From: Microcoleaceae cyanobacterium
GTDB lineage: Bacteria > Cyanobacteriota > Cyanobacteriia > Cyanobacteriales > Microcoleaceae
Direction of reading: 5' to 3'
Length of the DNA stretch: 29,388 nt
NCBI GenBank assembly: GCA_051652765.1
Contig: JBOFUV010000002.1
Location: 1-29,388 of the forward strand
The notes beneath the pieces are model-generated. The model made no database searches. It had not been told where the DNA came from and saw only the letters and a list, made by a program, of their open reading frames with translations. This document shows, piece after piece, positions 1-29,388 of the stretch; within the stretch, counting starts at the first letter, position 1, and the number at the start of each line of letters is the position of its first letter. Both the position numbers and the translations under genes were made by a program.

Positions 1-262
1 CAACCCCCACTCCTGAACCTACACCAACGCCTACACCAACTCCCAACCCAACCCCCACTCCTGAACCTACACCAACGCCTACACCAACTCCCAACCCAAC
101 CCCAACTCCTGAACCTACACCAACGCCAACGCCAACTCCCAACCCAACCCCCACTCCAACGTTACCGCCAACTCCAACGCCAACTCCCAACCCAACCCCC
201 ACTCCAACGTTACCGCCAACTCCAACTCCACCAACGTTACCGCCAACTCCGCCAACTCCACT
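1..262 (+). repeat. 48-bp-period tandem repeat encoding a Pro/Thr linker
   Basis: caacccccactcctgaacctacaccaacgcctacaccaactcccaacc at 1-48 and 49-96, a variant at 97-144, then a related ccaacgttaccgccaact type unit from 145. Confidence 0.9.
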
Positions 263-1625
263 CCAGCGCCCTTCAAATTCAAAGGAGCCCCAGGGGAATT
301 CAGCTATAGCCATTGAACGGGACTCCTTGGGTCGTGACCTGGAGAAGGATGAGTTAGATGTCGAAACGGCTGACCTGACTACACCCCTGGCCTCTGAAGA
401 TTATGCGTTTCAAGTGAATGATCTGGATAGGACGCTTTGGTTGTTGGAACACAGTCTCAATCAAGAATTTGAAAGTTATTTGGGGCTTGAGAGTGTGCCT
501 GTTCGTGATCGCCGAGCAATTCAGCAGGTTCTAAAAAAAGTTGAAGCTGAAACCGGGGAAGTTTATGTCATTGTTTATCTGGTGGCCCGAGATGAACAAT
601 TGGAAGTGGTCTTAGTGACTTCATCCGGTTCTCCAATTCATCGGAGTGTCCCAGAAGCTAGGGCAGAACTCCTGTTTCCCGTGATCAAAGCCTTGCAAGG
701 TAGCATCATCACGCCACGGGAACAGAATACCAACCGTTATCAAGACTCAGCCAAACAACTGTATGACTGGATTCTTCAGCCCATTGAGGCTGATTTACAA
801 AACGCTGGAGCCACAACGTTATTATTCTCTCTGGGGTTGGGACTGCGGAGCTTGCCAATAGCAGCGCTTTGGGATGGGGAGCAGTTCCTGATTGAAAAAT
901 ATAACTACAGCCTGATTCCCAGTACGAGCTTGATCAGTCCAACTTATACCTCCCTGACAGAGGCTGCGATCTTGGCGATGGGAGCTAGCCAGTTTTCGGA
1001 TCAAGCCCCTTTGCCTGCGGTGCCCCTAGAAGTTGAGAAGATTACTGAATTTTGGCCGGGACAGGTCTTTTTAAACGAATCCTTTACCCTGAGCAATTTA
1101 CAAGTCCAGCGACGGTTAATCAACTATGAGGTGATTCATCTTGCAACCCATGCTGACTTTCAACCCGGAACTCCGGAGAATTCTTATATTCAACTTTGGG
1201 ATCAAAAGTTGCCCCTGAGTCAATTGCCTGACCTGAATTGGGACACTCCTCAGTTGGAACTTCTAGTTCTGAGTGCTTGCCAAACTGCAATTGGAGATCG
1301 GGAGGCTGAGTTGGGGTTTGCTGGATTAGCCGTCCAAGCTGGGGCAAAGTCCGCGATCGCCAGTTTGTGGAATGTGAGCGATGAAGGAACCTTAGGGCTG
1401 ATGAGCGAGTTCTACATTGAATTGAAGACTGCACCAATCAAAGCCGCCGCCCTACGACAGGCCCAAATTGATATGATTCGGGGAAAGGTTCGGATTGAAT
1501 CGGGTCAGTTAATCACGGAACGGAGCACCCTGGCGTTACCCCCTGAACTAGTCGATGTCAACTCCCAGAGTCTTGCCCATCCCTATTATTGGGCTGGGTT
1601 TACGCTGATTGGGACACCGTGGTAG
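3..1625 (+). CDS. CHAT-domain (caspase-like) protein with Pro/Thr-rich linker, 5'-partial
   Basis: Frame 3 is open from the window start ([16 protein letters not shown]...) into the listed 327..1625 ORF. CHAT motifs IHLATHA (His), LVLSACQT (Cys), ASLWNVSD and HPYYWAGF. The true start lies upstream of the window. Confidence 0.92.
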
Positions 1626-1820
1626 CCAACTCGAACTTGATCCTGAGATTGTCAGAGTTTGATAATATAAGCTTAAGGGCAGAATCTACTGCATATTGCC
1701 CAATTTCTGCTCTATATTCCTGGTGTGAGCTGGTTATCATAGTCTAAGGTTGCCACTTTTCAAGACCCTGATTGGGGTGGCAAACATAGTTTATCGTCTA
1801 CAAAAGCTTGTAGATTTGGA

Positions 1821-1865
1821 TTCTAAATTGGCAAGCTCTAAGTTTGCAAGTTCTAAGTTTGCAGG
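1821..1865 (+). repeat. 3 x 15-bp tandem repeat upstream of the RTX gene
   Basis: ttctaaattggcaag / ctctaagtttgcaag / ttctaagtttgcagg. Confidence 0.75.
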
Positions 1866-1906
1866 CGCTTTCATTGTGTCAACAGTATTGAGGGAAACGT
1901 AAGTTT

Positions 1907-2614
1907 ATGAGTTCTTTGGTTGGAACAAGCGGTAACGACAATTTAATTGGAAGTGACTTTTCAGATTCTATCTTTGGTCTGGAGGGGAATGATGTCATCC
2001 GAGGGGGCGGGGGAAATGACACCCTGTTAGCTGGCCCAGGCGATGATGCTTTGACTGGGAATGATGCTAATTCCGTAACTGGGCTTCCTGGTCATGATTA
2101 TCTGTTTGCTGGCAAAGGAAACGACCGGCTTGACGGTCTTGGAGGAATAGACATTCTCTTTGGTGACATCGGCAACGATACGGTCTTTGGTGGGAATGAG
2201 GCTGATCAGGTTTTTGGGAATCAGGCTGAGGACACTGTAGACGGAGGTAACGGTGACGACACTCTGTTTGGTGGTCAGGGAAATGATAGTCTAGCTGGAA
2301 GTTTGGGTAATGATTGGCTGTTTGGAGATGGCGGGAACGACACGTTATTTGGCGGCAATGGGGATGATCGATTTGTCTTCCAGCCAGGATTTGGAACAGA
2401 CATCGTGATTAATTATACTGCGGGTGACAGAATTGTCCTGCTGGCCAGCGATGGGATTACTCGATCCGATTTAGCGTTTGCAAATGGAACTGGAGCTAAT
2501 AATGGCAGTCTGTTAATTAACCTGGCTTCAACTGGTGAAACCTTGGCGATCCTGCAGACGACTTCGGTTGAAGAATTCAATAGTATCGGGGTCGTTGAAG
2601 TTCTGGCAATCTAA
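1907..2614 (+). CDS. RTX/hemolysin-type calcium-binding repeat protein
   Basis: Many GGxGxDxLx nonapeptides (GGGGNDTLL, GGNGDDTLF, GGQGNDSLA, GDGGNDTLF); GAGGG upstream of the ATG. Confidence 0.9.
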   Translation: MSSLVGTSGNDNLIGSDFSDSIFGLEGNDVIRGGGGNDTLLAGPGDDALTGNDANSVTGLPGHDYLFAGKGNDRLDGLGGIDILFGDIGNDTVFGGNEADQVFGNQAEDTVDGGNGDDTLFGGQGNDSLAGSLGNDWLFGDGGNDTLFGGNGDDRFVFQPGFGTDIVINYTAGDRIVLLASDGITRSDLAFANGTGANNGSLLINLASTGETLAILQTTSVEEFNSIGVVEVLAI

Positions 2615-2675
2615 CCTCGCTCCACTCAAACGAGATTGTGCCTTTCTTACCATCTATCGCTCTCACTGATAACAA

Positions 2676-3362
2676 ATGAAATTGAACCTGAGTTCAGCCC
2701 TGCAACCGTTACTGGTACAAAGCGTTAAATTTGGCCTGATCAGCTTTGCCTTCCTTGTCTCCCCAGCTTTAGCAGATGATGCAGCAGAAGTCCGGGCAAC
2801 GTTCACAAACTATAAATCTGCAATTCTGGCGGGAGAAGGAGACGCGGCGGTTGACCAGATTAGTCAAAATACTATTGAATATTATGGCGCAATGCAAAAG
2901 CTAGCGGTTTGTGCCGATGCAGCAACGGTTAAAGCCCAGTCTATGCTCGATCGGGTACAAATTTTCTCCATGCGATTTCGAGTGCCCGCCCCAACCTTGC
3001 TGACGCTATCAGACGAGGGTGTCGTTGCCTATGGGGTAGAACAAGGATGGATTGGCAAGGAAGGCGTTATGAATATAGAACTGGGCGAAGTCACCCTAGA
3101 GAACAATGAAGCGTTTGCTGTGATCCTCCAAAATCGTCAACCTGCAGGAATTCGGTTTCGTTTTGTGAAGGAATCGGGGGACTGGAAATTGGATTTGTTG
3201 CCGATTATTGAACTGTCTAATCTTGCGTTTCAGGAATTGGCCAAACAAGAAGAAATTGAAGAAAATGAATTTATTTTTGCCTTGTTAGCCCTGTTGGAAG
3301 GTCGGGAACCCACTGAGGCAGTCTGGAACCCGATTGATCCCAAACATTCCCTGTGTCGTTAA
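2676..3362 (+). CDS. Hypothetical exported protein
   Basis: 228-aa ORF with a hydrophobic N-terminal stretch ending A-L-A|DD, resembling a signal peptide. No family recognised. Confidence 0.75.
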   Translation: MKLNLSSALQPLLVQSVKFGLISFAFLVSPALADDAAEVRATFTNYKSAILAGEGDAAVDQISQNTIEYYGAMQKLAVCADAATVKAQSMLDRVQIFSMRFRVPAPTLLTLSDEGVVAYGVEQGWIGKEGVMNIELGEVTLENNEAFAVILQNRQPAGIRFRFVKESGDWKLDLLPIIELSNLAFQELAKQEEIEENEFIFALLALLEGREPTEAVWNPIDPKHSLCR

Positions 3363-3365
3363 CGG

Positions 3366-3394
3366 TGAATCATTAATAATTCTTTAATGATTCA
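3366..3394. terminator. AT-rich hairpin between convergent genes, possible bidirectional terminator
   Basis: tgaatcattaa-N7-ttaatgattca perfect inverted repeat immediately after the 3362 stop. Confidence 0.5.
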
Positions 3395-3427
3395 TTAAAG
3401 GGTATGAAACCACTTAAACGCATTCAA

Positions 3428-4825
3428 CTAAACGCCCAAAATCAGGTGAGCCAGATTGAAATAAATCAACACGCCCAAAACATCCACCGCAGTCGTAATA
3501 AACGGAGCAGACATTAAAGCCGGATCTAAGCCCAGAGTTCGGAACAAGAAGGGCAAGGCCGATCCTGAAACAGAGGCTAAGATCGAGATGGCGACTAGGC
3601 TAATTCCCACTGACAGAGCCACAGAAAATTCCCCCGGCACAATAAAAAAGTTTGCCCAGACGGTTGCCAAGACTCCCAAAATCACCCCTAACAACGCTCC
3701 TGCCAGACCTTCCCGCCAGATCACTTCAATCGGCTTCATCCCCCGAATTTCATCAGTATTCATTCCCCGAATCACAACCGTTGAAGATTGTGCCCCCACG
3801 TTTCCCCCGGTTCCAGTCAGCAACGGGATGAAAAAAGAAAGAGCCACCACCTCTTGAATAATGTCCTGCTGAGTCTTGAGAATGGCTCCCGTGATGCTAT
3901 TGGTCAGCAGCAAAATCAACAGCCAAACCACTCGACGACGGGCAACAGTGAGCAAACTGGCCTGGAAGTAGTTGTCTCCCTGGGCTTGTACTCCACTCAA
4001 GGCATAAATATCTTCCGTAATTTCCTCCTGCAAAATATCGAGGACATCATCAACTGTAATAATCCCCACGAGACGTTGTTCACTATCTACGACCGGAACC
4101 GCCAAAAAGTCATATCGTTGAATGATGCGGGCCACCTCTTCTTGGTCAGTTCCCGTTTGCACACAAACCAAATCTCGATTCATGATCTCGCCAATGGTCT
4201 GATCCAGTTGGGCTGTGACTAAATCCCGCAAGGACAAAATCCCCGATAACCTCCGATCAGAATCGGTCACGTACAGTGAGTAGATGGTTTCTGTAGTATT
4301 CGCCAAGCTGCGAATCCGTTCCAAGCTTTGACTCACGGTGTAGTGCTCCTTCAGGGAGATATATTCGGGCGTCATAATTCGCCCTGCTGTACCGGCTTCA
4401 TAGCCCAGTAATAGAGCAGTCGCTTGGCGTTCTGAAAGGCTCAACTGAGTCACCAAGCGACGAACAACTGTTGCAGGCAGTTCATCAAAGAGTTTGGCTC
4501 GATCATCTGGAGACATCTTGTCAACAATGTCTAGCACCTCCTGTCGCTTGAACTTCTCGCAAAGGGACTGTTGGACAACAGAGTCAAGCTGTTCGTAAAC
4601 CTCGATGGCTTCATCTTTAGACAATAGCCGGAAAGCAATCACTTGCATGGTTTCCGGCAGACCTTCAATCGCCTCAGCAATATCGGGGGGCTGAACCGGA
4701 ATCAAAATTGCTTTAGCCGCCTGCAAATCTCCCTGCTCTAGAAGGACTTGAAGTTGCGATCGCACAAGCTCCCGCAATTCCTTGCGAGACATCACGCTCA
4801 GAGTTGACTTTTCAGCTTCAGTCAA
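3428..4825 (-). CDS. mgtE: Magnesium transporter MgtE
   Basis: MgtE N-domain, CBS pair (AGRIMTPEY, YDFLAVPVVD, GIITVDD), membrane motifs GGNVGAQS and DPALMSAPFITTAVD. GGAGG RBS upstream of a TTG start. Confidence 0.96.
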   Translation of the reverse strand: MTEAEKSTLSVMSRKELRELVRSQLQVLLEQGDLQAAKAILIPVQPPDIAEAIEGLPETMQVIAFRLLSKDEAIEVYEQLDSVVQQSLCEKFKRQEVLDIVDKMSPDDRAKLFDELPATVVRRLVTQLSLSERQATALLLGYEAGTAGRIMTPEYISLKEHYTVSQSLERIRSLANTTETIYSLYVTDSDRRLSGILSLRDLVTAQLDQTIGEIMNRDLVCVQTGTDQEEVARIIQRYDFLAVPVVDSEQRLVGIITVDDVLDILQEEITEDIYALSGVQAQGDNYFQASLLTVARRRVVWLLILLLTNSITGAILKTQQDIIQEVVALSFFIPLLTGTGGNVGAQSSTVVIRGMNTDEIRGMKPIEVIWREGLAGALLGVILGVLATVWANFFIVPGEFSVALSVGISLVAISILASVSGSALPFLFRTLGLDPALMSAPFITTAVDVLGVLIYFNLAHLILGV

Positions 4826-5370
4826 GGGTTGATCCTCCTACAACAACTCCTAAATCAAGTCTAGAGGGTAATGCAGCATCAACGGAGATCTTGCCAATCT
4901 TAATGTAGGTTGGTGTCAAGCTTGCAAAGCCCAATATTCTCAAATCCAAACTCATATCAACTCCACTAATGGGCATCCTGTAAGTTTTTTTTAAAAAAGC
5001 TGGTTAGGGTTCTAAGTCATTTCAAGACAATCGCTACAAAATGTGAAATTCTGTAGCCAGATGATCGAGCACTACGACTGGATTCATCCCAAATTTCAAT
5101 AGATCTTGTGACCAACTCAAGACAAAAGACCTTTTACAGAGGTGAGTTAACACCCTGCAGGGGTTAAGCCCCTTTGGCACTTGGGGTGAGATGACGTTAG
5201 CACAATAGAGAAATACTTCAGTTTAAAAAGCAAGACGTTATTCTTGTAAACTGAGTATCAAAATTAGGTAAACCTTTCAGGTAGGTTCCTATTCATCAGG
5301 GTGAGATCAAGAAGAAAGGGGCAGAAGATGCGATATCTTTGCCTGCGGTCGAGAATTCTACCTTTTTTTA

Positions 5371-7251
5371 ATGAATGACGTGAAAACGTCACACGGTTTT
5401 TTTATGCCAGTTAATAATTGGGGTGCATTTTCCTCTGAGATGGAGGAAAATAACGATTCGTTGGGGCTTGAAATGATGAGAATTGCGGAAACACAGGGGC
5501 AAAACATCGTTCAGAAATGGGAGTGGCAAGGTCAGATCAACGCCGATCAGCTTTGCCAACTGCAACTATTTGCAACGGCTGTTCACAATACAGGGGACGC
5601 GATTGTAATCACAACTAGCAATCTAGAACCTCCGGGGCCAGAGATTGTCTATGTGAATCGAGCCTTTACCCAGATCACCGGATATTTCGCAGAAGACGTT
5701 CTGGGCCAAACCCCCCGAATTTTACAGGGGCCAAAAACGGATCGACAAGTTCTGGAAACCATGAAGTGCTCTCTCCAAGAGCGGAAGGTGTTTCAAGGAG
5801 AAACCATTAACTATCGTAAAGATGGGACAGAATTTCATAATCACTGGCGCGTGGAGCCAATTTGTAGTGCTTCTGGTCAAATCACTCACTATTTGGCAAT
5901 TCAGCGAGATATCACTCACCAAAAGCAGTCTGAACATCTACTAACTGCCTGTGAGACCTCTGATCCGCTAACCCGATTGCCCAACCGTTCAATTCTGACC
6001 TATCGCCTGCAAGAAGCAATTGAAAAAACTCACTGCCACCAGGACTATCTATTTGCCTTGCTGTTCCTGGACTTAGATCACTTCAAGTTGGTCAATGATA
6101 GCTTGGGTCATCAGGCGGGAGATCAACTGCTGGTGGCGATCGCCCAACGGTTACAACAGTGTGTTCGCCCCACCGATATGATTGCCCGTTTGGGGGGAGA
6201 TGAGTTTGCCATCCTGCTGAATAATATTCGAGACTTGGCCACGGTCTCTCAGATTGCCGAGCGAATTCAGCAAAACCTGCGGAAGACTCTGCTATTGAAG
6301 GGGCACGAACTCTCAACCACCGTGAGCATTGGCATTGCCCTCAGTAGCACTGGATACGACCATCCCGAAGACTTACTACGGGATGCTGATATTGCCCTCC
6401 ATCGCGCTAAGGCCAGGGGTCGAGCCTGTTATGCCGTATTCAATAAAACTATGCACCTGCGAGTCCTAGAACGGCTGCATCTGGAAAACGATCTTCGTCG
6501 AGCCGTCGATACCCAACAACTTCAACTCCATTATCAACCGATTGTTTCGATCAAAACAGGCCGAATTGCAGGCTTTGAGGCACTCCTGCGATGGTATCAT
6601 CCTCAACGGGGAGCCATCCCTCCTGCTCAGTTTATTCCAGTGGCAGAGGAGACGGGCCTGATTCAAGAGATTGGAGAGTGGGTGTTGCGGACAGCGTGCA
6701 AGCGAGCCGGAGTTTGGGATCAGATGTTTCCCAACTCCTCCCCCTTGTTCATGAGTGTGAATCTTTCCAGCCAGCAATTGACCCAGATCAATTTAGTCGA
6801 AACCATCGCTCAAATTTTAGCTGAAACCCGATGCGATCCCAACCGTTTGAAGCTAGAGATTACAGAGAGTGCGATTACGGAAAAAGCTGACATGGCAATC
6901 TCAACTCTAAAAGAGCTGAAAGCCTTAGGAATCCGTCTGTGTATTGACGACTTTGGAACAGGTTACTCCTCCCTCAGCCGCCTGTATTCCTTTCCGATTA
7001 GTACCCTGAAAATTGATCGCTCTTTTGTTTCTGGAATTGATTTAGCAGATGGAACCACGAAAATTGTAGAAGCCATCATCGCCCTCGGCCAGAATTTGGG
7101 CATGGAGGTGATTGCAGAAGGGGTAGAAACAGAGCAACAGTTGCACGTTTTACGTCGCTTAAATTGTCAATATGCTCAAGGGTATTGGTTTGCTCGGCCC
7201 ACAACCTATCAAGAAGTGGAAGCGTTGTTAACCTCACAACCTTGGTTATAA
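5371..7251 (+). CDS. PAS-GGDEF-EAL diguanylate cyclase/phosphodiesterase
   Basis: PAS (IVYVNRAF...PRILQGP...NYRKDG), DPLT/LPNR, RxxD I-site (RPTD) before GGDEF, EAL, EITES, DDFGTGYSS, KIDRSF. Start codon uncertain (several in-frame Met). Confidence 0.94.
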   Translation: MNDVKTSHGFFMPVNNWGAFSSEMEENNDSLGLEMMRIAETQGQNIVQKWEWQGQINADQLCQLQLFATAVHNTGDAIVITTSNLEPPGPEIVYVNRAFTQITGYFAEDVLGQTPRILQGPKTDRQVLETMKCSLQERKVFQGETINYRKDGTEFHNHWRVEPICSASGQITHYLAIQRDITHQKQSEHLLTACETSDPLTRLPNRSILTYRLQEAIEKTHCHQDYLFALLFLDLDHFKLVNDSLGHQAGDQLLVAIAQRLQQCVRPTDMIARLGGDEFAILLNNIRDLATVSQIAERIQQNLRKTLLLKGHELSTTVSIGIALSSTGYDHPEDLLRDADIALHRAKARGRACYAVFNKTMHLRVLERLHLENDLRRAVDTQQLQLHYQPIVSIKTGRIAGFEALLRWYHPQRGAIPPAQFIPVAEETGLIQEIGEWVLRTACKRAGVWDQMFPNSSPLFMSVNLSSQQLTQINLVETIAQILAETRCDPNRLKLEITESAITEKADMAISTLKELKALGIRLCIDDFGTGYSSLSRLYSFPISTLKIDRSFVSGIDLADGTTKIVEAIIALGQNLGMEVIAEGVETEQQLHVLRRLNCQYAQGYWFARPTTYQEVEALLTSQPWL

Positions 7252-7370
7252 CTGCAAAAGCTTGCGGGTTCAACAGCACCTGGTAACCTTTGCATCACTA
7301 CCAAGATTTTGATGCTGTCCACTGAACATAGGGGTTAGGTTGCGCTGTCAACCGTGCTGCACGGAACTGT

Positions 7371-7958
7371 TTAAGGAGAGTCAAAACGATTGAGAATCTC
7401 ATGACCTCGTGGGGATAGCCGATAGCCTCCCCGCGCAATACTTTCAGTGAGTCCGATCTCCTTGAGTTTACGTACTTTGACTTTGAATACCTGTGTATCT
7501 AGATGGGCTAAGACTGCAATCTCTGTGGCCCGCACACCTGGATGCTCTTGAATCAGTCGCAAAACGGTTATTGTCCAGGAACCATCTTTACTTTTTACAT
7601 CAAGTTGCGTGAGTTTTTGATAGACTTCAGCCAGTTCGTCATCAGTCAGATTAACCTGCTCTCTCAGCACCTCACGGGGATCTTGTCCGGCAAAGTGCAA
7701 TCTGATACGGTAAATCTCCCCATCTCTGTTGTTGTTCAGCCTGTGCAATAGTTCTGTGCAAGATGAATAGCCTGCTTGTTGAGCGTCTTCTTCCGTAATC
7801 TCATCAACACTCACAACACTAACTGCATCGATCGCTAGGATACCGACTGCTGTCCGAAGTTGACCGCCTTCTCGAACCGTTGGACGTTTCCAACGACGAA
7901 ATGCTAGAGTCACCGCCCCGTTTGCGATAAGCTCAAGAACTTGGTGCTTGATTAACAT
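7371..7958 (-). CDS. ASCH/PUA-like domain protein with C-terminal winged helix (putative)
   Basis: N-terminal I..G..TLAFRRW...DAQQAGY pattern resembles ASCH. The C-terminal FKVKVRKLKEIGLTES...GYRLSPRG resembles a wHTH. Family recognised from memory only. Confidence 0.7.
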   Translation of the reverse strand: MLIKHQVLELIANGAVTLAFRRWKRPTVREGGQLRTAVGILAIDAVSVVSVDEITEEDAQQAGYSSCTELLHRLNNNRDGEIYRIRLHFAGQDPREVLREQVNLTDDELAEVYQKLTQLDVKSKDGSWTITVLRLIQEHPGVRATEIAVLAHLDTQVFKVKVRKLKEIGLTESIARGGYRLSPRGHEILNRFDSP

Positions 7959-8185
7959 AATGGGTAAAGGTTCGAGCTACTTAATTCGATGTATCCATTT
8001 TGCCAAGTGATGCCCAAAGTGTTCACAGCTTAGGCGATCGCTAGGATGAAGTTCTGATTCTTTTCGCTCGAAGTCCGTCTTAGAACTCTGTGTTGAAGAC
8101 TTATTAAAAGCAATAACCACCGACCTTAAAACTCATCCGTCTCAAGCATGGAAATAAAGAGTTCTAAAAAATGTTGGCTGAGGAC

Positions 8186-8281
8186 GAGTCGTTCTTGCCA
8201 AGAACCGGCATACAGAAGTGCATCGTGCATCTGCTGCGTAACTCCCTCAAGTAGATGAGCTGGAAGCAACATTAGAAAGCT
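8186..8281 (+). pseudogene. IS256/Mutator-family transposase remnant
   Basis: Translates ESFLPRTGIQKCIVHLLRNSLK*MSWKQH*KA, matching the IS256 motif FP..VQ.CIVHLxRNSLKYVSWK, with in-frame stops. Confidence 0.75.
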
Positions 8282-8447
8282 GGTCTCGTTTTGCAATTAA
8301 AATTGAATTTCCAGACTGTTTTTCCGTTGATTAATAAAGCTTACACAACAGTATTGGCATCCTCTTGTATTCCGGAAGTTGCTACTTGTAATCGACATTG
8401 TCCTGGTATTTCTCGATGGGATTGGCGGTCTGACTCTATCGACCTTC

Positions 8448-8493
8448 GATTGAACTTATTTTTGATTGAACTTATTTTTGATTGAACAATTTT
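8448..8493 (+). repeat. 16-bp tandem repeat, about 3 copies
   Basis: gattgaacttattttt x2 plus gattgaacaatttt. Confidence 0.85.
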
Positions 8494-8884
8494 AGAATCT
8501 ATGCCATATTGTATCGGGGTTGCTAGGTTGCGTTGTGGCCACTAGAAAGTACTAGCTATAGATGTGGGTATTAACAGTTTGTATAAGGTAACAGGCTGCG
8601 GTTGATACGACTGATTAAGCGCTGTCCTTGTTTCTTCAGACTCGTTTTAAGTTTGCTCACTGCGTAGAATGAGGTTGAATTTTTTATCCATCTGCTGGCA
8701 CTGATAAGCGCACGGCAGAGAATCACAATAGTAGACTCTCCGATAGAAAGTACTTAGAAAGCACTGGTTCTGCTGGAGCCAGAAGCGTTGTACTTCTAAC
8801 CACCCTCAATGGGGATTGACTTCCGCAAGCTGATTTGCATATTCCGTGAGATAGACAATCTTTACCCGTGAGGCTTTTGAAATT

Positions 8885-10747
8885 ATGGCAACAATCATTG
8901 AAGATTTCCTCGCTAAATCCTTATCTGAAGCAGATTTGCGTCCCAGAGGGCGGGTGTTTCCCAGTCCGATTAGCTGGAATGACCAGATTTTGTACCAGCT
9001 TTTACCCGATCGTTTTAGCGATGGCCAGGAATCTCAACGTCCTCTATATGATCGCACCAACTCTGCCCCATTCCAGACAAGTCACAAAGCCTCTTGGATG
9101 GCAGCCGGAAACAAGTTTAATGGCGGAACCCTGAAAGGTATTGAAAGCAAACTGGACTATCTACAGAATTTAGGGGTTACCACCGTTTGGATTAATCCGC
9201 CCTGGAAGCAACGCATCGATTTACAGACCTACCATGGATACGGCATTCAGGATTTTCTGGACATCGACCCCCGGTTTGGCACCCGACAGGATCTGCGAGA
9301 TTTGGTAGATGCGGCCCATGACCGGGGTATGTACGTAATTCTAGATGTAATATACAACCACAGTGGCAGTAATTGGTTCTACCGGGATGAAACCGATGGC
9401 AGCCCGAAAGAGACAATGCCCTATCGCTTCTCACCCCCCTATGGGATTCATGGCTGGCGCTCAGCTCAAGGGGAAAGCCTCCCCGAGCCTGGATCAAGGA
9501 ATGATGGTGTGTTTCCTGAAGAATTTCAAAATCCAGACTGGTACAACCGGGCTGGGATGATTACTCACTGGGAAGCGAATAGCTGGGAAGACCCGATGAA
9601 CCCATTGGTTGAATTTCGCCGGGGCGACTTTTTTGAACTACGAGACTTCAACCTAGATCGACCGGAAGTCATTGCGGCCTTGGCCCAAGTGTTTGAGTAC
9701 TGGATTGCCTTAAGTGACTGTGATGGTTTTCGGGTCGATGCCGTGAAGCATGTTTCTCCCCAAGCCTCCCGTCAGTTCTGTGATGCCATTCACGGTTATG
9801 CCCAATCAATTGGAAAAGATAACTTTTTGCTGGTTGGTGAACTCACCGATGACAGTATGGTGCGCGCTTATCTGGATATCTTTGGACGCAAGCTAGATGC
9901 AGTGCTGGATATTGTGGTTGCACCGAACCGCTTAACTTCAGTAGCTCAGGGGTTGGCCCATCCAGGGGAATTCTTCGGTCTATATGATGACAAAACCCTG
10001 GCTGGTGGCCAACGTCAATTGGGAACCTATCATGTTACTGTGATCGATGACCACGATATGTCATCTCGCCCCCGCAAAGAACGGTTTGCTGCCCATAGTA
10101 GTGCACTGCCCCATCGCTATGAGCAAGCGGCTCATGGGGTAAGCATCGTCCTGACCATGCCGGGAATTCCTTCGATTTACTACGGAACTGAACAAGCATT
10201 TGATGGCTCCCAGGACTCTCATGACTATGGCATTGAGCCAAAACATGAATTTATTGATCGCTATATTCGAGAATGCATGTTTGGTGGCAAGTTTGGAGCG
10301 TTTGAAACGGAAGGATGTCACTTCTTTGACGCGAACCATCCTACCTATCTTCGGATAGCGGCGATCGCCCGCATTCGCAATCGCCAAGATTGCATCGGCA
10401 AAGCCCTGCGTCGGGGACATCACTATTTGCGAGAAACCTCATTTTTAGATCGTCCTTTTGCCATTCCCCCAGCCGGAGAAGTCGTTGCCTGGTCTCAGGT
10501 GCTCTACATCTATGAAGTGTTGATGGCCCTGAATACCCATGGTTTGGAGAGTCGGGGGGGAATGATTACAGTCGGTCGCTCCATCCATCCCCCAGGTTCC
10601 AAGATGACAGTGCTCTATAGAAGTGATTGGAGTGATGAACAGCTACGGCATCCTCCTGAAACTGAAACCTTTCCCGTGCAGGAATGCCAGGGACGAGCGG
10701 TGGTGCGAGTTGATTTGCCCCCGTCTGGCATGGTGATCTTAGCCTAG
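8885..10747 (+). CDS. Alpha-amylase family (GH13) glycoside hydrolase, cytoplasmic
   Basis: YQLLPDRF, GGTLKGI, YHGY, DVIYNH, DGFRVDAVKH (nucleophile), VGE (acid/base), IDDHD, PSIYYGTEQ. No signal peptide. Confidence 0.93.
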   Translation: MATIIEDFLAKSLSEADLRPRGRVFPSPISWNDQILYQLLPDRFSDGQESQRPLYDRTNSAPFQTSHKASWMAAGNKFNGGTLKGIESKLDYLQNLGVTTVWINPPWKQRIDLQTYHGYGIQDFLDIDPRFGTRQDLRDLVDAAHDRGMYVILDVIYNHSGSNWFYRDETDGSPKETMPYRFSPPYGIHGWRSAQGESLPEPGSRNDGVFPEEFQNPDWYNRAGMITHWEANSWEDPMNPLVEFRRGDFFELRDFNLDRPEVIAALAQVFEYWIALSDCDGFRVDAVKHVSPQASRQFCDAIHGYAQSIGKDNFLLVGELTDDSMVRAYLDIFGRKLDAVLDIVVAPNRLTSVAQGLAHPGEFFGLYDDKTLAGGQRQLGTYHVTVIDDHDMSSRPRKERFAAHSSALPHRYEQAAHGVSIVLTMPGIPSIYYGTEQAFDGSQDSHDYGIEPKHEFIDRYIRECMFGGKFGAFETEGCHFFDANHPTYLRIAAIARIRNRQDCIGKALRRGHHYLRETSFLDRPFAIPPAGEVVAWSQVLYIYEVLMALNTHGLESRGGMITVGRSIHPPGSKMTVLYRSDWSDEQLRHPPETETFPVQECQGRAVVRVDLPPSGMVILA

Positions 10748-10753
10748 CCAAAA

Positions 10754-10818
10754 CGACTGAGGTGGCTTTTCTCTATGCAAGCATATCGACCGCTTGCCTA
10801 CTGGGGGCTCCTCAGACG
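10754..10818 (+). other. Extended stem-loop just after the GH13 stop codon
   Basis: Nested pairings cgactgagg/cctcagacg, ggctttt/gggggct (G-U rich) and gcaagc/gcttgc. No U-tract. Confidence 0.5.
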
Positions 10819-11122
10819 AAGTATCCCAGGCAGAAAGATCAGCATTTGTCTGTTTCCTTGAATTGAAACTGTTGGTAGCCCTAAACGGTAATGATGTTTT
10901 GTGGGGGACGAAATCTCTCTTAAGGGGACAGTGCCCCCTGACCCTCACTCATCTTGACTATCAGACCGCTACCAAACGGTTAAATGTTGTGGCAATTTCA
11001 ATTGTAGTGAGATACGAGGGGGTTTGGGGACTTCTTCCCTAAGCAGGGGAGCGCTCCTGCATCCCACTTATCAGTGCCTCAATTGCGTAGAAAATGTTGT
11101 AACTAACCAAAAGGAGTTAAAA

Positions 11123-12298
11123 ATGTCCAGGAACTTACTCGATCAGCTCAGGGAAGTGACCGTTGTGGTCGCCGATACCGGAGATCTTCAAGCCATCAAG
11201 AAATTTGCTCCCCGAGATGCCACAACCAACCCTTCCTTGATTGCGACAGCGGCTCAGATGCCGGAATATCGAGAGATTGTGGATGAGACACTAATCCAAG
11301 CTAAGCAGGATTCTGGCTCAGGCGCAACTGAAGCGGAGATTATATCCTTAGCCTTTGCCCGTCTGGCAGTCTCCTTTGGCAAAAGGATTCTGGACATTGT
11401 GCCGGAGCGTGTTTCTGTCCAGGCTGATCCGCGCCTATCTCATGATACTGAGGCCACCATCAAGCAAAGCCGCTATCTGCTCTCTGAATTTGAAAAGGCA
11501 GGAGTTCCCCGCGAGCGGATTATGATCAAAATTGCATCGACCTGGGAGGGTATTTGTGCTGGCAAAATTTTAGAAGCAGAAGGCATTCAGTGCAATATGA
11601 CGCTGCTGTTTGGGATTCATCAGGCGATCGCCTGCGCCGAAATTAAGGCCACACTCATCTCCCCCTATGTCGGACGCATTTTTGACTGGTACGTTAAAGA
11701 AACAGGTAAGCAGTACGAGGGAGCTGATGATCCGGGTGTTCAGTCTGTTACACGGATCTACAACTATTACAAAAAATTTGGCTACTCAACGGAAGTCATG
11801 GGAGCGAGCTTCCGTAATATTAGTGAAATTGTTGAACTAGCGGGCTGTGACCTGCTGACCATTTCCCCTAAACATCTGGCCCAGTTGGAAGAAACAACTG
11901 GAGAATTGACCCGCAAGCTGGATGCTGGTAAGGCTGCTACCCTGGAGATTGAAAAAATTTCTATTGACAAAGCCGCCTTTGACCAGATGCACACCAGCGA
12001 TCGCATGGCATCTGAAAAGCTGGCTGAAGGCATCAAAGGGTTTAGTAAATCTCTAGAATCCCTAGAAAAATTCCTGGCCAATCGTCTAGCTCAACTAGAA
12101 GGGGGTGCCAAAGTCGGCACTGCGGCCACCGATATTTTTTCCGCTTACGACCTAGACGGGGATGGCTTCATCACTCGCGAAGAATGGATGGGATTAGATG
12201 CTGTATTTGATGCTCTTGACCTAGATGGCGACGGTAAGATCACGCCCGAAGAAATCGGCGCAGGGCTGGGAGCTACCCTGGAGATGGCAGGCATCTAA
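11123..12298 (+). CDS. tal: Transaldolase-family protein (TalB type with two C-terminal EF-hands) carrying FSA-type active-site residues
   Basis: AAGGAG RBS before the ATG at 11123. VVADTGD, DATTNPSLI, Schiff-base Lys in IKIASTWEG, CNMTLLF, MGASFRN. EF-hands DLDGDGFITREE and DLDGDGKITPEE. Atypical VSVQADPRLS and ISPYVGRI. Confidence 0.92.
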   Translation: MSRNLLDQLREVTVVVADTGDLQAIKKFAPRDATTNPSLIATAAQMPEYREIVDETLIQAKQDSGSGATEAEIISLAFARLAVSFGKRILDIVPERVSVQADPRLSHDTEATIKQSRYLLSEFEKAGVPRERIMIKIASTWEGICAGKILEAEGIQCNMTLLFGIHQAIACAEIKATLISPYVGRIFDWYVKETGKQYEGADDPGVQSVTRIYNYYKKFGYSTEVMGASFRNISEIVELAGCDLLTISPKHLAQLEETTGELTRKLDAGKAATLEIEKISIDKAAFDQMHTSDRMASEKLAEGIKGFSKSLESLEKFLANRLAQLEGGAKVGTAATDIFSAYDLDGDGFITREEWMGLDAVFDALDLDGDGKITPEEIGAGLGATLEMAGI

Positions 12299-12323
12299 TT
12301 GCAGAAATGAACTGACCGGGAAG

Positions 12324-12361
12324 AGGGGAGGCGACCTAGCAGCTTTCACCTAGCCTCCCCT
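12324..12361 (+). terminator. GC-rich hairpin after tal (terminator or mRNA stabiliser)
   Basis: aggggaggc ... gcctcccct inverted repeat with no clear U-tract. Confidence 0.45.
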
Positions 12362-12401
12362 TCACCAAGCCCATCCACAAACAATCTGGATTTAGATCCC
12401 A

Positions 12402-12738
12402 ATGAGCTTAACTCTATATTGTCTCCGTCACGGGGAAACTCCTTATAGTCAGACAGGGGCTTACCGCAGTAGAAGTTGTAAGTCGTGCCCTATTGGTTCT
12501 AGCAGAGATTAAGGCCAAATTCTCGGCTGGCAATATCCTGATCGTCTCCCATAAGACGACGATTCGGATTATTCTTTGTAATCTACTGGGGATCGATTTA
12601 GGTCGCTATCGAGATCGTCTGGAAATGCGAGTAGCTTCAGTAAGTGTCATCAGGTTCAGTTCTTATGGCCCTTTGCTCCAACGCCTAGGCGATCGCACTT
12701 ACCTGAATGAAGCATTGCAAGACCGCCAGGAGGCTTAA
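12402..12738 (+). pseudogene. Histidine phosphatase (phosphoglycerate-mutase-like) pseudogene with internal deletion and frameshift
   Basis: ATG 12402 gives MSLTLYCLRHGETPYSQTGAY (RHG motif). At about 12463 the sequence switches frame to TAVEVVSRALLVLAEI...NILIVSHKTTIR (second catalytic His motif). The middle of the domain is absent. Confidence 0.85.
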
Positions 12739-12858
12739 TGAATTACTCAACAGGAAACTAGAAACTAAAAATTAGTCCCGCAAAAAGGATATAACTTTGA
12801 GTTGAGATAGAGCTGTTGAACTCTACCAGATATTATTGTTAGTAATGGAAGATTAGTC

Positions 12859-13968
12859 ATGATTAAAACCACCATTTTTCCAGGACGCTATGTTCAGGGG
12901 AAGGACGCTAGAAAAAAGCTCAGCCAAGAGTTATCTCGGTATGGAGCTAAGGGACTACTCATCTGCGATTCCTTTGTGTACGAGAAGATCCTCCCGGATT
13001 TCGAACCTTATATGCAGGATGGAATCCAGGTTGTTGTCGAAAAATTCGATGGTGAGTCTTCAGATGAAGAAATTAATCGTTTGCTCCTTGCAGTTCATCA
13101 AGCACAGGCTCATTTCATCGTTGGATTAGGGGGTGGCAAAGCCATAGATACTGCTAAGGCAGTGGCCCATGGAGCCAAACTACCCGTTGTTATTGTCCCC
13201 ACGCTTGCTGCCAGCGATGCCCCCTGTAGTGCTGTGTCTGTCATCTATACTCCCGAGGGTGAGTTCAAGCGCTACTTACTCATGCCTCAGAACCCGAATC
13301 TGGTATTGATGGACACACAGATTGTGACTAATGCACCGATACGCTTTCTGATTGCTGGCATGGGGGATGCCCTTGCCACTTGGTTTGAAGCAGAATCCTG
13401 CATGAGAAAATATGCTCCTAATATGACTGGAGACCTGGGATCTATGTCAGCCTATTCATTGGCCAAGCTGTGCTACGACACGCTGATGGAATACGGGTTA
13501 GCTGCAAAAACAGCCTGTATAAATCATGTAGTAACCCCTGCCCTAGAGCGGATTGTTGAAGCGAATACGCTGCTCAGTGGTATCGGCTTTGAGAGTGCGG
13601 GGCTAGCCGCTGCCCACGCTATCCATAACGGCATGACTGCACTTGAGCAAACTCATCCCTACTTCCACGGTGAGAAGGTTGCCTTTGGAACTCTAGCTTC
13701 GCTGTTTTTGACTGACAAGCCTACTGCAATCATCGACGAAGTTTACAGTTTCTGTGAGACAATTGGTTTGCCAACTACATTAGCTGAACTTGGACTAGGT
13801 GAAGTCAGTGATCAGGCGCTAATGAAAGTAGCCACAGCTTCATGCAAGCCGGGAGAGACTATGCACAATGAACCAACACCTGTGAATCCAGATATGGTAT
13901 TTTCGGCCCTTAAGGCAGCAGATGCAGAAGGGAAAAGCCGTCGCTCGATTCTAGCAAGTAGGTGCTGA
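12859..13968 (+). CDS. gldA: Glycerol dehydrogenase (family III metal-dependent polyol dehydrogenase)
   Basis: FPGRYVQG N-terminus, GLGGGKAIDTAK, PTLAASDAPCSA, GMGDALATWFEA, EANTLLSGIGFESAGLAAAHAIHNG, HGEKVAFG. Confidence 0.95.
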   Translation: MIKTTIFPGRYVQGKDARKKLSQELSRYGAKGLLICDSFVYEKILPDFEPYMQDGIQVVVEKFDGESSDEEINRLLLAVHQAQAHFIVGLGGGKAIDTAKAVAHGAKLPVVIVPTLAASDAPCSAVSVIYTPEGEFKRYLLMPQNPNLVLMDTQIVTNAPIRFLIAGMGDALATWFEAESCMRKYAPNMTGDLGSMSAYSLAKLCYDTLMEYGLAAKTACINHVVTPALERIVEANTLLSGIGFESAGLAAAHAIHNGMTALEQTHPYFHGEKVAFGTLASLFLTDKPTAIIDEVYSFCETIGLPTTLAELGLGEVSDQALMKVATASCKPGETMHNEPTPVNPDMVFSALKAADAEGKSRRSILASRC

Positions 13969-14078
13969 AATGCGACACGGTGCATCTCAGCAAATCGACT
14001 GGCTTGAGCAAGGGTAAGTTTTTCCTGTTGAAAGAGCATGATAGCGATTCCTTGACGTATTTCTGCCTCAGTCATGCG
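13950..14078 (-). pseudogene. UPF0175-family protein fragment
   Basis: MTEAEIRQGIAIMLFQQEKLTLAQASRFAEMHRVAFQHLLA is typical of cyanobacterial UPF0175 proteins. Both ends are missing and the fragment runs into the antisense strand of gldA. Confidence 0.7.
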
Positions 14079-14219
14079 GAACAGAGAGGTTTCTGGCTCA
14101 GTTGAGAGAGAGCTTGCACGGTCTGCACTGGCAGTTCTTTTGGCTGAGAGAAAGTAGGCGATGCTGGTCTTTTGGCAAAAACAGCAGAAGGTGATCCTAT
14201 CAGTGATGATCTCGCTTAC

Positions 14220-14410
14220 TTTGGGGAAGTGAATGCTTTGACATTTAGCCCCGATAGAACAATAGTTGCTAGTGGCGGTGACGATGGCAAAGTAAGACTG
14301 TAGGATGTAAAAAATAAAGCACAAATAAGTGAGTTATCGGGGCATGACAAGCCTGTGATGTCTATAAGCTATAGCTCCAACGGAAAATCACTAACTAGTA
14401 GCAGCAAAAT
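14220..14410 (+). pseudogene. WD40-repeat protein fragment
   Basis: FGEVNALTFSPDRTIVASGGDDGKVRL*DVKNKAQISELSGHDKPVMSISYSSNGKSLTSSS. The Trp of the WD dipeptide is a TAG at 14301. Confidence 0.85.
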
Positions 14411-14568
14411 TACCCTCATAAATAAGGGTGTGAGTCCCCAGCCCTTGGTCGCCTCCTAATCACACCGACAAACATCTCAATCAAAAGCAACAAGGAGAAT
14501 CGCAGCGATTGTGACCTACAACAAGACTTTTAAAACACCCTCTTCCCTAGATCTGCCGTGCTTGCAAA

Positions 14569-15015
14569 TTAGACAGATATTACCTGACTAGAGAGATCCT
14601 TGACCAACACCGACCACAGCCCCTCAATTTCAATAACTAGGTCAGGAGGCGGATCATTTCTCAGATCAATGTCTAACTTGCCTTGAACACGAGTTTCATT
14701 CTGAATGTAGAAACATTCATCAGCTTCCTTGCCCACTTGCTTCGGTCGCGATCGCCAAGTTGTTGACTTTAAGCCCCGGATCTCCAATCCCAATTCCTCT
14801 GAAAGAATCACGACTAACCTGGCCAACGTCCAACTGTAGGTTTCATGTTCGGGCAGCGGAGTCATGAGTTCAAGGGTTCCTTTGTAGTAGGTGAAGCGAG
14901 GGGTTGATCGCTCTGCAAAAATAGTTAAAAGTTGCTCATAAATTTCCCAACTGATATCGTGGAGAACTAGTCGAGAATTAGTTGAGTTTTGTAGTGGAGG
15001 AGTGACCTGAATCAT
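14569..15015 (-). pseudogene. Uma2 (DUF820) family endonuclease, 3'-truncated
   Basis: LHDISWE.Y...GTLELMTP.PEHE...EADECFYIQ...PPPDLVIEI, followed by unrelated sequence below about 14624. The C-terminal part is missing. Confidence 0.8.
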
Positions 15016-15129
15016 GTTGAGGGATGTCCCACTGGAATTTTTTTAAATTAAAGATGTCTTCGCAGATTCAGAATGAGATTAACTGAGATTAGGATCAAGA
15101 TCAAAGTCGGTAGGGATTGTTGCAAATTC

Positions 15130-15705
15130 TTACCAGATCAACTCAAAACTAAATACAAAACCGGGTAGGACTTCCTCGCCCGAGCCTGTAGCAGGAGAGT
15201 TTAAAATTTCAACGGCTTGTCCAGGTCGATAGATCTCAACGTTTTTCGCTTGGGTATCGATCAGCCAACCTAAACGAGTGCCATTTTCGATATATTCGGC
15301 CAGTTTCTCTTGAATTGTTGTGAGGCGATCGCTCGGAGACCGTAACTCAATAACAAAGTCGGGGCAGAGGGGTACGAACTTTTTTTGCTGTTCAGGGCTA
15401 AGAGCTTTCCAGGACTCTAGGTTCACCCAGGCTGCATCTGGCGAGCGATCCGCACCGTTGGGGAGCTTGAATCCAGTAGAGGAGTCGAAGGCAATTCCCA
15501 AATCTTGATGGTTACGGCTCCAGGCTTGCAACTGGTAAGCAATTTCAATATTCCGGTTACCCGTCTCTCCTCCGGTTGGTGTCATGATCACTACATCTCC
15601 GTTCGTATTCCGTTCAAATTTCAAGTCGCGATTGTTCTGGCAGAGTTGGAAAAATTGCTCGTCAGTTAATTCAATGGATTCCAGATTCAAGGTTAAGTTT
15701 GTCAT
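15130..15705 (-). CDS. Uma2 (DUF820) family endonuclease, intact
   Basis: FERN..G...IMTPTGGETG, FDSSTGF.LPNGADRSPDAAW, LCPDFVIELRS, EYIENG.RLGWLID. Confidence 0.93.
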   Translation of the reverse strand: MTNLTLNLESIELTDEQFFQLCQNNRDLKFERNTNGDVVIMTPTGGETGNRNIEIAYQLQAWSRNHQDLGIAFDSSTGFKLPNGADRSPDAAWVNLESWKALSPEQQKKFVPLCPDFVIELRSPSDRLTTIQEKLAEYIENGTRLGWLIDTQAKNVEIYRPGQAVEILNSPATGSGEEVLPGFVFSFELIW

Positions 15706-15742
15706 CTTGCTAATCTACTGCAGATTTTGAACGTACCCACTC

Positions 15743-16089
15743 TCACAATTGCTTCATTCTTTCATTCTCGCCTTTCTGCAAATCAACCTGGACAAAGTTA
15801 GTTAAATCTTTGACCGAAAACGTTCCAAAGGCCAGACTGGTTTCTGATTCAATATAGTCTTCATCTTCACGCAGAAGATAAATGGTTAATTCTCCCTCTT
15901 TCCAACACCAGACTTCTGGAATCTTTAATTCAGAATAAACTGCCATTTTATCAATTGAAGAATGAGTTAAGTCAATTTCAATAACTAGGTCAGGGGTGGA
16001 TCATTTCTTAGATCAATTTCTAACTTGCCGCGAACGCGAGTTTCATTCTGAATGTAGAAACATTAATCAGCTTCCTTGCCCACTTGCTT
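15743..16089 (-). pseudogene. Uma2 family endonuclease, C-terminal half with stop and frameshift
   Basis: KQVGKEAD*CFYIQ..., a 1-bp deletion near 15995, then DLVIEIDLTHSSIDKMAVYSELKIPEVW. The 5' half is missing. Confidence 0.8.
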
Positions 16090-16102
16090 GTTATAGTTCA
16101 TG

Positions 16103-16138
16103 AAAAAGGCAGAGATTTTCCAAATAAAACCTCTGCCT
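16103..16138 (-). terminator. Rho-independent terminator of chlH
   Basis: On the minus strand an aggcagag...ctctgcct stem is followed by a T-run, about 50 bp after the chlH stop. Confidence 0.75.
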
Positions 16139-16189
16139 CTGTTAAAGTTCCAATCAAGTTCAAATGATTAAGAACTCGTTCTGAAGAAA

Positions 16190-19100
16190 TTACTCAATTC
16201 CCTCAATTCGATCCTCAACCTGTTGATACAATTCTCGCAAACGATCCAGATTACTATCACTAGTTTCCCAATAACCCCGACCATTCACTTCGAGCAACGT
16301 ACTAACAATCTTGCGGAACGAATGGGGATTTAGATTCATTAACCGTTGCTGCATGGCCTCATCTTTGATGAAGGTTTCATTGGTTTCTTCATAAACCCAA
16401 TTATCAACAGCACCAGCCGTAGCACTCCAACCCGTCGTATTCACCAGGCGCTTCGACAATTCCCGCACCCCTTCGTAGCCGTGGGAGAGCATTCCCTCAT
16501 ACCACTTAGGATTCAGCATTTTCGTCCGGACATCCAACCGCACGGTTTCCGACAGAGAACGCACCTGGGCGTTTGCCGTTGTCGTATCGGCGATGTAGGA
16601 AGCTGGAGTTTTGCCATCTTGCCGCAGGCTGGAAATCACCTTCGTCGGGTCAGAATCAAAGTAGTGGGACACATCCGTTAAGCTGATTTCCGAAGAATCC
16701 AGGTTTTGGAAGGTCACTTCTGCGGTTTTTAAGGCCGTTTCAAATACCTGGCGGTTGTCGTCCATCATGCCGGGATTGTCCGAATTAAACGCAAAAGACT
16801 TGCGCTTCAAGTACATTTCCTGCAATTCTGACTCACTTTCCCAAGTGCTGTTTTCTACGGCCAGGTTCACGTTAGACGAATAGGAACCGGAAGCATTAGA
16901 GAAAATGCGAGTCGCAGCTTGCCGCAGATTCACACCCAACTCTGCTGCTTGCTCTAGGGCATGTTTGCGGACGAAGTTCATCTCCAAGGGTTCGTCGGAC
17001 TCCGCTGCCATTTTCACCGCTTTATCCAACAAGTTCATCTGGTTGATGAATAAATCCCGAAAAACTCCCGAACAATTAACCACTACATCAATTCGAGGCC
17101 GACCCAACTCTTCTAAGGAAATCAATTCCAACTTGTTGACACGACCTAAAGCATCAGGCACAGGCTTGACCCCCACCATCCACATGACTTGCGCCAGGGA
17201 CTCGCCATAGGTTTTGATGTTGTCCGTGCCCCAGAGTACAACCGCAATAGTTTCCGGGTAAGTACCGCCGTTGTCGAGGCGCTGCCGTTCCAGTAACCGT
17301 TCGACCACAATCTGCGCTGATTTCACCGCCGCCGCTGTTGGAATGGATTGAGGATCAAGGGCGTGCATATTCTTGCCCGTGGGCAAGACCAATGGGTTCC
17401 GAATTGGATCGCCACCGGGGCCAGGGAGAATGTATTCACCTTCCAAGGCCCGCAGCAAGGAACCCAATTCGTTATCCGCACAAACCTGTTGCAGACAGAA
17501 TTCCAGGTATTCAAACAGGGGCTTGAGAGCTTCTGGATCAACCTTGGTAAAACCCGATTGGTGCAACGACTCAATCCAGGGTTCCTTCTTGCCCATGTTG
17601 AAGAAGTTGAGCTTGGAGACTTTGGAAACTCGACCCTCGGCATCGGTACCTTCCTGAACCAGGGCAGAAACTGCTCCTCGTGATGCTTCGGTGATTTGCT
17701 GAAGCAGTTCCACATCTGCTAAAATCCCCCGATCATTGTTGCGGTAGAGGTCTTCAATGTCCCGCCCCAGGCTGTTGGCAATGATCCGGGGCAAGCTCAG
17801 TAGCCCTTCTTCTTCTCGATCCAAACTGGCAATGTTGACTAAAGTCGCCACAGCTTCTTCAGCAGTTGGTGGTTTACCAATGATGTGTAATCCACAGGGC
17901 AGCAGGCGAGATTCAATCTCCATCAACCGGCGGTAAACTTGACCCACCAGGGTATCCCGTTGCTCTGCAGAAAGCTCCGAGGCATCGCATTCGGGCAAAG
18001 TCACATCCTGATCTAGGTTAACCAAACGGCATTTCTCAACAATTGTGTTGACAATTTGAATACCCCGACCACTGCCTTTGAGGGATTGGTAGGAGCCGAT
18101 CAGTTCGCTGAGTTCCTGTAAACCCTTGTAGAGTCCGGCATTTTCTGCGGCAGGGGTGAGATAGGAAATCGTTTCAGCATAACTGCGGCGTTTGGCAATG
18201 GTGGCCTCACTGGGGTTGTTGGCGGCGTAGTAGTAAATGTTGGGGGTGGAGCCAATTAAGTTGTCAGGGTAACATTCTCCAGACATCCCCATTTGTTTTC
18301 CAGGCATGAACTCCAGGGAACCATGAGTCCCAAAGTGCAAGACTGCATCCGCTTGCCAGATTTGTTCTAGGTAGGTGTAGTAGGCGGCGAACCCGTGATG
18401 GGGACTGGCGGAACGGGAGAACAACAACCGCATTGGATCACCCTCATACCCAAAAGTAGGCTGCACCCCAATGAAGACGTTCCCAAATTCCTTGCCATAA
18501 ACTAGCAGGTTTTCCCCGTCCGTATTCAGGTGTCCGGGAGGTGGCCCCCAATTCTCGTTCAAGCGCTCGGAGTAAGGGGTGAGCCGTTCGTACTGCTGCA
18601 CAGACATTTTGTAGGCAATATTCAGTTCAGGACTCTGATATTGGGCCGTCGCGTCATGGATGACCTCCTGCATGAGTTTTCCGGCGGAGTCAGGCAGACC
18701 TTGAACGTCATAACCATTCTGTTGCAGGGCTTTCATCACTTCATAAATGGAGCCAAACACATCCAGATAGGCAGCGGTGCCGACATTGCCCTTGTCTGGC
18801 GGAAAACTAAAGATCGTAATCGCCACTTTTTTGTTCAATTTGGGCTTTTTGCGAAGACTAGCCCACTTCATGGCCCGCTGAGCGATCGCCTCAATTCGAT
18901 CCTGAAGGGCGATCGCTTTCCCTGTGGCCCCATCTCGACCTGAGACAATAATCGGTTCAATGGCCCCATCTAGTTCAGGAATGGCAATTTGCAGCGCCAC
19001 TTGAATCGGATGTAACCCTAAATCACTCTTTTCCCATTCCTCTGTAGTTTGAAACACCAGAGGTAAGGCCACCATGTAAGGACAATTCAACCGTTGCAAA

Positions 19101-20194
19101 GACTCAATCGCCTTGGGATGATCCTGGCGAGCAGGGCCACCTACCAGAGCAAATCCAGTCAGGGACACCATAGTATCCACCAGGGATTGAGATTGAATAC
19201 CCTTGGGGGGAGTGTCCCAAAAATATTCATCTACGGGTTTAGAAAAATCTAAGCCCCCTGCAAATACTGGGATTACCCGCGCTCCCATGGCTTCTAATTC
19301 CTGAACCATGGCAACGTAATGGGCATCATCCCCCGTCACCAGATGCGTCCGTTGCAGCACTAGCCCAATACAAACCGCTAGGGGGTCTTTTTGCTCCTCC
19401 GGAATATCGTCCCGACTGTTGTGCCAGTTGAAGTATTCCCGGGTGGTCTCAAACATTTTGGGGGCGAGGGGATGCCAGATACCCATGTCAGGATACACCA
19501 CAGGGTCAGCATACTTGGTTCCGGCAGCATTCCGCGCTGTAAATTCTGCTCCTTTGAACACATACTTGTCCGCTAGCATTAATAGGAAGTTTTCCAGGTT
19601 TTCGGAAGACCCCCCCAGCCAATACTGGAAAGACAGCATAAAGTTCCGCGCGTCCTGGGCCTTTTCCATGGGCATGTACTTCAGGACTTTGGGGAGGGTT
19701 CGCAGCAGCTTTAACATGCCGTCTTGGAAGGATGAACCGGATTGCTCCTTGCGCTTTTTCATAAATTGAGCGATCGCGCTCTTGCTCTGACCTAGTTGGG
19801 CCATGGAGAAACTGCCCATTTTGTTCAAGCGCATCACCTGAGGCATGGACGGGAAAACAACGGCAACGTCTAGGGTATCTCGATGGGGAGCAACCGCCTC
19901 AACCACTTTCTCTGCTAGGTCTTCGATAAAAATTAAAGAGGCGATAAAAACGTTGGCTTTTGCTACATCGCGCTTGAAGTCTTCGTAGTTTTCTGGGTTC
20001 CGCAGTTCTTCAATCAGGTAGCCACTAATCTCTATCGCCAAGTTTGAATTGTTGCTGTTGATGGAGAGAACAGCAGCAGATAGAGCACTCTGATATTGAG
20101 CCTCCAGAACTACATAGACAACTTTCAGCAGGGGTCTTCCTTCTAGATTGTCAGGCTTAATGTGCCTAACAGTAGGGTTAACGTAGGTGAACAT
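16190..20194 (-). CDS. chlH: Magnesium chelatase subunit H
   Basis: 1334 aa. ChlH-type N-terminus [16 protein letters not shown], plus [66 protein letters not shown]. Confidence 0.98.
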
Positions 20195-20437
20195 ACTGGG
20201 TTAGTGTTTCCTCTAGGTCGGCTGTCTCAAACGATCAATCTCTGGATCTAGTACAGCTAAAAGAGCTATACCATGAGTATTTTTACCAAAAAATGGGGGT
20301 GATAACATCGTTTTCAACCTATTTGACACAAATCGACAAGAAATTGGAAATTGTTTGTAATAAAGCTTTATATCAGGGGAAGTGTGATTCCTGAATCTGT
20401 TTACATAAGTTAACCTTGACTTCGACTAGCCGTTTTT

Positions 20438-23400
20438 CTAGACAAGTTTTGTCGGGTGGCAGTTCTGAATCAAGTTTCGCGATAACCTGGCCCGGTTCAA
20501 AATTTCTGATTCATTGAGGGGTGTGGGCAGATGGCAAGACAAACACAGGGGAGCCAGAATTTTAGTAGGAGTCGTTAGACTTTCTGAAACGGCATAGAAC
20601 TGTCCTTTATCCAGTCTGGCAATATCCTGTCCGCTTCCCCCCCGTTGACGCAATTGTTCTTGAATCACCTCAATTGCCGCTGGGGAGTTGGCCCGTCCAT
20701 AAAACTGGGTTGAACAATTGGCGATGATGTTATGGTCAATACTCTTGGGAGCCTGGGTTGCAAAGATAATGCCTAAACCATACTTGCGGGCTTGAGCCAC
20801 AAGACGGTTCAGGCTGGCTTTACACGGTGTCGATGTCGATCCTGCGGGAGCAAAATCCTTGGCTTCATCCAGAACCAACAACCCCCGCAGAGGAGCATGA
20901 CTGGGAGCAGGATTTTTCTTGATCCAGGTAAATAGAGTCATGAACAGTTGGTTCAGAAAGTGTTGCTGGGTTTCGAGACCAGGCAGACCTACAAAGTTGA
21001 GGATGGAAACCCGAGTTTTCCCGGAGGGTTCGCCTAAGCCCAACAAAATCGCTGGGTCTAGCGCTGAACCACTCTGACGCAGGAGGGGATTATTTAAAAT
21101 TTCGGCCCTGAGATTGTCTGCCATGGCTTGAGCTTTTTTGTCGGCATCTGCAATCCCTCCACCTGCTTCAGGAGGCAGATCAGACAGTAACTCAATGAAA
21201 TCAAGCAACCGCCCTCCTCCGTGATGAGCAAAGTAAATTAGAGCTGCTTTGAGCACACCTCGTTTGAGAATTGCGGTTTGAGATCTGCCCTGGGCGACAA
21301 TGTCCTGAAGGGTGTCTCGAGCCATATCAGCCGCCTGATCCAGTTCATCCGAATCGTTGGCAACGGCGGCTAAATCCGGCAACGGCTCTAGAGTTAACGG
21401 ATTCCCAGATTCGCGTCCCGGAGTCCAGACCAAGGCTTGGCTGTGCTGATGATACCGTTCAGCTTGGGCTTGGTCTTGGGAATTCCACTCTGCTGGTGGC
21501 TGCGGCCAACGATCCCCCAGACGCGCCAAGTCATTGGCACAGTCAACTACAATGGCAGGAATCCCCAAAATCACCGCTTCCTCAACTAACCGCCTGACCA
21601 ACACTGTTTTTCCCGTACCACTCCCAGCCAGAATCACTGTGTGTTTCGTGAGATTCTGCACTGGAATCGAGACCGTTTCTTTCGTCTGTTGACCAATCAG
21701 GCGAGCTCCAATCGGGAGGAGAAATGAAGGAGATGGTTGATCTTCAGGGGCTTTATTAAGTTCAGGGGCTTTAGATTCAGAGACATTAGGTTCAGGAGCT
21801 TTAAATTCAGGAGGAGGTTGAATTTCTGACATCCTGGCCGAAATCTGAGTAGAAGTTGGTATAGTTCCCGATGGCACAGCGGCCCGGTGAGAATTAACAC
21901 TTTCTGCCTCAAATAGCCAAGTCACAGCCTTTTGAAGAAAGTCCAGTTGGGAAACAGGGCGGCGATCGCGCAGCCAAGCTTCCAAGCCAGGATCTCTGCG
22001 GTTCTGAATTTCCTGTAGGGCAACTAAGGTTCGCAACTCATCTTCAGTCGGACGAACGAACAATCCGCCCCGACGCTGAAAGTCTTGAGTCAGATTCTGG
22101 GTGGCAGTTCCGTTGGGAATTCCATAGGTGCGAACAATGATTAACCTGCGAAAACCGAGAGAACGGTCGATGCCTGAGGCTGTCAGGGCTGCTTTCAAGC
22201 GAGATTGATAGGCCGTCGCATTTGTCCGTTGCAGGGCTCGCAGGCAAAGGTGTTTCTCGCGATCGCCTTGACGATGAAAAATCGACTGAATGCGCCCATG
22301 TAACGGGGGATAACGGCCAGAAAAATGAGTTTCAATGATCACCTCTGGGTCGTCCAAGATTGGATTTTCTTTCACCAGCAACTCACAGACCATTTTGAGC
22401 AGAGTTCCTAACCCTTGCTCTTCATTATTTTCCTCTAGCAAATGACTTAACTGTGCCTGGTGTTTTGCGGTTTCAAAGATTTCATCCAGACGCTGGGTTG
22501 AGATGGTCTCGTCTAGACTGGGTTGATCCGGATCAAAATTCCTGAGTTCTGTGATCTGTTGCGTTGATAAACACCGTTCGCGATGGTTGTGGCACAGTTG
22601 TAGAATTTTTCTGGGATACTTTCCTTTGACCGCTTCAAAAAATTCAGGATGAATTGGCCAAGTTTCATACGGAGGTACAAAGTGAACCCGCTGATAGGCA
22701 TCTTGAATGCGTAACTGGATAATTTCCGCAATGGCATTTGCTGTATTCATTTCTTTTAAAATCATGGCTTCTTGAAAGCGATCTTTAAAAGACTGAACTA
22801 CTTCGCTGATGAGAATTTCCCAGGTTTTCTTCAGACATGAAACTACAATCAATGTGCGACAGGTCTGATCCCGTAAAGCCATCAATCCCCCGCCAATTCC
22901 CTCAATAATTGATCTGGAAACCCGCTGTTCTTCGGACAGATCGGTATTAGCAGCTTGGTCGGCAATAAAGTGATGTTGGCTAATAATAGAATCTAACTGA
23001 TCGAAAGCAAGAATTGTAGGGCTCCGCAAGTTCATTAGCCAGGAAAGTCCCTCTACAATCTCACTCAAACGACTCACAGAAGTTGTGGCAAATCCATAAT
23101 CTGTCTTTTGTGTTTCATCAATTCCTAAACCCTGAAGCCAGTTATATCCCACTCCTGACAGCTTGAAACTAGTAGAATTGAGCAGAAATAAAGCCCGAAC
23201 TACATCCTGAAATTTAATTGCCAATGTTCGATCAATTTTGATCAGGGTTTCAAGAATTTTGACGACACATTTGCCTATAGTCTCAAATTTAGCTGGAGCC
23301 AACTGCTGTGGGGAGACTCGAATTCTAGATCGGGTCATTAGAAAGGCTATAAGTTTTTGAAATTGGGGAATGCCATCTGCTTCAACTTCCTGCAAAGAGC

Positions 23401-23743
23401 TAAGATAGCCCTGCAAAACAGTTTGCCAAAACTGATGCACATCGGTCATATCTACCAAGATAAAAGCCGCATCGTTAACCAACGTATACTGCCGAATTGC
23501 GGCCAAAAAATGGGTTTTTCCAGCTCCAGGCTCCCCAATAATGACTCGACCTAGGGGGGAACTCGAATTCTTGGCTTGCTTCAGTTTTTCTAGATCATTC
23601 TGGATTGTTTTTCGTTCTCGTTCGTGTAAAGTTTTGACATCAGAAATTGAATCCCGCCACACACTTTTAATGTGCATTGTCCAGTCAAAGTCAATTTCTT
23701 GCAGGGCTTGGAGGGCAAGTTCTGGCTGAATTAAATCTGTCAT
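20438..23743 (-). CDS. Double P-loop ATPase: N-terminal AAA+-like domain plus C-terminal HerA/FtsK-like (DUF87-type) domain
   Basis: Walker A GEPGAGKT (aa 70-77) with ILAFDQLD (about aa 248). Second Walker A AGSGTGKT (aa 706-713), Walker B LVLDEA (about aa 959) and HerA-type ARKYGLGIIFATQ (about aa 985-997). Confidence 0.88.
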   Translation of the reverse strand: MTDLIQPELALQALQEIDFDWTMHIKSVWRDSISDVKTLHERERKTIQNDLEKLKQAKNSSSPLGRVIIGEPGAGKTHFLAAIRQYTLVNDAAFILVDMTDVHQFWQTVLQGYLSSLQEVEADGIPQFQKLIAFLMTRSRIRVSPQQLAPAKFETIGKCVVKILETLIKIDRTLAIKFQDVVRALFLLNSTSFKLSGVGYNWLQGLGIDETQKTDYGFATTSVSRLSEIVEGLSWLMNLRSPTILAFDQLDSIISQHHFIADQAANTDLSEEQRVSRSIIEGIGGGLMALRDQTCRTLIVVSCLKKTWEILISEVVQSFKDRFQEAMILKEMNTANAIAEIIQLRIQDAYQRVHFVPPYETWPIHPEFFEAVKGKYPRKILQLCHNHRERCLSTQQITELRNFDPDQPSLDETISTQRLDEIFETAKHQAQLSHLLEENNEEQGLGTLLKMVCELLVKENPILDDPEVIIETHFSGRYPPLHGRIQSIFHRQGDREKHLCLRALQRTNATAYQSRLKAALTASGIDRSLGFRRLIIVRTYGIPNGTATQNLTQDFQRRGGLFVRPTEDELRTLVALQEIQNRRDPGLEAWLRDRRPVSQLDFLQKAVTWLFEAESVNSHRAAVPSGTIPTSTQISARMSEIQPPPEFKAPEPNVSESKAPELNKAPEDQPSPSFLLPIGARLIGQQTKETVSIPVQNLTKHTVILAGSGTGKTVLVRRLVEEAVILGIPAIVVDCANDLARLGDRWPQPPAEWNSQDQAQAERYHQHSQALVWTPGRESGNPLTLEPLPDLAAVANDSDELDQAADMARDTLQDIVAQGRSQTAILKRGVLKAALIYFAHHGGGRLLDFIELLSDLPPEAGGGIADADKKAQAMADNLRAEILNNPLLRQSGSALDPAILLGLGEPSGKTRVSILNFVGLPGLETQQHFLNQLFMTLFTWIKKNPAPSHAPLRGLLVLDEAKDFAPAGSTSTPCKASLNRLVAQARKYGLGIIFATQAPKSIDHNIIANCSTQFYGRANSPAAIEVIQEQLRQRGGSGQDIARLDKGQFYAVSESLTTPTKILAPLCLSCHLPTPLNESEILNRARLSRNLIQNCHPTKLV

Positions 23744-23746
23744 TGT

Positions 23747-24445
23747 TCAATATAAGTTCAATGTATCAATATAAACAAAATACCGTTTGTCATGACCTCC
23801 CATATCGAGGGCTGCCTGCTCATCCTCAGGGCCTATACTCCTGGGATCTTCCATGGACATCAGGGATAATTTTCCAGCACTCTGCATTCGGCGTAATTCT
23901 TGATCAATTTCATCGCGGGGGCAATCTTGCAACTGTTGACGGAGCTTGGATAATCGCAGGCCAATTTCAGAATTTTGATTCCCCAGCTCTCGGTAAACTT
24001 TCAAAATTCTGGCTTCAAGCGGCTCGGATAGATTCAGGGGGTGCTCTAAGTGTTCTAACGTCTCTGAATTCTTCGAGTGATCTCGGATTTGCTCCGAGGG
24101 TTTAGAGGTCTCTGGCTGTTGTCTCAGGACTTCTGCTAGAGAAATGTTATGAGATTTCAAATGGGTTCCCAGTTTAATCAGTAATGCTTGTAAAGGCTCT
24201 ACGGCCAACTGAGATTTGGATAACGTCACCCCATAATTTTCTACAGCCCAATCCCAGGCCCGATCAGTTAAGACGATATGCATAGATCGCGATCGCTTTT
24301 CTAGGGTAATCAATCCTGCGTGTTCAAGGGGCTTGCGTTCAGCTGGACTCAGATTTGGCTTGACTTTAGAAATTGCAGGTTCTTCTCCTGTGATTAACAG
24401 GTTCCATAGCGCTAAAGCTTGCTTCGGAGTGGACTGAAAGCTCAT
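23747..24445 (-). CDS. Hypothetical protein, probably two winged-helix-like domains
   Basis: 232-aa ORF, 3 bp from the ATPase start. Patterns LEHAGLITLEKR...IVLTDRAWDW and LRLSKLRQQL..PRDEIDQELRRMQ.AGKLSL are wHTH-like (inference). Confidence 0.75.
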   Translation of the reverse strand: MSFQSTPKQALALWNLLITGEEPAISKVKPNLSPAERKPLEHAGLITLEKRSRSMHIVLTDRAWDWAVENYGVTLSKSQLAVEPLQALLIKLGTHLKSHNISLAEVLRQQPETSKPSEQIRDHSKNSETLEHLEHPLNLSEPLEARILKVYRELGNQNSEIGLRLSKLRQQLQDCPRDEIDQELRRMQSAGKLSLMSMEDPRSIGPEDEQAALDMGGHDKRYFVYIDTLNLY

Positions 24446-24454
24446 GACGACTTC

Positions 24455-25678
24455 CTAGGTTCTGAACGGTTGACTGCGACGAAACTTTACAACTTCACGA
24501 ATTTTGTTGAGGGCGATCTCAACATCATTCACCACTTCCTGATGGGGCAGTCGGAGCACAAGATACCCACTGATTAATAATTCATAATCCCGATGGCGAT
24601 CCTCAGTAAAGGCAAAGAGAAGGGAGTGATGCCGATAGCCATCAATTTCCACTACCACCTTACCATCTGACCAGAGCAAATCAACCCAATACCATCGCCC
24701 ACAGCAGGTTTGCACCCGTTGATTGAATCCAAAAAGTTCGGCCAACTCACCATCCCGAGACAAGGATTGCGCCAACAGTTGCTCCCCCGGACTACAGGGA
24801 TGAGGTCTACCTTGGATCGGCCAAAGCAGATGACGAGATTCTTCAAGGGTTTCTGGGTTAACGGTTTCTGAGTTAAGCGTTTTTGAGTTAAGAGTTACTG
24901 GGTTAACAGTTACAGGCTCAAGGCTTCCTGGTTTAACGGTTTCTGGGTTAACAGTTTCTGAGTGAGCGGTTTCTGGGTTAAGGATTGGTTCAACGGTTCC
25001 TAAGTTGGGTCTTGAAAAGTCCGTTGCTGCAAGGTTTGACCCTTGGGAAGAGAGAGAAATTGCACCGTACCGCACAGAATCCAATTCTGAACAGTTTGAT
25101 AGTTCCTTTGGAATCAGAACCGCAATACTTGCACCTGTTGATTGCGCCAACCAAGTGGCGGCCTGAGCAAAACTGAGGAGTTTATGGGGTTGAGGATGGC
25201 GATCGCCCATTGCCAAAAGGATCACCAGACTAAACGGGTCAATTGCCAAGGCCAGTTGAGCAACCTGAACCGTTCGAGGAAAATTCGGAAAAATCGGCAA
25301 CTGATTCATTTGACAAGCCTTTACCGCCGCTTTCAGCCAAGGGATAGAGGCATTCTGCCGAGTTGTAGGTAACTCCTGAAGCTTGAAGTGATTGAGCAGA
25401 TCGTCTTCCAGGAGGCTATTGTCCAAGAAAGGCGCTGTAACCGCTTGCCCATACCAGAATGGCCAGAGCCTAAGGGCTGCCTGAGCTAGGGCTTGTAGCA
25501 ATTCTTCTAAAAGAACTTTATGATTGGGCAGAACGTCCCAAGTCTGAATCATGCCCTTTCCCTGATCCAAGTTCGCAAGTTCAGCAACTTCCAGGGAGGC
25601 GATGACTTCATCCACCTCGGTACAGAGAAATGCTCTTACGTCACCGGCGGGAATTTGAGACAGAAACTGACTCAACAT
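24455..25678 (-). CDS. DUF559/Vsr-like endonuclease domain protein with long uncharacterised N-terminus
   Basis: C-terminal SPGEQLL...FNQRV...WVDLLW...VVEIDGYRHH...DRHRDYELLISGYLVLR (D333, E344). Confidence 0.85.
   Translation of the reverse strand: MLSQFLSQIPAGDVRAFLCTEVDEVIASLEVAELANLDQGKGMIQTWDVLPNHKVLLEELLQALAQAALRLWPFWYGQAVTAPFLDNSLLEDDLLNHFKLQELPTTRQNASIPWLKAAVKACQMNQLPIFPNFPRTVQVAQLALAIDPFSLVILLAMGDRHPQPHKLLSFAQAATWLAQSTGASIAVLIPKELSNCSELDSVRYGAISLSSQGSNLAATDFSRPNLGTVEPILNPETAHSETVNPETVKPGSLEPVTVNPVTLNSKTLNSETVNPETLEESRHLLWPIQGRPHPCSPGEQLLAQSLSRDGELAELFGFNQRVQTCCGRWYWVDLLWSDGKVVVEIDGYRHHSLLFAFTEDRHRDYELLISGYLVLRLPHQEVVNDVEIALNKIREVVKFRRSQPFRT
24846..24980 (-). repeat. 9 x 15-bp degenerate tandem repeat encoding a pentapeptide (NPETV-like) linker
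   Basis: Units such as acggtttctgggtta and acggtttctgagtta recur with exact 15-bp period on the + strand. Confidence 0.9.
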
Positions 25679-25684
25679 TGAAGA

Positions 25685-26575
25685 TTAAGGGGAAATCTGG
25701 GTTGGGTGAGTGGACTTGAGTTCATTGAGGCGAGCCACCAACGCTGGATCTAAGTCAGGCACCGGCAGGTGTTTAATTTCCCAAACCTTTAACAGGATCA
25801 GGTATTCATAAAACGCCTGCAAGGTACACCAGGTAAAACCCGCCCGACCATCCAGCCACCCCCCTAAAAACACATACATGTAAGTAAATCGGACAATGGG
25901 CCGGAGCGGTACTCTCAACGACAAATCCTTCAACGCCCGTCGCCGTTCAACTTCTGAGCGTCCCAACAGTAACTCTTGCCAATTGACTGTGCCTGACTCT
26001 AGCTGTTTTACTGTTTCAATGGCTTCATCCGTAGAGTAACGGTTGTGTTTCTCTAGCCAGCGGGCCATGCCTTTTCCGCAGGTGTAGTGAGGATAGGTTT
26101 CCTTGAGAAAACTCGTGGGGCCATTTAGTACCTCTCGTTCCGTGTGGCCGTAGTCCTCAAACCAAACCTGATCCTTGCGAAAGAGCCGCATTTGATAGCG
26201 AGGATACTGGGTGCTGTGACGAATCCACTGCCCCATAAACATGACCCGTTCGGCTGCGTAGTAACCAATGATCTCTTGACTCTGAATGGCCTCCAGACAT
26301 TCGGCAAACAAGTCCGGAGTCATTCGTTCATCAGCCTCCAAAATGTAAACCCAATCATGTTGGGCTGGAACTTCCTGCAACATCCAAGTCCGTTGACGAC
26401 CGTGGCTCTCAAAGCGATGTTGCACGACTTGAACGGGATAGCTTTGGGCAATCTCAACAGTGCGATCGCTGCTAAAAGAGTCCACCACAATCACATCATC
26501 CGATTGCAATGCTGACTCAATGCAGGCGGCAATGTCAAGTTCTTCGTTGTAGGTCAGGATATAGACTGAGAGCAT
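25685..26575 (-). CDS. Glycosyltransferase family 2 (possibly hps-associated, given its position downstream of the hpsJ-like gene)
   Basis: SVYILTYNEE, VVDSFSSDRT, LEADER (DxD-like), WLEKHNRYS, GGWLDGRAG. Confidence 0.9.
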   Translation of the reverse strand: MLSVYILTYNEELDIAACIESALQSDDVIVVDSFSSDRTVEIAQSYPVQVVQHRFESHGRQRTWMLQEVPAQHDWVYILEADERMTPDLFAECLEAIQSQEIIGYYAAERVMFMGQWIRHSTQYPRYQMRLFRKDQVWFEDYGHTEREVLNGPTSFLKETYPHYTCGKGMARWLEKHNRYSTDEAIETVKQLESGTVNWQELLLGRSEVERRRALKDLSLRVPLRPIVRFTYMYVFLGGWLDGRAGFTWCTLQAFYEYLILLKVWEIKHLPVPDLDPALVARLNELKSTHPTQISP

Positions 26576-26612
26576 CTAGAGGTAAGGATTGTCAAAAGTT
26601 AAAGGCTCTATC

Positions 26613-26708
26613 TTAAACTAAGCTATTTAGATTAATCTATTTAGACTAAGCTACTTAAACCAAGCTACTTAAACCAAGCTATAGCAATTAGAAATAGCAA
26701 TTAGAAAT
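26613..26708 (+). repeat. 5 x 14-bp then 2 x 13-bp tandem repeats
   Basis: ttaaac(c/t)aagcta(c/t)-type units at 26613-26682; agcaattagaaat x2 at 26683-26708. Confidence 0.85.
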
Positions 26709-26742
26709 AGCTAATTTATCAGTTGATTGATCAAAAGATGCG

Positions 26743-26784
26743 GTGGTACAGGCATCTTGATCGCAGGCTGGAAGCCTGCACTAC
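26743..26784. repeat. REP-like palindrome (GTAG family), degenerate doublet
   Basis: The minus strand reads GTAGtGCAGGCttccaGCCTGC (GTAG plus hairpin). A partial facing unit GTGGtacaggcatcttg starts at 26743. Confidence 0.55.
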
Positions 26785-26852
26785 AAGCTTTTACAAATCA
26801 AATCATTTGGGGTTGCTATAGTTGAACGAGGCAGAGTGAGTTAACGTTCAAT

Positions 26853-27683
26853 CTAGCCAATGGGTTGCTTGCGACGACCGCCCAGAATTCCCAAGGTTTT
26901 TAAACCCGTCCAGCCAATCACAATATAACCAATCGACAGTAACAAGCTACTGAGTCCAGTTTGTAGGCTGGATTTCAGAGAGCGAACTTTTGCTTCCTGC
27001 TCTAGTTCTTGCTTGCGTTCCTGAATTTGGGTCTTGAGTTGATCAGGCAGGGTATCCGCTTGCTGTTCGAGGAATTGATCCAGGGCAGCAGGGTTCGTCT
27101 TGGCTTCTTCGAGGACAGCTTTAACTGGTTCAGGCAGATTACCACTGGCTAACAGTTCATCGAGTTGTTGCTCATTTTGCAGCAATTGACTGAACTGACT
27201 CCGCAATTGAGTTTTGCGCTGAGTCACTTGTTGTTGAAATTCATTACTGCCCAATCGGCTATCGAGCTGAGTTTCAGCTTGACTCGCCTGTTGACCAATC
27301 TGGGAAAGCGCCTCAGCCCTAGCCAAGCGAGTATTGTTCAAATGCAGGGGAAAGAGCAACAGATACAACAAGCCCAACAGACTAGCCAAAATCGAGATCC
27401 AAAATCTTAAATCAGCGAAGAGCTTTGTGGGTCGTTGGGTGCCTCCTGAGGCAGCACTATCCATCCAAAAGCCAATAATCACCAAAGCCATCCCAACCAT
27501 AGGCACAATGCCCCGATCAACTAGCTGGCTGGCTGTGTTAAGCTGCCAAGCTCGCTCCATGAGCTGAGGAGGAAACAACAGAATTAAATAGTCAACTACA
27601 GCAGACAGAATTAAAATCCCCCCGATCAGCTTTACAAGCTGGGCCGCTGTAGAAGAGAATGAACGGCTAGTCGTTGCTTTCAT
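26853..27683 (-). CDS. hpsJ: HpsJ-like membrane protein (cyanobacterial exopolysaccharide/motility locus)
   Basis: Three N-terminal TM segments with WQ...QLVDRGIVPMVG and LLFPLHLNN, a Gln-rich coiled coil, and a C-terminal TM segment. Confidence 0.8.
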   Translation of the reverse strand: MKATTSRSFSSTAAQLVKLIGGILILSAVVDYLILLFPPQLMERAWQLNTASQLVDRGIVPMVGMALVIIGFWMDSAASGGTQRPTKLFADLRFWISILASLLGLLYLLLFPLHLNNTRLARAEALSQIGQQASQAETQLDSRLGSNEFQQQVTQRKTQLRSQFSQLLQNEQQLDELLASGNLPEPVKAVLEEAKTNPAALDQFLEQQADTLPDQLKTQIQERKQELEQEAKVRSLKSSLQTGLSSLLLSIGYIVIGWTGLKTLGILGGRRKQPIG

Positions 27684-27831
27684 AAGATCACGTCACAGAA
27701 ATAAACAGTGTTGTTCAAATAAAAAAATACAAGGTTTTGCCTCAAGAAATTCAATGGATTCCCTTAATGCAAGAGTATTGAATTTCGATAAAGCTACCCT
27801 AGCATACCTTCTCTGCTTGCAAGGATAACAA

Positions 27832-28398
27832 ATGGGATCTCCAGGGTCACTCAATTTTATATTCGTATATTCTCTAGAAGAATTGCAACAAGCGATCGCC
27901 ACCAATCCAACCGCTTGGCGACCCCTTGTTTTAACCAATGGTTGCTTTGATTTGCTTCACGCAGGTCATGTGCGGTATCTTCAGGCGGCAAAAGCATTGG
28001 GGCGATCGCTCGTGGTTGGCCTCAATAGTGACCAGTCGGTACAAACCATCAAGCCCGCAAAACCTGGACAGCCTCCCCGACCTATTATTCCCCAGGAACA
28101 ACGAGCTGAAGTCCTTGCTGCCCTCAAGCCTGTGGATGCTGTGGTGATTTTTTCGGAACCGACCGCAACCCAATTAATTGAACACCTGAAGCCGGATATC
28201 TACGTTAAAGGGGGAGACTACACGGTAGAAACTTTGCCAGAAGCCCCGGCAATTCTGGCCTATGGGGGTGAGATTGCGTTGATTCAGTTTGAAGTGCCCA
28301 GCTCAACGAGTGCCATTGTGAATCAAATTTTGCAAACCTCCCAGCAAGGATTTGAACAGTCGGATTTGCGACCCGATAGCCTGGGTGGCTCAGCTTAA
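27832..28398 (+). CDS. RfaE domain II/HldC-type sugar-phosphate nucleotidyltransferase (cytidylyltransferase family)
   Basis: TNGCFDLLHAGHVRYL, VVGLNSDQSV, YVKGGDY, SSTSAIV. Confidence 0.92.
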   Translation: MGSPGSLNFIFVYSLEELQQAIATNPTAWRPLVLTNGCFDLLHAGHVRYLQAAKALGRSLVVGLNSDQSVQTIKPAKPGQPPRPIIPQEQRAEVLAALKPVDAVVIFSEPTATQLIEHLKPDIYVKGGDYTVETLPEAPAILAYGGEIALIQFEVPSSTSAIVNQILQTSQQGFEQSDLRPDSLGGSA

Positions 28399-28406
28399 GC
28401 TTGCTG

Positions 28407-28415
28407 TGGTATAAT
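28407..28415 (+). promoter_or_regulatory. Extended -10 element (TGnTATAAT), possible gun4 promoter
   Basis: TGGTATAAT is a perfect consensus right after the 28398 stop, about 280 bp upstream of gun4. Confidence 0.4.
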
Positions 28416-28696
28416 TAAGGGTCTAGTTTACTTGATGTCCCACCCCACGTTCATGCTGCCAGTTAGATCGCTGTATCCTACAAGCGTTATTTATTTAGAA
28501 GTTTATTCAGATCCGATCCAGAGCGATCGCCCTAAATCCTCTGTAAAAAGGAGGACTCGAGTCGCTGAGGTGTCCCTCACTGATATAAAACCCCCTGCAA
28601 TTCCTATCTCTCAACTCACTCCTGTCTCTCAACTCCTGTAAAGTTAAGATGTAGCTTATGTTTTCGTTCTTGCTGACAGGCTCCTGAACGCTCCTT

Positions 28697-29388
28697 ATGA
28701 CTAACTTGATGCCGTCTTCAGAATCCGGTACACCCATTAACATTACTGAACTCTGTACCAAACTCAATACCGATTCAGAGAAAAATCAGCTCCAAGTGAT
28801 TCAGTCCCTTGGTGAAGCGGGTGAACAGGGTTGGCAAGAGTTGATGAAATTTTTAGCCAAGCGTCAGCCTCACCTCCCCAGCGTGGCTGCGGGTAAAGCC
28901 TATCAGATGCTCTTCCAGGCTGACTCCTTACAGGTTACCGAATATCTCCAAACCCAGTTTCCTCAGGGGATTGTCCCGTTACAGTCTGAAGTAGGAGTGG
29001 ACTATTGCTTACTTCAGGAGCTATTAGTAAAGCTGGACTTTCAAGCCGCTGACAAGCTCACCCTGGAGAAAGTCTGTGAACTGGCAGGTTCCGCTGCAAT
29101 GGAGCGAGGATGGTTATATTTCTCTGAGGTCAGGCAGTTTCCTCGCACCGACCTTCGAACGATTGATACCCTCTGGCAGGTTTATTCAGAAGGGAAATTT
29201 GGTTATTCGGTACAACGCAAGCTGTGGCTGAGTCTGGACAAAAACTGGGACAAGTTATGGCCAAAGATTAATTGGCGCAAAGCGGGGGTCTGGACACGGT
29301 ATCCCCAAGAATTCACCTGGGATCTGACCGCACCTCCGGGGCATCTTCCCCTGTCCAATCAGTTGCGAGGGGTACGAGTTATGGAGGC
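28697..29388 (+). CDS. gun4: Gun4 (Ycf53) porphyrin-binding Mg-chelatase activator, 3'-partial; absent from the ORF track
   Basis: Open from ATG 28697 (or 28709) to the window end: EKNQLQVIQ...GIVPLQSEVGVDY...AADKLT...WLYFSEV...DLRTIDTLW..YSEGKFGYSVQR...WTRYP.EFTWDLTAPPGHLPLSNQLRGVRVM. Confidence 0.95.
   Translation, partial: MTNLMPSSESGTPINITELCTKLNTDSEKNQLQVIQSLGEAGEQGWQELMKFLAKRQPHLPSVAAGKAYQMLFQADSLQVTEYLQTQFPQGIVPLQSEVGVDYCLLQELLVKLDFQAADKLTLEKVCELAGSAAMERGWLYFSEVRQFPRTDLRTIDTLWQVYSEGKFGYSVQRKLWLSLDKNWDKLWPKINWRKAGVWTRYPQEFTWDLTAPPGHLPLSNQLRGVRVME

Follow-up and report, generated by a model that had tools for sequence, protein, structure and literature searches.

Gene organization at the locus

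The window, which is the whole 29,388-nucleotide stretch of cyanobacterial DNA analysed here, carries four co-oriented genes on the + strand at positions 8885 to 13968. The first-pass annotation had reported a GH13 gene, a transaldolase paralogue, a histidine phosphatase since deleted, and gldA in this region, and all four elements were confirmed, the phosphatase as a remnant. The transaldolase paralogue is designated Tal*. The features are as follows.

8885..10747, + strand: GH13 glucan hydrolase (alpha-amylase family), 620 aa; Pfam PF00128 Alpha-amylase, E 1.4e-48
11123 (ATG)..12298, + strand: Tal*, EF-hand TalB-type transaldolase paralogue, 391 aa; NF008965, TIGR00874
11420..11422, + strand: Gln100 codon, at the catalytic Glu position; VSVQADPRL vs VSTEVDARL
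11528..11530, + strand: Lys136 codon, IKIASTWEG motif, kept vs 3hjz, 2cwn, 1f05
11666..11668, + strand: Tyr182 codon, at the active-site Phe position; ISPYVGRI vs ISPFVGRI
12131..12268, + strand: C-terminal EF-hand calcium-binding loop pair; Pfam EF-hand_5, EF-hand_1, EF-hand_6
12402..12738, + strand: decayed histidine-phosphatase (His_Phos_1) gene, remnant
12859..13968, + strand: gldA, NAD-dependent glycerol dehydrogenase (dihydroxyacetone (DHA) + NADH <-> glycerol + NAD+), 369 aa; NF006941

Spacers of 375 bp and 560 bp lie between the window genes, and co-transcription is therefore not evident. The block is flanked by Uma2-family and UPF0175 genes, and neither terminal repeats nor a transposase was found at its bounds. 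It is absent from both same-genus genomes. The GH13 gene has 67-69% DNA identity to its same-genus homologues, and the neighbouring chlH has 79-82%.

No N-terminal hydrophobic signal sequence was seen by inspection in the window GH13 protein. The solved structures closest to it belong to bacterial alpha-amylases, cyclomaltodextrinases and neopullulanases. Orthologues with 77-84% amino acid identity lie directly 5' of Tal* at loci L116, L117 and L210. GH13 (dN/dS 0.044) is linked to Tal* at 4/9 loci, compared with 0/80 canonical transaldolase loci, and is an accessory part of the module.

The histidine phosphatase gene was found decayed in the window into an N-terminal piece, a frame break and a C-terminal piece. 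The N-terminal piece begins at ATG 12402 and comprises 22 residues including the RHGE motif, which were judged homologous by inspection and not by alignment. Residues ~23-119 are gone after the frame break. The remaining C-terminal part of ~93 residues (12457-12735) matches an intact 212-aa homologue over residues 120-212. The gene is intact (212 aa) at L113 and L115. It decayed independently at other Tal* loci, leaving remnants with different breakpoints at L117 and L112 and nothing at L111.

Tal* carries an aldolase-type residue pair on a TalB scaffold

Tal* scored 658.9 bits against NF008965 (NCBIfam cut-off 550) and 446.9 bits against TIGR00874, but only 73.7 bits against TIGR00875 (cut-off 245.95). 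Gap-free alignments to 3hjz, 2cwn and 1f05 bore out the signature of fructose-6-phosphate aldolase (FSA) that had been noted earlier, with Gln100 at the conserved Glu and Tyr182 at the Phe. These positions presumably correspond to Glu96 and Phe178 in E. coli TalB numbering, and we take Lys136 in IKIASTWEG to be the Schiff-base lysine, as established for class I aldolases and transaldolases. Alignment to TalB structures showed that Tal* retains the substrate-binding motifs (Asp, Asn, Lys, Asn/Thr, Ser, Arg and Ser/Arg), with the phosphate-binding Arg and Ser motifs the same as in those structures. Ser180, just before Tyr182, is also retained, and Tal* natively has Ser at the position equivalent to Ala129 of FSA.

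The TalB double variant E96Q/F178Y is an engineered enzyme with the same residue swaps as Tal*; our literature search found no open paper on the TalB E96Q variant. The archaeal transaldolase variant in PDB 4xz9 has Gln and Tyr where wild-type 3s0c has Glu and Phe. According to the accessible text of PMC3962226, F178Y increased the fructose-6-phosphate (F6P) aldolase activity of TalB 70-fold, to an efficiency close to that of wild-type FSA with DHA as the preferred donor, and it was selected and measured in the aldol addition direction. The same text states that Ser at the Ser180 position favours DHA over hydroxyacetone in both TalB F178Y and FSA. FSA itself handles F6P and DHA better when Ser stands in place of Ala129, as given in the accessible parts of PMC3962226 and PMC7767278. 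With these engineered variants as a model, we infer that Tal* may have F6P aldolase activity. TalB F178Y and 4xz9 share the scaffold and residue swaps of Tal* but are laboratory mutants, whereas Tal* is a natural clade with purifying selection, 10 further substitutions, EF-hands and a dedicated gene context.

Relatives of Tal* were drawn from a database of 5.8 billion proteins, and the best 120 were used. Gln/Tyr was present in the 16 closest relatives and Glu/Phe in the remaining 104; judging from this comparison, the pair is not a chance variant. Twelve diagnostic substitutions at otherwise invariant positions are common to the Tal* clade, and the 10 besides Gln/Tyr are clustered on active-site strands. 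Purifying selection on the module genes is strong (dN/dS 0.035-0.084 overall, 0.035-0.075 for Tal* and 0.038-0.084 for gldA). The 12 fixed substitutions, which include the exact engineered pair, together with dN/dS <0.1 indicate, at the level of sequence, a maintained new function.

Tal* is a rare extra copy derived from cyanobacterial transaldolase

The Tal* clade comprises 17 sequences, all cyanobacterial and monophyletic (SH-aLRT 100), and in the tree it sits inside cyanobacterial EF-hand TalB. This nesting supports the earlier proposal that cyanobacteria built the enzyme from their own transaldolase, convergently with FSA. The EF-hand pair of Tal* (residues 370-415 when the ORF is numbered from the TTG at 11024) is also found in canonical cyanobacterial TalB, and the window genome's own canonical paralogue, on contig C19, carries the same C-terminal extension. 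Canonical cyanobacterial EF-hand transaldolases (NF008965; the C19 copy) are equal in length to Tal* and 67-72% identical to it, but have Glu/Phe in 80/80 loci and 104/104 proteins.

A motif scan detected Tal* in 3/185,579 species genomes. Further carriers were the window's own genome (G000) and G236, the latter through another search. Culturable strains with Tal* include Aphanothece hegewaldii CCALA 016 and Chroococcus sp. FPU101. Tal* is rare among cyanobacteria, and both the Tal* and GldA clades span several cyanobacterial orders. A canonical Glu/Phe transaldolase was also present in 4/4 carriers checked (G000, G041, G042 and G043), so Tal* is an extra copy. G236 likewise appears to have an additional Tal, judged by a match of 71% identity.

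Tal* is linked to a gldA of probably foreign origin

The window gldA scored 517.1 bits against NF006941 (cut-off 336). GldA also scored 428 bits against a bifunctional L-1,2-propanediol/glycerol dehydrogenase model and 396 bits against a glycolaldehyde reductase model, both below cut-off. Nine Tal* loci were compared, of which eight are informative for gldA, L116 ending at a contig end. At 6/8 informative loci (window, L111, L112, L113, L115 and L117), gldA lies directly 3' of Tal* on the same strand. True gldA was near canonical tal at 0/80 loci, and a Tal/FSA homologue lay within 6 kb of other gldA genes at 0/56 loci. The two informative loci without adjacent gldA, L114 and G236, count against the interpretation preferred below. 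In G236, a gldA of the same lineage is on another contig than Tal*; at L114, a PfkB-family sugar kinase and an inositol-monophosphatase-family protein take the place of gldA.

The tal*-gldA linkage is kept across four cluster types while all other neighbours vary. The conserved unit is tal*-gldA and not the four-gene set that the first-pass annotation had put forward, as GH13 is linked at 4/9 loci and the phosphatase is intact in 2. The expected co-occurrence of Gln/Tyr TalB homologues with gldA was therefore borne out by the neighbourhood survey, while that with the phosphatase and GH13 was only partial.

All GldA proteins from Tal*-bearing sources (7/7) form one clade (SH-aLRT 99), nested (98) among GldA from Anaerolineales, Thermotogales, Bacteroidales and Desulfobacterales, which are mostly anaerobes. 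Because they form one clade within these non-cyanobacterial sequences, gldA was probably imported once. The gldA of Tal* carriers is thus probably foreign, from an anaerobe-type heterotroph GldA clade, and the view of gldA as a native cyanobacterial gene does not agree with the tree. Few cyanobacterial genomes (5/401) encode a GldA that passes the family cut-off.

Tal* clusters contain glycogen, glycolysis and lactate genes

At other Tal* loci, glgP, gap, eno, D-ldh, lctP and pyk are added. D-LDH, LctP and Eno occur at 5/9, 4/9 and 3/9 Tal* loci, compared with 0/80, 0/80 and 1/80 canonical loci. The operon glgP-GH13-tal*-eno-ldh-lctP of G236 is tight: its intergenic distances are 7, 12, 44 and 66 bp, and two genes overlap by 10 bp. 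Another cluster has the order gap-tal*-hp-gldA-eno-ldh-lctP. Pyruvate kinase, glycogen phosphorylase, phosphoketolase and GH13 glucanase are near Tal* in L116, L117 and G236. The Tal*-cluster GAPDH is similar to glycolytic GapA/GapC enzymes. Canonical tal loci often have similar neighbours (glgP 12/80, histidine phosphatase 16/80, gap 14/80, pyk 8/80, xfp 7/80), and this part of the glycolytic context is therefore ancestral; unlike Tal* loci, they have no true gldA, GH13, D-ldh or lctP alongside. The pyk, glgP, D-ldh and lctP partners lie in other genomes and not beside the window Tal*.

The window genome has PFK. The shunt is therefore not needed to bypass a gap, and is not "PFK-independent" in the sense of a missing PFK. 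No match to Dak1 (DHA kinase) or glycerol kinase was detected in this genome, which is 99.97% complete, leaving Tal* and GldA as the only evident link of DHA and glycerol to central metabolism. A further Tal/FSA-family protein of this genome, short and of a widespread type, likewise has Gln/Tyr at the two positions; this protein could be the real DHA-forming enzyme, which counts against our reading of Tal*. For D-LDH, the window genome gave a best match of 32% identity and hence no close homologue, which also counts against the preferred interpretation.

Comparison with E. coli systems

E. coli FsaA and FsaB, whose active-site residues are Gln59 and Tyr131, carry out the chemistry proposed for Tal*, F6P <-> DHA + glyceraldehyde-3-phosphate (GAP), through a Schiff-base Lys and a Gln/Tyr site. 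The statement that E. coli fsaB neighbours gldA proved correct: in K-12 the two genes are 10 bp apart on the same strand, and the ptsA-fsaB-gldA array places an aldolase gene directly beside gldA, as in tal*-gldA. However, E. coli FSA has ~220 aa and belongs to another transaldolase subfamily than the 391-aa, TalB-type Tal* with its EF-hands, so their likeness is convergent. The partner of fsaB is a PTS protein, whereas those of Tal* are glycogen and lactate genes. In the literature, E. coli FSA is described as binding F6P poorly and as an enzyme of enigmatic physiological role, and both points count against the preferred interpretation.

An engineered, "new-to-nature" E. coli pathway from glucose via F6P and DHA to glycerol works, according to the accessible text of Guitart Font & Sprenger 2020 (PMC7767278). 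As described there, it uses FSA(A129S) and GldA with DHA kinase and glycerol kinase removed, and G000 matches neither kinase. That pathway relies on deletions and overexpression in a strain without PFK and Zwf, whereas the putative Tal*/GldA route appears to be a naturally formed set and occurs with PFK present.

Discussion

The best reading of these results, which we consider somewhat probable, is that a natural F6P aldolase and GldA form a branch of glycogen fermentation. Tal* would be a duplicated cyanobacterial TalB-type transaldolase turned F6P aldolase, in which the general acid-base Glu became Gln and the neighbouring Phe became Tyr. The Tyr could protonate the enzyme-bound DHA intermediate, so that DHA would be released rather than held for transfer. 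Tal* would cleave F6P to DHA and GAP, and GldA would reduce DHA to glycerol with NADH. In darkness or anoxia, F6P derived from glycogen would be drained through this branch, sparing the ATP cost of PFK, with hexose phosphate supplied by GlgP and the GH13 enzyme. GAP would pass through lower glycolysis to pyruvate, yielding 2 ATP and 1 NADH. As GldA would reoxidise the NADH from GAP oxidation, conversion of glycogen-glucose to glycerol and pyruvate would be redox-balanced. In other clade members, the D-LDH and LctP of the same cluster may turn some pyruvate into exported D-lactate; making glycerol and lactate together would need an additional source of reductant for redox balance, which counts against this reading. 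Since all window-cluster enzymes are reversible, we infer the direction of flux from the pyk, glgP, D-ldh and lctP found beside Tal* in other genomes, and the dark or anoxic trigger is a proposal. This reversibility, the presence of PFK, the wide spacers of the window cluster and the ancestral share of the glycolytic context likewise count against the reading.

The opposite direction is fairly unlikely. In such kinase-free assimilation, GldA would oxidise imported glycerol to DHA and Tal* would join DHA and GAP to F6P, with GAP coming from the Calvin cycle or lactate (LctP, D-LDH, Eno, Gap) and F6P going to glycogen or the pentose-phosphate pathway. The enzymes of both the window cluster and the gap-tal*-hp-gldA-eno-ldh-lctP clusters are reversible, and Tal*/GldA would be the sole glycerol entry because the genome has no glycerol kinase or DHA kinase domain match. 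The accessible sources further describe TalB F178Y in the addition direction (PMC3962226) and, as a subject of study in E. coli, the use of glycerol and DHA through GldA and FSA. However, the pyruvate kinase, glycogen phosphorylase, phosphoketolase and GH13 at L116, L117 and G236 act in catabolism, and the cluster GAPDH belongs with the glycolytic GapA/GapC enzymes. None of the 9 Tal* loci was seen to adjoin a glycerol facilitator or transporter gene, and GldA has its nearest relatives in the mostly anaerobic Anaerolineales, Thermotogales, Bacteroidales and Desulfobacterales. The context as a whole (D-ldh, lctP, pyk, glgP, GapA-type gap, no DHA or glycerol kinase) favours a fermentative role over glycerol assimilation.

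TalB scaffolds bind sedoheptulose-7-phosphate (S7P) as well as F6P. Tal* might be an S7P aldolase (DHA + erythrose-4-phosphate) or use a hydroxyacetone or glycolaldehyde donor, with GldA as a propanediol or glycolaldehyde reductase, tying the pentose-phosphate pathway rather than glycolysis to a reduced C3/C2 product. S7P binding, the sub-cut-off GldA scores, the gldA-free L114 with its PfkB-family kinase and inositol-monophosphatase-family protein, and the broad donor range given for FSA in the accessible literature agree with this. It is nevertheless improbable, as Tal* keeps the Ser180 that favours DHA over hydroxyacetone (PMC3962226, accessible text), its phosphate-binding Arg and Ser motifs are unaltered, and the genes specifically found with it concern glycogen and lactate, not the pentose-phosphate pathway. 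We regard it as very improbable that the two genes lack functional coupling, with Tal* being a transaldolase that is degenerate or simply a variant and gldA co-travelling with it on a horizontally mobile island. The absence of the block from same-genus genomes, the GH13 and chlH identities, the flanking Uma2-family and UPF0175 genes, and the spread of both clades over cyanobacterial orders would fit such an island, but the 12 fixed substitutions with the engineered pair, dN/dS <0.1, a linkage that outlasts all other neighbours in four cluster types, the retention of both genes in G236 though unlinked, and the lack of terminal repeats or a transposase at the block's bounds argue against it.

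Our literature search found no paper on a natural Tal*-GldA branch. The glycogen fermentation branch proposed here suggests an undescribed route by which these cyanobacteria could turn their glycogen reserves into glycerol and lactate.

Active site of the transaldolase paralogue

The window carries a block of four genes on the + strand, in which Tal* denotes the EF-hand TalB-type transaldolase paralogue.

Four-gene block in the window
8885-10747, + strand: GH13 gene, 620 aa (Pfam Alpha-amylase, E 1.4e-48)
11123-12298, + strand: tal*, TalB-type transaldolase, 391 aa, two C-terminal EF-hands (NF008965, TIGR00874)
12402-12738, + strand: broken histidine-phosphatase (hp) gene in two halves (PF00300, homologue alignment)
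12859-13968, + strand: gldA (NF006941)

The GH13 protein matched the PF00128 catalytic domain over residues 38-454 (166.7 bits; gathering score, 22), and every NCBIfam equivalog scored under its cut-off. GldA scored 517.1 bits against NF006941 (cut-off 336), with residues 1-362 aligned to positions 1-363 of the 367 in the model. Tal* exceeded the cut-offs of NF008965 for cyanobacterial EF-hand TalB, subfamily 1 (658.9 bits; cut-off 550), and of TIGR00874 (446.9 bits; cut-off 396.2). It scored 73.7 bits on TIGR00875 (fsa_talC_mipB; cut-off 245.95) and does not belong to the short fructose-6-phosphate (F6P) aldolase (FSA) subfamily. Members of that subfamily are short single-domain proteins of about 220 aa, whereas Tal* has 391 aa and an EF-hand tail.

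Gap-free alignments with the solved structures 3hjz, 2cwn, and 1f05 showed that Tal* keeps VVADTGD, TTNPSL, IKIASTWEG, CN.TLLF, ISP.VGRI, and MGASFRN. Thus, the Schiff-base Lys motif and all sugar-phosphate binding motifs are unchanged compared with solved TalB-type structures. The catalytic general acid-base Glu is absent, being replaced by Gln100 (VSVQADPRL vs. VSTEVDARL in the structures), and the active-site Phe is replaced by Tyr182 (ISPYVGRI vs. ISPFVGRI). These positions correspond to Glu96 and Phe178 of TalB. FSA is characterised by a Gln where transaldolases have the Glu and by a catalytic Tyr where they have the Phe, in line with the F178Y work in PMC3962226 and with 4xz9, a Gln/Tyr variant in the PDB. 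The "FSA signature" that the first-pass annotation had assigned to this paralogue was borne out by Gln100 and Tyr182 in these alignments.

According to PMC3962226, TalB F178Y gained 70-fold in F6P aldolase activity, with an efficiency similar to that of FSA and a preference for dihydroxyacetone (DHA). A Ser before the Tyr (TalB Ser176, FSA A129S) favours DHA and F6P, as stated in PMC3962226 and PMC7767278. The native sequence of Tal* at this site is Ser-Pro-Tyr. Judged from its residues, Tal* is a TalB-family member that fails both catalytic-residue tests for transaldolase, and by analogy it probably works like FSA from outside the FSA subfamily. All database names seen for Tal* proteins were plain "transaldolase", so the active-site change is invisible to automatic annotation.

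The Gln/Tyr clade

We then compared Tal* with its best 120 relatives among 5.8 billion proteins. Gln/Tyr was found in each of the 16 nearest (76-100% identity), and Glu/Phe in each of the other 104. Twelve positions split the two groups almost perfectly (A42T, D79A, T99V, E100Q, V101A, A103P, K115Q, Y123F, L134M, H156Q, L159M, and F182Y), several of them on active-site strands. A maximum likelihood tree was built from 95 of 227 distinct sequences. No Gln/Tyr row was left out; 12 canonical rows were selected by choice, and from the other rows every third was taken. The 17 Gln/Tyr rows formed one clade with an SH-aLRT of 100, which was also 100 after removal of the 12 diagnostic columns. This clade sits inside cyanobacterial EF-hand TalB, apart from the canonical paralogues that its host genomes carry. 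These alignments and the tree indicate that the Gln/Tyr form is a defined clade and not a one-off.

A canonical transaldolase was also present in all four carrier genomes checked, and two same-genus genomes had the canonical gene alone. When genome contigs were searched with the Tal* protein, the best 600 matches listed included canonical Glu/Phe genes only. We discarded the idea that Tal* arose by a recent duplication of the canonical tal in its own genome, as the two share 68% identity and branch apart in the tree. The dN/dS of Tal* was 0.035-0.075, and the gene is therefore under strongly purifying selection.

To estimate rarity, genomes were scanned with a DNA pattern (S.Q.D.R, a fixed 222-nt spacing, and ISPYVGRI) for which exact spacing and motif were required. 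It matched 3 of 185,579 species genomes (Synechococcales C42_A2020_086, Aphanothece hegewaldii CCALA 016, and Chroococcus sp. FPU101) and four metagenome contigs; the window's own genome lies outside the scanned set. These counts are lower bounds, because a further carrier genome (G236), found by a separate genome search, was missed by the pattern. A looser pattern with the Tyr alone retrieved four more TalB-type genes with a Phe to Tyr change, all in non-cyanobacterial MAGs (a Beijerinckiaceae, an uncultured Alphaproteobacteria, a Cellvibrionaceae, and an unclassified MAG).

TalB-type genes with Phe to Tyr
L213:2961-3956
L216:6602-7531
L217:1-546 (Cellvibrionaceae)
L219:6581-7549

The catalytic Glu was kept in the three genes whose alignment reaches the site; the Cellvibrionaceae gene is truncated before it. 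No gldA was found within 7 kb of the four genes. They may be natural single-step variants of the F178Y type or assembly errors.

Gene neighbourhoods of Tal* and canonical transaldolase

We surveyed the neighbourhoods of nine Tal* loci and 80 canonical tal loci.

Gene order at the nine Tal* loci (Dldh, D-lactate dehydrogenase; xfp, phosphoketolase)
Window: GH13-tal*-(hp remnant)-gldA
L117: FAD oxidoreductase-glgP-GH13-tal*-(hp remnant)-gldA
L116: xfp-Dldh-glgP-pyk-hisphos-GH13-tal*, contig end 314 bp beyond
L111: tal*-gldA
L112: gap-tal*-(hp remnant)-gldA-eno-Dldh-lctP
L113: gap-tal*-hp-gldA-eno-Dldh-lctP, lctP split
L115: gap-tal*-hp-gldA-Dldh-lctP
L114: tal* divergent from a PfkB-family kinase gene and an inositol-monophosphatase-family gene; gldA absent within 10 kb
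L210 (G236): glgP-GH13-tal*-eno-Dldh-lctP, gaps of 7, 12, 44, and 66 bp and a 10-bp overlap

The first-pass annotation had called for a survey of whether Gln/Tyr TalB homologues occur together with gldA. We found gldA directly downstream of tal* and on the same strand in six of the eight informative Tal* loci, vs. none of the 80 canonical loci. A two-gene module of the fsa-gldA type, adjacent, on the same strand, and recurring across genomes, is thus present at these six loci. In G236, a gldA from this lineage (78% identity) is found on a separate contig. In the larger clusters, the 2-hydroxyacid dehydrogenase scored best on D-lactate dehydrogenase models, the permease scored best on LctP, and the GAPDH resembled glycolytic GapA/GapC enzymes. 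The lactate permease of Chroococcus sp. FPU101 (L113:3149-4815, - strand) is split into two overlapping ORFs of 388 and 233 aa, and that of Aphanothece hegewaldii is intact (557 aa).

The canonical loci span 1.6 to 17 kb, many of them cut by contig ends, and within these spans a true gldA was found in 0/80. The single match was a 33%-identical Fe-ADH in one locus (L015). GH13, D-ldh, and lctP were likewise found in 0/80 each, and eno in 1/80. Other genes were shared with the Tal* clusters: glgP in 12/80 (mostly 42-460 bp downstream), a PspA/cobC-like histidine phosphatase in 16/80, GapA-type gap in 14/80, pyk in 8/80 (mostly Nostocaceae-named records), and xfp in 7/80. The window's own genome has glgP after its canonical tal (C19:36763-40672) and a phosphatase homologue beside xfp and eno (C48:12513-18291). 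Since glgP, hp, gap, pyk, and xfp often accompany canonical tal, the Tal* loci owe part of their sugar-catabolic context to the ancestral tal neighbourhood. The partners specific to Tal* are gldA, GH13, D-ldh, and lctP.

The hp gene of the window is a remnant. Its ORF holds positions 129-193 of the 194 in PF00300 only, with no complete catalytic core in one frame. Twenty-two N-terminal residues with RHGE are kept out of frame with the C-terminal part, and after the frame loss the sequence restarts at a point that matches residue 120 in an intact homologue of 212 aa. An intact hp of 212 aa was found in L113 and L115 only. Remnants with three different breakpoints lie in the window (12402-12738), L117 (11127-11429), and L112 (10972-11100), and nothing is left in L111. 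To judge from these breakpoints, one member of the cluster seems to have been lost several times independently. With hp intact in only two loci, we ruled it out as a core part of the module.

Origin of gldA and of the block

Relatives of the window GldA were encoded at 59 loci. The cyanobacterial ones belonged to three Tal* genomes and to Geminocystis (50% identity). The nearest others came from MAGs of Anaerolineales (75%), Thermotogales (71-72%), Desulfobacterales (71%), and Bacteroidales (68-69%). No Tal/FSA gene lay within 6 kb of any of the 56 non-Tal* gldA loci. In a tree of 63 sequences, from which three short rows had been dropped, the seven GldA proteins from Tal*-bearing sources formed one clade (SH-aLRT 99) nested among those heterotrophs (98). 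Other cyanobacterial GldA proteins (genomes G004, G177, and G090, and Geminocystis) were placed elsewhere. The GldA family cut-off was exceeded in 5 of 401 sampled cyanobacterial genomes, and the remaining matches were mostly a lower-scoring Fe-ADH paralogue (250-290 bits). The picture suggested by the trees is that gldA was imported once and then inherited together with Tal*.

Both gldA and Tal* are absent from the two same-genus genomes. The GH13 homologues of these genomes lie on other contigs and share 67-69% DNA identity, vs. 79-82% for chlH just downstream of the block. These data fit a horizontal arrival of the block from a source like L117 (83-85% aa identity). The boundaries of a mobile element were not found: no terminal repeats lie around the block, and the repeat search gave short, weak repeats only. 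The flanks encode UPF0175 and Uma2-family proteins.

Within the window, the spacers between the genes of the block are 375 and 560 bp. A scan of 8300-14400 gave nine promoter-like and four terminator-like sites against shuffle means of 8.0 and 5.6, so there was no excess. Rfam gave no matches at the gathering score across the whole window. Several further features were observed around the block.

Further features of the window
8141-8193: 53-bp stretch upstream of GH13, matching at least seven contigs of the same-genus genome G002 at 83%
11016-11050: 31-35-bp stretch in the GH13-tal* spacer, matching three contigs of the same-genus genome G001 at 89-94%
13812-15946, - strand: UPF0175-domain ORF with its 3' part overlapping the gldA end; next to it, two Uma2-family (putative restriction endonuclease-like) ORFs, one seemingly truncated (148 aa); and a further short ORF
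20438-25678, - strand, adjoining chlH: 1101-aa HerA/DUF87-like ATPase, DUF559-domain protein, and an ORF that matched no family; together they may form a defence-type island

A Uma2 gene is also found near Tal* in L111.

Metabolic setting and proposed route

The window's own genome is 99.97% complete and encodes one PFK, which rules out the block as a mere filler of a PFK gap. No match was found in it for a Dak1-domain DHA kinase or a glycerol kinase. Since both kinases lack a match, GldA would be the only evident outlet for DHA made by Tal*, and Tal* would be the only evident entry for glycerol oxidised by GldA.

In the proposed route, Tal* would split glycogen-derived F6P into DHA and glyceraldehyde-3-phosphate (GAP), with no ATP spent. 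GldA would reduce the DHA to glycerol, reoxidising the NADH from GAPDH, and GAP would yield pyruvate and two ATP. Conversion of a glucose unit to glycerol and pyruvate would be redox-balanced, and lactate formation would require extra reductant. We infer F6P cleavage by Tal* by analogy with engineered variants, and the direction of flux from partners that are not adjacent in the window. Our tentative proposal, which we doubt slightly more than we believe, is that a few cyanobacteria ferment glycogen by an off-textbook route. A TalB-derived F6P aldolase, with the Glu to Gln and Phe to Tyr swaps also arrived at in protein engineering, would split F6P ATP-free, an imported GldA would make glycerol, GAP would give ATP and D-lactate, and the set would move between cyanobacterial orders as a transferable catabolic cluster.

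The same genome encodes a short Tal/FSA-family protein of 213 aa (C54:14303-14941, + strand; L004:1498-2139) with Gln/Tyr at the equivalent positions. Of two archaeal structures, the Gln/Tyr variant 4xz9 gave a better alignment with this protein than did wild-type 3s0c, and the protein scored under every NCBIfam cut-off (TIGR00875: 156 vs. 246 bits). The protein was found in 31 of 41 related genomes, including ones that lack gldA; Gln/Tyr was read in the copy of the window's genome. It may be another DHA-forming enzyme, not linked to gldA. Its distribution also makes it a candidate for an uncharacterised FSA-like enzyme that is widespread in cyanobacteria.

Relation to known systems

The closest known systems are the fsaB-gldA array of E. 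coli, engineered TalB and archaeal transaldolase variants, and an engineered E. coli glycerol pathway. The adjacency of fsaB and gldA in E. coli, to which the first-pass annotation had appealed, was confirmed. In PMC7767278, E. coli lacking PFK and Zwf grew on glucose via FSA(A129S). The same route with gldA overexpression and deletion of glpK and dhaKLM gave glycerol at about 70% of theoretical yield. There, the authors call the pathway "new-to-nature" and the native roles of fsa "enigmatic". In the literature outside subscription journals, neither a TalB-type F6P aldolase from cyanobacteria nor a cluster of tal with gldA was found to be described, and no open paper came up on an E96Q variant of transaldolase. 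PMC12997750 mentions glycerol only in connection with glpK and glpD.

If the proposal is true, the "new-to-nature" pathway of E. coli is a natural one, and FSA-type chemistry gains a first clear physiological role. Tal* would be an independent natural replay of the engineering of transaldolase into aldolase, with a swap of the acid-base residues, and the ten further fixed substitutions could reveal how nature tuned the aldolase switch. For the engineering of phototrophs, the system could provide an aldolase scaffold that already prefers DHA, as well as a native route to glycerol. With tal* set among glgP, GH13, gap, eno, D-ldh, lctP, and gldA, the clade points to a possible role for FSA-type enzymes that can be tested directly. 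The proposal predicts that such cyanobacteria release glycerol when they ferment in darkness or anoxia, and that they have an ATP-free split of hexose phosphate parallel to PFK, phosphoketolase, and the oxidative pentose-phosphate route.

Follow-up and report, generated by a model that had tools for sequence, protein, structure and literature searches.

The gene at positions 11,123 to 12,298 of a 29,388-nucleotide stretch of DNA from a Microcoleaceae cyanobacterium (the window, in what follows) probably encodes a natural, independently evolved fructose-6-phosphate (F6P)/dihydroxyacetone (DHA) aldolase that feeds glycerol formation. Its active-site residues, the clade that shares them, the purifying selection acting on that clade, the paralogs in the genomes and the gene neighbourhoods were observed directly, and from these sequence data we infer that the enzyme is an aldolase, which way the flux runs and what its physiological role is. 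A literature search found no published description of a natural Gln/Tyr TalB-type aldolase of this kind.

Sequence Features and Catalytic Residues

The features of the locus, all on the + strand, are as follows.

8885..10747, +, GH13 alpha-amylase-family gene upstream of the aldolase candidate, 620 aa (Pfam Alpha-amylase, 1.4e-48)
11111..11116, +, Shine-Dalgarno-like AAGGAG, 6 nt ahead of the ATG at 11123, read from the sequence
11123..12298, +, Gln/Tyr TalB-type transaldolase-fold gene with EF-hands, candidate fructose-6-phosphate aldolase, 391 aa
11165..12070, +, TAL_FSA catalytic barrel, residues 15-316 (Pfam PF00923, 1.2e-86)
11417..11431, +, codons 99-103, V-Q-A-D-P (canonical T-E-V-D-A)
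11420..11422, +, Gln100, codon CAG (column of TalB Glu96 and FsaA Gln59)
11528..11530, +, Lys136, the Schiff-base lysine, codon AAA (TalB Lys132, FsaA Lys85; invariant in alignments A1 and A2)
11600..11602, +, Thr160, third member of the water-holding triad (TalB Thr156, FsaA Thr109; invariant in A1 and A2)
11666..11668, +, Tyr182, codon TAT (column of TalB Phe178 and FsaA Tyr131)
12131..12268, +, two C-terminal EF-hand calcium-binding motifs, residues 337-382 (Pfam EF-hand_5, _1 and _6)
12402..12738, +, decayed histidine-phosphatase (PGM-family) gene between the aldolase candidate and gldA
12859..13968, +, gldA, glycerol dehydrogenase, 369 aa (NCBIfam NF006941, 517 bits against a cut-off of 336)

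The open reading frame translates into 391 amino acids free of stops, and a longer version of the frame has a TTG start at 11024. The motifs VSVQADPRLS and ISPYVGRI are found in the translated protein, and gap-free local alignments to the solved transaldolases 3hjz, 2cwn and 1f05 set ‘rvsvqadprl’ over ‘rvstevdarl’ and ‘lispyvgri’ over ‘lispfvgri’. The initial annotation had read these motifs as Gln100 and Tyr182 in place of the canonical Glu and Phe, with the Schiff-base Lys136 intact, and the codons and alignments bear this out. In an alignment with TalB, FsaA and FsaB of E. coli, as annotated in the K-12 record, Gln100, Lys136, Thr160 and Tyr182 share columns with TalB Glu96, Lys132, Thr156 and Phe178 and with FsaA Gln59, Lys85, Thr109 and Tyr131. 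The proposed constant offset of +4 from TalB is thus exact, since the alignment sets Gln100, Lys136 and Tyr182 on the Glu96, Lys132 and Phe178 columns. The TalB substrate-binding residues (Asp18, Asn36, Asn158, Ser180, Arg185, Ser229 and Arg231) are all invariant in alignment A2.

Family Membership and Fold

The window protein scores 659.3 bits with NF008965 (transaldolase with EF-hands; cut-off 550) and 447.2 bits with TIGR00874 (transaldolase subfamily I; cut-off 396.2), whereas its 73.9 bits with TIGR00875 (FSA, subfamily V) fall below the cut-off of 245.95. Its 391 residues, against approximately 220, also set it apart from the FSA family. The fold, the scores and the Schiff-base lysine are those of subfamily I, but the protein lacks the subfamily's catalytic Glu and its Phe at TalB position 178; the Gln-Thr-Tyr triad around the Lys and the linkage to gldA are those of FSA, of which the donor-pocket residue Ala129 is replaced by Ser180. 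That the scores exceed the NCBIfam transaldolase equivalog cut-offs, while the FSA model stays below its own, counts against the main reading. As had been anticipated, pipelines would call the gene a transaldolase; if the main reading holds, such misannotation would be unavoidable, because the gene scores as an ‘equivalog’.

The AlphaFold2 model of the protein (pLDDT 90.3) matches mouse, human, yeast and E. coli TalB-type structures with Z 48.7-50.7 and rmsd 1.0-1.7 Å over 315-321 residues. All TalB variants tie at Z 48.4-49.0, so that aldolase and transaldolase are not separable by structure search, which was used solely for fold membership and entry titles. The titles among the matches include ‘Transaldolase B E96Q F178Y’, ‘TalB mutant E96Q, F178Y, R300E’ and ‘variant E60Q/F132Y from T. 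acidophilum in complex with DHA Schiff base and G3P’.

Distribution, Origin and Selection

Of the best 120 database proteins listed, 16 have the Gln/Tyr pair and the remaining 104 have Glu/Phe. The 16 are the closest to the window protein (76-100% identity) and every one has both residues, so the pair is not due to chance or sequencing error. Across six Gln/Tyr genes, the Gln is encoded by CAG or CAA and the Tyr by TAT or TAC. In a tree built without the trait columns, the 18 Gln/Tyr rows group as a single clade (SH-aLRT 100) nested in cyanobacterial Glu/Phe transaldolases. This nesting inside TalB-type enzymes indicates that the Gln/Tyr form arose independently of the small FsaA/B family, in agreement with the separate origin suggested initially.

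Among the Gln/Tyr genes dN is 0.09-0.17, dS is saturated, and the omega values that could be computed are 0.03-0.08; the set is under strong purifying selection. At fourteen positions the 16 Gln/Tyr and the 104 Glu/Phe proteins differ without exception, and seven of these (99, 100, 101, 103, 134, 156 and 182) lie at most four residues from a catalytic residue. Beyond Gln and Tyr themselves there are 12 further clade-specific changes, including Thr99Val, Val101Ala, Ala103Pro, Leu134Met and His156Gln. More widely, the Glu/Lys/Thr/Phe set is found in 108 of 150 TalB-type representatives (50% identity), and six of the 150 also have Tyr in the Phe178 column, which suggests that the Phe-to-Tyr switch may have occurred repeatedly and been generally overlooked. 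A search for compositional anomaly over the cluster found none; GC is 0.47-0.51, like the rest of the window, and there is therefore no compositional sign of recent transfer.

Gene Neighbourhood

Gene content around the Gln/Tyr gene was compared with 80 loci from a search of genome contigs; as all 80 are Glu/Phe, they serve as the control set and not as relatives. The Gln/Tyr loci are few (n = 8) and mutually related, and the counts that follow are to be read with this in mind: gldA lies 3' of the Gln/Tyr gene at 4/8 (the window, L115, L119 and L122) against 0/80 canonical loci, GH13 orthologs (77-84% identity) lie directly 5' of the Gln/Tyr gene at 4/8 against 0/80, a D-lactate-dehydrogenase-like gene at 4/8 against 0/80, and the lactate permease gene lctP at 3/8 against 0/80. 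Three of the seven stretches from the metagenome pattern scan (L117, L118 and L121) were left out, as nothing in them matched a transaldolase. gldA is non-adjacent in three of the seven informative Gln/Tyr loci (L116, L141 and L142), and L120 stops at a contig edge. Canonical tal adjoins glgP in 12/80 loci, gap in 14/80 and a histidine-phosphatase gene in 16/80; this part of the Gln/Tyr neighbourhood is therefore inherited.

In the window, 560 bp separate tal from gldA, with the dead gene inside the gap; this, like the non-adjacent loci, counts against the main reading. The remnant consists of two pieces in different frames, 36 codons from the N-terminal end and 80 codons from the C-terminal end, the middle being gone; its ortholog is intact (212 aa) in L119, has lost an internal stretch without a frameshift in L122 and is missing from L115. 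The window GldA shares 51% identity with its E. coli counterpart (E 3e-126) and also matches propanediol and glycolaldehyde reductase models, below their cut-offs. The best solved relatives of the GH13 protein are alpha-amylases. In the source genome (G000), no close D-lactate-dehydrogenase-like ortholog was found (best match 33% identity), and its LctP ortholog (70% identity) lies by itself on a different contig. A promoter and terminator scan of positions 8500-14400 gave nine promoter-like sites, against 7.0 +/- 2.5 in shuffled sequence, and four terminator-like sites, against 5.1 +/- 2.5, neither count being informative.

Paralogs and the Fate of Dihydroxyacetone

A second, canonical Glu/Phe tal had been expected in the genome; one of the same EF-hand type was found, along with a long transaldolase in an fbp-tal-zwf arrangement. 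A canonical Glu/Phe transaldolase is kept in all four Gln/Tyr genomes checked (G000, G311, G550 and G531), and for this reason the Gln/Tyr gene is not the housekeeping transaldolase. G000 also carries a small FSA-like paralog with Gln/Tyr, which could supply the same activity or be the partner of GldA in that genome, and this counts against the main reading. The small paralog occurs in 19 of 401 cyanobacterial genomes, and its role as GldA partner is weakened because just one of these 19, G000 itself, has GldA.

GldA of at least 75% identity was found in only two of the 401 sampled cyanobacterial genomes, which are the two Gln/Tyr genomes of that sample. G550 has an intact gldA on a different contig and G531 has a gldA remnant only. 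For four distant GldA-like genes (40-49% identity; G005, G028, G032 and G373), no TAL_FSA gene was found within their loci of approximately 4 kb. Searches of the four Gln/Tyr genomes gave no Dak1 DHA kinase, and none for glycerol kinase turned up in G000, so GldA-made DHA would enter central metabolism in G000 only via a reaction of the F6P-aldolase type. Two observations count against the main reading here: G311 has a glycerol kinase, so its GldA need not rely on the aldolase, and G531, with its gldA remnant and no Dak1, has no evident outlet for DHA.

Proposed Mechanism and Alternative Explanations

The enzyme is proposed to be a class I (Schiff-base) aldolase that has the large transaldolase of the TalB type as its scaffold. 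Lys136 would form a Schiff base with F6P, and Tyr182, Gln100 and Thr160 would hold and activate the catalytic water, replacing the Glu-water pair of transaldolase. Because of this replacement, enzyme-bound DHA would be set free instead of being retained for transfer to an aldose acceptor, and the net reaction would be F6P <-> DHA + glyceraldehyde-3-phosphate (GAP). The enzyme still has the Ser180 and Arg185 of TalB and is therefore predicted to favour DHA as its donor and an acceptor that carries a phosphate. The glycerol dehydrogenase encoded downstream would interconvert DHA and glycerol. Together with the upstream GH13 glucanase, glycogen-derived F6P might be split without phosphofructokinase or ATP; GAP would proceed to pyruvate, and the NADH from the GAPDH step would be spent on reducing DHA to glycerol. 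A second sink for reducing power may exist in relatives, through the D-lactate-dehydrogenase-like gene and the lactate permease. It is put forward tentatively, as a doubtful but possible extension, that a small cyanobacterial clade re-invented F6P aldolase on an EF-hand transaldolase scaffold as the core of a phosphofructokinase-independent, redox-balanced glycogen fermentation, in which glucosyl units give F6P and then GAP and DHA, GAP gives pyruvate or exported D-lactate, and DHA with NADH from GAPDH gives glycerol.

It is unlikely that the protein is still mainly a transaldolase, a second isoenzyme for glycogen catabolism in which Gln/Tyr merely tunes kinetics or regulation. The scores above curated equivalog cut-offs, the TalB fold with all its substrate-binding residues, and the glgP, gap and histidine-phosphatase neighbours that canonical tal also has would suit such an isoenzyme. 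However, the Glu that organises the transaldolase catalytic water is swapped in 16/16 members along with Phe to Tyr, and two papers describe residue swaps here that interconvert both activities (PMC13259622; PMC3962226). The canonical enzyme is moreover still present in the same genomes, and gldA, which acts on DHA, no free substrate or product of transaldolase, is found only at Gln/Tyr loci among those compared.

A DHA-releasing aldolase could also act on another ketose phosphate (e.g. sedoheptulose-7-phosphate (S7P) to DHA and erythrose-4-phosphate (E4P)) or use another donor such as hydroxyacetone or glycolaldehyde, for which there is a slim chance. The TalB scaffold naturally binds F6P/GAP as well as S7P/E4P, and the GldA neighbour scores, below cut-off, on the propanediol and glycolaldehyde reductase models. 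Alternative donors are taken by FSA and TalB F178Y, but Ser180 is kept, and by the published A129S and S176A data this favours DHA (PMC3962226). The neighbours, too, are genes of glycogen and lower-glycolysis metabolism, with none for heptose, sulfosugar or deoxysugar metabolism. That the protein is a calcium-binding transaldolase relic, without catalysis or with a regulatory function only, is very hard to credit: the loss of the canonical catalytic Glu, the EF-hands and the adjoining dead gene would fit a relic, yet Lys136 and the other active-site residues are invariant, omega stays at 0.03-0.08 over saturated synonymous divergence, and canonical, presumably active, paralogs bear the same EF-hands.

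Comparison with Known Systems

The F6P aldolases named in the literature consulted are all small subfamily V enzymes (PMC7092467). The substitution F178Y alone gives TalB 70-fold more F6P formation from DHA and GAP, with an efficiency close to that of wild-type FSA and a preference for DHA (PMC3962226), which agrees with the initial annotation's statement that this change confers aldolase activity. In another study, FSA and TalB exchanged activities when the residues that position the Gln59-Thr109-Tyr131 water were swapped between them (PMC13259622).

Engineered E. coli TalB E96Q/F178Y (PDB 4RZ6) has the same two substitutions in the same columns and the same subfamily I scaffold (52% identity, Z 48.7, rmsd 1.6 Å over 315 residues), and the window protein keeps the TalB Ser ahead of Pro-Tyr and the phosphate-binding Arg. 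Other engineered TalB structures are F178Y (3CWN), E96Q (4RZ5) and E96Q/F178Y/R300E (9QPK). Unlike the engineered enzyme, the window protein is natural, clade-conserved and under selection, has the 12 further changes, and bears a C-terminal EF-hand pair that TalB does not have. The Thermoplasma acidophilum transaldolase E60Q/F132Y (PDB 4XZ9) has the same double swap and, per its title, a DHA Schiff base and G3P, but it is an engineered decamer of the small subfamily IV (Z 23.3, 30% identity).

The Gln/Thr/Tyr/Lys catalytic set is common to the window protein and E. coli FsaA/FsaB, and the gene of the window protein lies upstream of gldA in the same order as in the E. coli ptsA-fsaB-gldA operon (K-12 record; PMC6643234). 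In contrast to FsaA/FsaB, the window protein (26-30% identical; 391 vs 220 aa; below the FSA cut-off) has Ser180, as TalB has Ser176, where FSA has Ala129, originated inside TalB-type enzymes according to the tree, and has no ptsA neighbour. The genome's own canonical EF-hand paralog (contig 19, NF008965) is 67% identical, has the same length and domain order, is likewise above the cut-off, and belongs to a form that shares the inherited neighbours glgP, gap and histidine phosphatase. The canonical form differs in STEVDAR and SPFVGR (Glu/Phe), and in 80 loci has no gldA, GH13, D-lactate-dehydrogenase-like gene or lctP alongside.

Significance

If the main reading holds, evolution followed the same two-residue route as laboratory engineering, and a mistaken pipeline annotation would be corrected. 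The enzyme would also be a ready-made DHA-dependent aldolase for biocatalysis, pre-optimised by 12 further natural substitutions. The physiological role of F6P aldolases is still described as unknown (PMC6643234). The gene would place such an enzyme in a physiological setting that can be tested, glycogen breakdown in which glycerol and lactate take up reducing power, and the glycogen-fermentation reading, if true, would give an F6P aldolase its first clear physiological role.

Active-site residues and family assignment

The Gln/Tyr gene, which encodes a TalB-type transaldolase with residues of fructose-6-phosphate (F6P) aldolase (FSA), and its neighbours in the window are as follows.

8885-10747, +, GH13 alpha-amylase-family gene, upstream of the Gln/Tyr gene
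11111-11116, +, sequence AAGGAG, before the ATG of the Gln/Tyr gene
11123-12298, +, Gln/Tyr TalB-type gene (tal), open frame of 391 codons
12402-12738, +, decayed histidine-phosphatase gene (phosphoglycerate-mutase family), between tal and gldA
12859-13968, +, gldA, downstream of the phosphatase remnant (NF006941, 517 bits, cut-off 336)

The protein consists of a TAL_FSA barrel (residues 15-316; Pfam, 1.2e-86) followed by two EF-hands (residues 337-382; Pfam). It aligns without gaps to solved transaldolases, with VSVQADPRL falling on VSTEVDARL and ISPYVGRI on ISPFVGRI, and the codons at 11420 (CAG), 11528 (AAA) and 11666 (TAT) encode Gln100, Lys136 and Tyr182. The initial annotation had placed Gln100 and Tyr182 of a large transaldolase at the Glu96 and Phe178 sites of TalB, at a constant offset of +4. 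Alignment to TalB and FsaA confirms the sites, and the offset is correct (100/136/182 against 96/132/178). Reference sequences of TalB, FsaA and FsaB were taken from the annotated E. coli K-12 record.

Residues in the same four alignment columns
Protein; Glu/Gln site; Schiff-base Lys; Thr; Phe/Tyr site
Window protein; Gln100; Lys136; Thr160; Tyr182
E. coli TalB; Glu96; Lys132; Thr156; Phe178
E. coli FsaA; Gln59; Lys85; Thr109; Tyr131

NCBIfam models name the protein a transaldolase: it scores 659 bits with the cyanobacterial ‘transaldolase’ equivalog NF008965 (cut-off 550), 447 bits with talAB TIGR00874 (cut-off 396) and 73.9 bits with the FSA model TIGR00875, far under the cut-off of 245.95. 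Structure (Z about 49-51) and family models both place it among subfamily I transaldolases, whereas the structural match to FSA is about Z 22; yet two catalytic hallmarks of subfamily I are lacking and that of FSA is present. The relevant passage of a published classification assigns F6P aldolase activity to subfamily V only (PMC7092467).

Origin, conservation and rarity of the Gln/Tyr clade

The 120 best matches were taken from 5.8 billion clustered proteins. Every one of the top 16, which include the query and range from 76 to 100% identity, carries VSVQ(A/S)DPR and ISPYVGRI, and every one of the remaining 104 carries VSTEVDAR and ISPFVGRI. All 120 share the EF-hand architecture, and source names, where present, are cyanobacterial. 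A maximum-likelihood tree was built from 72 rows (18 Gln/Tyr, 53 Glu/Phe, the latter being every second Glu/Phe match and the paralog from the window’s own genome, with E. coli TalB as outgroup), leaving out the columns round positions 98-104 and 181-183. All 18 Gln/Tyr rows come out together within the cyanobacterial Glu/Phe proteins, on a single branch with an SH-aLRT of 100 and a stem length of 0.22, so the switch had one origin, in a canonical TalB-type ancestor. The earlier proposal of an origin independent of the small FSA family is thus borne out.

The two groups do not overlap at 14 positions (41, 79, 99, 100, 101, 103, 115, 116, 123, 134, 156, 182, 251 and 358), seven of which are no more than four residues away from Gln100, Lys136, Asn158/Thr160 or Tyr182. 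A comparison of six Gln/Tyr genes gave saturated synonymous divergence (dS of 1.66 or more wherever it could be computed), a dN of 0.09-0.17 and an omega of 0.03-0.08; Gln100 and Tyr182 are each encoded by both their codons. Judged from these sequences, the Gln/Tyr proteins are a conserved clade and no accident. The clade is also rare: the protein collection has 16 clusters of it at the 90% identity level, and the gene occurs at two of the best 30 loci in a 401-genome cyanobacterial sample. A motif scan found it in 3/391 genomes of a phylum-level sample and in none of 24 other genomes of the window’s own family.

The residue switch itself is not unique to this clade. Among the best 150 TalB-type representatives at 50% identity, 108 have Glu/Lys/Thr/Phe, two Gln/Lys/Thr/Tyr (P0212, P0216), four Glu/Lys/Thr/Tyr (one named ‘transaldolase family protein’, from Oryzibacter, and one of Phialemonium origin) and three Gln/Lys/Thr/Phe. 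The Tyr- or Gln-bearing representatives (P0193, P0212, P0216, P0233, P0235, P0257, P0183, P0184 and P0201) are all annotated as transaldolase or hypothetical; among the organisms that the sources give for them are an Oryzibacter bacterium, a Phialemonium fungus, two beetles and Paramecium.

Paralogs and gene neighbourhood

A second, canonical tal, suggested earlier as a check, is present in the window’s genome (G000, 99.97% complete), as in all four Gln/Tyr genomes examined, where the Gln/Tyr gene comes on top of the canonical transaldolase. G000 has four TAL_FSA genes. Besides the Gln/Tyr gene there is a canonical EF-hand transaldolase with Glu/Phe, which shares 67% identity with the Gln/Tyr protein. 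A third gene, flanked by fbp-like and zwf-like genes, encodes a long transaldolase, and the fourth (contig 54, L004:1498-2139) encodes a 213-aa FSA-like protein that has the Gln and Tyr of FSA but falls under the NCBIfam FSA cut-off (156 against 246 bits). Genome G311 has three (canonical, Gln/Tyr and long), and genomes G550 and G531 two each (canonical and Gln/Tyr).

Eight Gln/Tyr loci, all related to one another (the window; L115, L141 and L142 from G311, G550 and G531; metagenome loci L116, L119, L120 and L122), were compared by tblastn with 80 canonical control loci (median length 11.7 kb), with gene names via NCBIfam.

Genes near Gln/Tyr and canonical loci
Gene; Gln/Tyr loci; canonical loci
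gldA; 4/8; 0/80
Window-type GH13; 4/8; 0/80
D-lactate-dehydrogenase-like 2-hydroxyacid dehydrogenase (D-LDH-like); 4/8; 0/80
LctP-family permease; 3/8; 0/80
glgP; 3/8; 12/80
gap; 1/8; 14/80
Histidine phosphatase; 2/8 and one remnant; 16/80
eno; 1/8; 1/80

Gene order is glgP-GH13-tal-(phosphatase remnant)-gldA in L122, gap-tal-phosphatase-gldA-D-LDH-like-lctP in L119 and glgP-GH13-tal-eno-D-LDH-like-lctP in L141. Only L116 is without any specific partner; L120 stops just past tal. The histidine phosphatase is dispensable, because it is intact in L119 (212 aa), has lost an internal stretch in frame in L122, is dead in the window (N-terminal 36-codon and C-terminal 80-codon pieces in different frames) and is absent from L115. 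On contig 19 of G000 (L001:1426-3910), an overlapping glycogen phosphorylase frame directly follows the canonical gene; as glgP is also near 12/80 canonical loci, the link of this transaldolase type with glycogen breakdown is older than the Gln/Tyr duplication.

Other genes of the window are listed below; those at 20438-25678 are possibly a defence-type set.

327-2614, +, CHAT-domain protein (weak PADLOC BovA match, 8e-07), then a 235-aa RTX calcium-binding repeat protein
14569-15705, -, two adjoining Uma2-family (putative restriction endonuclease-like) genes, directly downstream of gldA
20438-25678, -, 1101-aa protein with two ATPase regions matching PADLOC mad8 (1.8e-26) and HerA models, then a 232-aa protein that fits no family and a 407-aa protein whose end is DUF559 endonuclease-like

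Proposed function

In FSA, the triad of Gln59, Thr109 and Tyr131 keeps the catalytic water in place (PMC13259622). The window protein has this triad on a TalB scaffold and keeps the TalB equivalents Ser180 and Arg185; we therefore infer that it catalyses F6P <-> dihydroxyacetone (DHA) + glyceraldehyde-3-phosphate (GAP), probably coupled to GldA (DHA <-> glycerol). F178Y alone raises F6P formation by TalB from DHA and GAP 70-fold, to an efficiency like that of wild-type FSA, with DHA preferred; the TalB-like A129S change improves DHA use by FSA 17-fold, and Arg181 binds the acceptor phosphate (PMC3962226). The protein is the natural counterpart of engineered double variants known from solved-structure titles (4RZ6, 9QPK, 4XZ9), one of which traps DHA and G3P. 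Full-text searches, mostly judged from titles and abstract openings and covering papers outside subscription, listed neither a study of a natural Tyr-bearing TalB-type enzyme nor one of an F6P aldolase from cyanobacteria.

The window’s GldA is 51% identical to that of E. coli, where fsaB and gldA share an operon and are considered anaerobic genes, and GldA has a Km of 0.3 mM for DHA, far below that for glycerol (56 mM); the same account calls the physiological role of FSA unknown (PMC6643234). GldA of at least 75% identity occurs in 2/401 sampled genomes, precisely the two with a Gln/Tyr gene; four further genomes have homologs of just 40-49% identity without an adjoining TAL_FSA gene. Dak1 DHA kinase was not found in G000, G311, G550 or G531; glycerol kinase was not found in G000 and was found in G311.

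Several points weigh against the aldolase interpretation, beginning with the transaldolase label from family models. Some clade members have gldA away from tal or only in decayed form: G550 has an intact copy (78% identity) on a separate contig, and G531 only a C-terminal remnant (contig 138, L146:1453-1755; a 100-codon frame, 59% identical to residues 232-363), which leaves the fate of DHA in G531 unexplained. This remnant adjoins mgtE, which also lies in the window (3428-4825), a few kb upstream of the Gln/Tyr cluster. The small FSA-like paralog of G000 is an alternative GldA partner; such homologs are a lineage trait of the window’s order, found in 19/401 sampled cyanobacterial genomes, mostly of that order, and of these only G000 has GldA. 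The neighbourhood counts, moreover, come from eight related loci. Within their reach, sequence, phylogeny and context support the aldolase interpretation.

The glycogen and fermentation neighbours suggest the direction of glycogen breakdown, both direction and physiological role being read from context. Cleavage of the F6P derived from glycogen would use no ATP; GAP would pass to pyruvate, giving 2 ATP and 1 NADH, and DHA would be reduced to glycerol with the NADH from the GAP branch, D-LDH and LctP providing an additional sink. In the reverse direction, the pair may assimilate glycerol without a kinase. The window protein would be a natural version of an enzyme type that is already known, in a metabolic setting open to testing.

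Follow-up and report, generated by a model that had tools for sequence, protein, structure and literature searches.

This locus raises the question of whether three neighbouring genes for a nuclease, a winged-helix protein, and a double ATPase (here A, B, and C) make up a defence system and whether that system is new. The original prediction had taken them for a candidate undescribed one. Here, we report a computational analysis of the cassette (5.2 kb, three genes) in its window, meaning the whole stretch of 29,388 nucleotides analysed. Sequence comparisons and structure models indicate that the cassette is probably an anti-invader nuclease system of a kind predicted in 2024.

Gene order, orientation, boundaries, and gaps agreed exactly with the original prediction in the ORF list and junction sequences of the window (Table 1). 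The A/B junction reads TAG, 9 nt, and ATG, with a Shine-Dalgarno-like AGGAAG motif overlapping the A stop, and the B/C junction reads TGA, 3 nt, and ATG. The TAA stop of the co-oriented GT2 gene lies 6 nt ahead of the A start, so read-through from GT2 into the cassette may occur. Promoter and terminator scans of the window stayed at chance level (8 found versus 7.1 expected and 7 found versus 7.3 expected, respectively). No RNA run with matching sequence words was listed; the one match was a freshwater-metagenome DNA run (0.05 share of words). The placement between GT2 and chlH, with neither integrase nor flanking repeats, was borne out by protein and repeat scans: integrase/transposase families were absent among 21 proteins scanned (including the 13 window ORFs outside the cassette), and the window contained no direct or inverted repeats of ≥16 nt bracketing the cassette and no terminal repeats. 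A methyltransferase or other visible self-protection was not found among the three genes.

Table 1. Features of the cassette and its flanks (window coordinates)
Feature	Position	Strand	Description
Cassette	20438..25678	-	Genes A, B, and C, co-oriented
GT2 glycosyltransferase (flank)	25685-26575	co-oriented with cassette	
Gene A	24455..25678	-	407 aa; ORF and translation
A residues 1-212	25043..25678	-	Alpha/beta domain of AAA+/ORC/STAND-like fold, lacking both Walker A and Walker B; predicted inactive
15-bp tandem repeat, about 9 copies	24848..24981	-	Within disordered A linker (residues 213-280); encodes pentapeptide repeats
A residues 282-407	24458..24835	-	Predicted Vsr/DUF559-fold endonuclease domain, catalytic residues intact
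Gene B	23747..24445	-	232 aa; ORF; predicted winged-helix domains at ~1-100 and 138-232, disordered linker between
Gene C	20438..23743	-	1101 aa; ORF; N-terminal AAA+ ATPase, middle domain, and HerA/FtsK ATPase in one chain
C residues ~40-395	22559..23626	-	First AAA+ ATPase; weak sequence matches suggest an ORC/Cdc6/STAND-like type
C residues ~435-620	21884..22441	-	Conserved middle domain; sits where the class text in PMC10853773 has "inactive REase + wHTH"
C residues ~621-675	21719..21883	-	Variable Pro/Ser-rich linker; alignment A4 columns 250-368 unconserved
15-bp tandem repeat, 3.9 copies	21756-21813		Within C Pro/Ser-rich linker
C residues 676-1101	20441..21718	-	HerA/FtsK-type P-loop translocase domain
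chlH/CobN (flank)	16190-20194		

The domains first called were recovered, with DUF559 in A and AAA_16 plus DUF87/HerA in C by Pfam and winged helices in B by modelling. Protein A (AF2 whole-chain pLDDT, 81.6) is, by its model, a two-domain putative effector, in which a linker joins a pseudo-ATPase domain to a Vsr/DUF559-fold nuclease. The nuclease domain matched DUF559 (PF04480; residues 314 to 397; 2.2e-9) and the PDB profile 3hrl (1.2e-7), and it aligned with 3hrl (Z, 12.9), I-Bth0305I (3r3p; Z, 12.4), and Vsr (1cw0; Z, 10.1) in VIA-align. Residues D333, E344, D346, H351, D360, R361, R363, D364, and Y365 are invariant in 29 A sequences. For residues 1 to 212, the best structural neighbour was Drosophila ORC chain 7jgr_C (VIA-align Z, 9.4; 151 aligned; rmsd, 3.5), with RdrA (8fnt_B; Z, 9.0), TnsC (7m99_A; Z, 8.6), and Cdc6 (1fnn_B; Z, 8.2) also aligned. 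The invariant columns of this N-terminal domain hold Trp, Pro, and Leu only, with no P-loop GKT and no DE motif among them. Its family comprises 428 representatives at 50% identity (E ≤ 1e-3), and the same nuclease domain follows in 134 of the 150 best representatives. The other 16 yielded no alternative effector; four are longer proteins without a Pfam match, and 12 are ≤260 aa and may be fragments. A word-based search with residues 1 to 212 returned only 7 proteins, every one with DUF559, and profile-profile comparison with C gave no relation (probability, 0.3). The linker is modelled at pLDDT <50 over residues 213 to 249 and 261 to 280, and its repeat insertion is unique to the window copy in the A alignment.

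Protein B had no significant Pfam match. Its AF2 model (pLDDT, 83.4; low confidence at residues 114 to 134) aligned with winged-helix proteins in 50 of 50 VIA-align rows, residues 1 to 74/90 reaching a Z of 9.2 to MarR-type 4xrf/3s2w and residues 138 to 232 a Z of 8.2 to IdeR (2isy).

The first ATPase of C has an invariant Walker A (G70, G73, G75, K76, T77) and Walker B region (D248-Q249-x-D251), as well as invariant R322 and R345, in 47 C sequences. At the sequence level, a P-loop AAA+ domain in this N-terminal part is certain; the Orc/CDC6 clade is a candidate assignment, with AAA_16 (residues 44 to 181; 1.3e-6; 29.5 bits) below its 32.6 cut-off and BrxC_BrxD weak (0.0018). The middle domain has invariant R484, R495, E496, A519, G524, I525, R532, G545, G560, and W590 (alignment A4). 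A Pfam family was matched in no more than 1 of 32 members, no credible PDB match was obtained, matches in the protein Atlas were to unnamed clusters only, and profile-profile comparison with A gave no relation (probability, 0.3). The domain is shared with standalone 610- to 690-aa paralogues in relatives. Behind the Pro/Ser-rich linker, the second ATPase matched DUF87/HerA (residues 683 to 820; 4.8e-9; 37.1 bits versus a cut-off of 23.2), HerA_C (3.4e-5), and the PDB profiles of HerA chains 8xau (1e-10) and Sulfolobus 4d2i (7.1e-10). Its invariant residues in the 47 C sequences are G709, G711, K712, T713, D959, E960, R986, K987, and Q997. All four residues that the original prediction had singled out for mutation (K76 and K712 in C, D333 and E344 in A) thus stand in invariant columns.

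At least 120 full-length relatives of C were found (43 to 64% identity). Gene order was evaluable in 31 of 40 loci with a C relative, from at least seven phyla; A-B-C is kept in 28 of these, and B lies directly upstream of C in all 31, so the triplet is conserved, as the original prediction had proposed to check. The other three loci have B-C with A missing even by profile search, and one of them (L031) has C as two separate ORFs of 566 and 520 aa. In L047, a 1340-aa ORF looked like a B-C fusion but was discarded as an over-extension of the high-GC type, its frame being different from that of the B match. Clustering of 519 ORFs (40 loci plus the window) placed no other gene family in more than 7 loci, and in the other loci the tblastn matches of the three proteins abut or lie near one another. 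The cassette occurs in cyanobacteria, planctomycetes, myxobacteria, and actinomycetes. Median best-segment identity to the window across the 28 complete loci was 38.4% for A, 40.1% for B, and 50.9% for C, which is thus the slowest of the three to change. Among 41 genomes searched, only the window's own gave a match over both halves of C. Both congeners keep the P0006-GT2 pair and have other genes beyond GT2, one of them (G001) a 590-aa gene without a Pfam or PADLOC match. The cassette is an accessory unit. A C tree built by a quick method from 30 of 41 sources, the careful search being unfinished, needed 6 label changes between phyla, the minimum possible being 6; as phyla group as tightly as possible, this tree gives no sign of transfer between them.

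A class of this kind had been described in silico. Rakesh, Aravind and Krishnan (Nucleic Acids Res 2024; PMC10853773) predicted "Orc/CDC6 + HerA/FtsK capture" neighbourhoods and proposed an anti-invader role, a prediction restated in PMC12839542. In the passages that define it, the class comprises an Orc/CDC6 ATPase, an inactive REase as an insert that separates the AAA+ core from a wHTH at the C terminus, an active REase, HerA/FtsK, and wHTH domains, with a separate protein of 2 to 4 wHTHs in a subset. The domain inventory of the cassette agrees with that text in the active REase, the HerA/FtsK ATPase, and the fast-evolving winged-helix protein, with domains variously fused; the first ATPase of C is a candidate for the Orc/CDC6 member, and the middle domain of C lies at the place of the inactive REase. 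The active REase is A (DUF559 match, modelled fold, and invariant residues), HerA/FtsK is the second ATPase of C (DUF87, HerA chains, and invariant Walker A/B, R986-K987, and Q997), and the separate wHTH protein is B, judged from its model. Those passages do not name Vsr/DUF559, giving the nuclease as "two distinct families, one also in AbiJ", and do not mention a P-loop-less AAA+-like domain on the nuclease, whereas A has one. By the text description of the class, the cassette fits it, and the term undescribed was therefore too strong. An experimental test of the cassette or the class was not found in the literature, where the papers retrieved were computational (PMC10853773 and PMC12839542).

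That the genes match nothing described was not supported: no PADLOC 2023 system covers them, but their domain set corresponds to the one predicted in the PMC10853773 class text. Neither A nor B matched an antiphage model of PADLOC 2023 or NCBIfam. On C, PADLOC mad8 matched residues 688 to 1061 (1.8e-26), and the same model also matches ordinary ABC-transporter ATPases (L016:6857-7774 and L030:12671-13375). MADS (mad1 to mad8, eight genes, with an N6-methyltransferase and a kinase) was rejected because the mad8 model is nonspecific; it was the only MADS match, and the cassette has no methyltransferase. BREX, as described in PMC12839542, has an active ORC/Cdc6-type ATPase (BrxC) and an inactive STAND domain without Walker A and B (BrxB), and the cassette likewise would combine an active ORC/Cdc6-like ATPase, a dead AAA+/STAND partner, and winged-helix DNA binders. 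Unlike BREX, it lacks PglZ, the PglX methyltransferase, and BrxL and has its inactive domain fused to the nuclease; the resemblance is one of logic, not membership. Sir2-HerA, DUF4297-HerA, and archaeal HerA-NurA also pair a HerA-family P-loop ATPase with an effector, but here the effector is none of Sir2, DUF4297, and NurA, another ATPase precedes the HerA domain in the same chain, and the winged-helix protein is a constant third member. HerA models (PDB and PADLOC) match C at residues ~900 to 1065, the C-terminal part of the HerA core only; HerA_antiphage (NCBIfam) scored 32.7 against a cut-off of 800 and helicase_HerA 27 against 970, and no NurA family was found in A or B. DndFGH/DptFGH share a REase-fold nuclease, a multi-wHTH DndG, and a HerA/FtsK ATPase (DndH), as outlined in PMC10853773, but the cassette has no DndF kinase-like protein, no Dnd modification genes were seen, and PADLOC gave DndH at 0.026 only, with no DndF or DndG match. 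The fold is shared with Vsr, a short enzyme of one domain that is paired with the Dcm methyltransferase, but A carries an extra 280-residue N-terminal part, no dcm lies nearby, and the DUF559 equivalog (NCBIfam) scored 20.4 against a cut-off of 218.

We regard A-B-C as a single accessory module, coupled in translation, that belongs to the predicted capture class, and the reading we favour is a modification-independent restriction-type defence against invading DNA such as that of phages, plasmids, or conjugative elements. Its surroundings speak little to this. A scan of 150 of 165 neighbours (three per side, 35 loci) found mostly housekeeping genes, as in the window. Named defence systems adjoin the cassette in 3 of 35 loci only, with a DruE-like gene in L032, restriction of types IV and IIG in L038, and BREX PglZ/BrxA and Old/GajA-like genes in L037. 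Six further loci contain PADLOC candidate families or, as in L029, a TIR protein. The defence-island context is weak.

Three other roles were weighed. Abortive infection is the mode of action of HerA-effector systems such as Sir2-HerA. In a variant of this type, B and C might restrain A until a trigger leads to degradation of host DNA and death of the infected cell. Such a role would suit a cassette without a modification gene or other self/non-self marker, and toxin-antitoxin genes adjoin it in two loci (HipA in L039 and VapBC in L058). We consider it unlikely: a DNA pump and two sets of DNA-binding winged helices would better suit capture of a particular DNA molecule than indiscriminate killing, although the present results accommodate both roles.

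By analogy with Tn7 or with FtsK/TraD-type conjugative pumps, the module could instead move, partition, or maintain a selfish element. In Tn7-type transposition, TnsA has a REase fold and TnsC is an ORC-like AAA+ protein; TnsC is one of several AAA+ proteins that the N-terminal domain of A resembles (Z, 8.6, 8.2, and 8.0). C has weak matches to the coupling ATPases TrwB/TraD/VirB4 (2.2e-4 to 7e-3), occurrence among close relatives is patchy, and the class passages of PMC10853773 speak of "mobile gene neighborhoods". Against this, the three-gene bounds are exact, with flanks that differ in every locus, and the cassette has no recurring neighbour across loci that encodes a transposase, integrase, relaxase, or secretion function, just as terminal repeats are absent from the window. 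None of 50,697 phage records matched, nor did any in IMG/VR, and 3 of 72,556 plasmid records did, one with a ribosomal-protein operon and another 11.85 Mb long. The cassette is not phage-borne, and a mobile-element function is quite improbable; a conjugation coupling-protein role was dropped because transfer genes are absent.

A housekeeping repair or recombination module, a bacterial counterpart of HerA-NurA end resection or Vsr mismatch nicking, would account for the HerA-type ATPase (with Sulfolobus HerA among its best PDB sequence matches), the Vsr-fold nuclease, and the housekeeping flanks in the window, but it is very improbable, given that full-length C is missing from all 40 relatives searched (two congeners included), unlike a core repair function, that no NurA, Mre11, Rad50, or Dcm partner is present, and that the NCBIfam repair models fall far under their cut-offs (28.1 versus 800 for HerA, besides the helicase_HerA and DUF559 equivalog scores above).

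If the cassette is a restriction-type defence, C would be its engine: the N-terminal AAA+ module and the middle domain would bind and mark DNA in an ATP-bound state, and the HerA/FtsK domain would assemble into a ring and pump double-stranded DNA. Where Walker B would normally have Glu, the first ATPase has an invariant Gln, which suggests that it switches slowly and is not a motor. B, whose two winged helices are flexibly joined and whose sequence changes faster than that of C, may provide DNA/target recognition or regulation, and A would be the effector whose Vsr/DUF559-fold nuclease cuts the captured DNA. The AAA+-like domain of A, its nucleotide site lost, probably serves docking only and would tether the nuclease to the machine, as proposed for the BrxB-type STAND domain in BREX. 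A further, doubtful step is that A mimics an ATPase subunit and so brings in its nuclease, the P-loop-less domain slotting into or capping an oligomer of the ORC-like ATPase of C. This initiator-like loader would then place pump and nuclease on foreign DNA without modification, and the site of assembly (for example, DNA ends, or DNA that is entering or replicating), not methylation, would set self/non-self. Complex prediction for A (1 to 212) with C (1 to 625) scored 0.00 in two runs without controls and is uninformative either way.

Should the cassette turn out not to defend, it would be a widespread DNA-handling module of other purpose, still worth knowing. If it does defend, the predicted Orc/CDC6 + HerA/FtsK capture class would gain its first example accessible to bench work, one that would reveal how a nuclease works together with two unlike ring ATPases on a single chain and by what means a methyltransferase-free system spares its own DNA. 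Together with BrxB of BREX, the P-loop-less AAA+ domain of A may point to a wider habit of defence systems, the use of dead ATPase domains as docking pieces.

The cassette is real. It comprises gene A (nuclease), gene B (two-winged-helix protein) and gene C (double ATPase), which the original prediction had described as co-oriented and separated by 9 and 3 bp. Each ORF was confirmed exactly where it had been placed, and the junction sequences agree (A-B: TAG, nine bases and ATG, with AGGAAG overlapping the stop; B-C: TGA, three bases and ATG).

Positions of the three cassette genes in the window
Gene	Coordinates	Strand	Type	Product length
A	24455-25678	minus	ORF	407 aa
B	23747-24445	minus	ORF	232 aa
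C	20438-23743	minus	ORF	1101 aa

The predicted housekeeping flanks were also found, with a GT2 glycosyltransferase gene upstream and chlH (CobN/Mg-chelatase, E = 0) downstream. GT2 has the same orientation as the cassette and its stop lies six bases 5' of the A ATG (gap 25679-25684), making read-through from GT2 possible; promoter-like and terminator-like sites were found by the scan at chance frequency only. In keeping with the proposed lack of an integrase and flanking repeats, no integrase or transposase family was detected among the 13 scanned window ORFs outside the cassette, and no repeat of at least 16 nt brackets it. Cassette GC content (0.42-0.52) is inside the range of the window. 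About 0.5 kb past chlH are two neighbouring genes of the Uma2 family (putative restriction endonuclease; 14569-15015 and 15130-15705), a family also seen near the cassette at four other loci (L016, L025, L030, and L044). The left end of the window encodes a CHAT-domain (caspase-like protease) protein (327-1625) and an RTX calcium-binding repeat protein (1907-2614).

GT2 and the gene of its neighbour, protein P0006, are kept as a pair in two congeners (77-84% protein identity) and one same-family genome (L055, L056, and L057), with different genes after GT2 in all three, placing the cassette at a synteny break after GT2. In G002, one of these genomes, GT2 is followed by an aminotransferase, and in congener G001 by a 590-aa protein (4-nt overlap with GT2; no Pfam/PADLOC match); chlH was outside the stretches compared in the congeners. 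A match across both halves of C was found in the window's own genome only (1 of 41, own plus 40 relatives) and in neither congener.

A genome scan identified 40 loci with a C relative, 31 of which were evaluable (start of C present and at least 1.9 kb upstream). Conservation of the triplet was upheld: A, B, and C occur in that order in 28 of the 31, B-C occurs without A in 3 (L014, L031, and L047; absence confirmed by six-frame profile search), and B is absent from none. In L031, C is broken into two ORFs. Clustering of 519 ORFs from the loci and the window returned A, B, and C as the only recurring families, the next commonest being histidine-kinase-like (7 loci). Hosts include Cyanobacteriota, Chloroflexota, Thermodesulfobacteriota, Myxococcota, Planctomycetota, Verrucomicrobiota, Actinomycetota, and one Pseudomonadota bin, and median identity to the window across the 28 complete loci was 38.4% (A), 40.1% (B), and 50.9% (C). 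In a quick-method tree of C (30 full-length proteins; 11 fragmentary, split, or over-extended rows left out), the phyla group together with as few label changes as possible, which counts against rampant transfer, so gain and loss seem to have taken place mostly within phyla.

Protein A carries DUF559 at residues 314-397 (Pfam, 2.2e-9), and a profile of 29 orthologues matched the DUF559 structure 3hrl (1.2e-7) and the catalytic domain of I-Bth0305I (0.016). The AlphaFold2 model (pLDDT 81.6) has two domains with a disordered stretch (213-280) between them, of which the second (282-402) superposes on 3hrl (Z 12.9, rmsd 2.0, 94 aligned), I-Bth0305I (Z 12.4), and Vsr (Z 10.1). Residues D333, E344, D346, H351, D360, R361, R363, D364, and Y365 of this domain are invariant in 29 sequences, so the nuclease is probably active. 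The closest structural matches to residues 1-212 were ORC/Cdc6-, TnsC-, and STAND-type AAA+ proteins (chain 7jgr_C of Drosophila ORC, Z 9.4, 151 aligned; RdrA, Z 9.0; TnsC, Z 8.6; Cdc6, Z 8.2). Because these Z values barely exceed the level which the alignment tool calls common, this fold class is a likely assignment and not a sure one. The strand at 14-19, after which a P-loop would follow, leads into TEVDEV, and the only invariant columns of the domain are Trp, Pro, and Leu; it thus has an ATPase-like fold that lacks a nucleotide site. Its profile matched 428 representatives at 50% identity with E <= 1e-3 (328 at 1e-10). The same nuclease domain is present on 134 of the best 150, and twelve of the remaining 16 are no longer than 260 aa (the four longer ones matched no Pfam family); the fusion of N-terminal domain to nuclease is therefore fixed.

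Protein B had no significant family match in Pfam, PADLOC, or NCBIfam. Its model (pLDDT 83.4) has two compact domains joined by a low-confidence linker (114-134), and Foldseek and VIA-align returned winged-helix proteins only, namely MarR-type regulators on the N-terminal side (residues 1-74/90, Z 9.2) and, at 138-232, winged helices such as those of IdeR and the kleisin type (Z of about 8).

Both P-loops of protein C are invariant in 47 sequences. The first (G70-x2-G73-x-G75-K76-T77, with D248-Q249-x-D251) lies in a region with weak matches to AAA_16, Hda/DnaA, and BrxC/D. AAA+ proteins usually carry a catalytic Glu at the position occupied in C by Q249, which is invariant; judging from Walker-B mutants in general, this Gln may slow hydrolysis. 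The second P-loop (G709-x-G711-K712-T713, with D959-E960, R986-K987, and Q997) is part of a HerA/FtsK domain (DUF87 scores higher than its Pfam cut-off, and the HerA chains 8xau and 4d2i match with values near 1e-10). Between them are a conserved domain at about 435-620, with no Pfam, PDB, or profile match, and then a variable Pro/Ser-rich linker. Related cyanobacteria encode standalone proteins (610-690 aa) that match C at about 25-606 (21-26% identity); the first ATPase together with the middle domain is therefore an older unit that gained the HerA/FtsK domain by fusion. Such paralogues are present in many related cyanobacteria (L002-L010), in one case as a tandem pair (G026:C89:16148-17167 and 18696-19952). 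Tandem repeats of 15 bp at 24848-24981 (about 9 copies, A) and 21756-21813 (about 4 copies, C) fall within the disordered linkers of the two proteins, where they encode short peptide repeats. Among 29 orthologues, only the window copy has the long insertion in the A linker.

No PADLOC 2023 model matched A or B, and the best match of C was mad8 of MADS (PDLC04140, 1.8e-26). The mad8 and mad3 models also match ordinary ABC-transporter ATPases (L016:6857-7774 and L030:12671-13375), with values from 1e-13 to 1e-29, so a mad8 match alone is no sign of MADS. With a non-specific model, no other Mad component, and no methyltransferase in the cassette, MADS identity was rejected; the searched main-text passages of the MADS preprint yielded no description of mad8.

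The nuclease-adaptor-motor defence idea of the original prediction is reasonable, but its claim of an undescribed composition matching no named system is not supported, as the kind had already been predicted in print (Rakesh, Aravind and Krishnan, Nucleic Acids Res 2024; PMC10853773). That paper describes neighbourhoods that combine an Orc/CDC6 ATPase, whose core and wHTH are separated by an inactive REase, with an active REase and a HerA/FtsK domain and, in a subset, with a fast-evolving protein of 2-4 wHTH, the domains being variously fused; the ATPase is proposed to localise the apparatus and HerA/FtsK to intercept the invader. A BREX paper that this group published in 2026 (PMC12839542) restates the capture proposal and presents BrxB as a STAND domain that is inactive. 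Measured against the features found in PMC10853773, the cassette fits three of five core ones (active REase, HerA/FtsK ATPase, and wHTH); for the other two, the Orc/CDC6 clade and the inactive REase, C has candidate regions in its first ATPase and its middle domain. The passages on these neighbourhoods were not seen to mention a P-loop-less AAA+-like domain such as that of A, or a Walker-B Gln like the one invariant in C. The tandem paralogues of the C N-terminal module recall the paired Orc/CDC6 genes of that paper. Literature searches turned up no bench work on such a cassette, and the kind to which it belongs is a predicted one.

Neighbours (150 of 165 scanned, three per side, 35 loci; Pfam and PADLOC) point only weakly to a defence-island setting: named defence systems adjoin the cassette at three loci, and most neighbours have ordinary roles in metabolism, signalling, or transport. 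The three are L037 (PglZ, BrxA, and Old/GajA-like), L038 (Mrr-type and type IIG restriction), and L032 (DruE-like). At six more loci a neighbour belongs to a PADLOC candidate family or is a TIR protein (L016, L025, L029, L040, L042, and L044); L039 has a HipA toxin beside the cassette and L011 a terminase. L037 (2948-6270 and 13882-15632) offers the clearest defence-island setting among the loci: its cassette lies between BREX genes (PglZ, BrxA, and PDC-S62-like) and an apparently split Old/GajA-like ATPase-TOPRIM gene, with a second C fragment (128 aa) downstream.

Cassette relatives were encoded by none of 50,697 phage records, by no IMG/VR contig, and by 3 of 72,556 plasmid records, one of which bears a ribosomal-protein operon and another of which is 11.85 Mb long. 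In the Tsukamurella record NZ_LR134464.1 (174913-190146; L058), the triplet (annotated only as DUF559, hypothetical, and DUF87) occurs with VapBC, a DEAD/DEAH (DEAD-box) helicase, and small uncharacterised genes between rplN and rpsQ. As these belong to a ribosomal-protein gene cluster, the plasmid-labelled record looks like a piece of chromosome.

The analysis established the identities of the A nuclease, the B winged helices, and the C HerA/FtsK and AAA+ P-loops, the invariance of the catalytic residues of those domains, and a fixed, tightly coupled gene order. In the mechanism we propose, A, B, and C would form a complex in which C loads on DNA and pumps it, B recognises DNA or regulates, and A cuts, with the dead ATPase-like domain of A as a docking piece. 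With somewhat better than even probability, the cassette is a defence system targeting invader DNA; an abortive-infection variant is unlikely, a mobile-element function slightly more so, and a repair role is the least probable reading.
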